Under the pieces are notes generated by a model. That model did no database searches and had not been told where the DNA came from. It saw only the letters and a list, made by a program, of their open reading frames with translations. A DNA stretch of 64,000 bases from Oikopleura dioica (Eukaryota > Animalia > Chordata), in contig OU015569.1 in NCBI GenBank assembly GCA_907165135.1, positions 1,550,001 to 1,614,000 of the forward strand. The letters run 5' to 3'. Below, in pieces: positions 1-64,000 of this stretch. The position numbers and the translations under genes are program-made. Within the stretch, counting starts at the first letter, position 1; every line of letters starts with the position of its first letter.

Positions 1-2419
1 GTTAAGAATGAAGAATTCATCAATGAGCCCCGACTGTGGGACGAGGAATGGTTCTGAGACGCGAAGTTATTCCTAGAAAGAAAACTTATAAAGAGACAGC
101 TTCAGAACTCAAACAGGTTAGAATACTGCTTGAATCTGATACAGATTCCAACAGGACAGCCGTGAATATATTTCGCAGCGAAGTAATCACTGCTCTCGGG
201 CCAACGAATTTCCGCGAATTGATCATCGAATTCATCAACATCTACAAGCAAGAAATTGAGCTGCACATCGAGCTCCTTCTTAAGATTCTAAAGAAGTATC
301 CAGATTACATCAAACCAGTTGGGCCAAATGTTTGCGACAAGCTTTTCATGGGCGAGAAGCACGACGCTGGAGAGGACCCAGATTTGACGCCGCTAAATAG
401 GAAACGACACTTGGCTGTAAATACTGTTTTCCCAGTGCTATTTGAATCCGGCAAGTTGGACGCTGTGCAGGCAAAGACTTTGTATAAATGGTTCCAAAAG
501 AGTCTTGAATATACAGTTTGGTACGTCTCTACGACTAAGCGCCCCAGTGATCTGCCAATGATTGAGTAAGTTCAAGCCGTTAACTTATGAACCCATTAAA
601 TATTTTGTTAAAGAGGAGATGCATGGGAGAAACTGCGAAAGATCAGATTGCATATTGGTAAACACGCAGGTTGGGAAGCCGAGCCCTCCCTTCCTTGTCA
701 ACCAGCGCAAGCTTTGTGGCAAATGGTCAAATGGCTGAAGTCGATCTACCTCCCTTTCAACTACAACTCGCGCAGGCCCCCGCCGAATTTAAACGCCATT
801 CGCAAGCAGACATTTTACACTGCGGTTAACGTCTACCTCGAAGCAGCAGTGCGCTACATGGCCATTTCCGAACCTGCCTTGATCAGGAATCTATCGGGCA
901 AAAAAACCTACAGTCAATTCCCTATCTACGGCATGATTATTGATGCTGCGGATAAACCAAAAGGAAAATACTTTGACAAAAATTGTAAGTCAACCATTTT
1001 CCTGAAACAAAAAAACTAAATAAATATAGTCGAGGACATGTGCGAGCGTCAGCAATTCTTTACCGCTTCGATCGCCGCCAAGAAGATTTTGACCGACGAC
1101 GATATTTTCGCCGAAGATTTGCAAAAGCTGCAACGGGCGCTGAAATTCAACAAATGGCACTGGCTCGAAGCGTTTCACATTGATTGCTCGTTCAAAGACG
1201 GGGATTTCGACCATGCGATTTTTCGGCTCTCGCATTTGATAAAGGTCAGTTGCGGAATAATTGGCTAACTATTACGATATTTTTGTTTCAGGCTGAAAAT
1301 TGGCAATCTCCGCTGTTATACAGATGGCGAGTTCAACTAGGCTCCTGTTATTATGAGCTGAAGAAGATCAGGACGTCTGTAACATATCTTTACGATGCGA
1401 TGATGCAAGAGCAAGAAGACGCCTTCGACACGGAAATCGACGGGGAATACATTCTCTCAAATCAAATGGGAGAAATCGAATGGGTTCGAGGAGTACACTG
1501 CGACGTCCTCATCATAGGTGGGCAATAATTAAGGAGTACTTTTGAATTACGCTCTATTTCGTAGCAATTCATGCGATTCTTAATGCTACTGCAGTGCTAC
1601 TCGACCGAGCAAACGCCGCTAATGCACCACACCCGAGACAAATGCAAATCGTCGGATGGATGCTAGTACTGAGCCAGTACGAGTGGCCCCGCTTCTTCGA
1701 GACGACAAAGTACGCTATCGAGAAAATCAAGAGCGAAGGAAGCTTTACGTATCCAAACATGCTCGATTTCATTTACGAAGGAGGAGTCATCGAGGAACTC
1801 GCCTGGCTGCTCAATCAGGTAATTTTGCAAACAAACAAAAAAAGACACGAGTTTTTGGAAGGTCAGTTGAATTCAGTTATTCTTTTGATTCCTTCCAAAA
1901 AACCAGAATTTTATGTGAAAAATTGATTTTATTCAGGGCAGTTCAAGCTCGGTGAAATGGGCTTCTGCTAGCCGTATCACTTTCCCATTTCCTTTTAGGA
2001 ATCCAGGGAATTGCTTAACATACTGTGTCCATTGCCAATTTTTTGGCTTCTTGTCGAGCTAAAATTACAGAATTACTCAAGAATCTTAATTAAAAAAATA
2101 TTCTGGTATGATTAAAATTACCTGAAATATGACGGTTTCGGACCCTCCTTTCCCCTCACTGGCGAAGGAGACTGATGACTAAAACTGAAAAAATAAAGTT
2201 GGGATCTCGTGTTCTAGAAATCAACACGTGATTTTACCGATTTCATGGAATTTTTAGGATGTGCCGCTGAATATATCGAACGCAAATGAGCCCAGGGAGC
2301 TACGCGAGCAGCTTATCAAGGCGGTGCGTTCAACGATCTCCCCTTCTATCTGTATTCGTAATTTCCTTATCATAACAAAGGAAGAGATCCTCTCCGAAAT
2401 GGAGCTGCCCAACCGTTAA
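1..2419 (+). CDS. INTS10: Integrator complex subunit 10, multi-exon, 5' end outside window
   Basis: Exon peptides resemble INTS10 segments: LTPLNRKRHLAVNTVFPVL..LYKWFQKSLEY, DAWEKLRKIRLHIG and VGWMLVLSQYEWP..IKSEGSFTYPNMLDFIYEGGVIEELAWL. Last exon is 2258-2419 (ends TAA), after intron 1820-2257. Confidence 0.75.
1830..2235 (-). repeat. Dispersed repeat family copy A1 (fills the last INTS10 intron, antisense)
   Basis: On its own strand: TCTAGAACACG...GTCCGAA...AG|GTAA...CCTGAATAAAATCAATTT. Shares further blocks with 3960-4430. Confidence 0.7.
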
Positions 2420-2547
2420 TCTTTCTACTTTCAATTACCCTCTCAACGCTGCGCTCATCGTCGACCTGCTAAAATCTTCAAGGATAAAACAAATTGAAAA
2501 GAAAAGTAACAACTCTCTTCATTTTCACTTTTCAGATCGAGATCGAA

Positions 2548-5500
2548 ATGCGCCGCAATAGCCGTATTTTATTGCTATTTGGCATAATATGGTTCAGTGG
2601 TGTATATTTATATGTTAGAAATTCCGACAACTCAAGCGGTGTGTACAAGGCGGAAAGTAATCCAAGGCATGGGAATAGAGTAAGCAAGGATGCCTCTGAA
2701 AAACGTAAGAGTTTGGAATTGAAATCAAGGAAGAGTATCAATTCTTTAGATCATAAAAAGAAAAGCACAAGCCAAAAAGCCCGCTGCACAACGAAAATGA
2801 CAAGATTGACGCTGAAAAACTAGAACACGACATTGAAGATATCGAGCATGGCATCGAAGATCTCAAGAATGATGGCAAGAAAGACGAGTTTGCTGAAATT
2901 GAAGACAGCATAAGGCATGATCTGGAAGGCGGAAAGGATCAAGACTACGGCGACATGGAAGGCATTTCGGATAATGCTGAAGATGGAGATGAAAGTGAAG
3001 GCGACGAGAGTAAGGCGCACGCTGACCCGACAGGAGATACCAAGATCAACAAAGAAATCGAAGAAGGCATCGAAAATGTTGAATTCGAGCAAGACGAGTT
3101 GCAAGGTCCACCGACTGAAAAGTCAGTCCAAGGTATGCGACGATTTTTGATTATTCAACTCCTATATTTCATTAGATGACGATGATGAGGATGATGAAAT
3201 GGAGGAGGACGAAGACGAGGAAGACGACGGCAAAGTAGATTGGTGGGATTTCGACGATGCGGCATACCTAGCTGCCGGCGCTCTAGGTCCAGACGACGAT
3301 CCTTACGAGGCGAACAAGTTCAACCAGGCTGCGTCTGATCGAATAAAAAGCGATCGGGCGGTTCCAGACACTCGCCACAAAGAATGCAGCAAGCAAAAGT
3401 TCCCAGTCAATGATCTGCCCGATACTACTGTCATCATCACATATCACAACGAAGCTCACTCAACCCTCTTGCGAACGGTGATCTCGGTTCTTCACAGATC
3501 GCCTGCTCATCTGATCAAGGAAATTATCCTCGTAGACGATTTCTCCAAAAACCCGAACATTGGACCTCCATTGACGAAGATCAAAAAAGTCAAAGCGATT
3601 CGGAATCCAAAGCGAGAAGGGCTTATCCGATCACGAGTTCGTGGAGCCGCTATCGCAACTGGCAAAGTTCTGACTTTCTTGGACTCGCACGTGGAAGCAA
3701 ATGAAGGCTGGTTGGAACCCCTTTTGGGAAGAATTCACGAATCCAGAACGGCTGTCGTTTCCCCGGTGAGTTTTAATTGAAATCAAGAAGAATATTTTAC
3801 CGCAAATTTCGTTTTGAAAGCAAAGAACGAATTTTCATTTAACGGCCTTACTCAAAGAATTCGCCAACTAGCCAAATAAGCTCACTATAACATCCCTAAA
3901 TATTTGACCGAGAACTGACGATAACCGCACTATATATAGCATCTCTAAATTCTGATTCTGAACCTGCAAGAAAACATAAATACAACACACTTTGGAAAGT
4001 CTTGTTTTTGAAAGGACATGACCAAAGTTTTAAGTTCGTACAGTAAATTGATTTTATTCAGGTAATTTTGAGCTCAAACTCGGCTTTTGCTAACCGTATC
4101 ACTTTCCCCGTTCCTCTTGGAACTCGCACTTTTGTTCTTCCCTCTTAGGACGGCTTTGAATTCAAGCTCGCTTGCAGGGAATTTCTTCAAGCTCTCTAAT
4201 TCGAGAGTTCATTTTCGCTCTCTTCTTCACTAAACCAACAAAATTAGTTTAGCATCACTTGTAAATCGGAATTTTTCAACAAAAAATCATTAATTACCTG
4301 TGTATTTGGCGGCTTCGGACCCTCCTTTCTCCAAACTGGACCGAAGGAGACTGACGAAAAAAGTGAAAAACATTGTAGGTCCCATCTAAGGGATCCATGT
4401 TCTAGAGAATCGTGTCACGTGATTTTCATGTTTTTGAGTTTCACTTTTCTCGAAAACTTGATTTTTTTCTAATTTCTTTTGTTAGATCATTGATGTCATC
4501 GGAATGGACGATTTCCACTACGTCGGAGCTTCTGCTGACTTGAAAGGAGGTTTCAATTGGGATCTTGTTTTCAAGTGGGACTACATGAGCGAGCAAGAAC
4601 GACGCGAGCGACGAAAAGCACCGACCAGTCCCATTCGAACTCCGATGATTGCTGGCGGTCTATTCAGCATCGGTATCTGACAACTAGTTTTTATCCGATA
4701 ATTAATTTCTTCAGAGAAAAATTGGTTCCATGAGCTGGGCGAGTATGACATGGACATGGACGTTTGGGGCGGCGAGAATCTTGAAATTTCATTCCGCGTT
4801 TGGCAATGCCACGGCACACTAGAAATCATTCCTTGCTCCCGAGTCGGCCATGTTTTCAGGAAAAAGCATCCATACACATTCCCTGGAGGATCCGGCAATG
4901 TGTTTGCCAAGAATACAAGACGCGCGGCTGAAGTCTGGATGGACGAGTACAAAGGTATGAGATCGAATATGCTGGTTGAAATCAAGGAAGAATGTCTTGG
5001 TAGTGGCTCAGAGTCCAATCTTTTTTCCTTCAATTTTTTAAAACTATTCTTGGTTTTTAAGAATTCTACTTTGCCGCGGTTCCAAGCGCAAAGATGGTCA
5101 AGTTTGGCGACATTTCGAAAAGAACGGAGATCCGAGAAAAGTAAATTTGATTACGTTTATTTATGGATAGTGACTTTTATATCTAAGGCTTCAATGCAAA
5201 TCGTTTTCGTGGTTCCTGGAGAACGTCTACCCGGAGCTGCGAATTCCAAATAAGGACGCAATCGGGTGGGGTGCTGTCAGCCAGAAAAACAAGGGGCTCG
5301 AGGAGTGCATAGGCACGGATTTAATTAAACAAATTTCTCCGATAATGTCGATATTGCTTCGCAACAGAAATTGAGTAAAGAGAATATCGAGCAGCGATAT
5401 TCGTTATCCGAGAATTTGTCCGTTTCAAAGATGTTCAATCCGGCCAAAAAGACACGCTTGGAAATACACATGGCGGCGGCACAATTGGAATGTACAGGTG

Positions 5501-5886
5501 CCACGGCGACGGGGGCAATCAAGAGTTTACGTTGACCAAAGAGGGCAAGGAGTTTAGACACATGGATCTATGCATTGGCTACAATGCCAAAGGTAAGGGC
5601 AATTCGAAATTTCTAATTATCAAAGCAAGAGGCTAAGAGAAAGCAATCGCTTATTCGATTTGTAATGAGCGTGAATTCAGAGCCCGTCGGGAACCCTGTC
5701 AAATTTAACACGTGTCACCAAATGAGCCACCAGCGCTGGGAATACTTCGGAAGCCAAATAAAGCCCGAGGGACACACCAATCTGTGCCTGGACTCGAAGA
5801 ACCACTTGGAGAAGGGGCTCACGCTCGAGGTGTGCAACCACTCAAGGACGCAGGTTTTCTCGTTTGAAATGAGAAACATCAAGTAG
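2548..5886 (+). CDS. GALNT2: Polypeptide N-acetylgalactosaminyltransferase (GalNAc-T2-like), multi-exon
   Basis: N-terminal TM segment and acidic stem, then [37 protein letters not shown] (DXH motif), [15 protein letters not shown] and [31 protein letters not shown]. Ricin lectin exons follow; TAG ends at 5886. Confidence 0.9.
3960..4430 (-). repeat. Dispersed repeat family copy A2 (in GALNT intron 3767-4485, antisense)
   Basis: Same ordered motifs at 4399-4406, ~4315 and 4045-4062. Confidence 0.7.
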
Positions 5887-6423
5887 ACAAAAAAATGTCA
5901 GTCGAAGAAAACGACGAAGACGAACAACCGCAAAGTGTAAAAAAAAAACAATTACTCGCTCATGGATCTTAGCGCACATTCAAAGCTTATCAACTTATTA
6001 GCTCATGATCTTCAGCCTTAAATTAACTCAACCCGAGTGCCGACATTTTCGCTAAAAACACGCAAAGCTTAATCTTGTAAATGTCACAAAGTCTTAAGTT
6101 TGTGGCGCGTTTAATCTTTATTTTTTTCTCCTTTTCGTGGCCTAGTTGAGATTTCCATTGTTCAAAGTTTTTAAATGAGATGTTGCTTCATATTTTCTGT
6201 CAAAACCAGTTTTTTCCCAAAAAACAACCTCCTATCCACATTATTATTTTTATCGACTTTTCTACTGCTGATACTTAGATTTTTCTTCTATTCTTTATTC
6301 TTCTATTCACTGTACCTTTTTATTGCTTTCTGCCACGGGCGTAGACTCGGTGCTGTATTTTCTGGGAACGTTGCAAATATTATTAAATCATTCAGTCTCA
6401 ACCTTTTCTTTCTTTTCTTAGCA

Positions 6424-8747
6424 ATGTCGGACATTCGGAAGCGAAAATCAGCTCAGGCCAGTTCTAAAGACAGCGCCAACGGAGCCAAATCGTCCGCTCC
6501 CGCTGCAGCGAGCTCAAGCTGGCTTGTGAAAATCTTGATTTTTGCAGCAATCGGAGTTTCATTTGTCCTCTTTGCTCCTGTCGAAATCACTGTTTCTTAT
6601 AAGACGCCTCTCATTCTCCAGCACTTCCAAAGCCAAGAATCCGCTTCCAGTCCGACGCAGTTCAAATCTCAGCCAGCTTCCGAGGAAGTTCATTCTCCTC
6701 AAAGCTCGTCAGAACCCGAAGTCGCTGAAGCTCAAAAAGAGCCATATCCAGTGCCAGAATTTGTTCCAACAGATTTCGTACCACTAAACGGCGAAGAAGA
6801 GAAATCCTTCGATCTTTACAAAGCAGCACGAACAGTCAGTCCCGAGGACGTCTACGTCGATCCCAATAGCCAGCCTTGGCACAAGTTCGACATCAAAAGC
6901 TACATCGACGAGGGGAGAATCAAGAACAAGAAAGATGCCTATAAAACCGCCGCGTTTAATCAGCTCGTATCCGACGACGTCCCAATGGACCGAAATATTC
7001 CAGACACGCGGCTGGGAAGATGCAACACTGTCGAATGGCCACGAGAAGGTCTACCGACTACTTCCGTCATCATCACTTTCCACAATGAGCTTCGTTCGAC
7101 CCTTCTTCGAACCATCATTTCTGTCATCAGAAGAACACCGAGCAACATTCTCAAAGAAATCGTCCTCGTCGACGATGCTTCTTCTGACCCTCGCATCGGA
7201 ATGGAACTAATCAAAATTAACAAAGTGAAGCTTATTGTCAACCGAGAACGACAGGGCCTCATAAGGTGATTCTCAGTTTTAAAATATGTTCGTTTATCAT
7301 TCATCGTTAGAGCGCGAATCCGGGCAGCGATGATCGCCACTGGAGAGACCTTCACATTTCTCGATAGCCACGTAGAAGTCAATCAAGAGTGGATCCAGCC
7401 TCTGATGCTTAGAATTAAAGAAAATCCAAAAATGGTCGTTGCTCCAATTATCGATGTCATCAATAAAGTAACGCTAATTACTTCTGGAAAAGAAATGAAA
7501 CATGAAATTAGGACAATTTCCAATACATCGGCGCAGACGCTTTCCTGACTGGCGGCGTCAGCTGGGCAATGGTATTCCGATGGGACTGGCTGACTCGATC
7601 CGAGATGGAATCAATGGATCATACAGTTGGACTCAAAAGTCCAACGATCGCCGGCGGACTCTTCTCAGTTGGTATGTTTATTCATTTTTTTCTTCTGTTC
7701 AGCTGATAATTAAGGTAAGGCTTGGTTCCACGAACTTGGTGAGTATGATGATCAAATGGATATCTGGGGCGGAGAGAACATTGAGTTTTCCTTCCGAGTC
7801 TGGCAGTGTGGCGGAGAAATGGAAATTCTTCCCTGCTCAAGGGTAGGAATTAACAGCTGTATATTGTTTTTAATTACTTAGGTCGGCCATGTTTTCCGCG
7901 ACGACCACCCTTACGACTTTGGCAAGAAGGGATCTAACCACGTCTTCGTGAAGAACAACAATCGCTTCGTGCACACCTGGATGGACGAGTACTCAAGTAC
8001 GCTTTATTAATGAATAGGCAGATCAACTCAATCATCATTTAGCGTTTTATTACGGAACAAGGCCAAACGCCAGATCAATCTTGCCAGGAGATCTGTCCGT
8101 CCGAAAGCACTTCAAGCAAAAGCTCCAATGCAAGGGTTTCAAATGGTACATGGAAAATGTGTATCCAAGACAACACATGCCCGAGAGAAACTCGATCGCG
8201 TGGGGACATGCCAAGCGTGGCGAACATTGCCTTACTGGTACACTCTTATATCGGAAGCGCTCTTTATCAACCGTTTTTTTTTTTGAAGTTTTTAACTTGT
8301 CGAAGCCAGTGGAAGGAGTCTACGGCCAGCTTGGCGGAGGCAACTGCAACCAAGGACTCTACAATCCAAACTTCCAAGACATGGACAAACAGAGCCTGGT
8401 TCTGAAGAAAGATTCTGGCCTCTTTCAACAGCCGACAAAGATTCTTGTTGATGGTCAAGAAGTATACGAGAACAAGTGCTTTGGAACTATCGAAAAACCT
8501 CCTAAAGGTAGATCATTTGTCTGGCCAGTTTTCATTAAAACAATCTTCAGACGGATCAAAAGTCGTCCTGGCAGACTGTGCGGAGGAGGATAACGATCAC
8601 CAGCGTTGGGTGTATCACAACGTCAATTTGAAATTGGACGCTTATCAGCACTTGTGTCTAGACGCATTCCAGCTCGGCACGTTCAGACTTAAAAAGTGTG
8701 CTAACAAAGACTCGCAGCAGTTCCTCTTCGAAATGCTGCATATTTAA
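6424..8747 (+). CDS. Second polypeptide GalNAc-transferase (tandem paralog, divergent lectin domain)
   Basis: [19 protein letters not shown], then [53 protein letters not shown] and a ricin-like C-terminus. ATG at 6424 follows a TTAG acceptor. Confidence 0.85.
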
Positions 8748-9049
8748 TTCCTTCGAGTTTCACTCTCTTTTTATTCATCTTCTAGTGCAATATCTTTTTT
8801 ATACTTTTGCAATTTTAAACATTGCCTTCTTTTTAATAAAGCTGTATTCTTTGATTTCCCAAATGCTACCGGTACACACCGAATCTGTTGCCTTATTTAA
8901 ATGATAAATAAAAATCTAGTTAAATTGCCTGCTTCTTTCTATTTCACCATCTTCGAGATTCTGTGCTCCGAAACAAGATTAGTTCACTTCTGTTCCTCGA
9001 AAATACACTTCAGTTAAATCAAACAAAAATTGACAGAAATTCAATTAAG

Positions 9050-9792
9050 ATGGCTTCTCTCGCCAGTCGCGTTTCCATAGTTCAGGGAGACATCACAAAA
9101 CTGCGCTGCGACGCGATTGTTAATGCTGCCAACAGGTCCCTCCTCGGAGGTGGAGGAGTAGACGGTGCAATTCATCGAGCCGCTGGGAGGAAACTGTTGG
9201 AAGAATGTAGAACGCTGAAGGGTTGCGAAACTGGCCAAGCGAAGATAACCAAAGGCTACAACCTGCCAGGTTTGTAATCCTTCAAGTCAATTTATTAACA
9301 GCCTTTATAGCTAAACATGTGATACACACCGTCGGACCAAACGTCTACAGAGGAGAAAACAAAGAACTGCTCCGAGACGCGTACCAAAACTCGCTCAACG
9401 TCGCCATCGAAAACAAACTAAAATCAATCGCATTCCCTTGCATATCCACTGGCATCTACGGCTATCCACAAGAGGATGCCGCCCATGTAGCGTTAAATGT
9501 GACGAAGAAAACGCTCGAGGAAAACGAAGTGCTCGAACAGGTCATCTTCTGCGTCTTTCTCGACAGCGACAGAAAGATTTACGAAGAGCTCAAGCCAAAG
9601 TACTTTCCGGAAGCGGAGAAGTCCGCAGAAGGAAAAAAGGAAGAAAACGGATCTTCGGAGTCCGATTTACTCAATCTTCCAGACGTGCCTTCAGAGGAGC
9701 CAGTACCGAAGTTGGCCAAAATCGAGCCGGAAAAAGAGGCAGCCGAAACTCCTGACGAGCAAAAAATAAAAGAAGAAAAATCTGAGTTATAA
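9050..9792 (+). CDS. MACROD: Macro-domain ADP-ribose glycohydrolase (MacroD1/2-like), two exons, acidic tail
   Basis: [34 protein letters not shown] and [13 protein letters not shown] signatures; one short intron near 9271-9311. Confidence 0.9.
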
Positions 9793-9932
9793 TTTATCGG
9801 CAATACATGTTCAACTTTAATTCCTTCAAAAAAAAAAGACATTATTAAAAAACGCAACGATTTTCTTGTTAAGAATGCTTATTTAAAAATCTGTTAGCAA
9901 GAGCTGATGCGTAAAAATTCGTTCGGATAGTT

Positions 9933-12900
9933 ATGGCAGCTAGAAAGTACCGATTAAATTGGAATGCTGGCTTCATTCATGCGACAAAGGTTTCTTTCCG
10001 TTTTCGCTCCTTTTTGTTTTATATAATTTTTTATTAACGGGTTATTTATAGCGCGGGTGCTCGTTTGGTCTCCGCATTTCAAACGAAAATGTAGAGCTTG
10101 ATGAATCACAAGTCCAACAATCCGGAGGAGGAATCGATGTTGTGGCAATTGCTGGTGTTATTCGCGCGAGCGGAGAGGAAAACTGCAACTGTCTTGGAGC
10201 CGTGACACGAGCCTCTGTAGTCGGCAAAGTCGGATCGACTGACATTCTTAAAATCAACGAATTCAAGGTAAATGAGACGACCGTCTTTTTTGGAATAAAT
10301 TCTAGGACCCTTGCCCTCGATTTGACAATTCATAGAACATTCTAGTTTGTGCGAATAAACGCGCCAGAAAAAGAAGTTGCTTCAAAACAACTCAACGACC
10401 TAGCAAAACTACTCGGAGAAGGCGAATACTACTTTAGCATCAATCAAAGCGACGAGCGCCCGTTTGACATCACAACTTCATTCCAGAATCAACTCTCTGG
10501 AAGTGAAGGCAATTCTGAGTACTTCTGGAACAGGGTAAATAGTCTTGGAATTTTACTTCTCCATCAACGATTGCTAGAGTTTGTGGGCGCATTTCGCGCC
10601 GCTAGAAGAGCAAATAAAAGCTAGCTGGTTGATAAGGATAACATGTGGCTACATCAATTTCAAAAAATGTTATGCTGGAGCAAGACAAATCCACGTGGGG
10701 CTCATTTCGAGACTTTCCACTGGCCGCGTTGGAACTCGATTCATGACCAGGTTAGCTCTGAAAGTGTTGGTCTTTCGCTTACTTATGCTGTCAGAGGAAT
10801 CGACGATAGTGGCTATGTTGCAAATTATGTTGAATCGGAAACAATCGTGATCGAAGGAGAAAACATTCTAGCGCATCTTCAAATACGCGGATCCGTACCA
10901 ACCTTCTGGGAACAGCCAGGAATAAATTTTGGCCAACACAAATGCAACATTGTGCGAAACCTTGAAGGCTCATACCCAGCCAGTCTCAAGCATTTCTCGC
11001 GAATTCTCGAGTCGTTTTCTGTTTGTAGAATTGGTTGGTTAATTCAAGTGTAGAGCTTTTATATGCTATTTTTCTTAGTTAACTTGCTGGGAAAAGGCGA
11101 GGGAGAAGATAAAGTCTCATCTGCTTTTGCTGAAGTTATAACTAAAGCACAAAACCAGGTACATTTTTATCTACGTCTCCTATAATTGCATAAATTTGAT
11201 TATTCAGGGTCTTCAATTGGAGTACACAGCAATCGATTACCACAAAGAAACACCAAAAGGCAAGAACTTGCACTCTGTCCTGATGGGTCACATCGGCGAA
11301 GCTCTCTCAAATCATCAGTTCTTGAATTTCACAAACGGAAGCTTTGTCTCTCAGCAAAGTGGCGTCGTTCGAACAAACTGTCTCGACTGTCTTGACCGGA
11401 CCAATGCCGTGCAAACAGTGATAGGTATCTTTGTTTCTTTTGAATGTTCAATCGTTCATGATGATGTTAAGCGTTGGAATGTCTTGGGAAGATTTTAACA
11501 GAAATGAACATCGATGGAAGTCAAGCATCGCGCTTCAACGAGACCATCAAATCGCTCTGGACAGAAAGTGGCAACGCGATTTCACACATGTACGCCGGTA
11601 CCGGCGCATTAGAATCTGGCTCAAAGCTACAAGATGCCACAAGATCTATCTCAAGAACAATCAAGAACAACACTGGCTCGGACGGTACTCTTCGTTGATT
11701 TTTATTTTCAAATCTTGAACTTGTTTTTAGAGAACAAGCAACGATTGATTGAGCGACTTCTCTATGGTGACCTTCCTATGACTCTTCGTGGACAGAAGAT
11801 TCTTTCTCTGCTCGGAAACGAAGCCGTTTCTTTGTCAAAAGAAATTTCTGAGAATATCTACTTCCGTCGCGACGAATTTGCAACAGAGTTGCCCATTCGT
11901 GTTTCTTGCTGCACTTGGAACGTCAATGGGGGCACCCGTTCGCCTAATTTGAACACCGATCTTGGCGAAGACAAGTTTGCCGACTGGTTGTTAGGAAAAG
12001 CTGATAGAAGACGAGCGGCGTACGATTTTACTGGCGAAGCAGAATCCGATCTTAGCTTTGTTGCAGGAGATATAATTACAGTCACAGGAACGAGTTCAAA
12101 TTGAATTTAATACCGCTTGAATCTAAGCCGGCTGATAGATAGTTTTGAGCTTGATGAAAGGAGAATTAGAAGGCGGCGAGTGGCTTCAAGGATCATGTGG
12201 AGATCGCCAAGGAATTTTCCCGGCCGCATTTGTAGAAGATATCCCGGAAGACACTTACATCGCGTCTTTCGACTATTGTTCTGAGGAGACCGGAGATCTG
12301 GCCTTCATGAAGGGCGAGAAAATTATCGTGATTGATAAGTCGAAGGGCGACTGGTGGGAAGGCGAGTCTTCAGATGGAAGACGAGGAATTTTTCCAGCTG
12401 CTTTCGTGGAGCTCGAAGACCCTCGTGGTCGGCCACCAGATGTTCTTGTCGTCGCGTTTCAAGAAATCGTCGACCTGACTCCTGATAATATTGCCAAAGC
12501 ACCGACAAAGAATATGGAAGTTTGGACGGAACTCCTTGAAAGCGCCCTGATCGAAAAAGGGCTCAACTACATCCACCTTCGCTCTGAACAATTAGTTGGT
12601 GCTGCGATTTGCGTTTGGGTACGCCAGCATCACATGGATCACATTCAAAATTTGTCTTTCACCAAAGTCAAGACTGGTATCAATGCCGGTGTGTACACTG
12701 GCGGCAATAAAGGTGCGCTATTGGTGAAATTCCAGCTGTACAACTCTTCAATGGCTTTCGTGTGTGCACATTTCGCCGCACATCAGAAGCAAATCGCCCA
12801 GCGAAATTCAGACATGCACGAGATTTACCAAAAAGGAATGTTCCAGCGAAGCTCGCCTTTGTCCGCTCAAGAGTGGCAATTCTGGCTCGGAGATTTGAAC

Positions 12901-14574
12901 TATCGCATTGATATTGACCGTCAGCAGTGCATAAACTCAATTGAAAATCAGGACTGGAATACTCTTCTCGAAAAAGACCAGCTTATCGATCAAATGGCAA
13001 AGAACAAAGTTTTCAATGGCTGGCAAGAGGGAAAGATTCGTTTTGCCCCGACTTACAAGTACGACAAGGCATCCGATGTGTATGATTCATCAGAAAAGGC
13101 GAGAATACCTGCCTGGTGCGATCGCGTCTTGTGGCAACGCGAGACCGAAGATAATGGCGGATCAGTTCTCGATTGTGGGCATGTAGTGCATTACGGTCGA
13201 TATGAAATCAAAAGCTCAGACCATCGTCCTGTATGCTGTCTCATCGACATTAATGTGCTTCGCAGCGACGAAAGCATTCTTTATGAGGTCATCAACGAAG
13301 AAATTAATCGAGCGACGAACTCATCGTCGTCTAGAACGCCAAGTTACGAGAGCCAGGAGCAACCTCAAAGCGTCTATCAAGAACAGACTCAAAATTTCTA
13401 CCAGGAACCGCCACCGCAGCCTGACCATGTTCCTGCTTCTATTCCTGTCCAGTCGGCAGACGCGAGTGATATGGCGTGGAATGATCCTTTCGGCACTGTC
13501 CAACAAGTCGAACAAAAGGCAGCAAAGAAATCTGGTCCACCGCGTCCTCCACCTCCAAAACGACCTCCTCCGCCAAAACTTCAAAATCAAAATGGTGTGC
13601 CAGGAGGTCCTTCGCGGCCACCTCCTCCTTCTAAGAAGTCGCCGCCGCCATTGCCTTCGAATAAGGGTACGATCAAGCGAATCCAAGTGGCACGCTCCGC
13701 GCCAATACCTCCGTCAGCGGGTCTGCCCAGTCCGCTTAAGCCGATGAAGGCAACAATTTCTTCAGCAAAAGTTCCGCCTATGATTCCTTCACGCCAGCCT
13801 AGCGTCGCGCCTAAAACTAACCATGAATTTGGCAAGCCGTTATCTGCCCCTCCACCAGCATCGATTGCCCGCGCTAGACCTGGTCGAGCAGCTCCATCTC
13901 CAGTTAATCAAAGTATAACGCCTTTTCCAACTGCTCCGTCCCAGCCTCAGACAAAAGCTCCTCCTGCTATTCCTAATAGAACACCCGCCCAGCCACCCGG
14001 ATACTCCTCAACTCAACTGCTTCAGCCTAAGATTGCACACTCCGCTCCTCAGCCCGTTTACAGCATACCACCTATCGTCAATAACAACTCGATTTCGTCA
14101 TCGACAGCTCAGCCTGAAATACCCATCAGAGAGCAGTTCCTCAAACACATGAACATCACTCCAACCATCGACCCATTCGCGGCCAAGCCCGATGACAATG
14201 TTTATCAAGTGCCCCCTAGTGACAGTTTCGACGACTTCTTCGCTAACCGAGCAAGACAGGCACCACCTCCAGCACCAAAACCAGCAGTTGCGACGAATCC
14301 ATTCGCAACCAGTGCCCCTCGGCCAACTACACTTGGTCCATTTGCCCAAACCTTGCAACCTGCTCCGGCGAACCCTTTTCAGCAGCAACAATTGCCTTTC
14401 TACTCGTCAGTGCCGGTGCAACCGATGATGCAGCAGCCTCAGCAACAGCCACAGAGGATAGGAGTGAGCGACTTGCCAGCGCCTCTGATGCCTTCGAAAT
14501 CGGCCACGATCTCGTCGAGCGGATCCAAGCCCCGTGCAGCCATCAACTTATCCGACTTCGACCCCTTAAGTTAA
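9933..14574 (+). CDS. SYNJ1: Synaptojanin (Sac1 + inositol 5-phosphatase with two inserted SH3 domains + Pro-rich tail)
   Basis: Sac1 motifs RGSVPTFWEQPG and RTNCLDCLDRTN (CX5RT). 5-phosphatase motifs TWNVNGG, FWLGDLNYRI, PTYKYD, PAWCDRVLW and SDHRP. Pro-rich tail carries NPF/DPF motifs. Confidence 0.92.
12010..12420 (+). other. Tandem SH3 domains inside the synaptojanin 5-phosphatase domain
   Basis: AYDFTGEAESDLSFVAGDIITVTG|ELEGGEWLQG..GIFPAAFVE and ASFDYCSEETGDLAFMKGEKI..DWWEG..GIFPAAFVE, located between DWLL and PDVLVVAFQE. Confidence 0.9.
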
Positions 14575-14876
14575 ACTCACTTCCTTGTAAATTACACCCC
14601 ATCTATCCAGTGCAATCCACATATCAACTACATGTTCAATATAACTTATTTTAACATGCTTTAAAGATATCTACCGCGACTTGTAATCACTGATCTTCGT
14701 GTGCGTCATTTTACTACTATTCAAAAAGCTTTTTACTATGCTCATGTCTTCATTTTTCTTCATAAGCTTAATCAGTGATATTAGTTATCAGATAAATTGT
14801 ACCAACTCAAGTTTTAGTTCTCGATTTTTAGACATTGTCTGATGACGATTTTTGGAAGAATGCAAGATATACGCTA

Positions 14877-17800
14877 ATGCTTCCAAAAATGTTTGGAATA
14901 ATTTATTTATTGGGAGTGGCTCTTTGCACCGACCTCTGTCACATCAATGAAGAAAAGTTCGTTCGACTCTGGGATGGCGAAGACTTTCTCCTTGCTGCGG
15001 ATATCGATACAATCACCGCTTCGCCGCTCAACAACGACATGGAGCACAGGCGTCTTGTCGAAGAATGCCGCGGCATCGTGGCGATTGACTATATCTACTC
15101 GGAGAAAACTATCGTCTGGGCTGAGTCAGAGACTGCTCCGCCAAGAATAAACGTTTACCAAACTGCTAAAAATGAGTTTTGGTACTTCGATCTCCACGAG
15201 GGTTCCGATATTAAGTCCATGGCTGTTGATTGGGTGGCGAAGAATGTTTACTGGTTCGACGATACTGACGAGGCGATCAAAGTCTGTAGTCTTTTCAGCT
15301 GCCAAGCACTCTCCGATGAAGAGCCGAAAAAGAAGTCATGTTCGTGTAAAACTCTCTTGCTAAAAATCCAGAATCAAAAGGCATCTCGCGATCTGGTAAT
15401 AGATTCACATGGAAGTCGCCTGTTCTTCATCAATGAAAACTCCCTGGAGTCGGTGAATCTAGATGGAACGAACAGACAAGTGCTAATTAACTCCAGAGAT
15501 GTAGTGGGAAATAAAATCTCCGGCTTAGCTATGTATGATAGAAACAACCTGATTTACGGCTCTCCCGAGCTGAAAATACATAAGCTGAACCTCATCACTG
15601 ATACTTCGCAAACAGCTGCCCTTCCTCTTTCGCAAACGATGCTGTTTTCATCGAAAAGATTCCTCTCGCGCGAAATGGTTGAGCAGACAGCTGAACGAGC
15701 TGGCTTGAGCTTTATTCTTTCGTTGACGAGTCTCTCGTCCTCGCTTCAGGATCCATTGGCGAATCCTTGTAAAGATTCGCAATGCTCTGATCTCTGTCTA
15801 CGCTCTCCAACAGGGTTTACTTGCTCTTGCTCGGCTGGCCTTGCTCTTTATCCTAATTCAACTACACTTTGCCGAGAACATCCGGAATCTTTCATCATAC
15901 TGGCTAAGGAACAAGTTCTTCGGAGAATATCACTTGATACCGAAGAGCACGAATACATGAAGTTGGTAGAATACGGCGATTCCTCTCGTTCTATCACCGC
16001 AGTTTCAATTGATCCCTTGTTCGGGAAGATATATTATTCGACCGTCTACTCGGATGAAGACGGAAAAAGCATTGGATCGACAATCCATAGTGTCAGAATC
16101 GACGGTTCTAACCAGGTCGACTTGATTTCGGACGGTCTTGCAGAAGTGGAAGGTTTAGCGCTGGACTCACAGAATCAATTGATCTACTGGGCTGACAAAA
16201 TAATGATGCACATCGAAGTGGCTGCATTGACTTGCAGATGCAACGTACGTGGTTGCTTGCACGAGCATTGTCGCCGCATCATCGTAACATCGAAGGACCA
16301 CAAGCCAGACTTCCAGCCGCGCTCGATCGTCGCTGCGCATGGCTACATCTTCTGGACAGACATTGCTTCCTGCAAGATCGTTCGCGCTCACGGCAGCGGT
16401 GGATCCCAAGACGTGCTCAGAACGTACAACACTCGCACATCGCATGGTTGCCCGAATAAAATCAGCATCTCGGATGATGGGAATAAACTTTTTGTCATCG
16501 TGCGAGACTTGAAAATTCGTGTAGAAAGCTACATCGAAGTTCTGCACAACATAATTCCCGAGCTTTCTCCTGGAGCAAAGATTGAGTCTCAATTATTTAA
16601 AAGATTTCCAGGGCGTGATTTTGAGAGCATCAAAGTCTTCAAAAACTCAGTTTTTGTAGTTGGACAGAGTGCGCCACTAACTGAAGTAAATGCAGGCGGG
16701 CAAGAAAAAAGATTCTACGGGACTGGGCACTTGAACAGTGATGTGCTGGACATACAAGATCTGTCCGTAAAAATCGGAAAAAATGAGCAGATCTGCGACT
16801 TTATTCAATTCGCGAAGCCGGGAAATGGACGAAACTGCCAATGTCCAGATGGACTATCCAATACACTCGACACTTCTTCGGCAGGCTTGGGCAGATCCTG
16901 CAAAGGTCCAGAGCTTGACCTGCTGTTTCTTCTATTGGACGACAATGATAATCGATATAAATTCCACCAGCTCCCGATTGGTGACGAGACAAGCAACGAC
17001 CGATCGACAGAAGTGCACGAGTTTGAGCAAAATAATCTTCGCGAGCCTTCTTTCGACTTTCACTACAAAACTGACCGAATATTTTTCTTCGCCAAGGAAA
17101 AATTTACCACGCTTTACACAGCGCAGCGCAAGAAAACCGGCAAGTTTCGAAAACCAGTTCAGATAACCAACGTTGGTCTCGAAGGAGCCGTCAAGCTTGC
17201 TGTCGATTGGATAGGAGATAGCGTTTACTGGACGAATAACATCCTCCATCGTGTGGAGCAAATTGTCTTCGATGGAAGCGTTCGACGCACGATCGTGCAT
17301 GACTGCGACCAGCCTCATGCAATAGCTGTTGATTCATCTGCTGGTTACATTTTTTACTCCGATTTTTCTACCTCTGACGATTTTGCCAGTCTCAGTCGTG
17401 TCGATATGTCTGGCGAGAACAAAGTATCAGTTCTCGGGCCACACTCAGATTACAGGCAGATTCTTTCTATCTCTCTCGACATCATCAAGCAGGAAATGTA
17501 CTTGCTCGACGAAATGAAGAATTCGATTGTCAAAGTCCCCTACGACGGGACTACGGCGGAGATTGTGTATTCTTATCAAGCCGAAACGCCGTCTATCACT
17601 TCTATTTCCTTCTATCACAGCGTTATTTACTGGTCTGAGTTGAAAGATCGGAGCTCTTGTGAGCTAAAGTCTCTCCAGCTTCGCGATTACAGCAACTCTA
17701 GAGCGAAAACTATCGGCAAACTGAGTAGCAAACCCCTTGGACTCACTGTAGTAGCTCCTCAGGTCGGCTGGGGGCAATGCAACATACCAAGGCCGAGTAA

Positions 17801-20352
17801 CTATCCTCAGTACAAAGAGAGCATTTGCATTGCGAAGCCGACAGAAGACGAACACATACACAAATCTGAAAATGTCTGCTCGACTCACTTTAGCCTTCAG
17901 TACGACATTTGCAAGGCGCCAAAAGAGTTTCTGATCTTTGCCCAGGAGCGAGAAATTTCGCGTGTTCTTCTGAAACATGCAAGTGATACTACCGACCAGA
18001 TCATTCCAATTCACGGAATCGGGAAGACCTTTTCAATGGCATGGGATACTTATGCTGGCAAGGGACGCTTTTATTGGGTGGATTCAGATAAGGATAACCA
18101 AATCTTCTCATCCAGAGGCGTCGGAGATGCACCAGTCTTGTTCCTGCCTAAAGAGCGGTCATATGCGAAGAATATTGCTATCCACGAATTGAGTGGAATG
18201 ATTTTCTGGACACTCGCCAGCAGAGACGATCGGAACGAAGAAGCGACAATTTGCTACGCCTTCCTGACTGAAGACGGCGAAGGAAAAGGCGGAAAGTGTT
18301 TGGACGAGTGGACGCGTTCTGAGCACCGAAGTATGATGAGCAACATCTGGAACAACATCCGCCCAGATCTGATCGTCATCCACCAGCTGACGGGAACTAT
18401 CATCTTCACCAACGACTGTAAAACTTCTGACGAGTCTTGCCAGCTCATCTTCACGACCAATATTTTCGAAGGTAAAATCTAGTAGAATGAAACATAATTA
18501 TTTTTACTCCTGTAGTTTCTTCTGGCCGCATATCAGCTCCAACTCCATGCGTCGTTTTTGAAGCGACGCCTCCTGTAACCGCTATCGCTGTGTACAGCCC
18601 ACCAGAAGATCCTTACCTCGTAAAACTGTTCTGGTCCGACGAATTCAAGATTTATCACAAGGAGTTTACCATCCCCCGCCATCGAGCGTCAATCTGTCCT
18701 GATCAAGGAGAGAGCAAAACTTTGAGTCTCAATTGTGATATAGAATGTTGGTATATCATCTGAGTCCACAATAACATTCATTTCATTAGCAAAAATCATC
18801 CCCAACGGAATTGCAATCGCCGAAGACGAGCTCTTCTGGGTCGACGGCTCCGCACTCAAACGGTCGAAAGTCGGCCAAGGACAGAGTTGCGCGCCAACTC
18901 AAACCGTCATTGATCGCGAACTCAAAAATCTAACCGCCATTGCAATTGTTAGAAGCAACGATCGCATCAATGACCTCCGCTACGAGTGCATCCACAAAAA
19001 CTGTTCTCATTTTTGTGTTGGTAAGATTTTCATCTTCGATAAAAATTCTGTTTTTAACCTTTTAAAAATAGCTGACTCGTCGCTGTCATCATCGGTCCAG
19101 TGCAAGTGCCCACCTGGATTGGAACTGATGCGGAATGCCAAAGACTGCGATAAAGGAAAATGCGGAGATAAATTCACCTGCGGAGCGGGATCAGGGTAAA
19201 AACTTTCTTTCTCGGGCCATTTTTCCTATTTTTGTATAGAACGAGTCCTGATTGTATTGAGCAGATTTATGTTTGCGATGGAAACTCAGACTGCGTCGAT
19301 GGGAGTGATGAAAGCCCAAATCTTTGCAATCGTTGTTTGGAAAACGAGTTTTCTTGTGGAAATGGCGAGTGTATTGATAGGTAGGAGATCAGAAGGAACT
19401 TTCAATTGACATGAATTTTAGTGATAAACACTGCAATGGAATCCCAGATTGCCAAGATGGAAGTGATGAACGCATATGTCCGATTACATGCGAGTTAAAT
19501 GTAAGTACTGATTTGCGTTGATCTTTTGTTTCACTTTGAAAAAAAGGCAAGAAAGGAGCGGCATTATATAAGCACCCAAGCGCTTTGTTATGCAACTTTT
19601 GTTTGAGGTGACAAGCTAGCCAAATGAGCAAGCATTTCGAAAGTAAAGAGATTATTTTTTCTAGCAAAACCGGTGTTACGACGCTCTTAAATGCTACGAT
19701 GTCTCGGAGAAATGTAATGGCGTGGATGACTGCGATGATGGAAGCGATGAGCAAGACTGCCCCGAGCCTATTGACGCGGTAAACTTTTTATTTTTCTTTC
19801 ATTCTTTTGAAGGATGTTTTTAGACCGCGAAGATTGTTATTTACATCGTCGCCTTCTTCGTCTTCTTCCTGACCATAATCATCATCATCATCGTGGTGCT
19901 TACAAGACCACGGCCAATCACACAAGAGCAAAACATTCATTTACAAATTATTCAACCCCCACCGGTAAATCATTTATTTTCCAAACAATAATAAATTTGA
20001 TTCATTTCAGCCGTTGAGTCATCGTTCGAGCATGATGCCTCCTCCTTATCACTCGCATGCGGACAGTGTCTACTCCGCCGAATACGAAGTCAATGTTCCG
20101 TTGATGGCTCCACCGCCAAGTGTCATTTCCTCGGGAGTGGCGGCTCCTCTACGGCTCCCTCTCTCTCACCGCCAGCGTCAGCAACAATTCAGCCATGATA
20201 CTCTTTCGGAGAGCAGTCGTGGCTCTGGAACGGGCGATTCGAATCCGCCCTCCTGCAAAGTAAATATAAGACGCCTCTCGCAAGAAACAGACCTGATTGT
20301 TCCGGGTTCTTATGCGCCTTGCTCAACCCCTATTCCAACCTCTGAAGAATGA
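14877..20352 (+). CDS. LRP6: LRP5/6-type Wnt co-receptor
   Basis: Signal peptide, four YWTD-like propeller/EGF modules (mostly in one ~3.6-kb exon), three LDLa repeats, TM IVIYIVAFFVFFLTIIIIIIVVL and a Ser/Pro-rich tail. This is the LRP5/6 domain order. Confidence 0.85.
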
Positions 20353-20559
20353 AACGTTCTTCAACAGACATTGTTAAACTACTGTAATTGTAAATAAGTT
20401 TTATTCTGTAGATTACTGAATCAATCGCAAACTGCTTCCTTTGATTTCTTTTTCCAAAATAGTTCCATTCCTCTGTGCCTTCAATTTCTATCCAATTCCC
20501 AAAGTAATACAAGTCACCTACCTCCAGAAACATCCTCCCAAACATCACCATTCAGAGTC

Positions 20560-20960
20560 ATGATCTCCCGAGTTGCCCTTGCCGCCCCACGAGTTGCCAC
20601 CCGAGTCGCTGTCCGGTAAGAAATGCAGTTCCTTATTCAAAGCTTACGGTTTAACTCAAGACCCTTGGCTGTCTCCGCCCAGGCTCGAGATATCGACACC
20701 GCCGCCAAGTTCATCGGTGCTGGTGCTGCCACCGTCGGTGTTGCTGGCTCTGGAGCTGGTAAGATTGTTTTAGCGATTAAATAGAACTAACAAATGCTTG
20801 AGGTATCGGAACTGTGTTCGGCTCCCTCATCATCGGTTACGCCCGAAACCCATCCTTGAAGGCTCAGCTCTTCTCCTACGCCATTCTCGGATTTGCCCTC
20901 TCTGAAGCCATGGGTCTCTTCTGCTTGATGGTCGCCTTCCTCATCCTCTTCGCTTTGTAA
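20560..20960 (+). CDS. ATP5MC: Mitochondrial ATP synthase subunit c precursor, three exons
   Basis: [26 protein letters not shown]|[51 protein letters not shown]. Confidence 0.97.
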
Positions 20961-21105
20961 GCGCGATGCCAGACGGTTGAAATTACAATAGGACAAATTA
21001 CTGTTACGTGTTCTTACAGTTCAATGATATGTAGTGTGCACAACAAATACAGACTATCCTAAAGACGCGCGTAATTTTATTTTCTTCTCAAGATGAAATC
21101 GGGGC

Positions 21106-30810
<9,705 letters not shown>

Positions 30811-31479
30811 GGCGATGAGTTTTTTCTTATTCTCAATTCTAGGGAAAGAAGGAGGAAAAGAAGATAGCTTCTGATTGACGAACAAGTACGCAATCTCATC
30901 ACTGCAAAAATCAACTTGGAACGAGCTCGGCGAAAGCAAGAGAGCCTCATTTAAATGTACAGTTACTGCTCTTGTCCTATCTCTTCGTTCTATCAACTTA
31001 CAGTCCTTTATCGAAAACGCCCCAGCCAGAAGAAAATCGTCCATTCTGTTCAAGCCAAATGCTTCCTAAACCTTTTGCATGAAGCTGTTGAAAGTTCTTT
31101 TCTTGTGTCACTATTCAAAGTAATGACAAGTCAGGAAAAATATATTTCCAAATTAAAATTTAAAAAAAATGGCAGAAGTTGGACTCTTTAGAACGGATTG
31201 TATTTTTTTCCGTTCTCTCCTTTTTCTAGTGTTTATTTTAATGCATCTAAAAATATATGAAAAACATCAGCAAATGCTTCAATTGAAGGTTAATTTGAGA
31301 CAGAGGCTCATTGAATTATTTTCAATAATTTTTTTCTTTCATTAATTTCGACGAAGGGAAGTCATTAGGTGCAAAAAAGGCGGCAAACGGGAAGAAAATC
31401 AAGCAAGATGGCGGGAAGATAGCCGCAGGAGTCCCTTTTCGGTTGCATAGGTCCCATTCTGAGAAATTTCGACTCGATC

Positions 31480-31570
31480 GTCGCGGCGACCAATCAGCTG
31501 CAGGCATTTTTCGAAAAGCGCCAGAGCGCGCTCCGCTTGTTTTTGGAATTCGCGGTGCTCGCAAAAAAGG
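31480..31570 (+). promoter_or_regulatory. Possible cell-cycle promoter of KIF18A (CCAAT box, TTCGCGG E2F-like site)
   Basis: GC-rich patch containing GACCAATCAG and TTCGCGG, ~100-160 bp upstream of the ATG. Confidence 0.3.
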
Positions 31571-31651
31571 CCCTTCACTCCCTTTTCTGACAAATTAGAG
31601 GGGCAAGCAATTTCTCAGGAGGCTAATTCTAGCATTTCGAATTCTCAAAAT

Positions 31652-34580
31652 ATGGGTGAAAATGAGAGCAACTCGTCGAAGATGCGAGTCGTCGTCAGAA
31701 TTAGACCCATGAACACGAGAGAAATAAACAATGACGAAGAGAGTATAATCGAGCAAATTGACGACAAGGTAAATAAATTATAGTTCCCCGAAAATTCTAT
31801 CAAAAATAACTTATATTTTCCATGCAAAAAGATCGTTGAGACTGAGCTTTCCATCTTTTATAAGAACTTTTATTTCCTAACGAAACCGCAAATAAATCAA
31901 CATATTTATTTCAGGCGCTAGTATTCGACCCAGAAGTCGAAGAAGACGCCTACCTGCAAGGCTTCAAAAAAGTGGCTCGTCTGGGACAGAAGAAAAATCG
32001 AAAACACCGTCCCCGACGAAACAATACTTTCTGCTTTGATGCAGTTTTCGGCGACACCTCCACACAGGTTCGTTTTTTTATATAACCGACACTTTCTTAT
32101 CTTGATTGTTTCTAGCAAGAGGTGTACGAGCAGACGACGGCAGATACGATCGAAACGATCGTTGAGGGCTACAACGCCACCGTCTTCGCGTATGGAGCCA
32201 CTGGCGCTGGAAAAACGCACACGATGCTCGGTACGCCGGAGGATCCAGGAGTCATCTGCAGAACAGTCCAAGCGCTCTTTACAAAAATGGCAGAGTTGAG
32301 AGAATCTTCGACGGATACGAAGGTAATTTCTAGCTTTTTCCTTGATTTCAATCAATGTTCCGAATTTTTGATTGTGTCTCCAACTCTGTCTTCTAGTACA
32401 AAATCACTGTCAACTACCTGGAAGTCTACAACGAGCGAATCAACGATTTGCTGAACGACAGTAAGAAATCAAAAGACCTGCCGATGCGCGATATTGCCGG
32501 AGCTATAAACATCCGAGGACTGTCAGAAAAAGAGCCGAAAACGGCGGAAGAACTCATGGCCTGGCTCAAGGAGGGCAACAATCTGAGAACACAGGTGAGA
32601 AGAATGCAAACTCGAATGAGCTAAATTGACGCTATGTTCTTTCCTAGCATCCAACCGATGCGAATGCGCAGAGTAGTCGATCTCATGCCGTTTTCGTTGT
32701 GCATTTCACGCAAATGGCAGGAACAACGAGGACGATTTCAAAGTTGACTTTGGTCGATCTTGCGGGTTCCGAAAGAGCGCAGGCTACTCCGAATATGGGC
32801 CTGAGGTAAGTGTTTATAAACAATGCAGTTCTGTAGAGAGAATGATTTAGACTCCGCGAAGGTGGTAACATTAACAAGTCATTGCTGGCACTTGGCAATG
32901 TTATCAACGCGCTTGCTGATCCGAAACACAAGGGGCACATCAATTATCGAGATTCGAAGCTGACGCGAATCCTTAAAGACGGTCTCGGCGGAACTTGCCG
33001 TACGATTATGATTGCCAATGTGTCCCCTGCCGACAAAGTCTATGAAGATACACTCAATACGATTAAGGTACAAATCACATGCTCATTTACATTAGACTCA
33101 ATTTTTTCTAGTACGCTGACAGAGCGAAATCGATCAGATCTAGTCTGACCAAGAGAGTGATGGAGACGCAAATGCATGTCGGAAACTACAAAAAGATTAT
33201 CGAGGATCAGAAACTTCGAATCAAGCGACTTGAGGCAAGTAAATTTCGATTTGTAACTGAGATCATGGAAGAGAACCTTTCAAACCATTAATTTCCAACA
33301 GTTACCTGGTGATAAAAATATCTTTAGGCGGAGAACGCAGAGCTTAAAAAGAACGGCCCAGCGAAGACAGGTCGATTGTCGAAGGCGGCTGATCCCATCT
33401 GGGGCACGCTGACAAAGCTCCAGTCGGAAGTTATCAGGCTCACCGGCGAGCAGCGAATCGCCATGTGCGAGAAGCAGCTCAAAGAATTCGACTTTGAGGT
33501 CAAAAAACTCGCCACTGAGAATACTGAACGCACGCCAGGCTCGAACAGATACGAGCGAACGCTGGCAAGCTTCGACCTGCGCGTGTCTCGCATTGAGGAG
33601 AAAATCGAAGAGCATATCAAACAGTTCAAGAACTCAATTCCTCAAGAAAAGGTAATTTCCACCCTGAAAGAAGTGGCCCAACTTATTCTATTTTCAGCCG
33701 ACAGATGAGGTCAAATCGCAGCAGGCGGCGGAGGTGAACTATCAAAAGTCCATCATGTACCAAAGTCTCTGCGGAAAGCTCTTCGAGAAGATCAAGCAGC
33801 AGCACGAACTGATCGTAAAAGTAGCCGCCCTCAGCGACGACAACGACAAGCTGCCAGAAGTTCTCTGCCCAGCGCAGCCGCCAGTGTCCTTCTCTGACGA
33901 GAGTTTGCCGGAATTCCTCAAGATTGAGACGCGCTTCTCATTCGATGACTTCGTTCCTGCGAAATCAATCTCGCGCACTCGCAGAGGCATCGTTTTCAAT
34001 GTAAGATCTATCTTTGCTTACAAGAGCTAAATTAAAACTATCAGCGCTCTGAACCGACGAAGAAAAGGCCCGTCAGTGCTGCGCGAAAGCCAATGCCTAC
34101 TTCGTCGCTCAAAAAAACAAAATCGGACCCTGCTCTTCGTCCGAGCCGAGTGCGAACTCCTGTCGATCGTCAGAAAGCCCCTTCTTCTGCTGAAACGAAG
34201 AAGCGACCCATTTCGAGGGTCGACGCTGCGAGTGAGCCAAAGAAAAGAAAGACAGAGGTAGGAAAGAACATTAATTCTTATCACTAACAATAAATCAGAG
34301 TCCAAAAAGTTCTGCCAATAAGAGCGCTCTTGATTCCTCGATTGAGAACGAAGTCCGTCAAGAAAAGGTAAAATTTCACATCTAAACATTATACTTACTG
34401 GTACTCTTTCAGCCTCTTCCTCGATACATGCAGGCAACGGCAACGTCGGCCAAGCAGTCTCGCATTCGGCAGAAAAAAGCCGAAGACAGGCGCAAGGAGA
34501 ACAGCCAAAGATTGAAGGAGTTGAAGGAACGCCAGCAAAACATACATAAAAAACCCTTCCCCTTCAAAAGTTCTCCATAA
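31652..34580 (+). CDS. KIF18A: Kinesin-8 (KIF18A-like), multi-exon
   Basis: MRVVVRIRP; P-loop GATGAGKT; SSRSHA; DLAGSER; [16 protein letters not shown]; [16 protein letters not shown]; C-terminal [12 protein letters not shown]. Confidence 0.92.
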
Positions 34581-34970
34581 CTCACCCTCTCATTTTCATC
34601 CACACGTTTTCACTCACCATTTTCACCAAACCAAAGTTTCACTATGTAAATTCACTATTTAATTGTATATATTCACTCACTACCTGTACTTTTCACATTC
34701 CAATAAAATACTCAAAACGAGAACCAAGCAAAAAATATCCGTGTTATTGACTGAATGTGAGCATGTTCTATTTCAAATAGACTATTTGCAGGTTAATTTT
34801 TCCTTGATTCCAGTTAGATCACTTTCGCAGTTCTCTTCATCGCAAATCTTTGGAAAAGAGTAGAATGAGACAAAAAATAGCAGCTAATGACTTCGTTTGT
34901 ACTTGATATTTGTTGAGCAGTAGATCTATAAAAGAAGACTTGGTGCAGTTGCAAATTCTAAAAGTTCAAA

Positions 34971-37239
34971 ATGAAGTTTTTCTTCCTCGGCCCAGCAGGA
35001 AAAGATTCCAAAATAGAGACAGCTTTGGTTCTATTTCGTTTTGAAATCCTCGTGAAGCTGCAGCTGTAGTAGATGAGCGTTTCACGCATCGAGTTGGGGC
35101 TGGAAAATTGACTGGATTGAAAAGATCGGGAAACTTTGATGGAGAAGCACGGGAATGGTTTGAATTTCGTGGGATTCCCTTCACTGCAAAACTAAAGAGG
35201 TTTGATTATCCAACTTACTTGGATCCTTTCCAGTGGAGCGAGGAGATTCTTGATGCAACAGGCAATCCAACTTCATGAATTCATTGACTGCTAATTATTT
35301 ATTCAAGAATATGGCGATATCTGTAGGCAAGGGAACCAAGGCTCGGAGGACTGCCTGACGCTCAACATTCTGGCGCCAGATTCGCTCTCCAGCGAGCAAT
35401 CGCCTCGTGCCGTCATGATTTGGATTCATGGCGGTGCTTTTGTCACCGGAAGCGGTGCCGGTTCCAATCAGGTGAGGTCAGAACACTTTCCAATTTCCAA
35501 CGATTCTCCCAGCCATCAACTCAATCACATTACACTGATGGGCGTGCATTAGCGTTACATGAAGATGTTATAGTTGTCAATCTCAATTATCGCTTGGGCA
35601 CCGTTGGCTTCCTCGCTGGAATCGATGATGCTCATAGTTTTGGTGCAAGTTTATGTACATAAGTGGATCAATATCATTTTTTGCAGCATAAGATAAGAGG
35701 AAATTTCGGCGTTCGAGATCAGCAGGTGGCAATTGAATGGGTTTTCCGTAACATTGCCGATTTTGGAGGCGACCCAAGCCGGATCAACATTTTTGGTTGT
35801 TCTGCTGGAGGCCGCTCGGTTGGAGCCCAACTCGTCACCTCATACAACGACGGCATTATTTTCAGCGCTATCGGACAGTCTGGCGACATCTCATCCGACC
35901 TGATCTGGGACAATTTTGCAGAGGATAACTTACATGCTGTGCTTGAAAACACAAACTGCGCTGAGGCCGCTAGTCACCTTGACTGCTTACGAAATGTTGA
36001 GATTGACACTTTGCAGCGTGCTGCTGACAGCTCCAAGGAAGGTTTTGATCAGTTTTTGCATAAGAACAGTATCTCATTACTGGAACGCTATACGCAAGTT
36101 TTTCACAAAAACTACTCTTATACGTAGAATCCAAAGTCACGAATTTTCAATTGATAAATGTTTGAAATTATTACAAAAGGCACAGAACAGAGAGTGGCAG
36201 TGGGGAGTCGTCGTTGATGGTGACTTTTTGTTGACAGGTAGAGGACTAAGGCATTTTTGCATCAAGATTTCTTTTAAAAAATCATCTGTAGATGTGGAAT
36301 GAAGGAAAATACTTCTGACGAGAACTGCGTTCGCCGCCATTCCCAAGTCAAGTTCATGTCAGGACCCAAGATCAACTAATGTAAGGACTTAATTTAAGTT
36401 GTAAAAACAGTACGTGTCCGGATCTCCAGTAAGGCTGCTGCTCCGCTGACGGATACGCATTTGCACCTTCGTGGACACGCAATGACGGAGAGGGTTCTAT
36501 TGAAAAGATAAGACTTGTCAAATCAGTTTTTGATCACGAAATCATACAGTTATGAATTTCAATTTTTGACAAGCTTTTAGTCTGTAGAAGCTATGTACGA
36601 TTTTACAGTTCCTTTTGGCTACCGAAATGAGTCGCTGGAGGTAGCAAAACTTACTTACAGGTGACGTATAAAATATCACTTTCAAGTCCAACACTAAAAC
36701 TTTTTACAGAAATTGGGAGAATCCCTGGGACGAGTATTTTATTCGAAACCTGACAATCGAAGCTGAAACTGATTGGCGATACTGTGCCCCTACCATCAAT
36801 ATGCACCAAGACAGATCCTTGCTTGACGAAAATGATGAGACGTATTTCTACTACTTTGATGTTCCGTCTGATCTCTCTGGTGGCATGCAGGGGGCAAATC
36901 ATTGCACAGATAACAAGTATCAATTCGGACATCCGATTTTAAATCCGCTGTCATCGCCAGCGGATAAACTCCTGAGTCGGCAAATGATGAGATACTGGGC
37001 GAACATGGCCAAGTACGGATCCCCGAATGATCCTGAAGGAGACGATGATCTTCCGAAATGGGACGCTTATCATCAAGGTAAGTGATTTTATATTGAGCTC
37101 TTTGAGTAGAAGTTTAGAACGGCGCAACTATCTTCGAATTGACCACGGCGTCCTTGAAAACGAGGACAACTTTAGGAGCCGCTTCAGTGCCACTTGGATT
37201 GACACCATTCGAAATGTCGAAGATCTCCGAAACGACTAA
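34971..37239 (+). CDS. Type-B carboxylesterase / cholinesterase-like protein; central exons not resolved
   Basis: FRGIPF, SEDCLTLN, WIHGGAF, LNYRLG, NFGVRDQQVAIEWV, FGGDPSRINIFGCSAGG, GANHCTD and MMRYWANMAKYGSPN. Confidence 0.85.
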
Positions 37240-37603
37240 ACTTTACAATAAAAAAATCGGTTCCGAATGAACTTTTTTCAAATTTGTGCGTTGTCATGTT
37301 TCTGCTTGTATAAATATTTCTCCGCTGATCGGGCTTAATAAGGTGGAAGCGATTGGCTCGAGTTTTAGCGGCTCAAGTTAGAGTACTTCTTGGATCCGCC
37401 GCGCTGGTGATTTCGTGTTACTTCCGAGAGGTACAGTTATTGACGTAGCAAAATATATGCACGTTTTTGCTTAGATTTGAGTTTTATTTCAGAATTCAAA
37501 AGTATCTTTGTTGCAGCGAAAACGAGAGAGAGAGTGGTTAAAAACGAGTAAGGGATTGCGGGTCAGAATCGTAGAGTCGAATTGTAGAAAAAGGAAGAAT
37601 ATT

Positions 37604-38238
37604 CTAAACAAGGCCGTCGTAGAGAGAAAGCGCCTGGACGATGGACTTGTCCATTCTAGCGCCTTCGAAGAACTCTTCCTTTGAGAGCTCGCCATTGCCA
37701 TCTTCGTCCATTTTGGCGAAAATGCGGTCCACTTTTTGCTCAGGTGTTTCGGACTCCGAGAAGTTGCCAACCATGCGGAAGATGGCGGTAACAATTTGCA
37801 TCATTTCTTCGCGAGAGATTGTTCCGTTGTTGTCGATGTCGTACAATCGGAAAGCCCCTAAACAGTCGTGTGAGTTCAAAAGTTTGATTTTAGGGAAAAA
37901 TAAGGGATAATATAGTAAGAGGAGAACTTACATTCGAGTTTTTCTTCGAAGTGACCTCGAGAAGTTAGTGAGAGGGCTGTTATAAACTCGGTGAATTCGA
38001 TGCTTCCGTCGTTATTCTCGTCGAAGACGTTGAAGACGAATGCGGCAAATGCAGAAGGATCGCCCTTGGGGAAGAAGCTCTGGTAGATCTTGGCGAATTC
38101 GTATCTAGTCAGCTTCCCAGTTGGGCAATCTTGGAGGAAGCCGTCGTGCCAGTGCCGGATCTCCTCGCGAGTGAAGTTCGTCTCTTCAACCAGCTTGTTC
38201 ATCGCAACCTTGTTGAGCTTTGACTTGTGGATTCCCAT
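37604..38238 (-). CDS. NCS1: Neuronal calcium sensor (frequenin/NCS-1), two exons
   Basis: Myristoylation-type MGIHKS start, [10 protein letters not shown] loops [24 protein letters not shown] and [13 protein letters not shown]-terminus [13 protein letters not shown]. Confidence 0.93.
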
Positions 38239-38635
38239 TTCTTTCTTTTTGTTCTTTCGAGTTTTTCGATTTTTGTTATGAGCTCTAGTCCGCGGTTGCC
38301 ACTTATATATACTGCTCCTGACGTAATAATGGAGCGAGCGCCGTAAAATTTTATTTGCCTTCTAAGTAGTTCGTTACTCACAGAATTTAACCGACCTTGA
38401 ACACTTCAAGCATTTATGGAGCTATTTACGAGCAGAAGGCAGATTGGAAAGGCGATCTTTCTTGTTGATAAGGGCTTCCTCTTATGTTTTAGGGTCGCTA
38501 AAACGGAACAGCTCACTTATTCACCGCTGATTAATTGATTTGTTTTTAGGAAACAGCGACAACAAACAGGAAGTCACCTAATTATAGAATTCAAAGTCAA
38601 CATCAGAAGTTTCAGTTTTCGAAAAATCAGGGTGG

Positions 38636-39060
38636 TTCTCTAGAACACGGGAGGCGAAAAGTTGTTTCTGAAATTTTTCATTCATTACTTTCTCAGCGAA
38701 AGTGATTGAAAGTCCGAAAAAGACAAGATAAAGGTAAGCTAAACTAATTTTCAGTTTCATCATTTTTATCTTATTTTGCTAGTGCTGCAAGTGGCGCTCT
38801 CCGAGAAGCTTTCGTTCACCTGTCCCTTCGAAGAAAATGGTGGACGAAGAAATCGAGCGAAAACAAAAAGAACTTGCGGAGAAGTCAATGACCTAAAGAA
38901 GTGACCGGCAAATATACAGTCTGAAAACTGTTACTACCTTCAACACTTCCTGAATAAAATCAATTTGAATTCCAAAAAAAAATTTTTAAGATTTTGTAAT
39001 CAAAAAATTTGCTTTACAAAATCTTTGATATTCTTTTGTCATTCTTATTTCAGCAAAAAG
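38636..39060 (+). repeat. Dispersed repeat family copy B3
   Basis: TCTAGAACACGGG (from 38639), GTGATTGAAAGTCCGAA, AAG|GTAAG and CCTGAATAAAATCAATTT (38949-38966). Confidence 0.75.
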
Positions 39061-40659
39061 CAAAGCAGGGCATTTCAATTTCAACAAAAAATAATAAGTG
39101 AAAGCAACTTTTTAAGGTTCTCATTGAGCTTTTTTTCTGGCAATTTGGAACCTTTTTGCGCGATTATGCGCCATGAACTGGCCGTCTAATTATCTGAGTT
39201 GAATTCAAAAAGGCGGCCAAATGCGACACGTAGTTTTTCGCCAGTAAGTAGCTGAAATGGGTTCAACTAGCATTTTCCGGCGAAGCAAAAGTAGAGCGAT
39301 TAATTGCCACTGCTCGGGAATAATTGAAAGGTTGAGCGAGGAATTTCGCGCGACAGAGCCAAGTGCCGCCAATTACATTACATAGTCGTTACTAATCTGC
39401 TCGAGTTCCGGTACTTGAGAAGAGCTCCCACTCGCGCAGAGGCAGAATTCATCTGATAAGCGATGCACTCATCATTTCCTGCGTTTCCCATCGTTAGCAG
39501 TTTACGTGAACTCTTATCGACTCCGTTATAGTGAAAAGAAATTTCGCCACTCAAAAACTATAGGAACTATAGGAAAACGTGTAAAAATATGTGTTGGTCG
39601 AGAATAAGGGTTCATTTTGACCAAGATTGAGCCAAAAACTCGAGAAGAAATCGCTCAAAGTTCCCCAAAAAAGTGAATTTTGCGGATTTTTGCCTCTACT
39701 TTTACATTCTTTTGTCAAAACTATGGGTAGGGCCCAGCCGCAAAAAATGGCCAACTCGAAATCGCTGTTTTTTTCAAAATCTGTCATGATAGGATGATAG
39801 AGCAGCTCAAGCTGAACAACTTTCATATTGAAGACTTTTGAAAAACCTTTGTTGTGTGACCGGAAATGACCTGCAAAAGTCCGAAAATCGCACCAAAATC
39901 GGTTTTTGGCCTGCGCAAGGTGTGCGCATCGGAAAAGTGTCTATTTTTTCTTCTTATTAAAAAGCTCAGGCTCTGAGCTATCTGTAGGTACCAAAAAAGT
40001 GGTCTTGGTACCCATTTTTCTAAGTAAAGACTGCCGGAAAGTACCGGAAACCAGCGAAAACTGGCAAAAATGCCGGAAATTAAGGATAGGCTTCTAACTA
40101 CTACATCTTTTTCGTCCTCGACGTTTAAAAACACTTAAGGTCAACTTCGGCCACTAAGTGCCGGAGGACCTCCCGGAGGACCCCTCTGCTGGAAGACAAG
40201 CTGCTGGAAGACCAGTATTTAAAAATAAAGACACAAACAAAATATAAAGGCTGGATTGGCTGGTTATTGCCGTATTCGGCCACTTGATGCCGGAGGACCT
40301 CCTGGAGGACCCCTCAGCTGGAAAACAAGGTACTGGAAGACCAGTATTTAAGAAGAAAGATATAAATAAAATATAAAGCCTGGATTGCCTCGTTATTGCC
40401 GTTATCGGCCACTTGATGCCGAAGGACCTCCCGGAGGACCCTCTGCTGGAAGACAAGCTGATGGAAGACCAAAATAAAAAAATAAATAAAAAGCCTTGTC
40501 TGGGCACAAATTGCCACATTTGGCCAAACTCGATCACTTAAGAGACATCTCGAAAGACCTTAAACAAAAGACATACTGCTGGAAGACTTATTGGAAAAAA
40601 TAAGTTGCTTTTCTTGTAACACGTCTGTTTATTAAATTTGTCAAGGAAGAAGAGGCCCG

Positions 40660-41570
40660 TTAATTCTTTTCAATCAGAACCAGGGCGAAGCCGACCCGGA
40701 GGAGGCCACGCCCGCTTATTCTTTTCAATCAGAGTCAGGGCGAAGCCGACCCGAAGGGAGGCCACGCCCGGTTATTCTTTTCAATCAGAGTCAGGGCGAA
40801 GCCGACCCGAAGGGAGGCCACGCCCGTTTATTCTTTTCAATCAGAGTCAGGGCGAAGCCGACCCGAAGGGAGGCCACGCCCATTAATTCTTTCAATCAGA
40901 ACCAGGGCGAAGCCGACTCGAAGGGAGGCAACGCCCGTTTATTCTTTTCAATCAGAGTCAGGGCGAAGCCGACCCGGAGGAGGCAACGCCCGTTTATTCT
41001 TTTCAATCAGAGTCAGGGCGAAGCCGACCCGAAGGGGATGCCACGCCCGTTTGTTCTTTCAATCAGAGTCAGGGCGAAGCGGACCCGAAGGGGAGGCCAC
41101 GCTTGTTTATTCTTTTCAATCAGAGTCAGGGCGAAGCCGACCCGAAGGGGAGGCAACGCCCGTTTATTCTTTTCAAACAGACTCAGGGCGAAGCGGACCC
41201 GAAGGGGAGGCCACGCCCGTTTGTTCTTTCAATCAGAGTCAGGGCGAAGCCGACCCGAAGGAGGCAACGCCCGTTTATTCTTTCAAACAGACTCAGGGCG
41301 AAGCGGACCCGAAGGGAGGCCACGCTTGTTTATTCTTTTCAATCAGAGTCAGGGCGAAGCCGACCCGAAGGGTGGCAACGCCCGTTTATTCTTTTCAATC
41401 AGAGTCAGGGCGAAGCCGTCCCGAAGAGGAGGCAACGCCCGTTTATTCTTTCAATCAGAGTCAGGGCGAAGCCGACCCGAAGGAGGCAACGCCCGTTTAT
41501 TCTTTTCAATCAGAGTCAGGGCGAAGCCGACAAGAAGTCGAGGCTACGCTTGCTTATTCTTTTCAATCAG
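40660..41570 (+). repeat. ~57-bp tandem minisatellite (~16 units), left arm
   Basis: Unit TCTTTTCAATCAGAGTCAGGGCGAAGCCGACCCGAAGGGAGGCCACGCCCGTTTAT. Confidence 0.95.
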
Positions 41571-41877
41571 AGCCAGGCCGAAAGGGTTTAACAGGCCTTG
41601 ACTTGTTCGCTTCTTATCGTTGAATTCCGATCTTCTGGGAATTTCGAATTTTGAATCTGTGAAAAGCCTCCCGGATGATTCGTGAGACTGATAGGTTCGG
41701 AAAAACTCGAAATACTCAGGATCTTGTACAGATGAAATGCTCGGTCTGGGACAGCCATATTTCACGGAAGCGTCTTAAACCAGGCGTTTTTTTTTTATTT
41801 TTGTCTCTAGCGTCAATTTTGCTTCCAACAAAAAAAATCACCCCCGGTCGGGTTCCAGATTATCCATCGCGGTCGGC

Positions 41878-42810
41878 TGTGCCCTGACTCTGATTGGAAA
41901 GTGTTAACAGGCGTGGCCTCCCCTTCGGGTCGGCTTCGCCCTGACTCTGATTCAAAAGAATAAACTGGTTTGGCCTCCCCTTCGGGTCGGCTTCGCCCTG
42001 TTTCTGATTGGTGAGAATAAACGGGCGTTGCCTCTCCTTCGGGTCGGCTTTGCCCTGACTCTGATTGAATAGAATAAACGGCCGTTGCCTCTCCTTCGTG
42101 TCGGCTTCGCCCTGACTCTGATTGAATAGAATAAACGGCCGTTGCCTCCCTTCGTGTCGGCTTCGCCCTGACTCTGATTGAATAGAATAAACGGCCGTTG
42201 CCTCTCCTTCGGGTCGGCTTCGCCCTGACTCTGATTGAATAGAATAAACGGCCGTTGCCTCTCCTTCGTGTCGGCTTCGCCCTGACTCTGATTGAAAGAA
42301 TAAACGGGCGTTGCCTCCCTTCGGGTCGGCTTCGCCCTGACTCTGATTGAAAAGAATAAACGGGCGTTGCCTCCTCTTCGGGTCGGCTTCGCCCTGGTTC
42401 TGATTGAAAGAATAAACGGGCGTGGCCTCCCTTCGGGTCCGCTTCGCCCTGACTCTGATTGAAAAGATTAACGGGCGTTGCCTCCCTTCGGGTCGGCTTC
42501 GCCCTGGTTCTGATTGAAAGAATAAACGGGCGTGGCCTCCCCTTCGGGTCCGCTTCGCCCTGACTCTGATTGAAAAGAATAAATGGGCGTGGCCTCCCCT
42601 TCGGGTCGGCTTCGCCCTGACTCTGATTGAAAAGAATAAACGGGCGTGGCCTCCCCTTCGGGTCGGCTTCGCCCTGGTTCTGATTGAAAAGAATAAACGG
42701 GCGTGGCCTCCCCTTCGGGTCGGCTTCGCCCTGACTCTGATTGAAAAGAATAACCGGGCGTGGCCTCCCCTTCGGGTCGGCTTCGCCCTGGTTCTGATTG
42801 AAAAGAATTA
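41878..42810 (-). repeat. ~57-bp tandem minisatellite (~17 units), right arm, inverted
   Basis: Reverse complement of the left-arm unit. Confidence 0.95.
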
Positions 42811-43009
42811 ACGGGCCTCTTCTTTCTTGACAAATTTAATAAACAGACGTGTTACAAGAAAAGCAACTTATTTTTTCCAATTAGTCTTCCAGCAGTCTGT
42901 CTTTTTGTTTAAGGTCTTTCGAGATGTCTCTTAAGTGATCGAGTTTGGCCAAATGTGGCAATTTGTGCCCAGACAAGGCTTTTTATTTATTTTTTTTTTT
43001 ATTTTGGTC

Positions 43010-43580
43010 TTCCATCAGCTTGTCTTCCAGCAGAGGGTCCTCCGGGAGGTCCTTCGGCATCAAGTGGCCGATAACGGCAATAACGAGGCAATCCAGGCTT
43101 TATATTTTATTTATATCTTTCTTCTTAAATACTGGTCTTCCAGTACCTTGTTTTCCAGCTGAGGGGTCCTCCAGGAGGTCCTCCGGCATCAAGTGGCCGA
43201 ATACGGCAATAACCAGCCAATCCAGCCTTTATATTTTGTTTGTGTCTTTATTTTTAAATACTGGTCTTCCAGTACCTTGTTTTCCAGCTGAGGGGTCCTC
43301 CAGGAGGTCTTCCGGCATCAAGTGGCCGAATACGGCAATAACCAGCCAATCCAGCCTTTATATTTTGTTTGTGTCTTTATTTTTAAATACTGGTCTTCCA
43401 GTACCTTGTTTTCCAGCTGAGGGGTCCTCCAGGAGGTCTTCCGGCATCAAGTGGCCGAATACGGCAATAACCAGCCAATCCAGCCTTTATATTTTGTTTG
43501 TGTCTTTATTTTTAAATACTGGTCTTCCAGCAGCTTGTCTTCCAGCAGAGGGGTCCTCCGGGAGGTCCTCCGGCACTTAG
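43010..43580. repeat. ~129-bp subterminal tandem repeats (~4.4 copies; ~2.4 inverted copies at 40154-40480)
   Basis: CAGTACCTTGTTTTCCAGCTGAGGGGTCC recurs at 43141, 43270 and 43399. Confidence 0.85.
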
Positions 43581-44298
43581 TGGCCGAAGTTGACCTTGAG
43601 TGTTTTTAAACGTCGAGGACGAAAAAGATGTAGTAGTTAGAAGCCTATCCTTAATTTCCGGCATTTTTGCCAGTTTTCGCTGGTTTCCGGTACTTTCCGG
43701 CAGTCTTTACTCAGAAAAAATGGGTACCAAGACCACTTTTTTTTGGTACCTACAGATAGCTCAGAGCCTGAGCTTTTTAATTAGAAGAAAAAAATAGACA
43801 CTTTTCCGATGCGCACACCTTGCGCAGGCCAAAAAACCGATTTTGGTGCGATTTTCGGACTTTTGCAGGTCATTTCCGGTCACACAACAAAGGTTTTTCA
43901 AAAGTCTTCAATATGAAAGTTGTTTAGCTTGAGCTGCTCTATCATCCTATCATGACAGATTTTGAAAAAACAGCGATTTCGAGTTGGCCATTTTTGCGGC
44001 TGGGCCCTAACTATGGGTTGAAACTGAGTGAGAGCCAATTTTTCGTTAAAACAGGCTTCACGAACCATTTTCTATTCAAGAAAAAACTGCTCGACAAAAG
44101 GAATTATTGAATTTTTTAGAAAAACCGGGTCTTATGATCGACCACCACCCCTTAAAAGCGACGACAAGCGGAAAATATTTCAGAACTTTGTTCTCGGCTC
44201 CTGAAAAATACATTAGTACTATGAAAATATTTGTTCTTTTTTTATCAGTCTCAGTAGCAACGGATTGCAATAAAGTGAGAGAATTCCTCTATCCAGAT

Positions 44299-44866
44299 GA
44301 TGAATGAAAATGACATTCTCGGGACCGAACTCTGATCCCCATGTTTCTTGTGCTTATCTTGAAGCCCGTGTTCTGAGTAGTCGAACAGTATAGGTTAGGG
44401 GTCTAAGTCATCAACAATGACGTCATAGGGATAACCTATTGGTCGAAACCTATGTAGTCCTCTAATTTTTAACTGAGTGTATAAAAGTAATTTGATCTTG
44501 GGCTCATTCAAAAGGGCAGCTCGAGATCTAGGTCGGGAGACAAAAACCACGGTCAACCACCCGTTGAACCACGTGGTAAAAATCTTGAAACCGGGCGGTT
44601 AACAGCGATTTATAGCTCCCGACCTAGATCTCGAGCTCGTCTTTCGAATGAGCCCAAAATCAACATATTTTTATATGTTCAATAAAAAGTTATGGCACTA
44701 CATAGGTTTTCCCCATAAGGCCCTCTTTCCGACCGAAATGACGTCATTGACGATGACTCAGACCCTAAGTTACATACCATTGGACTCCCCAGATCACGCG
44801 CTTTCAGATAAGCTCAAGAAACATGGGGGTCAATATTTCGTCCCGAGAATGTCATTTTCATCCATC
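44299..44866. mobile_element. Palindromic MITE (~568 bp) in a coding exon
   Basis: GATGAATGAAAATGACATTCTCGGGA...TCCCGAGAATGTCATTTTCATCCATC with internal inverted blocks throughout. Duplicated AGAT flanks (TSD length ambiguous, 2-6 bp). Confidence 0.85.
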
Positions 44867-45245
44867 AGATGAACCTTCTTGTGGCAGCTCAATGAGCTGT
44901 GGAGATGATTACGCTTGTGTTGTGACTGAAACATGCTCCTCTTATCAATGTTTGAGCGCTCCTCAATGCCCAGCTGGTACCACCTACACCGTATTTACTT
45001 CCACTGCAGCTGAGTATGGGAATGAAACTCATGCATATAGTGTAAATGATGGATTCTACTGTGCACCCGATGGTTTATTATGCGATTATGATGATAATGG
45101 CGACTTCTTCATCAAAATGATAGTCGACGATAAGCTTCCCGGTTCAGACTTCGGTATTCCAGATACACGTGAAGTGACACTGATTTCAAAGTCAAAACAT
45201 GATCAGCATTCCGATGGACCATTTAAGCAATTTTCAACCTCTAAT

Positions 45246-45751
45246 CAGAGTTGCAAATTTGGCTTTATTTTCGCTGAGCTGAGCTTAGCTGAGCTGAATG
45301 AGAAATTCTCTGAGCTGAGTTGAGCTGGCCTATTTCGGAGCGCACTGAGCTGAGCTGAGCTGAGTTGGCCATTTTCAGAGGTCATTGAGCTGAGCTGAGC
45401 TGAGCAGACCCTTTTTTAAGGTAGTTGAGCTGAGTTGAGCTGAGCAGACCCTAATTAGAGCTGAGCTGGGCTGAGTGAGCTGAGTTGAGCTATTTTTTAC
45501 TGTTTTTTAGTAGTGAAATTGTGTTAATATCATTGAGCTGAGCTGAGCTGAGCTGAATGATGCTTGTCTGAGCTGAGCAGAAAAGATCATGTTCGTGAAT
45601 AATTGAGCTGAGCTGAGCTAAGTGATTATTGTCTGAGCTGAGCTGAGCAGATAAATTCATTTTCGAAAATCAGTGAGCTGAGCTGAGCTGAGCGACTGCT
45701 CAGCTCACTCAGCCAGCTCAGCTCACTCAGCTCAGCAAATTTGCAACTCTG
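45246..45751. mobile_element. hAT-type MITE (506 bp) filled with GAGCT pentamers, in a coding exon
   Basis: 16-bp perfect TIR CAGAGTTGCAAATTTG; 8-bp TSD CCTCTAAT (45238-45245, 45752-45759). Confidence 0.93.
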
Positions 45752-46924
45752 CCTCTAATTGCAAAGGACAAGTAGTTGGAGACAAGGTCTTCTTCAAAAA
45801 ATCTGTAACGGACCCAAATTGTGCTAATGAGTTTGATTTCAGTTATGGCCTTTCTGAAACAAATGGGTACATGCATGTTATCGATTTCGCTATAGGTTAA
45901 AAGAAATGGATCAAATATATTTTTAATATGCTCTAATAGGTTTTGACGATTTGTGGCAAGTAAATTCTTTCGGAAAAGAAACAATTCAAAAAGGAGGTGT
46001 TTCGAAGATTTTACAATGTAGAATGAAGACGTCAAGTGGTGGATACTGGGATCCAAACCCAAAAGTGAATCGACTTTTCAACTACGAAAATGCTACATTT
46101 GATGTTGATTTTCAGTTTGATGTGTATTCAGATGATCAATTTTCCATAGGACAGAAATTAAACTGGACCATTTCAAAACTATTCTTTATTATCGAACTCA
46201 ATTTATATCTCTGTATTAGAATCAAATGGCATAATCGTGCTTAATGAAGGGAAAAGTAACGGAGGAATGTATATTAATGCCAAATCTGATCGTGTGAACA
46301 ATTACATTTTTCATCTGAGGTATTTTTTTTTGCTTTATTGATAATCTAAATATAAATTCTCAGAGAATGCACAACGTTTTTGCATGAAAAGTCAATTGAT
46401 AACGATGGCACACTCCGAACAACACAAAGATCTTTTTCATTCTTGAACAACGGCTGCATAGAAAATGATATTAATGATGGTCGAGGAAAAGGCTACAACC
46501 AACTAGATAGTACTTATTATCAAAAAATAACTCGGACAGAATGGACCAATTCAACAAATACAGTACACAATGATCAGCTTCTTATAAAAGCTGAGGTTGA
46601 CAAAAATACAAAAGACGGTATAGACAAGGTAATGTTTGTTAAAAACCGAATCAGATGATTTCAGTACACATACTCGTGTGAGATGGTTCTATGTCCGACC
46701 GAAGCTATAATGCTAGAAGATGATCCAACAAAACCATGCTACTGGAATAGCGAGAAATGCCCGGGTCGATATGAAAATTTGTTCTCTGAGCCAACCTCGC
46801 GAGATAGAAGATCAACAAGATCGAATGCTGTTGAGACGGTTAACTCTGTGCAGAAAATTAAGATGATTAGAAAGGAAGTCGAGTTCAGAATTCAGAGAAG
46901 CGCCAATCTTACATCGACTGAAAC

Positions 46925-47025
46925 AGAAGATACTCCTGAAACGACAACAACAACATCCACAACAACAACAGCAACATCAACAACAACAACATCAACAACA
47001 ACATCACCACCAACAACAAAAACAT

Positions 47026-47056
<31 letters not shown>

Positions 47057-47235
47057 AAAAACAACATCATCAACATCATCAACAACAACATCAACAACGA
47101 CAACAACAACAAAAACAACTACAACAAAAATAACTACAACAACAACTACAACTACAACTACAACTACAACTACAGTGAAAACCGAAACGACAACTACAGC
47201 AAAAACTACAATAACAACTACAACGGCAGCGCCGA
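46925..47235 (+). repeat. (ACA/ACT)n-rich tract encoding a poly-Thr mucin stalk
   Basis: Visible triplet repeat inside ORF 46683-47312. Confidence 0.9.
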
Positions 47236-47606
47236 CTACCTGTGGAACTGACAAGGCTTTTTCAAGCGTTACCATGGTCGCTGTTCTCATTTTTCTGAAT
47301 TTTGTTCAGTGAAAAAATATTTTTTCTTCCTTCATCTTTTCTCCTGACTTCTAATTGATATTCTATTTCTAATCAGCTATAAAATACTAACATTTCATTA
47401 AAAAAAAAATTCTTCGATTACAATTGCTGACGACATAATATTCTCCGAATTTTCAGCTTCACGGTAGTAGTAATTGAGGCTTGCTTGGAAATGAAAATGG
47501 AAATCAAAGCCGTGTGGACAAAAATTAGTATAGAGATTTAAATGCGCATTCTTTTCATTAGCAATAAAGTAAGGAGGTAATTTTTGTTGCAACGTTTTTT
47601 TTTATT

Positions 47607-48206
47607 TTACGGTTTGGTATATCTGAACATGCGTTTTTGCTCAAATTTAAGGGCAATTCTTTTCGCTCGCTTCTTTCCAAGAATCGCTTCAACTTGCTTG
47701 AAATCAGTAATTGGACGTGCCTCGATAATTCGTTTAGCGTATGTTTTACCAATGCCGGAGATCCAGTCTACCATGCAGTCGAGGGAGATGTTGAGATGAT
47801 CAATGAATGCTTTGTGGGAAGAGTCGTCGCCCTCGATTTCTCGGAGATGAGCCATTATGATCCAAAACATGTCAGAATCTTGGACGAAGAGGTCGGTCGG
47901 CTGAGAAATTCCGTCGGGAGGGGAGCTTTCTTTCTTGAAATTTTCGAGTTTTTCTTTGTAATTGAGTCTTTTCTCGTCTCGTTCGCCCTTCAGAATTCGA
48001 AGTTGGCTCTCCAAGTCGTTGATTTTCGTGTCCATCTCGGCGATTCGATTCCATTCTTTCCTGAAGACGAGGTTGTTATGTCGAAGATGCTGGGTGTATT
48101 CTTCCACCGTTTTTGCGGCTTTCGGCTTGCGCATATCTGCATCGTCCGAAAGTTTTCGCTTTTTTGATTGAATAGGCCTTTCTGGAGTTTTTGCTGATTC
48201 ATTCAT
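47607..48206 (-). CDS. Intronless 199-aa protein: basic N-terminus, coiled coil, C-terminal helix-hairpin-helix-like motif
   Basis: ATG-to-stop ORF. LNISLDCMVDWISGIGKTYAKRIIEARPITDFKQV resembles the ComEA/KIF22 HhH pattern. Confidence 0.6.
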   Translation of the reverse strand: MNESAKTPERPIQSKKRKLSDDADMRKPKAAKTVEEYTQHLRHNNLVFRKEWNRIAEMDTKINDLESQLRILKGERDEKRLNYKEKLENFKKESSPPDGISQPTDLFVQDSDMFWIIMAHLREIEGDDSSHKAFIDHLNISLDCMVDWISGIGKTYAKRIIEARPITDFKQVEAILGKKRAKRIALKFEQKRMFRYTKP

Positions 48207-50864
48207 CTTTTTTTTCTGTTATGGAAGGTTTCAGGTTTGCATTTTTATTTGCAGAAGATCAGATAGATGGCGCTCATTTGGCCATTCGTAGCAGATGGTC
48301 AAGCTGTTGGAAAGACCAAATAACCAGCCGAGAAAAAAGACTACACACTGTTAGATGATAATAATCATCATTTCCTTCACAGAACAAACCATTTTAATAG
48401 TTAGTAGTAGTAGTTAATTTCGGGGAAACTTCAGTTCAAGGGAAACTCGTTTGAAAAGAAGGCCGAAAATCAAAGCCGTGGTCAATAAAATAACGAATAA
48501 ACGAGAATAAACCAGTTTGAGCTACTGTCGACTAATGACCAGCAATTTTGATGCAATAACACGTGTATTTTCGAGAAGAAAGGAGCTCGCTTTACGATAC
48601 TGGTCAAGGACCGGCGGGACATGAAGAACGCTCGTGTCCGACATGCGTCATCTGTTGGTCGAGAGAAGTGCCACTTGCACCTTTTTAGAACATCCATGAA
48701 GATGTTCTTAGTGCCTTCTCGGAAATCACGGGCTTTATACTTCTCCTCTTTTCACGTTCAATTTAGACGGAAGCGGTGTTGTTTTGCAAGCTCGAAAAAT
48801 CTGTGTATTAAATGAATTAGTGGTCGACTAAATGAGCCTCTTTTTAGACTGTAAAATTCGATGAGTCAAATTGAGACTGTAAAAATTCTAAGTAAGAGTG
48901 ATTAATTCAATTTGTCGCAAAAAAGTGATTTGTATCAGAATTTTAACGCGTTTACTTGGCTAAGCTGATGATTTAAGTTTGGCGAAATTGACTTAGCATG
49001 GGTGGCAGGTGATACGTGATCCGGGAATCTCAAGATTGAATGGCACAAATCCCGGCAACGTGAAATCATTCATGCTCGTTATCGACTGCTGCTGTTTAGA
49101 GTGGTAAAGCGATTTTGCGTATTATTGCAGGAATCCGGCTATAAGTTCGGCGCCACGAGGCTGCTATTGCAGATCTGCGCGCTGTTCATTCGAGGTCACC
49201 TTTTGGAGTTTTTGGAAGGAGCACGTGAAGACAGTCGCTAATGATCTAAAACGCCATGGCAGCTGGGAATCGTTGGAAGTGTTTGGGCACTTGGCCGGGC
49301 TTGGGTCACCGAGACCGCGGCGCTAAAACCAGAGCAGAAAGCAGTGGCGGCTCCACTCGCCTCCTCTCCACTCGCAAAACACGCGCTCTCGACATAACAG
49401 CCGCGCCGATATTCCAGAATCAACAACGATAATTCCAACGTGATCCTGCTTGATGCAATCGCCGCCATGATGTGAGCCTGCAGCGCTGCCCTTTGTCCAA
49501 GTGCTCGAAGATTGCCAAATCAAAGGAAAAAAAGAGAAAATCGAATTTTTACGAAAGATTCACTGAGTTTCACTGTGTTTACTTTCTGAGTTTTGATATT
49601 TCGTATTTTGATATTTGAAGGAGCTCGGCGGCTGACCCTGGCGGCTTTTCGACGAGCGGCTGGAAAACAAATTTTTTGGTCGAATACGTAGAGGAGAAGC
49701 CCGCCCGATTGCAGATTAACGAAGGGATTACTAATAGCTTGGTTAGCGCAATTGACAAAAGTTGACGGTCTCTAATTAGCGGCCCGAGCGGCCGGTTGGG
49801 CAGCTGCCGCCGACTCTTTACGGAATTAAACGGGCTTGACATATAACGTAACTCAGCAGCGATTACTTAACGAAAAGGTTCGCCAAAAAACGCTTGACGT
49901 TTCTTTTCATCCATAATTGCTGCTGTAGAAGAAGAAATGCTGCAAATTCAATTGAACCCAGCAATTAAAAGAAACGCCATCAATCAGGAAATTGCAATAA
50001 CAAGTAGGTATTTTCCCATGAAAAAAGCAAGACATCCGGATCGCCGATCGTTCTTATCTCTTGTGCAACGTTGATTGATAAATCGACATCCTGAAATCGA
50101 CAGAACTTGAAATCTTGATTTTATGCGCTCACAAGCACTCATTAAAATATGCACTCACTAAAAGAAAGATCCGCGAACGCAACGTTAAAATTCTCTAGAT
50201 CAGAAAAAACAACAACCATAACTTTCTTTTCAAACATCCCCGTTTGGAGTTTTTCCAGCTCGTTGGAGCTCAAGTCCTGAATCAAGGCGCTAGGACTTCC
50301 TTTGAACAACTGAAATTGCAATACCATTTATGCATAATTTTTGAAGGGGACAGGGCCCCCTCGTTTTGCGAAAAAACATTGAAAACATGGCCGGGGAACG
50401 GCTCTCTATCGAAGAGGTGCTTGATCCTTGCTTGGAATTAGATCTGCGTCCTCGAAAAGCAATCAGCGAATGTGTTTTTCTTTCAAATTATGTGATTGAA
50501 GCGGTTGTCCTTCTTAAGAAATCTGCTGCCCGAGTTTATTGAAAATCCTGCAGGCCGCGGTTGGGCACAGCAGCTGCCAATTTCGCCACTTCTAAATGCC
50601 CGTCTCGGACTTTCTCAACTTCGCCCAACTTTGCGGATCCCAACTTAGAACTCGGCCCAACTATCTATTTTCATTCATGGAGCAGTTCCAAAAAATCGTC
50701 AACCATGACTAAATCAATGAAGGACGTAAAGAAAAAGCGCTATATTTGTAAAACATAATTGATGATTTTGCGTATGTTGCGTATGTTGCGTAAGTTCCAT
50801 CAGTTGATTAATTCAGGCGGAACCCAAAAAATACAACCTTGTAGTCAAGGCCTAATCATGAAGC

Positions 50865-51113
50865 GTGGGCTCCAGCCGCTCGGCAACCTGTGTAGAAACC
50901 TGAGTCAGGCTTTGAAGAGCTAAAATGAAAAGCCGCGTAGCGGCTTTTTGAAAACGAAGCCCCAAAGCGGCTTCGCCAATATTTTCAAGTACATAATAGT
51001 GATTTTGTTGCAAAGCCGCTTTGCGGCTTCGTTTTCAAAAAGCCGCTACGCGGCTTTTGATTTTAGCTCTTCAAAGCCTCGCTCAGGTTTTCTACACAGG
51101 TTGCCGAGCCCAG
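50865..51113. mobile_element. ~250-bp hairpin MITE, copy 1
   Basis: Whole-element palindrome (CTCGGCAACCTGTGTAGAAA...TTTTCTACACAGGTTGCCGAG); imperfect 8-bp TSD CATGAAGC/CATGAAAC. Confidence 0.75.
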
Positions 51114-51119
51114 CATGAA

Positions 51120-51575
51120 ACCTGCAATTGCGAAATGCAAAAGAGAAAAGAGAAACAAAACGATTTTGAAAGAGTATTTTCACCCTTTCAAAATCGGTTA
51201 TTTGAGATTTTACAGTAGGAAATTGATTTTATTCAGGAGTTATGTAAAATTTGCAACTTGTCAGGAAGTTGATCAGATCGGCAATGTCTATCGCTGATCT
51301 TCTCGTCCAAATCGTCTTTTTCAAGATGTATTTGAACTCGATGGATTGTGACCATTTTGACTTTGTCGCTTCTCCGTCTTTTCGACTGAAATTGACCGAG
51401 TGGAAGGCCATCCCATCGAGTTGAAAGCTAAAAAAAAATTAATTCGCCGCCGAAAATCATCAAAACTCACCGTTTAACTCTCAAAATTCGGACTTTCAAT
51501 CACCCAGGATGTGAAAGTGATAAATGAAAAAATGCCCATAACAACTTGTGCTCAACCCGTGTTCTAGAGACGAGC
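51120..51575 (-). repeat. Dispersed repeat family copy B1
   Basis: Motifs at 51561-51568 and 51220-51237; clearly alignable with 54196-54590. Confidence 0.75.
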
Positions 51576-53959
51576 GAACAAAATTTTCGACCTGGGAGAT
51601 TTAGAAAGTGCGAGATCTTCCTCAGCGCGTGTTTAAATCGGAGTACGTAGGGCCGTGTCATAATGTGTGTCTAAATAAAGGCTCGCAGGTCTGATTAGCG
51701 CAGCTGAAGGTGGCTTTATGTATTCTTCGATATCCATGATGACCGCAGGAAAAATAACGATGGGCTCCCATTATCCTGCTGGACTTCTGTTAAGACAACA
51801 ACGCTCGACCATACTTTCAATAAAGACGCTTTAGAAGCACTTTTCTTCGCTTTTTTTGTTTTAAGATTTGGTGCAATTGTGTTAATTGGAACGTGGGGAT
51901 GGTTAGTTCGTTTGTGCGCTAAGCCCGATTGTGAGTAGTAAGCGCCCGTTCTCGCCGTTCTTTTTTGGTTGAGCAGTCTTTTTGGGGAGGGAGCGTCACG
52001 TGTCCGCTGCGGGGAGCGATGTCCGCACTCCGTCCGACAGAAAATCAAAATCCAAAGCGCTCCATCAAAGACACCTTGTACTGCTCAAAAATGGAAATCG
52101 CACCGCCCGCAACTATGAAATCGACACCAAGCCATATCCCTAGTGAGTGAACATCCAAATCAAAGACGACGTGGGTCAAAAAGAGGAAGTAACCCTCCTT
52201 ACAAAAAAAGCTAGTGAAAAAACGATGTAACATTCTTGCGAAGATCTAAGCGCTAGTGACCCAATTTCTGTTTATTCCGGAACAATGTCAAATAGAAAGG
52301 AGAAGAAACGGGATGGAATGGAATTTGTGAAGGAAAAAATTGACGATCGTGGATCTGATCCAACTGGGCACGAAATGAGCAGATGACGCGCAATGGAACA
52401 TTCTTGGGGATTCCTGCGGCGCTTTGCTCCTGAAGAAGTATTCGAAAATCGAGCGATTCCAACGGGTCGTGGATCGGAACGCAGCACAGTTATTACCTCA
52501 CTCTGCCTTCCCATTTCATTTTCAACAATTCAAACGGGCGAAGAAACTTTAAGTGGATGAGCCGATAAGTTTTTTTTCTCTGCTTCTATTTTTTTGTGTA
52601 GTCATGGCGAATTCTTTTTAGAAGAAAAATTTTGAAATTTGCCAATTGAACGTAGCTTATGCATTAAGGAGATGAGCGTGGAAATGGAGAAAGGATGGTC
52701 CTCTCTGAGCGGGTGAATCGATCTGATGAAACCTTAGCTCGCTCTTCTCGTCACACGTTCCATCACGCCAGCCGGAAGCTCCTCGTAGAAAGAGAACTCG
52801 CCAGTCGAGTGACCATTCATCATTTCTAAGCGATTAAGATGCGCTAGTTTAACTGATCTCCATCAAAGCACTTTCTTTGTTCAATTCATGGGGAAATGCA
52901 AACGTAGACAATACTACTTATAAGATAAAAGTAGGACGATTCAATGTTCATCTGTCTTAGGAAAGACCTTTTTTTCTAGGATCTGAAGATTTTTAATGTA
53001 AAGTAATCATATATAGTTCGAAAGAAAAGAGAAAGACGAATGAGACTACATTTTTAGATTTTTTAATCAATGGAGAATTTTCATTCTAGAGCGATTTTTG
53101 TTTATGATCAACATGTGCAGTTGAGAAGCACGCTTTTTCAATACCACAATATGAGAACCTGACCCTAACCCTAAGCATCAAACTAAAGCTGGAACAATAC
53201 TACTGTTTCTCAAAAGTGACGTGTAAGCAAGTCAAGCTTGTGTCTTTCCTGAGTGTTCATCTTCAGGAGCGAGCATAGATTTGATTTGTCTGAGGGCGTT
53301 TAAAACAGAACTCGATCTTTGTTGCGAAGAAATTCACGCGTCTTTTGCGTTCAACAAAATCAAATAAACCCCAAGAAAGGGAAAAAACGTCGAAAATGAC
53401 GACAACTACATTATTTTTTTTATAATCACAAGGTGGACCAGAGTCAGTCGCTCTCACGTTGTTGCGCAATCGAAAAATACTGAAACGAACAGAAACTAAA
53501 ATTATCCCTTCCACTTTTGTTGAGGAGCTCATGAGGGTGAGAAGAAAGTGGGGTTTTCAAGAGCCCGCAATAGTTCGCCTTTTCAAAAAGAAAAATTAGA
53601 GCATCAGAGTCTTCAATTTGTGAAACGCGAATTTGAAAAGTGTTCAAATTTCAAAATTTAAATCGGCACTTTTTGACTTTATTGATTTAGGGGTACATAA
53701 TTTATGTTTATCGCTAATTTATGTAGATGTTTTTTTTCGCTAAGAAAGTTGATAAGCAGCGAGAAGTGAAAATATTTTAGATGAGACTTGTTTATCTGTC
53801 AAATAGAGCTGCAAGAAGAGGTCGATAACCAGCACCTTTGATGGTGGGGGTCCGCACGTTCACGCAATATTCCGAGAAGATCCGGAATTTACGTGATAAG
53901 CTCTTGTAGCTTATCGACTCTGACAGAGACTGTATTCCTGCCTGCAATAAGACCTGCAA

Positions 53960-54195
53960 CTGGGCTCGACAATCTGAGTAGAGAACCTGAGTCAGGCATT
54001 CTAAGAGCTAAAATGAAAAGCCGCATCGCGGCTTTTTTAAAAACGAAGCCGCTTTCAGGAGTCTAAAGAAAATTTATATGGTTTATTTGAGAAGCCGCTT
54101 TGCGGCTTCGTTTAAAAAAAAAGCCGCTGTGCGGCTTTTCATTTTAGCTCTTAGAATGCCTGACTCAGGTTCTCTACTCAGATTGTCGAGCCCAG
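53960..54195. mobile_element. 236-bp hairpin MITE, copy 2 (partial third copy ~54640-54745)
   Basis: CTGGGCTCGAC...GTCGAGCCCAG; 8-bp TSD ACCTGCAA (53952-53959, 54196-54203). Confidence 0.85.
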
Positions 54196-54590
54196 ACCTG
54201 CAAATGCGAATGCAAAATTTCTCAATAAAGCGAGAAAAACAAGAGGATTCTGAAAGGGCTTTTTGCCCTTTCAGAATAGCTAAAACAGAGTTTTACTTTA
54301 GTAGAAATTGATTTTATTCAGGAGTTATGTAAAATTTGCAACTTGTTACAGATTTTATTGTGGTCCGCGATTTTCCGGAGTTGAAGTTGGCTCCAAGAGT
54401 TTTTCGGAGGAAGTTGAAGTTAGCTCCAAGTCGCAAACTAAAAAAGAAAAATAAGCTCATCGTCGAAAATGATAAAAACTCACCTATTTACTCGGTTAAT
54501 TTGGACTTTCAATCACTCAGGGTGTGAAAGTGATAAATGAAAAAATGCAAAGAAAAACTTGAGCTTAGGCCGTGTTCTAGAGATGATCGA
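54196..54590 (-). repeat. Dispersed repeat family copy B2
   Basis: Motifs at 54574-54581 and 54305-54322. Confidence 0.75.
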
Positions 54591-55329
54591 CAAACTTTCA
54601 ATTCTTTGGTCGCTAAAAATTTTTCTTCCTCGCATTTTTGCGAAGCCGATTTGCGGCTTACTTGTTAAAAAAAGCCGCTAAACCCTATCAAACCCTGAGT
54701 CAGGGCCTGACTCAGGTCTTCTGCGATGGTTGCCGACCCCATTTCATGACTATTTTATTCAGAGATGAAAATTGCTTTTCAGTAAGTTTTGAAAATTCAA
54801 AGAACTTAAGGTTCTTTTCTTATGCAAGCGAAGAATGCATTTCGAAATTGCATTGTTGACTAGGGATCAGTAGATTGAATGAGTAAACTCGTGAAAGCGC
54901 GGCTCGCTTGCGCCTCCGCCAAACAGCGCCGCCGATTCTTGAGCTATAAATGCGTGGATCAGGTGGGACAGGGGATCAACCATCGCCAGAGAAGACTTAT
55001 TAAAAGAGAACTTTTTATATTTTATAGGTAACCTTAGAGACTCGACGAATACTTGGACGCCTCTTTTTATTTGACAAATTTTTTTGCGCTTGAATTAATT
55101 TTAATAATTATTTTAACTTTCTCTAAAAAATAGGGTTTTTTTGAAGATAGAAAACACTCTGGCTAAAAATATTTTTAGTGTAAGTATTTTCAGTGATTTT
55201 TAGCTTTCTTGACTGATTTTTATAGTTAAAGATTTGGTTTGCAAAAATACTTTCTGGAATTAAAATTAATTAAAAAATGTAGTTAAAAAATAAGTAAAAT
55301 AAAAAATTGCAAATGTGAACCAAGCGAAG

Positions 55330-56379
55330 ATGAAAATAACCTTGTTTGCCATCTTTTCTGTAAATGCCCAAGAAGACTCAGAATCAGCATCTTCACCAGT
55401 TGTGCCGCGATTTCCAATCATCGCAGGTAAATTTCCCGAAAGCCAAGTTGCAGGAGTTCCTCAAAGTGACCTTTTAGGATCTCGACTATCGCGTAAATTC
55501 GTCGACTTTCGAAACATGTGGCGAGAGTATGGATACACTCAGCAGCAGCTCACAAGTGTAAGGCTTCTTTTTTTTAACAGTGTGACACCCTTATTTTTGA
55601 CCCTTATTGATACCCATATTCCTGATATAACGTTCTTTTTCTGATTCCCTCTCTTACCATTTTTGTAGCTATACGGTTACGGCTGCTACTGCCTGAACTT
55701 GGGCGGCAGTCCGATGAGCGGCCTTGGCGAGCTCAACGGATCGAAGCCAATGGACGAAATCGACCGAACTTGCTTCCACTGGACTCGGTGCAACCGCTGC
55801 GCTGCGATCGACTACGGCGAGCAGTGCAGGGCCGAGGACAAGAGCTACAACTTCGAGATCGACCCTGTTACCAAGGAAATCACTTGCAAAGGTAAACTGG
55901 CAAAACTATCCTCTCTCCTTGACACGGCGTTGGTTAGACAAAAAGAACAGCTGCAAATGGGCGATCTGCGAGTGCGACAAAGATCAGGTGATTTCGATGA
56001 AACAGTTCGTCGACCAAATGACTCCGGACAGCCCAATGCTCGCTCACAACGGATTCGATACGGAGGCACAGTGCCAGAAGAGAGAAGTTTCGAGGATGGA
56101 ATCAGGAATGGTTGCAAATTTATCGCTTTCGTGCATTTTCCTTTCAATTTTAAAAGAATTTTTCGTCGTTCTTTTTTCCGATTCTGCGGTCTTTGAGACT
56201 TCAAGACGGTTAAATCGACGACTATATGATTTTTTTAATTTAAAACTTTCAAATTCTCGACCAAAATTGAAGCGTCGCGAAAACAGTGCTGCGGCGAGTT
56301 CCCAAAGCGGCTACCATTCAACGAGAACCTGAAGCAATGCTGCGATGGAAAAGTCAAGAGCCACGGATCCTGCATCTAG
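55330..56379 (+). CDS. Secreted phospholipase-A2-fold protein lacking the catalytic His-Asp, with a galaxin-like Cys tail
   Basis: Signal peptide; YGYGCYCLNLGG; PMDEIDRTCFHWTRCNRC; CKWAICECDK; CCGEFPKRLPFNENLKQCCDGKV. TATAAA at ~54947. Confidence 0.75.
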
Positions 56380-57110
56380 TCGCGCGGGTTTTTTCCCCTT
56401 GCCGACGATGATGATGCTCTTATTTTTTTTTTTGTAAATATGGTCGACCCTTTTTTCTTGATTTTTGAACTTGCAGGTTTAACAGGGCATTACAGTAACA
56501 CGCAGTATTCCGTTCTCTACCTTGCATACATGTCTGCTTTTTCCAAAAATTAACTTTAACCCTCGCTCGTTTTTTTTCCTTCCTTCAGCTAGTTCCAGAA
56601 CCGCCGATTCCAGGAAGACAGAAAACGCAGCCAGCCGACGCCCGAAGATCCTAGAAGATCGGACGAAGAGTGACTTTAAAACGAACCACTCCTGTACATT
56701 CTTTTCAAAAACACAAACACCAAAAACGCAATTTTAATCAATCGCTAGTTTTCAATCACTTGTAAATAAATTTTCATTTGTTTCTTTTGGAGACAAATTC
56801 GCATTTTCAAATTTAAATCAACGTCTCTTTCTTTCAAAACTTATTACAGAAGCACTGTTCTGAAGCAATCCAGACTATCTGTATCTTATGATATACCCTT
56901 TAAAGTTTAAACTGATAGTTACTGGCCTCAGCAACCTGAAAACTTGGCCTCAGAGCTAATCTAAAGCAGAAATTGGGTTGTTGTTGTCGCCCTGGGATTT
57001 TCTTTTCTGAAACTTTCGGCGCGAAAGTAAAGTAAAAATAGACCAGTTTTCATTCAAAGACTTCATTTTCTGATTTTTTCCTTCAAAGAAAACAGAACTT
57101 TTTTTATTCA

Positions 57111-57596
57111 ATGCTGCGGTGTAAACTTTGCAATTTTGAAGCTCCTAAGCAAGGAGCTAAATCGGGTGTAGGGCGGCCACGGTACAAATTTGTACCGCCG
57201 TTACAAATTTGTACCGCCGGTACAAAAATTTTTGTACCCCCGGTACAAGCCAAAAATAAAATTTGAGAAAAAGAGTGCGCTTCGCGCTAGAATTGAAGGA
57301 AACTCCTTCTTGGTATAGCTGAGGTGGAGTTCTGTCCAAAAATGAGCTTTATTTTGGGTAAAAATCGGTTTTTATTGTCAAAAAACTTATCATTTTTTGT
57401 ACCGCCGGTACAAAATTTGTACCCGCGGTACAAATTTCACTTTTGTACCGCGGCCGCCCGCCCCCCGCTAAATCACCGAATAAATATGTGCAATGGTTGA
57501 TGCGAAGGCATATCAGAGAAGAACACGCAGAGAGAGTACCACTAGCTTCCGTTGCTCAAGGGATTTTCTTCAACGAAAACATCATTTATCTAGAAG
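57111..57596 (+). pseudogene. Atypical C2H2 zinc-finger exon 1 (MITE-interrupted)
   Basis: Removing the MITE gives MLRCKLCNFEAPKQGAKSPNKYVQWLMRRHIREEH..FFNENIIYLEG|GTAAG. Confidence 0.75.
57164..57466. mobile_element. 303-bp MITE with TTGTACCGCCGGTACAA-type palindromic subrepeats, inside a zinc-finger exon
   Basis: Imperfect 15-bp TIR GGGTGTAGGGCGGCC / GGCCGCCCGCCCCCC; 8-bp TSD GCTAAATC (57156-57163, 57467-57474). Confidence 0.85.
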
Positions 57597-57711
57597 GTAA
57601 GTTCTAAATAAAAAGTTAGACAGTTTCTCATCTGATAAAAAATCAACTTGAATGGGGAGTTTTGCTTTGAGATGGTTCCATTCTGATTTTTGAACGTTTT
57701 TTTTTTGAAAA

Positions 57712-57883
57712 ATGTTGCGTTGTAAAATTTGCGCTTTTGAAGCCCCAAAGGTAATTGCAAAGCAAAAGCAGCGGGTAGAAGAGATTTTGAGGAAGCATAT
57801 ACGCTTGCAGCATAGTGATATATTCCCAGCTACTAACTCCTTTGCTCAGGGAAAATTCTTCGTCGAAAATATCATCTACGACG
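57712..57883 (+). CDS. Atypical C2H2 zinc-finger exon 2
   Basis: MLRCKIC-x21-HIRLQH..FFVENIIYDG|GTAAG. Confidence 0.7.
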
Positions 57884-58084
57884 GTAAGCTAAGATTTTTC
57901 TTGATTATTATTTTTGATCTTAACTTTTTAACCACTATTTTTGTCAATTTGAATGACAAAGAACCTGCTTCAAGCAAAATAGGAGACCAAATTGTGGCCG
58001 ATAAAAATCAACCCCGCTCCCATGAAAATCAGTTTTCCCAACCGGCACAAACGTTTTTCTTTGTATTACTATTTTCAAATTGAA

Positions 58085-60456
58085 ATGTTGAAATGCAAGT
58101 TATGCTCTTTCGAAACTCCCCTGAACAATATGAAAACGACTTACAATATAGAAAAGAAGATTCGGATACATCTTAGAGAACAGCATTCAAGTAGTATTCC
58201 AACAAAACCCGCCGAGATTGGATCCTTTTTTAAAAAGAATATTATTTATGCTAAAGGTGCGGGGATCCCCTTGTTTATAATAAGAGCCATAGAAAGCTTT
58301 TGATTGCATGTAGCTAAAATTTTTGTGGTTAAAATTGTCTTTTAGGCAACGAATCGGCGATAAGTCAAGTTCAGAAGTCAGCTCCAACGGAAGAGGTCCC
58401 GAAAAACGTTCAATTTGCGAAGCCTTCTGGTCTGCGAAAATCAACGAGAACCGTCAGCACAGGAGATGAGCCGATGACAAAAGGTAGAAGACTTTTTCTC
58501 AGAGGAAATTTAATAATTATTACGAAATTTCTCGCCCAGACCTCGGCGCAAGAAAGAAGACGGTCGATAAAGACACCATGATTCAATGCAAAATTTGCAC
58601 CTTCGTTGCACCCATAGTGACTGGAAGAGGACAAAGACCGGAAATATATGAAGCCAATGTTAGACGCCACATACGGGAGGTGCACGCTAAACTGCTCCCA
58701 AGAAGCAACAAAGATATTGGAATATTTTTAAGCAAGAATATCCGCTACTTACGAGGTATGTTTAATAAAATTCAAATATATTTATTTCTATTATAATAAA
58801 TACTAGCTAAATGTAGTGAATGACATGATACCTTGTTTTAGTAAAGAAATCTTAGTTCCGTAAAATTCATATTCTGAGAATTCAACTTTGAGTTCCCGCG
58901 ATCTGACAATTGGCCATTTTTAGGAGACGGGGCAGCCCACGCAGCTCCAGCGATATTGAGCCAGATAAAGAAAGAGCCCGAAATTACTATCGAGGAGCTA
59001 TCGCCTGAAGAGTCTTATCCTGAAGAGTTTTCAGAAGAAGAAGAGGACGAAGATGCTGAGCGAAGAATGAGCGCGATGGATACTGAAAACTGGGAAGAGA
59101 ATAAAGAGAACATGAGCGAAGAGTCAAGAGCGAGAGAGAATCATTGCGAAGAAACTGAAAGAACGAACGAAGGCAGTGCCAAAGAGCAACAGAAAGAAAA
59201 AGAGCAAGCAGCGGAGAATAAAGAAGAGGAAAGTGAAGAAGAGCGCTTGCGTGAAATGTCCCGACAGGTGGACATTTTCAGTGGCTACATGATCCAGTTG
59301 CCGCAGGAACGAGTCGGAAATGAAAAAATAGACAAAAAGCACCTTGGCAAATATGGCGATTACTCGCGTCTGATTCCTCTGGAGAATCAACAAGGAACAT
59401 TTGAAGAATGTCCACGAGGTAAGAGCTTTATCGTTGCCCAATTAATATGCTCAAAAAAGCCTCTGGCCAATAAAAAGCCTGGTAATTCCAGGCTGGAATT
59501 TTCTAACGAACATTATTATCAGGCAAAACCTAACGATTGTCTTTTTAGAGATGTTCGTTCTTCCCGATAGCAGCAGAAAATGGAAACCCGTCAATCTCTG
59601 CGATGAGGAGATCGGCGAGACAAAGTGTTTCCGCTACCTGACGCCTCATGGCAACATCTCCGATCCTTACTATGGCCGTCTTGTCTACCTGCACGACACT
59701 CCCTTCACCAAGCGCACGGTTCGCGACGCGGAGGTGCCAGACAACGAGCTCTTCTGGTACCTTTTTGCTACAAACATGATCCAAACATGTCAAAAGAAGA
59801 GTACATAAAGATGGAGAGAAAGTTTCACAAGACGATGGAGGCGGTTCAGACGCCGGAGCAACTCGCTGACATTGTTCGAAAATCACATCGCGAAGTTGAA
59901 GAGGAAGAGAATCGGACGCAAGGCACAAGTTCTTCGACCGGCGCCGACTCGCAGGTGCAGGCGGAAAAATCCAAGAAAAACGAGTTTTCTGACTTGGGTC
60001 TTGATATGAGCGATGAGGAGGAAGACGAGGGCATTGTTGAGGCAGCAAATAAAGACCCCTCGATTGATGATGACATGGAAAAGTGCCTGAAAGGACTGGA
60101 GCTGTCTGATGAGGAAGAAGACGAAGATGAAGAGGGAAGCGAGAATGTCGACGGCAAACAGGCGCGAAAAGAATGGATGAAAAAGCAGAAAGCGGATCTT
60201 ATCGAGAAGATCGCCAGAGCAATTCACAAGAATATCATGCTCACTAAAAGGGAGAAAGAGGTAAAGAGTTTTCTACGCGAAAAGAATCCGCTTGCTTACA
60301 TTTATATTATAGATCGATGATGAAATGGACAGGCTCATGCAAAATCGATCCGACGAGATCGAACGACGAATCGAGGAACGCTACACTTGCGGAACATGCG
60401 GAAAGATGCTCGATTCTGTTAAGGCAACCAGAGTTCCAAAACTAGCGAAATCGTGA
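58085..60456 (+). CDS. Zinc-finger gene: finger exon 3 (58085-58256), linker exon (58346-58483), finger exon 4 (58540-58755), acidic constant exons (58924 onward)
   Basis: The finger, linker and first constant exons join in phase 1 with GT-AG. One apparent missing T at 59762-59766 joins WYLF to CYKHDPN. Stop TGA at 60456. Confidence 0.65.
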
Positions 60457-60752
60457 TTTTAGTTTAGCTCTAAAGCTTTGTCTTGATTACTTGAAATCTT
60501 TTGAACTCTGAATCAGGGAGTTCCAGAAGCGAAACACGAGCATTTCTGCAAACTGGCCTCCAACATCTAGCTCCAGAAAGTCACAACAACATTCTCCACA
60601 ACATTTTTCTTCACACCAAAGCCCATTTTGGCGACTATTTCACTGTCACTCACTCCTCAATAAAATTGAGATCAATCAATCCTCTTTTTCTTCCTTTGTT
60701 ACATTTCTTGCATGAATCAACACAGATAGTTACAGTTCGCGCTCGTTTAAGA

Positions 60753-62378
60753 ATGACAGGGGAGATCGTAATAAAGCTAACGTCGCCAGACTTCCCTGAA
60801 ATCGAAGCGGAAGCGATCGAAGTTCCGCTCACTACGGGACCAGAAGAGCTCAAGGTGATCTTTCTTAATGTTTAGGACGTAAATTAACCCTACGATTGTA
60901 GACACTGGTGAAAGGGCTCAATGCAGAACTCGAAGAAGGAGTTCAACTCGACTTTCTCCTGCGCGACCAGTTGATTCGACAATCGTTGGCGAAGCACTTG
61001 GACGAAAACGCCATCGAGACAGATGTCAAGTTGGAAATTCTAGTTCTGAAAAAGCAAGATGCGCCTGTGCCAGAGAACTCTTACTCAGCTGAAGATTGGA
61101 TATCAGACATTTCCTGTAGAGGGGATCAAGGAATGGTCCTTATTGCAAAATATTGAATCAGATTCAATGAATCTTGCCTTTTTAAAGTGTCTTATCCAGG
61201 ATAATCTATCCTGATGGCAATTTGTTAGCTTGATTGCATAAGAACCGGATAAAGTATTACTTGCATCGTACGATGGAACGGTAGCACTGTGGGATGCTGA
61301 AGAAGACGAAGTACTCTTTAGTGTCAATTGCTCGAGAAACGTTGACCAGAGCGAGCCGATCAAATGTGTCGCCTGGGTGCACTCAGAGAAAGAAGACAGT
61401 TTTTGCAGCGGGAAGTATGGATGGCGACGTGGCTGTATTTAGATGGGAGAATGATCGCTCGAAAAAGGCTGTTCCCATGTACTCCCTCAGGTAAGGCTGT
61501 AAAATAAGAAACTTTACTAACCATTTTTTCCAGAGGACATCATGGATCAGTAGACACTGTGGCCTGCCCGAGTGAGGGTGTGATTGTGAGCGGCGGGCAA
61601 GACAAAAAAGTAAGAATTTGGAAAGACATCGCGGACCTTCCTCTGGGATGGGAAGAGCTTTCCGCCAAGAAACGAGCCAAACGAGAAGAAAGAGGAGAGG
61701 TTAAAACCTCAGGTAAGATATTTTTATCTTGCGACGTAGAAGTAAAACTGAGTAGATACGATTATGGAAGGACATACTGAGTCAGTCTCGTGCTCGACTG
61801 TTTTGTCGAAGGAAGAAGTAGCGACGGCCGGAATGGACAACACTTTGAGAATCTGGGACTTGAACAAAATGGCCGAATCGAACACGCTCTCGGGAGTCAA
61901 GGCTTTCTTCGACATTGACTACTCCAAGCACTCGAATCTCATTGCCTCGGGAAGTAGCGACAGACATGTGCGGCTTTGGGACCCTAGAACGACCACTGGA
62001 AAGGTAAGACTGGTGCTTTATAAAGCCTTTTTGTGTGATCGCGAAACTCGTCCTTTCTTTCTTTATATTAACTTATAGGTTTCTGCGCAATCACTTACCT
62101 CTCATTCTCTTTGGGTCTCAACAGTGCGGTGGAATCCAAACGACAAGAATCAGCTGTTGAGTGGAAGCTACGATAATGTTGTAAAAATGTGGGACGTGCG
62201 CAGTACCAAGACGCCACTGTATGACATGCAAAAGCATGAAGATAAGGTACGTCTAAGTTATAAAAAGCGGATGTTGACGTATTCACTTATTTAGGTCCTT
62301 TGTTCGGATTGGTCCAGGTCGAAGTTGGTTGTTTCCGGTGGCTCTGATAAACAGATTCATAGCTACCGTGTCAAGTAG
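60753..62378 (+). CDS. WDR12: Ribosome biogenesis protein WDR12 (Ytm1), multi-exon
   Basis: NLE-type N-terminus [25 protein letters not shown]; WD40 repeats [21 protein letters not shown] and [30 protein letters not shown]. Confidence 0.92.
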
Positions 62379-62650
62379 AATGTTATTTTTTGCGAATAAA
62401 TGCTGCCCTGCCTCAAAGTTTTCAAGAAGAAATGAACCTCATGCTTTTTCATGCATGAGTATCATAGTATGCTTTCCTTGTTTTGAGTTGTTGAGCGTTG
62501 TGTAGACAGAAGTTGATAGAAGTGAACTTTGTGAAAGAGAAACAAGATCAGGATTGTAACTTTTTAACTGAAGGAAAACTGCGGAGGCATTGATTGACTT
62601 TTTTAGACAGCGGATTTAAATTTTCTTTGGAAAGATTGATTAAGGAATGA

Positions 62651-64000
62651 TCAGCTCACACGCCAGTTGTTTTGAATCGGACTCATCTTTGGCTCGTCTA
62701 AATCGTCGCTAGAAGGCTGCGAGGAAGGTTCTGTTTGCTCTTCGACCGCGCTCAAGTTTCTTGAGTTGACGAGGTCGCCGGAAGAAACCGCTGGGTCATT
62801 TGGATTGTTCAGTACTGTGGTGATTGTCGGCGGCGCTGGCACTTCTCTTGTCTGCCCGTCGCAGAGCGTGACGACGCGGTTCGAAACTGGTTCAACGGGC
62901 GAACCTAGGGCAGAATCAGCATTGCTCGGCTGCTTTTCGGACTTGAGATCCAAGTTCATTGATTCACGATTGTTTTGCGATGCTTGGAACTCGTGCTCAT
63001 CCACATGGCTATCGCCTTCAGATCTTGCAGAACCTAAAATTTCACGGTCTTAAATTCAGCATGATATTTCAAAGTATCAACTTAATTCTACTCACCGAAT
63101 CTATCTCCTTTTCTAAACGAGTGCTGGTGGACGAACTCATTGGGCCCACCGCGTTCTCGGTACGGATTGATGATCCTACTGCTGCCAATAAACGATTCAG
63201 AACCGTCGCTTCTATTGGACTCAGCGTAGCTCAGCAATCTACGACGCTGATTCCGCTCTGAGCCGCGTGAACGAATAGACATTTTCGACATTAGATGATT
63301 TGACTCCAGATGCCCCGCCAGAAGATGCGAGCGACTATTTCCAATGTCTCCTTCGTTTAAATCGAGCACGGACTCTAGGGGCACAAAGTCTGCATCTGGC
63401 TTCACACCAATATTCGCCGTCGATCCTAGAAACAAAAGACTGGTAAACGGATGAATCTCGGTCTTATTTACCGAGGAATGGCTCTTTCTTGTGTTCTAGC
63501 GCGTCTTCAGTGTATGGAGCTTCGGCGAAAGTCTTTCCAACCCAAATATCTTCGTCGTCGGAATCGGTGGGTGAGACATTATGAAGGGTATCGACGGCGA
63601 GGAAAGATACTTCCAAGTTTCTATCGATAATCATGTTCACTTCATAATCTTCGTCGTCCATTCCGAAAGGATTGATCAGCTGCTCTGCGACCTTCATCCA
63701 TCCCATGTAGAAAAAGAATTCTAGCAGCGTATAAATCGGTAGGATTCCATAGAAATGCTCGTCCGAGTCTGAAACTCTGGTCGTATTCAGTGGAGAACAA
63801 TCCTCTGTGCCGAGCATTTTCTGGCGGCCAAAAAGGGCAAGCACGAAGTATCCATAGACCGCCACGCAGACCACTTAAAATGATGGTAAATTTCAATTTC
63901 CTTCGTAACTTCTATTCTTGTAGATTCTTACCTTGCGTGTAAACAAGTGGTATACAAATCCAATCATAACTTTGAAGCATTCCCAAATTGCCTCGATAGC
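62651..64000 (-). CDS. BEST: Bestrophin chloride channel, 3' part (gene continues beyond window)
   Basis: VAVYGYFVLALFGRQ and LLEFFFYMGWMKVAEQLINPFGMDDEDYEVNMIIDRNLEVSFLAVD. Confidence 0.93.

What the first reader, a model, noticed from the sequence alone, without database searches (positions are those of the whole stretch)
11900..14574. Synaptojanin with two SH3 domains inserted in the 5-phosphatase domain and no RRM
Seen: between DWLL and PDVLVVAFQE there are two complete SH3 domains in frame, and the tail goes from the phosphatase directly into Pro-rich sequence with no recognisable RRM. Known: that position is a short loop in the synaptojanins I know, and synaptojanin is normally recruited by SH3 partners (endophilin, amphiphysin, intersectin) through its Pro-rich tail. 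Inference: this enzyme carries both the SH3 readers and their PxxP ligands (PPRPPPPKRPPPPK), so it could autoinhibit, self-assemble, or bind dynamin directly and bypass adaptors. I know no synaptojanin with this architecture.
Basis: partly seen in the sequence, partly recalled or inferred. Interest (0 to 1): 0.82.

Follow-up and report, generated by a model that had tools for sequence, protein, structure and literature searches.

The report
Tunicate synaptojanin with built-in SH3 pair
This gene encodes the animal's only synaptojanin, a membrane-lipid phosphatase, and it really does carry two SH3 docking domains spliced into its catalytic domain; the same layout sits unremarked in public records of sea squirts and other tunicates, so it is a lineage-wide trait and not a one-off.

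Summary
Observation confirmed. The + strand gene at 9933-14574 has 10 exons and tiny GT..AG introns, and my exon model sums to about 1383 aa. It encodes a Sac1 domain and a 5-phosphatase domain, with two SH3 domains in frame between WNVNGG..DWLL and PDVLVVAFQE. A Pro-rich tail follows, and there is no RRM-like DUF1866 domain.

The SH3 block is real coding sequence:
- Pfam scores SH3-2 at 3.8e-18.
- Against a 76%-identical ocean metagenome relative, replacement changes are rare (pN 0.11) while silent sites are saturated (pS 0.95).
- A plankton metatranscriptome contig runs unspliced from SH3-2 into the phosphatase.

The same insertion at the same site occurs in Styela clava, Ciona intestinalis, Clavelina lepadiformis and Phallusia mammillata, and in unnamed transcript contigs. 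WNVNGG to GF[QE]E spans 158-181 aa in these, against 32-53 aa in the starfish, bird and Capsaspora sequences measured. It is a tunicate-wide trait, present in databases; I found no paper describing it.

Outright loss of the RRM-like domain is specific to this lineage. Ascidians keep it, some in diverged form.

This genome still has endophilin-like and amphiphysin-like genes, so adaptor loss is not supported. What the SH3 pair binds (own tail, dynamin or another partner) is untested.

Interest is moderate.

The parts
9933..14574 (+). Whole synaptojanin gene. The model has 10 exons: 9933-9989, 10052-10267, 10346-10534, 10578-10747, 10792-11024, 11079-11158, 11208-11424, 11472-11684, 11731-12093 and 12161-14574 (stop included). 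Coding length is 4149 nt, or 1383 aa.
   Evidence: Reading frames and GT..AG sites. The exon lengths sum to a multiple of three. Introns 10268-10345 and 10748-10791 are removed in metatranscriptome contigs. The other boundaries are inferred.
10052..11684 (+). Sac1 (Syja_N) phosphatase domain, spread over exons 2-8. The catalytic CX5R(T/S) motif CLDCLDRT lies at 11379-11402.
   Evidence: Pfam Syja_N on exon pieces: 8.8e-21 and 2.4e-4. The own-genome Syja_N search hits window 10781-11203. The motif was read.
11886..11996 (+). N-terminal piece of the 5-phosphatase domain: first strand with WNVNGG, then the DWLL helix. It lies upstream of the insertion.
   Evidence: Translation. Alignment with P0121 and with other synaptojanins. 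Pfam Exo_endo_phos2 starts only at profile position 22 after the insert.
12012..12093 (+). SH3-1, N-terminal half (AAYDF..GDIITVTGT).
   Evidence: Pfam SH3_1 profile positions 1-25, E 7.7e-6, 25.9 bits. Aligns to SH3-1 of P0121.
12094..12160 (+). Intron inside SH3-1, 67 nt, GT..AG. This is the preferred model. Alternatives are GA 12088..AG 12160, or GT 12094..AG 12142.
   Evidence: There is a stop at 12102-12104. In the related contig L005, homology starts at window 12157 and the only upstream AG corresponds to window 12159-12160. Orthologue spacing V-x-x-ELxGGxW also fits. No RNA read covers this junction.
12161..12240 (+). SH3-1, C-terminal half (ELEGGEWLQG..GIFPAAFVEDI).
   Evidence: Colinear with SH3-1 of P0121, Styela and Ciona. 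Conserved against L005.
12253..12414 (+). SH3-2, complete, with only about 8 residues before the phosphatase's second strand.
   Evidence: Pfam SH3_1 3.8e-18, SH3_2 1.1e-14, SH3_9 5.3e-11. PDB SH3 matches down to 3.4e-13. RNA contig 12282-12479 is unspliced across it. pN 0.09 against pS 0.95 versus L005.
12424..13236 (+). Main body of the 5-phosphatase domain. It holds AFQE, GNKGA, CAHFAAH, WLGDLNYR, PAWCDRVLW and SDHRPV.
   Evidence: Pfam Exo_endo_phos2 1.3e-76, profile positions 22-286. Human SYNJ1 7A17 and 7A0V at 5e-71.
13237..14571 (+). Disordered tail with no RRM-like domain. The Pro-rich core at 13528-13660 includes PKRPPPPK. The tail holds 8 PxxPx[RK] and 5 [RK]xxPxxP motifs, NPF at 14296 and 14371, DPF at 13483 and 14170, and FDDFF at 14227.
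   Evidence: No Pfam hit at E<=10. Motif scan. Alignment against RRM-bearing orthologues.

Best explanation
This is the single-copy synaptojanin gene of a fast-evolving appendicularian tunicate.

The protein is a dual phosphoinositide phosphatase. Its Sac1 domain keeps the CX5R(T/S) motif and its 5-phosphatase domain keeps the catalytic motifs listed under parts.

A tandem pair of SH3 domains is inserted in the loop between the first helix and the second strand of the 5-phosphatase fold. The insertion is translated and under purifying selection. It was inherited from the tunicate ancestor, because the same two SH3 domains sit at the same site in ascidians of all three orders and in further unnamed tunicate-like transcripts. 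They are absent from the vertebrate, echinoderm, insect and Capsaspora enzymes examined.

This lineage has additionally deleted the RRM-like DUF1866 domain.

Inferred mechanism (not shown):
- By the topology of this enzyme fold, as known from APE1 and DNase I, the insertion loop lies at the end of the domain opposite the active site. The SH3 pair should therefore not block catalysis.
- Instead it would present two canonical PxxP-binding grooves to the cytosol.
- These most likely bind proline-rich partners at endocytic sites. The enzyme's own tail, in cis or between molecules, is the ligand present at the highest local concentration (my odds about 0.35). Dynamin or other Pro-rich endocytic proteins are the alternative (about 0.35).
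- The tail keeps a PKRPPPPK motif like the vertebrate PKRPPPPR, plus NPF, DPF and FxDxF motifs, and the genome keeps endophilin-like and amphiphysin-like genes. So the SH3 pair probably adds to normal adaptor-based recruitment and does not replace it.

The confidence below is for identity, reality and phylogenetic spread, not for the mechanism.
For: Domains.

Only Sac1+5-phosphatase gene in the genome.

Same architecture elsewhere:
- P0121 aligns to query residues 4-372 in one stretch. Its Pfam layout is Syja_N + 2 SH3 + Exo_endo_phos2 (from profile position 24) + DUF1866.
- Styela, Ciona, Clavelina, Phallusia and the JGI and Logan clusters all list PF02383 + SH3 + PF22669.
- WNVNGG to GF[QE]E spans 158-181 aa in nine tunicate sequences, against 32-53 aa in Acanthaster, Rhea and Capsaspora. 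They share the motifs ELEGGEW and GIFPAA[YF]V.
- Every cluster member in which the insert could be located keeps it.

Expression and selection:
- Spliced RNA contigs, plus an unspliced contig over 12282-12479.
- 76% nt but 90% aa identity to TARA contig L005, with pN 0.108 against pS 0.95 in the SH3 block.
- The JGI and Logan orthologues are full ORFs on contigs of 4-9 kb, which look like transcripts and include the SH3 block.

RRM loss here only. The Ciona fragment H2XQI8 is named as an RRM-domain protein.

SH3 binding residues (aromatic ALYDF-type pair, acidic RT loop, Trp, Pro..[YF]) can be read in both domains.

Adaptors retained. Tail motifs.
Against: - No RNA read covers 11993-12281, so the SH3-1 intron boundaries and the inclusion of SH3-1 in this species' mRNA rest on homology and selection.
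- Three bulk RNA runs under the same species label did not lay on the gene at >=90% identity. They probably come from a divergent lineage.
- The phosphatase-domain tree puts the window on a very long branch (2.35) beside a rotifer, not with ascidians. Tunicate affinity therefore rests on the shared insertion and genome features, not on that tree.
- The mechanism is inference only. The one complex prediction gave no answer.
- The position of the loop relative to the active site comes from general fold knowledge, not from a model measured here.
Confidence: 0.85

Rival explanations
1. The SH3 pair works in trans. It binds the Pro-rich domain of dynamin or of another endocytic protein, tying the uncoating phosphatase directly to the fission machinery, and the enzyme's own tail is not its main ligand.
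For: The nearest non-synaptojanin relatives of the tandem SH3 block are multi-SH3 endocytic scaffolds: SH3D19, dynamin-binding protein and intersectin. The binding residues are canonical. The tail keeps motifs for its usual partners.
Against: No partner was tested. A fungal RhoGAP-SH3 protein scores as well as the scaffolds do, so the similarity is generic. The enzyme's own tail is tethered and rich in PxxP.
Confidence: 0.35
2. The architecture is a novelty unique to this genome.
For: The first word search, using the window's exon, listed no SH3-bearing synaptojanin in its top 120.
Against: That blank came from candidate sampling. The exhaustive search and a second word search found the layout in Styela, Ciona, Clavelina and Phallusia and in five unnamed clusters, at the same site and with shared motifs.
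Confidence: 0.02
3. In this species the SH3 block is removed from most mature mRNA, by an alternative 3' splice site inside the last exon, so the working enzyme is a plain synaptojanin.
For: RNA coverage is missing for 11993-12281.
Against: - SH3-2 is fused to the phosphatase in one exon with no intron between them, and a transcript contig crosses that junction unspliced.
- The one GT..AG pair I checked by hand around DWLL and PDV (11987 or 11990 to 12439) breaks the reading frame.
- Silent sites are saturated while the protein is 90% conserved across the block.
- All orthologue transcripts keep the block.
Confidence: 0.05
4. The SH3 domains no longer bind ligands and persist as a structural spacer in a tolerant surface loop.
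For: The Asn of the usual P-x-N-Y motif is Ala in both domains (FPAAFV), and the Tyr is Phe. SH3 domains inserted in enzymes sometimes lose function.
Against: The hydrophobic pocket residues, the Trp and the acidic RT loops are kept across all tunicate classes. The block has been retained and conserved since the tunicate ancestor, even in a genome known for losing genes.
Confidence: 0.1

Closest known systems
Tunicate synaptojanins in public records: Ciona intestinalis XP_078491504.1, Styela clava XP_039262553.2, Clavelina lepadiformis CAK8692974.1, Phallusia mammillata CAB3266760.1 (A0A6F9DUS2)
   Same: They have Sac1, then a 5-phosphatase domain interrupted at the same loop by two SH3 domains, then a Pro-rich tail. 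The alignment is colinear and they share the motifs ELEGGEW and GIFPAA[YF]V.
   Different: They keep an RRM-like block after the phosphatase: clear DUF1866 in Styela, diverged in Ciona, Clavelina and Phallusia. The window's protein has low-complexity sequence there. The window's catalytic domain is much more diverged, with about 40-45% identity and a branch length of 2.35. Its SH3-2 to phosphatase linker is only about 8 residues.
Vertebrate synaptojanin 1 (5-phosphatase domain solved as PDB 7A17 and 7A0V)
   Same: It has the Sac1 CX5R(T/S) motif, the 5-phosphatase catalytic motifs and a Pro-rich tail with a PKRPPPP[RK] motif. The long isoform has NPF and DPF-type motifs.
   Different: There are no SH3 domains. 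The loop is about 25 residues (48 aa from WNVNGG to GFEE in Rhea). An RRM-like DUF1866 domain is present.
Phospholipase C-gamma: regulatory SH2-SH2-SH3 array inserted within the catalytic domain (from general knowledge, not tested here)
   Same: It is a phosphoinositide-metabolising enzyme whose catalytic fold is interrupted by modular peptide-binding domains that regulate it.
   Different: The fold is different (TIM barrel), as are the inserted domains. Autoinhibition is shown experimentally there, whereas here nothing about regulation is shown. This is an analogy only.
Tandem-SH3 modules with short linkers, such as p47phox, STAC2 and sorbin/CAP (PDB 1NG2, 6B26, 2MOX among the best SH3 matches)
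   Same: Two SH3 domains are separated by about 6 residues. The STAC2 and sorbin chains align to the query in two stretches each. From general knowledge, the p47phox pair is held shut by an internal segment.
   Different: Sequence similarity is generic SH3 (E about 1e-13 to 1e-9). There is no evidence here that the two domains form one joint groove.

Membership tests
Synaptojanin (Sac1 + inositol polyphosphate 5-phosphatase) | N-terminal Sac1 domain with catalytic CX5R(T/S) | tested here: met
   Pfam Syja_N on exon pieces (8.8e-21; 2.4e-4). CLDCLDRT lies at 11379-11402.
Synaptojanin (Sac1 + inositol polyphosphate 5-phosphatase) | Central 5-phosphatase domain with the catalytic motifs, closest to synaptojanin among 5-phosphatases | tested here: met
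   Exo_endo_phos2 at 1.3e-76. The best solved match is human SYNJ1 at 5e-71, against 9e-47 for INPP5B. WNVNGG, AFQE, WLGDLNYR, PAWCDRVLW and SDHRPV can be read.
Synaptojanin (Sac1 + inositol polyphosphate 5-phosphatase) | RRM-like DUF1866 domain after the phosphatase | tested here: not met
   No Pfam hit at E<=10 in 13210-14571. The alignment shows low-complexity sequence in its place. This is a lineage loss: most animal synaptojanins listed carry PF08952.
Synaptojanin (Sac1 + inositol polyphosphate 5-phosphatase) | C-terminal Pro-rich tail with SH3-ligand motifs | tested here: met
   8 PxxPx[RK] and 5 [RK]xxPxxP motifs, and PKRPPPPK.
Synaptojanin (Sac1 + inositol polyphosphate 5-phosphatase) | Enzymatic activity on PI(4,5)P2 and PI4P | not testable with these tools
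   This needs a phosphatase assay on expressed protein.
SH3 domain | Profile match above the curated cut-off | tested here: met
   SH3-2: SH3_1 scores 65.3 bits against a cut-off of 22.9. The N half of SH3-1 alone scores 25.9 bits. The whole of SH3-1 could not be scored because the joined sequence was not built.
SH3 domain | Ligand-groove residues (two aromatics of the ALYDY motif, acidic RT loop, conserved Trp, Pro and Tyr/Phe of the 3-10 helix) | tested here: met
   Read in both domains and in nine orthologues. The usual Asn is Ala. Binding itself was not tested.
Tunicate SH3-bearing synaptojanin clade | Two SH3 domains at the same loop of the 5-phosphatase domain, colinear with the ascidian proteins | tested here: met
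   One HMMER stretch, query 4-372 to P0121 602-988. BLASTP colinear at 39% identity. Insert lengths and motifs agree.
Tunicate SH3-bearing synaptojanin clade | Groups with tunicate sequences in a tree of the catalytic domain | tested here: inconclusive
   The window sits on a branch of length 2.35 and is drawn to a rotifer. The tool itself warns that this placement is unsure.

The most novel reading that the evidence does not exclude
Tunicate synaptojanins carry an SH3-to-Pro-rich-tail switch within a single polypeptide. The tandem SH3 pair in the catalytic domain binds the enzyme's own tail. This either holds the enzyme closed until endophilin or dynamin competes the tail away, or links molecules into clusters at endocytic sites. 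It would be a lineage-specific rewiring of vesicle uncoating that arose in the tunicate ancestor, and no paper in the searched library describes it.
Probability: 0.25. Interest if true: 0.6.

Novelty: new variant of a known kind. Interest (0 to 1): 0.42.

Why it matters
Synaptojanin is normally passive in recruitment: SH3 adaptors read its tail. In tunicates, the closest relatives of vertebrates, the enzyme itself carries two SH3 readers inside its catalytic domain. They have been kept since the tunicate ancestor, even in this heavily streamlined genome.

That gives three things:
- a clean rare genomic change that marks tunicates;
- a natural example of modular domains tolerated within a 5-phosphatase fold;
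- a testable case of possible built-in autoregulation or self-clustering of an endocytic enzyme.

The layout is already visible in public protein records, and nothing yet shows what the SH3 pair binds.

Tried and rejected
1. The first word search, with the window's last exon, showed no SH3-bearing relative. This was a sampling blank, not absence, and overturned it.

2. Three bulk RNA-seq runs carrying the same species label laid nothing on the gene at >=90% identity.

3. I guessed from memory that the SH3 domains were of the CIN85/CD2AP type. No CIN85 or CD2AP chain was among the 60 PDB matches listed; the best were STAC2, sorbin, GRB2 and Crk. I dropped the idea.

4. Complex prediction of SH3-2 (12241-12429) with the Pro-rich core of the tail (13507-13689) returned 'no answer', score 0.03 against a mark of 0.34. 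This is evidence neither for nor against binding.

5. The catalytic-domain tree could not place the window because of its long branch.

6. A donor gene for the SH3 pair could not be named. SH3D19, dynamin-binding protein, intersectin and a fungal RhoGAP-SH3 protein all score alike.

7. Five literature searches found no description of SH3 domains in a tunicate synaptojanin. The one ascidian paper that mentions synaptojanin does not discuss its domains.

8. I did not predict a structure. The tool returns no coordinates, so it could not show where the insert sits relative to the active site.

9. I built no joined (spliced) protein and sent none to any tool. All searches used single exons by reference.

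Full report
**What is in the sequence**

The window is eukaryotic, with very short GT..AG introns. G000 is 64.28 Mb in 19 contigs. This is consistent with the appendicularian Oikopleura dioica, but that is my inference because the tools code the organism's name.

On the + strand, a gene runs from an ATG at 9933 to a stop at 14572-14574. From reading frames and splice sites I place ten exons:
- 9933-9989
- 10052-10267
- 10346-10534
- 10578-10747
- 10792-11024
- 11079-11158
- 11208-11424
- 11472-11684
- 11731-12093
- 12161-14574

The coding length is 4149 nt, a multiple of three, giving 1383 aa. The introns are 43-78 nt. Two of them (10268-10345 and 10748-10791) are removed in contigs of a marine plankton metatranscriptome. 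The other boundaries are inferred.

**Domains**

Pfam finds:
- Syja_N on the upstream exons, with the Sac1 catalytic motif CLDCLDRT at 11379-11402;
- SH3_1 profile positions 1-25 at the end of exon 9;
- in the last exon, a full SH3 domain (E 3.8e-18) followed at once by Exo_endo_phos2 from profile position 22 to 286 (E 1.3e-76).

Profile positions 1-21 of the phosphatase domain (WNVNGG and the DWLL helix) lie in exon 9, upstream of SH3-1.

The catalytic motifs are intact, and the closest solved structure is the human SYNJ1 5-phosphatase domain (7A17 and 7A0V, 5e-71).

The 454 residues after the phosphatase match no Pfam family even at E<=10.

The genome has three Sac-domain loci and three 5-phosphatase loci. 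Only this locus has both, so it is the only synaptojanin.

**The intron inside SH3-1**

The frame from DWLL stops at 12102-12104, so SH3-1 is split. Several in-frame GT..AG choices exist.

A related genomic contig from a TARA ocean metagenome (L005) aligns to window 12157-12666. Upstream of that point it is AT-rich, with an in-frame stop and a single AG that corresponds to window 12159-12160.

The orthologues also show a fixed spacing, V-x-x-E-L-x-G-G-x-W.

I therefore prefer intron 12094-12160 (67 nt). A non-canonical GA donor at 12088 would match the orthologue spacing exactly. The 49-nt choice (12094-12142) is less likely. No RNA read covers this junction.

**Is the SH3 block real coding sequence?**

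Yes, on four grounds:
- L005 is 76% identical in DNA but 90% identical in protein. In the SH3 block the proportion of replacement differences is 0.108 while silent sites are saturated at 0.95. In the phosphatase part the figures are 0.028 and 0.80.
- A 198-nt metatranscriptome contig covers 12282-12479 without a joint, running from SH3-2 into the phosphatase. Other contigs of the same run are spliced, so the run holds mature mRNA of a near-identical organism.
- SH3-2 and the phosphatase share one exon, so skipping the block would need an internal acceptor. The one candidate pair I checked by hand breaks the frame.
- Every orthologue keeps the block (see below).

**Is the architecture new?**

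No. The exhaustive profile search put a 1594-aa protein (P0121, from a Logan assembly) at the top. It aligns to query residues 4-372 in one stretch. Its Pfam layout is Syja_N, two SH3 domains, Exo_endo_phos2 from profile position 24, and DUF1866.

A word search seeded on its insert and flanks returned the same Pfam combination in:
- Styela clava (62% identity over the region);
- two more Logan clusters;
- Clavelina lepadiformis;
- Ciona intestinalis (named 'synaptojanin');
- Phallusia mammillata;
- two JGI clusters.

The distance from WNVNGG to GF[QE]E is 158-181 residues in these nine sequences. It is 53 in a starfish, 48 in a bird SYNJ1 and 32 in Capsaspora. In the cluster members where the insert could be located, all keep it.

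The window shares insert-specific motifs with them: ELEGGEW, GSCGD/GSCNG and GIFPAA[YF]V.

Vertebrate and echinoderm synaptojanins covered only the flanks, about 21% of the query, and list no SH3 domain.

In a tree of the catalytic domain:
- the ascidians form a clade (95/91) next to the vertebrates;
- the JGI sequences fall inside the Ciona, Clavelina and Phallusia group (99/97), so they may be thaliaceans, but that is a guess;
- the window sits on a branch of length 2.35 and is not placed reliably.

The shared insertion is thus best read as a trait of the tunicate ancestor. I found no paper that mentions it.

**The missing RRM-like domain**

DUF1866 is strong in Styela and in the Logan sequences, weak in Clavelina (E 0.008), and undetected by Pfam in Ciona, Phallusia and the JGI sequences.

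An alignment nonetheless shows a diverged block of about 110 residues, with the alternating hydrophobic pattern of the domain, in all of them. A Ciona fragment is even named as an RRM-domain protein by its source.

Only the window passes, about 25 residues after SDHRPV, into Ser/Gln/Pro-rich sequence. This loss is specific to this lineage.

**How it probably works**

Shown here:
- an apparently competent Sac1 domain and 5-phosphatase domain;
- two SH3 domains with the usual groove residues;

From memory, PKRPPPPR is the endophilin site of SYNJ1, and NPF, DPF and FxDxF are ligands of EH domains and of the AP-2 ear.

The genome keeps an endophilin-like gene (BAR domain plus an SH3 reading ALYDFEPENPGELEF..FFPINYV) and an amphiphysin-like gene. 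So the SH3 pair did not arise to replace lost adaptors.

Inferred: in this enzyme fold, the strands run toward the active site, and the helix after strand 1 returns to the far end. This is known for APE1 and DNase I. The insertion, just before strand 2, should therefore sit opposite the catalytic, membrane-facing end and point into the cytosol.

The linkers are short: about 7, 6 and 8 residues. The pair is therefore held close to the catalytic domain and may act as one unit, as tandem SH3 modules such as p47phox do.

I rate two possibilities as equally likely, about 0.35 each:
- binding to the enzyme's own tail, as autoinhibition or clustering;
- binding to dynamin or another Pro-rich partner.

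The one complex prediction gave no answer and counts for nothing either way.

**Comparison and verdict**

The gene is an orthologue of the annotated tunicate synaptojanins and a diverged member of the synaptojanin family. It fails one usual family feature, the RRM-like domain.

Relative to textbook synaptojanin, the tunicate layout is a new variant of a known kind. It is public as sequence but, as far as I could search, not described.

The claim of uniqueness does not. The functional ideas remain open.

Noticed in passing
window 14604-14650: A 47-nt stretch just after the gene's stop is matched at 90-95% by reads in all three bulk RNA runs of the same species label. Those reads share different flanks on both sides, so they come from some other transcribed locus or a short repeat.
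   Followed up: no
window 9900-14700 versus runs X5-X7; L005: RNA runs filed under the same species label do not lay on this gene at >=90% identity. A TARA metagenome relative is only 76% identical in DNA but 90% identical in protein. The species label seems to cover deeply diverged lineages.
   Followed up: partly
window 9050-9792 (+): The upstream neighbour is a two-exon Macro-domain gene (Pfam Macro 3.6e-19 on exon 1). Its stop lies about 140 nt before the synaptojanin start codon.
   Followed up: partly
window 14835-18482 (+): The downstream neighbour has an uninterrupted 1215-codon frame with LDL-receptor class B (YWTD) repeat signal. It begins about 260 nt after the synaptojanin stop.
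   Followed up: partly
window 12088-12160: A non-canonical GA..AG intron (12088-12160) would give exactly the orthologue spacing in SH3-1 (VTG-ELEGGEW). The canonical GT donor at 12094 adds two residues. Junction reads are needed to decide.
   Followed up: partly
L008 (G000:C2:6081130-6084351, - strand) and L007 (G000:C2:7579701-7582994, + strand): An endophilin-like gene (BAR plus SH3, with the SH3 split by an intron) and an amphiphysin-like gene (BAR plus C-terminal SH3) are present on the same chromosome-scale contig as the synaptojanin gene.
   Followed up: partly
L004:8001-12785: The closest full-length orthologue (P0121, Logan SRR10746996, nearest to Styela) is one uninterrupted 4785-nt frame on a 21.4-kb contig among many short ORFs. 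It is either an intronless gene or a contig built from transcripts. The organism was not identified.
   Followed up: no
P0285 and P0287 (JGI contigs of about 4.3 kb): These two SH3-bearing synaptojanins from metagenome or metatranscriptome data have an extra insert of about 12 residues in SH3-1. They group with Ciona, Clavelina and Phallusia and may be thaliaceans.
   Followed up: no

Follow-up and report, generated by a model that had tools for sequence, protein, structure and literature searches.

Probable alternative first exons for a predicted zinc finger in the Oikopleura dioica gene XSR.g13694

We analysed a window of 64,000 nucleotides (the whole stretch presented above, whose numbering is used throughout), and found in it a locus that is probably one gene with a tandemly duplicated first coding exon, each copy of which is joined to a common body. 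The locus is Oikopleura dioica gene XSR.g13694 of assembly OKI2018_I69. Three of the copies, here called M1, M2 and M3, each open with their own ATG, have no usable acceptor, and would be joined from a phase-1 donor to the acceptor at 58346; with no acceptors of their own and this one shared, a mature mRNA should start its coding part with just one of the three and go on into the common exons. The body would supply a linker, then M4 (a further copy of the module), then a conserved beta-rich region flanked by two acidic tracts, and last a basic helix and a C-terminal C2HC knuckle. Given one first exon and a constant M4, each protein would thus pair a variable finger at its N-terminus with a constant one. 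All exons described below are on the forward strand.

M2 (57712–57883) is an intact first exon of 57 codons plus 1 nt, and M3 (58085–58256) is also intact. M1 is in two parts: a 5′ half (57111–57163) with the ATG and the CxxC, whose translation matches positions 1–17 of the module profile, and a 3′ half (57475–57596) with the HxxxxH helix and the F..NIIY motif. The initial annotation had read a single long-loop finger motif in all four modules. Translation bears this out for M2, M3 and M4, which read M-x2-C-K-[LI]-C-x21/21/23-H-x4-H...F..NI.Y, respectively, but for M1 only once an inserted element is removed. Its splice-site claims stood throughout: phase-1 G/GT donors close all four modules (57596, 57883, 58256 and 58755), the acceptors at 58346, 58540 and 58924 are also phase 1, and upstream of the ATGs of M1, M2 and M3 there is no usable acceptor, since the phase-compatible AGs all reach stops first. 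An AG(A) is found 17–55 nt 5′ of each first-exon ATG. A GGCACAAMCG-like motif upstream of M3 is common to the single-module relatives, and M3 groups weakly with these relatives in a module tree that is mostly unresolved. M3 is probably the ancestral first exon, and M1 and M2 would be a younger pair of copies. The hexamer TCTAGA was considered as a male promoter mark and rejected: it has one site here (57589–57594, 118 nt before M2), but within the window it is about as frequent as chance predicts.

GenBank holds three isoforms of the gene, identical from exon 2 onward. Isoform t1 (CAG5094596.1, P0019) consists of M3 and the body, with the junction 58256 to 58346, and isoform t3 (CAG5094595.1, P0015) of M2 and the body, with the junction 57883 to 58346. 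Isoform t2 (CAG5094594.1, P0001) starts at the ATG at 57500 within the M1 half that follows the inserted element, uses the junction 57596 to 58346, and has the N-terminus MRRHIREEH running on into exon 2. In the OKI2018_I69 annotation, for which AUGUSTUS was run with intron hints from RNA-seq and exon hints from transcripts, 17,260 genes have only 18,794 isoforms between them, so that a gene with three is unusual (PMC8008620). The three first-exon junctions are accordingly hint-based gene models, drawn by AUGUSTUS with RNA-seq hints, and the protein collection searched held no transcript-derived protein of the same lineage with a module-to-exon-2 junction.

The element in M1 (57164–57466, 303 bp) lies between the CxxC and HxxxxH halves and fits a non-autonomous miniature element (MITE) of the hAT superfamily by its 8-bp target-site duplication, terminal inverted repeats, non-coding body and dispersed copies. 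The duplication GCTAAATC flanks it at 57156–57163 and 57467–57474; its ends have 26-nt terminal inverted repeats and subterminal palindromes, and its body is short. Elsewhere in the genome there are at least seven near-full-length copies (89–95% identity), within a total of more than 10 dispersed copies (82–95%), and all six copies with both ends aligned have an 8-bp duplication of their own. The M1 frame from 57111 runs for 51 codons to a stop at 57266, and the x22 finger spacing is restored only when 311 nt are removed. In a wild relative 92% identical to the window (contig L016) the site is empty and the orthologous M1 exon is intact (L016:1281–1463). M1 is thus broken by a transposon in the Okinawa genome and not in this relative; an M1 isoform of the Okinawa assembly would encode only half a finger. 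Splicing of the element as an intron was rejected: the first AG past it is at 57506, and the sole phase-compatible GT-AG pair across it (57165/57166 to 57518/57519) removes the first histidine.

The acceptor of common exon 2 (58346–58483, 138 nt, a phase 1-1 linker) takes all three first exons; this exon is in all three public isoforms, at the position occupied by the basic exon 2 of relatives. The initial annotation had proposed that any of the four fingers could splice onto the constant body. The public isoforms, as hint-based models, agree for M1, M2 and M3 at 58346, but M4 (about 58578–58754) lies in common exon 3 (58540–58755, 216 nt, phase 1-1), which has its own acceptor and is internal and present in every isoform. 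For this reason the variable set has three members and not four. M4 keeps its former start ATG inside the exon. Common exon 3 appears as an insertion relative to the spliced protein of a sister lineage, M4 is missing from sister lineages, and the exon is conserved in the Tara contig L020; M4 appears to be an old module copy captured as an internal exon.

Common exon 4 (58924–59418) encodes the acidic tract and the start of the conserved beta-rich region, and common exon 5 (59549–60260) the conserved domain, the second acidic tract and the basic helix. Compared with a wild relative, common exon 5 lacks 1 nt of a T-run (about 59761–59766), because of which the public model is truncated at 59808. 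The Tara protein P0024 (contig L020) reads through the deletion site and matches the window in two frames, and the exon is a single open reading frame in contigs L017 and L021. Past the frameshift, common exon 5 retains 97.4% identity with zero gaps and pN/pS of 0.37. The frameshift may be an assembly error; if it is genuine, the Okinawa strain could have a decaying gene. Common exon 6 (60313–60423) encodes a C-terminal CxxC and has candidate donors at 60418 (GT) or 60424 (GC). A predicted last exon (60517–60570, GVPEAKHEHFC...stop), found by homology only, aligns with ...DSVEGVPKEAHE.IC... in P0025, P0026 and L017 and would complete a C2HC knuckle as in relatives. Thus, of the earlier extent of the locus, to 60456 with constant exons, the common exons stand but the frameshift at 59761–59766 interrupts them, and the gene probably ends at 60570, by way of one more intron.

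A search with a module profile, suggested by the initial annotation, was run over the 64-Mb genome and matched this locus alone, with E-values from 1e-17 to 4e-30 for the main pieces and 0.012 for the 17-codon M1 head. Since exactly these places were found and no others, the resemblance among the modules is not due to chance. Among 1.84 billion proteins the profile found only eight representatives at E<=1e-10: one is the gene's own public model and seven are from marine metagenomes, one NCBI assembly and one Logan run. A metagenome scan with the module alignment found no contig beyond those already known. Word-index protein searches returned only the gene's own cluster, the Tara reading frame P0024 and two sister-lineage fragments, with no homologue beyond appendicularian-like sequences. 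In all searches, the spliced sequences used were public spliced proteins. Pfam searches with every exon, the relatives of the public isoforms and a sister-lineage 535-residue open reading frame gave nothing above threshold, and neither the module profile nor the body had a sequence match in the PDB. ESM Atlas leads for P0019 (DUF6570, Helitron) fell below 0.85 with TM <=0.21 and were dismissed as noise. XSR.g13694 is an uncharacterised appendicularian orphan gene.

The module is C2H2-like, and is best described as an extended finger of this type that is predicted to bind zinc. Residues C4, C7, H29 and H34 are invariant across 11 modules and conform to the ligand pattern C-x2-4-C...H-x3-5-H. 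The spacer from second cysteine to first histidine is 21–24 residues in the gene's own lineage and reaches about 35 in contigs L019 and L023, departing from the canonical 12-residue spacer with conserved F and L. Against C2H2-clan Pfam families the module stayed below the gathering threshold (best E 0.004–0.09, about 13–14 bits against cut-offs of about 27). Modelled with AF2 (pLDDT 81), the module forms a hairpin and a helix. The nearest structures to this model are C2H2 fingers, AFV1p06 at Z 4.2 (rmsd 1.7 over 40 residues) and Kaiso at Z 3.5, and neither scores high enough for a safe match. The modelled layout is a beta-hairpin with the CxxC, the 21–35-residue spacer, the HxxxxH helix, and then an extra helix and strand. 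The module is like a classical C2H2 finger in its CxxC...HxxxxH ligands and, as far as the AF2 model goes, in its hairpin and helix, and unlike one in its long spacer, extra helix and third strand (F..NIIY). The AF2 model of the body (P0026, seven sequences) has pLDDT 48.5, and a long helix dominated its fold search. The protein would be nuclear and bind nucleic acid or chromatin, and a swap of the N-terminal finger would be expected to alter its binding targets.

Comparison with L016 gave pN/pS of 0.14 for M2 (three nonsynonymous and five synonymous changes), 0.24 for M3 and 0.63 for M1, estimates that come from 3–8 substitutions per module. The modules are 95–96% identical to those of L016 without gaps, while intron 2 is 91% identical with 14 gap columns; across about 8% divergence M2 and M3 have no indels, which do occur in the flanking introns. 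L016 retains the ATG, zinc ligands and donors of the modules. By this comparison M2 and M3 are evidently under purifying selection. In more distant relatives a lone module sits immediately 5′ of exon 2, and in L019 the 2.9 kb upstream contain no second one. The L021 lineage has a module that has lost both cysteines, so the finger may be dispensable.

These comparisons bear on the reading that M3 is the sole working first exon, with M1 and M2 as duplicated relics and the annotated junctions as low-level or noisy splicing that yields no functional variety. M3 starts isoform t1 and has the upstream motif of the single-module relatives, one module suffices in the more distant of these, and M1 has both its insertion and the highest pN/pS of the three. 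M2, however, has lost neither its ATG nor its donor, all four of its zinc ligands and every invariant residue are kept, and its low pN/pS and freedom from indels stand against the indels of the flanking introns; M1 is intact in L016, and conflicting hints are normally needed before AUGUSTUS outputs alternative isoforms. We regard this reading as unlikely.

That M1 and M2 are instead tandem mini-genes, encoding single-finger proteins of about 60–120 residues that end in the putative introns, had been offered by the initial annotation as its alternative, and appears very improbable. Each has a separate ATG, and the M2 frame continued past its donor is indeed open for 123 codons, to the stop at 58083 that had been noted; however, the tails so produced are not conserved, as the gapped intron 2 differs from the gapless modules, the donors are kept in L016, and the public models join the modules to exon 2. 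A single linear mRNA carrying the four fingers one after another, the usual arrangement of multi-finger genes, had been named among the outcomes that would refute a variable-finger reading, and we give it almost no credence: the modules are co-oriented at a spacing of 370–600 bp and their donors are all of one phase, but stops follow every phase-1 AG before M2 and M3, an in-frame TGA stands two codons 5′ of the M2 ATG with no AG between, no two of M1, M2 and M3 occur together in a public isoform, and the lack of in-frame acceptors upstream of these three therefore contradicts such a transcript.

The duplicated first coding exon joined to a common body, our preferred reading, resembles clustered protocadherins and UGT1A in its tandem paralogous first coding exons with their own start codons and no acceptor, and in the same-phase donors to one set of common exons, giving one variable N-terminal domain per mRNA. 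Acceptor-less ATG exons, a shared phase and annotated junctions (in hint-based models) are all found here. XSR.g13694 differs from these clusters in that its variable exons number just three, of which one is broken in the Okinawa genome; in that what varies is a zinc finger of 57 residues and not an ectodomain or substrate-binding domain; in that a fourth copy became a constant internal exon; and in that spliced-leader trans-splicing could select the exon in O. dioica. Either separate promoters or alternative spliced-leader trans-splicing might choose the first exon; the motif upstream of M3, the TCTAGA before M2 and the AG(A) upstream of each ATG are leads at most. In the insect BTB-zinc-finger genes lola, mod(mdg4), Broad and fruitless, a constant body is combined with alternative exons for different fingers, which are C-terminal, in 3′ exons, and number up to about 20–30. 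XSR.g13694 is like these in its constant body, swapped finger exons and isoforms expected to differ in targets, and unlike them in placing the fingers in 5′ first exons, at the N-terminus, with no BTB domain and an unrelated finger family. Alternative first exons have been documented for O. dioica Fgf11/12/13/14 genes (PMC11733497); unlike those of XSR.g13694, they are short, poorly conserved basic segments, and are not tandem copies of a folded domain.

XSR.g13694 is a small example of a known gene architecture and not a new mechanism, because the public annotation already holds the three isoforms. The initial annotation had suggested a variable-finger diversification locus; alternative first exons on a shared body are retained from this, but with three members of which one is broken by a transposon in the Okinawa genome, so that "diversification locus" overstates what is a two- or three-way choice. 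The variety is small, this orphan gene is still uncharacterised, and GenBank already has its isoforms. Two likely defects of the public model are flagged here, truncation by a 1-nt indel and a missed last exon.

More tentatively, and with doubt prevailing, this may be a chordate gene in which the choice of first exon swaps the finger that recognises nucleic acid at the N-terminus, perhaps via alternative spliced-leader sites on one primary transcript and not via separate promoters. An X-linked chromatin protein restricted to this lineage would then exist in isoforms specific to stage or sex, and the cassette would be so young that its birth (duplication), capture (M4) and death (the MITE in M1) are all visible among cryptic O. 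dioica species. The state of the cassette differs among these related cryptic species, being single-module, three-module, with a broken module or with a module lacking cysteines, and in the O. dioica genome promoter choice and spliced-leader trans-splicing are separable by experiment. If the isoforms are real and their targets differ, XSR.g13694 would be a compact chordate case of first-exon domain swapping for a DNA- or RNA-binding module.

The locus corresponds, by protein look-up, to gene Oidioi.mRNA.OKI2018_I69.XSR.g13694 of the Okinawa assembly of Oikopleura dioica; the region is eukaryotic, and its introns are short, with GT-AG borders. The initial annotation had described four modules sharing one finger pattern. 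The translations of M2 (57712-57882), M3 (58085-58255) and M4 (58578-58754) do fit it, with pairwise identities of 36-43% and invariant residues common to all three, but the M1 frame, from 57111, stops after 51 codons. Each of M1-M4 closes with a G/GT donor that leaves one base of the following codon, and the acceptors at 58346, 58540 and 58924 contribute the remaining two, in agreement with the phase-1 junctions first read there; the common linker, exon 2 (58346-58483), and the M4 exon (58540-58755) are symmetric (phase 1-1). Across the whole genome (64.28 Mb, 19 scaffolds), a profile of the modules matched these sites alone. The module array is real and unique in the genome.

Three isoforms of this gene are deposited in GenBank, forming the cluster of P0001, a protein recovered by representative protein search. 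Isoform t1 (P0019, 426 aa) has M3 as first exon, t3 (P0015, 426 aa) has M2, and t2 (P0001, 401 aa) has the distal half of M1, beyond the insertion described below, from a methionine at 57500; all are identical from exon 2 through the M4 exon to the acidic exon (58924-59418). The annotation was made by AUGUSTUS, guided by intron hints from RNA-seq and exon hints from transcripts, and lists no more than 18,794 isoforms across 17,260 genes (PMC8008620); given so few isoforms overall and the behaviour of AUGUSTUS, the three probably reflect conflicting intron hints. The spliced sequences used in our searches were public spliced proteins only. We found no paper describing the isoforms in a limited literature search; alternative first exons as such are already documented in O. 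dioica (PMC11733497). The original observation was largely right, and its interpretation as a variable finger on a constant body is largely supported at the annotation level by t1-t3, except that M4 is constant and M1 broken.

The damage to M1 comes from a 303-bp element (57164-57466) that separates its CxxC half from its HxxxxH half. The element ends in 26-nt terminal inverted repeats, contains palindromes in its subterminal parts, is bordered on both sides by duplicated GCTAAATC, and has more than 10 dispersed copies in the genome (82-95% identity); each of the six full-length copies examined has its own 8-bp duplication. By these features it is a hAT-type MITE. Without the element and one copy of the duplication, M1 is in frame with a 22-residue spacer. 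L016, an ENA metagenome contig of 92% identity, has all three of M1-M3 in unchanged order; there M1 is whole and the MITE site empty. We found no GT-AG pair that would splice the MITE out while keeping the finger; M1 is broken in the Okinawa genome.

All ATGs, ligands and donors of M1-M3 are retained in L016, with zero indels in M2 and M3 and with indels in the intervening introns. Against this contig pN/pS is 0.14 for M2 (3 nonsynonymous and 5 synonymous changes), 0.24 for M3 (3 and 3) and 0.63 for M1 (12 and 5), small substitution counts that nevertheless indicate that M2 and M3 are constrained as coding sequence and that M1 evolves fast or under relaxed constraint. The same comparison argues against the alternative that M1 and M2 are tandem mini-genes, because the read-through tails past the module donors are not conserved. 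A single linear four-finger mRNA was rejected: M1, M2 and M3 each start at an ATG and, as first noted, have no usable acceptor upstream, each phase-1-compatible AG meeting stop codons (a TGA lies in frame two codons ahead of the M2 ATG), so they cannot be internal exons. M4, by contrast, lies within an internal exon having a good acceptor at 58540, its former ATG now an internal methionine.

The public model is truncated at 426 aa by a stop at 59806-59808. Relative to L020, a Tara contig of 94% identity with one extra base in a run near 59761, the T-run at 59755-59770 has a 1-nt deletion. The L020 frame stays open past the run (FWYLF-CYKHDPN) for 256 residues, the post-shift region (59769-60260) is 97.4% identical and gap-free with pN/pS 0.37, and in contigs L017 and L021 this region is one ORF. 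The exons to 60456 are thus part of the gene, as had been assumed, and either an assembly error in the homopolymer or a very recent mutation probably accounts for the stop at 59808. The gene stop had been placed at 60456; homology suggests a different end. The relatives' C-terminus ends ...DSVEGVPKEAHE.IC..., and its counterpart, GVPEAKHEHFC...stop (60517-60570), encodes the H...C half of their C-terminal knuckle, so that an extra intron (60418 or 60424 to 60516) and a further last exon are likely. The segment holding the former stop, 60424-60456, resembles a diverged local duplicate of the next one, and L017 lacks an intron at this position. A Notchless-like NLE/WD40 gene starts at about 60754 (+), some 183 nt past the inferred stop; in L021 (13-1272) the same gene precedes the finger gene, at a distance of 12 nt, so that this lineage has another gene order, the RNA is polycistronic or the contig is a chimera. 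The ORFs of an upstream gene (55315-56200, +), whose start resembles a signal peptide and which include a cysteine-rich stretch, end about 900 bp before M1.

No Pfam model matched the module at threshold, several C2H2 families matching weakly on the HxxxxH helix, and a PDB sequence search gave no match. In an AF2 model (11 sequences, pLDDT 81) a hairpin holds the two cysteines and a helix the two histidines, followed by a second helix and the NIIY strand. The nearest solved structures, both weak matches, are the C2H2 fingers of AFV1p06 (Z 4.2, rmsd 1.7 over 40 residues) and Kaiso (Z 3.5). In our reading the module is a C2H2-like finger in extended form, its spacer varying within 21-35 residues. 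The body, whose structure model is poor, matched no known family in Pfam, PDB or the protein collection; its sequence shows tracts of basic and of acidic residues, a beta-rich region that is conserved, a basic helix and, at the C-terminus, CxxC...H...C.

Among 1.84 billion proteins, module matches at E<=1e-10 were limited to eight representatives, one being the gene's own public model and seven originating in marine metagenomes, an NCBI assembly and a Logan run; the finger family is undescribed and lineage-restricted. More distant relatives (contigs L017/L018/L022, L019 and L023, and protein P0005) have one module directly before a basic exon 2, with no second module within 2.9 kb upstream in L019. 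The independently assembled L017, L018 and L022 each start some 213-221 nt ahead of the module, so that the view upstream in that lineage is confined to this short stretch; such shared starts would be compatible with assembly having broken at a repeat, perhaps one made of more module copies. Since L021, a metatranscriptome contig, encodes a spliced 535-residue body without an M4 equivalent, M4 appears to be a copy specific to the lineage of this gene that was captured downstream of exon 2 and ahead of the acidic exon. The L021 module (1284-1460) has lost both cysteines (MKEIIFIATEK...) and kept the HxxxxH helix and NIIY motif; the zinc site is thus not universally retained. In a module tree M3 clusters weakly with two single-module relatives and M1 groups with M2 (55% identity), the remainder being without resolution. 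A GGCACAAMCG-like motif stands 25-50 nt upstream of the ATG in M3 (58031-58060) and in single-module relatives (L017:175-200 and the upstream regions of L019 and L023), has no counterpart ahead of M1 or M2, and may be a 5'UTR or core-promoter element.

By type, the locus is a variable-first-exon cassette of small size in an orphan zinc-finger gene. Most likely a single first exon out of the three is selected and spliced onto exon 2; either separate promoters or alternative spliced-leader acceptors could do the selecting, and O. dioica employs both (PMC6389100). TCTAGA, the male-specific core element of its internal promoters (PMC6389100), occurs at 57589-57594, within the final codons of M1 and 118 nt ahead of the M2 ATG, and also in L016; its frequency in the window is at chance level. 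The product would combine an N-terminal finger that varies with a second finger and a probably nuclear body that do not, and the variable finger would plausibly change the binding target.
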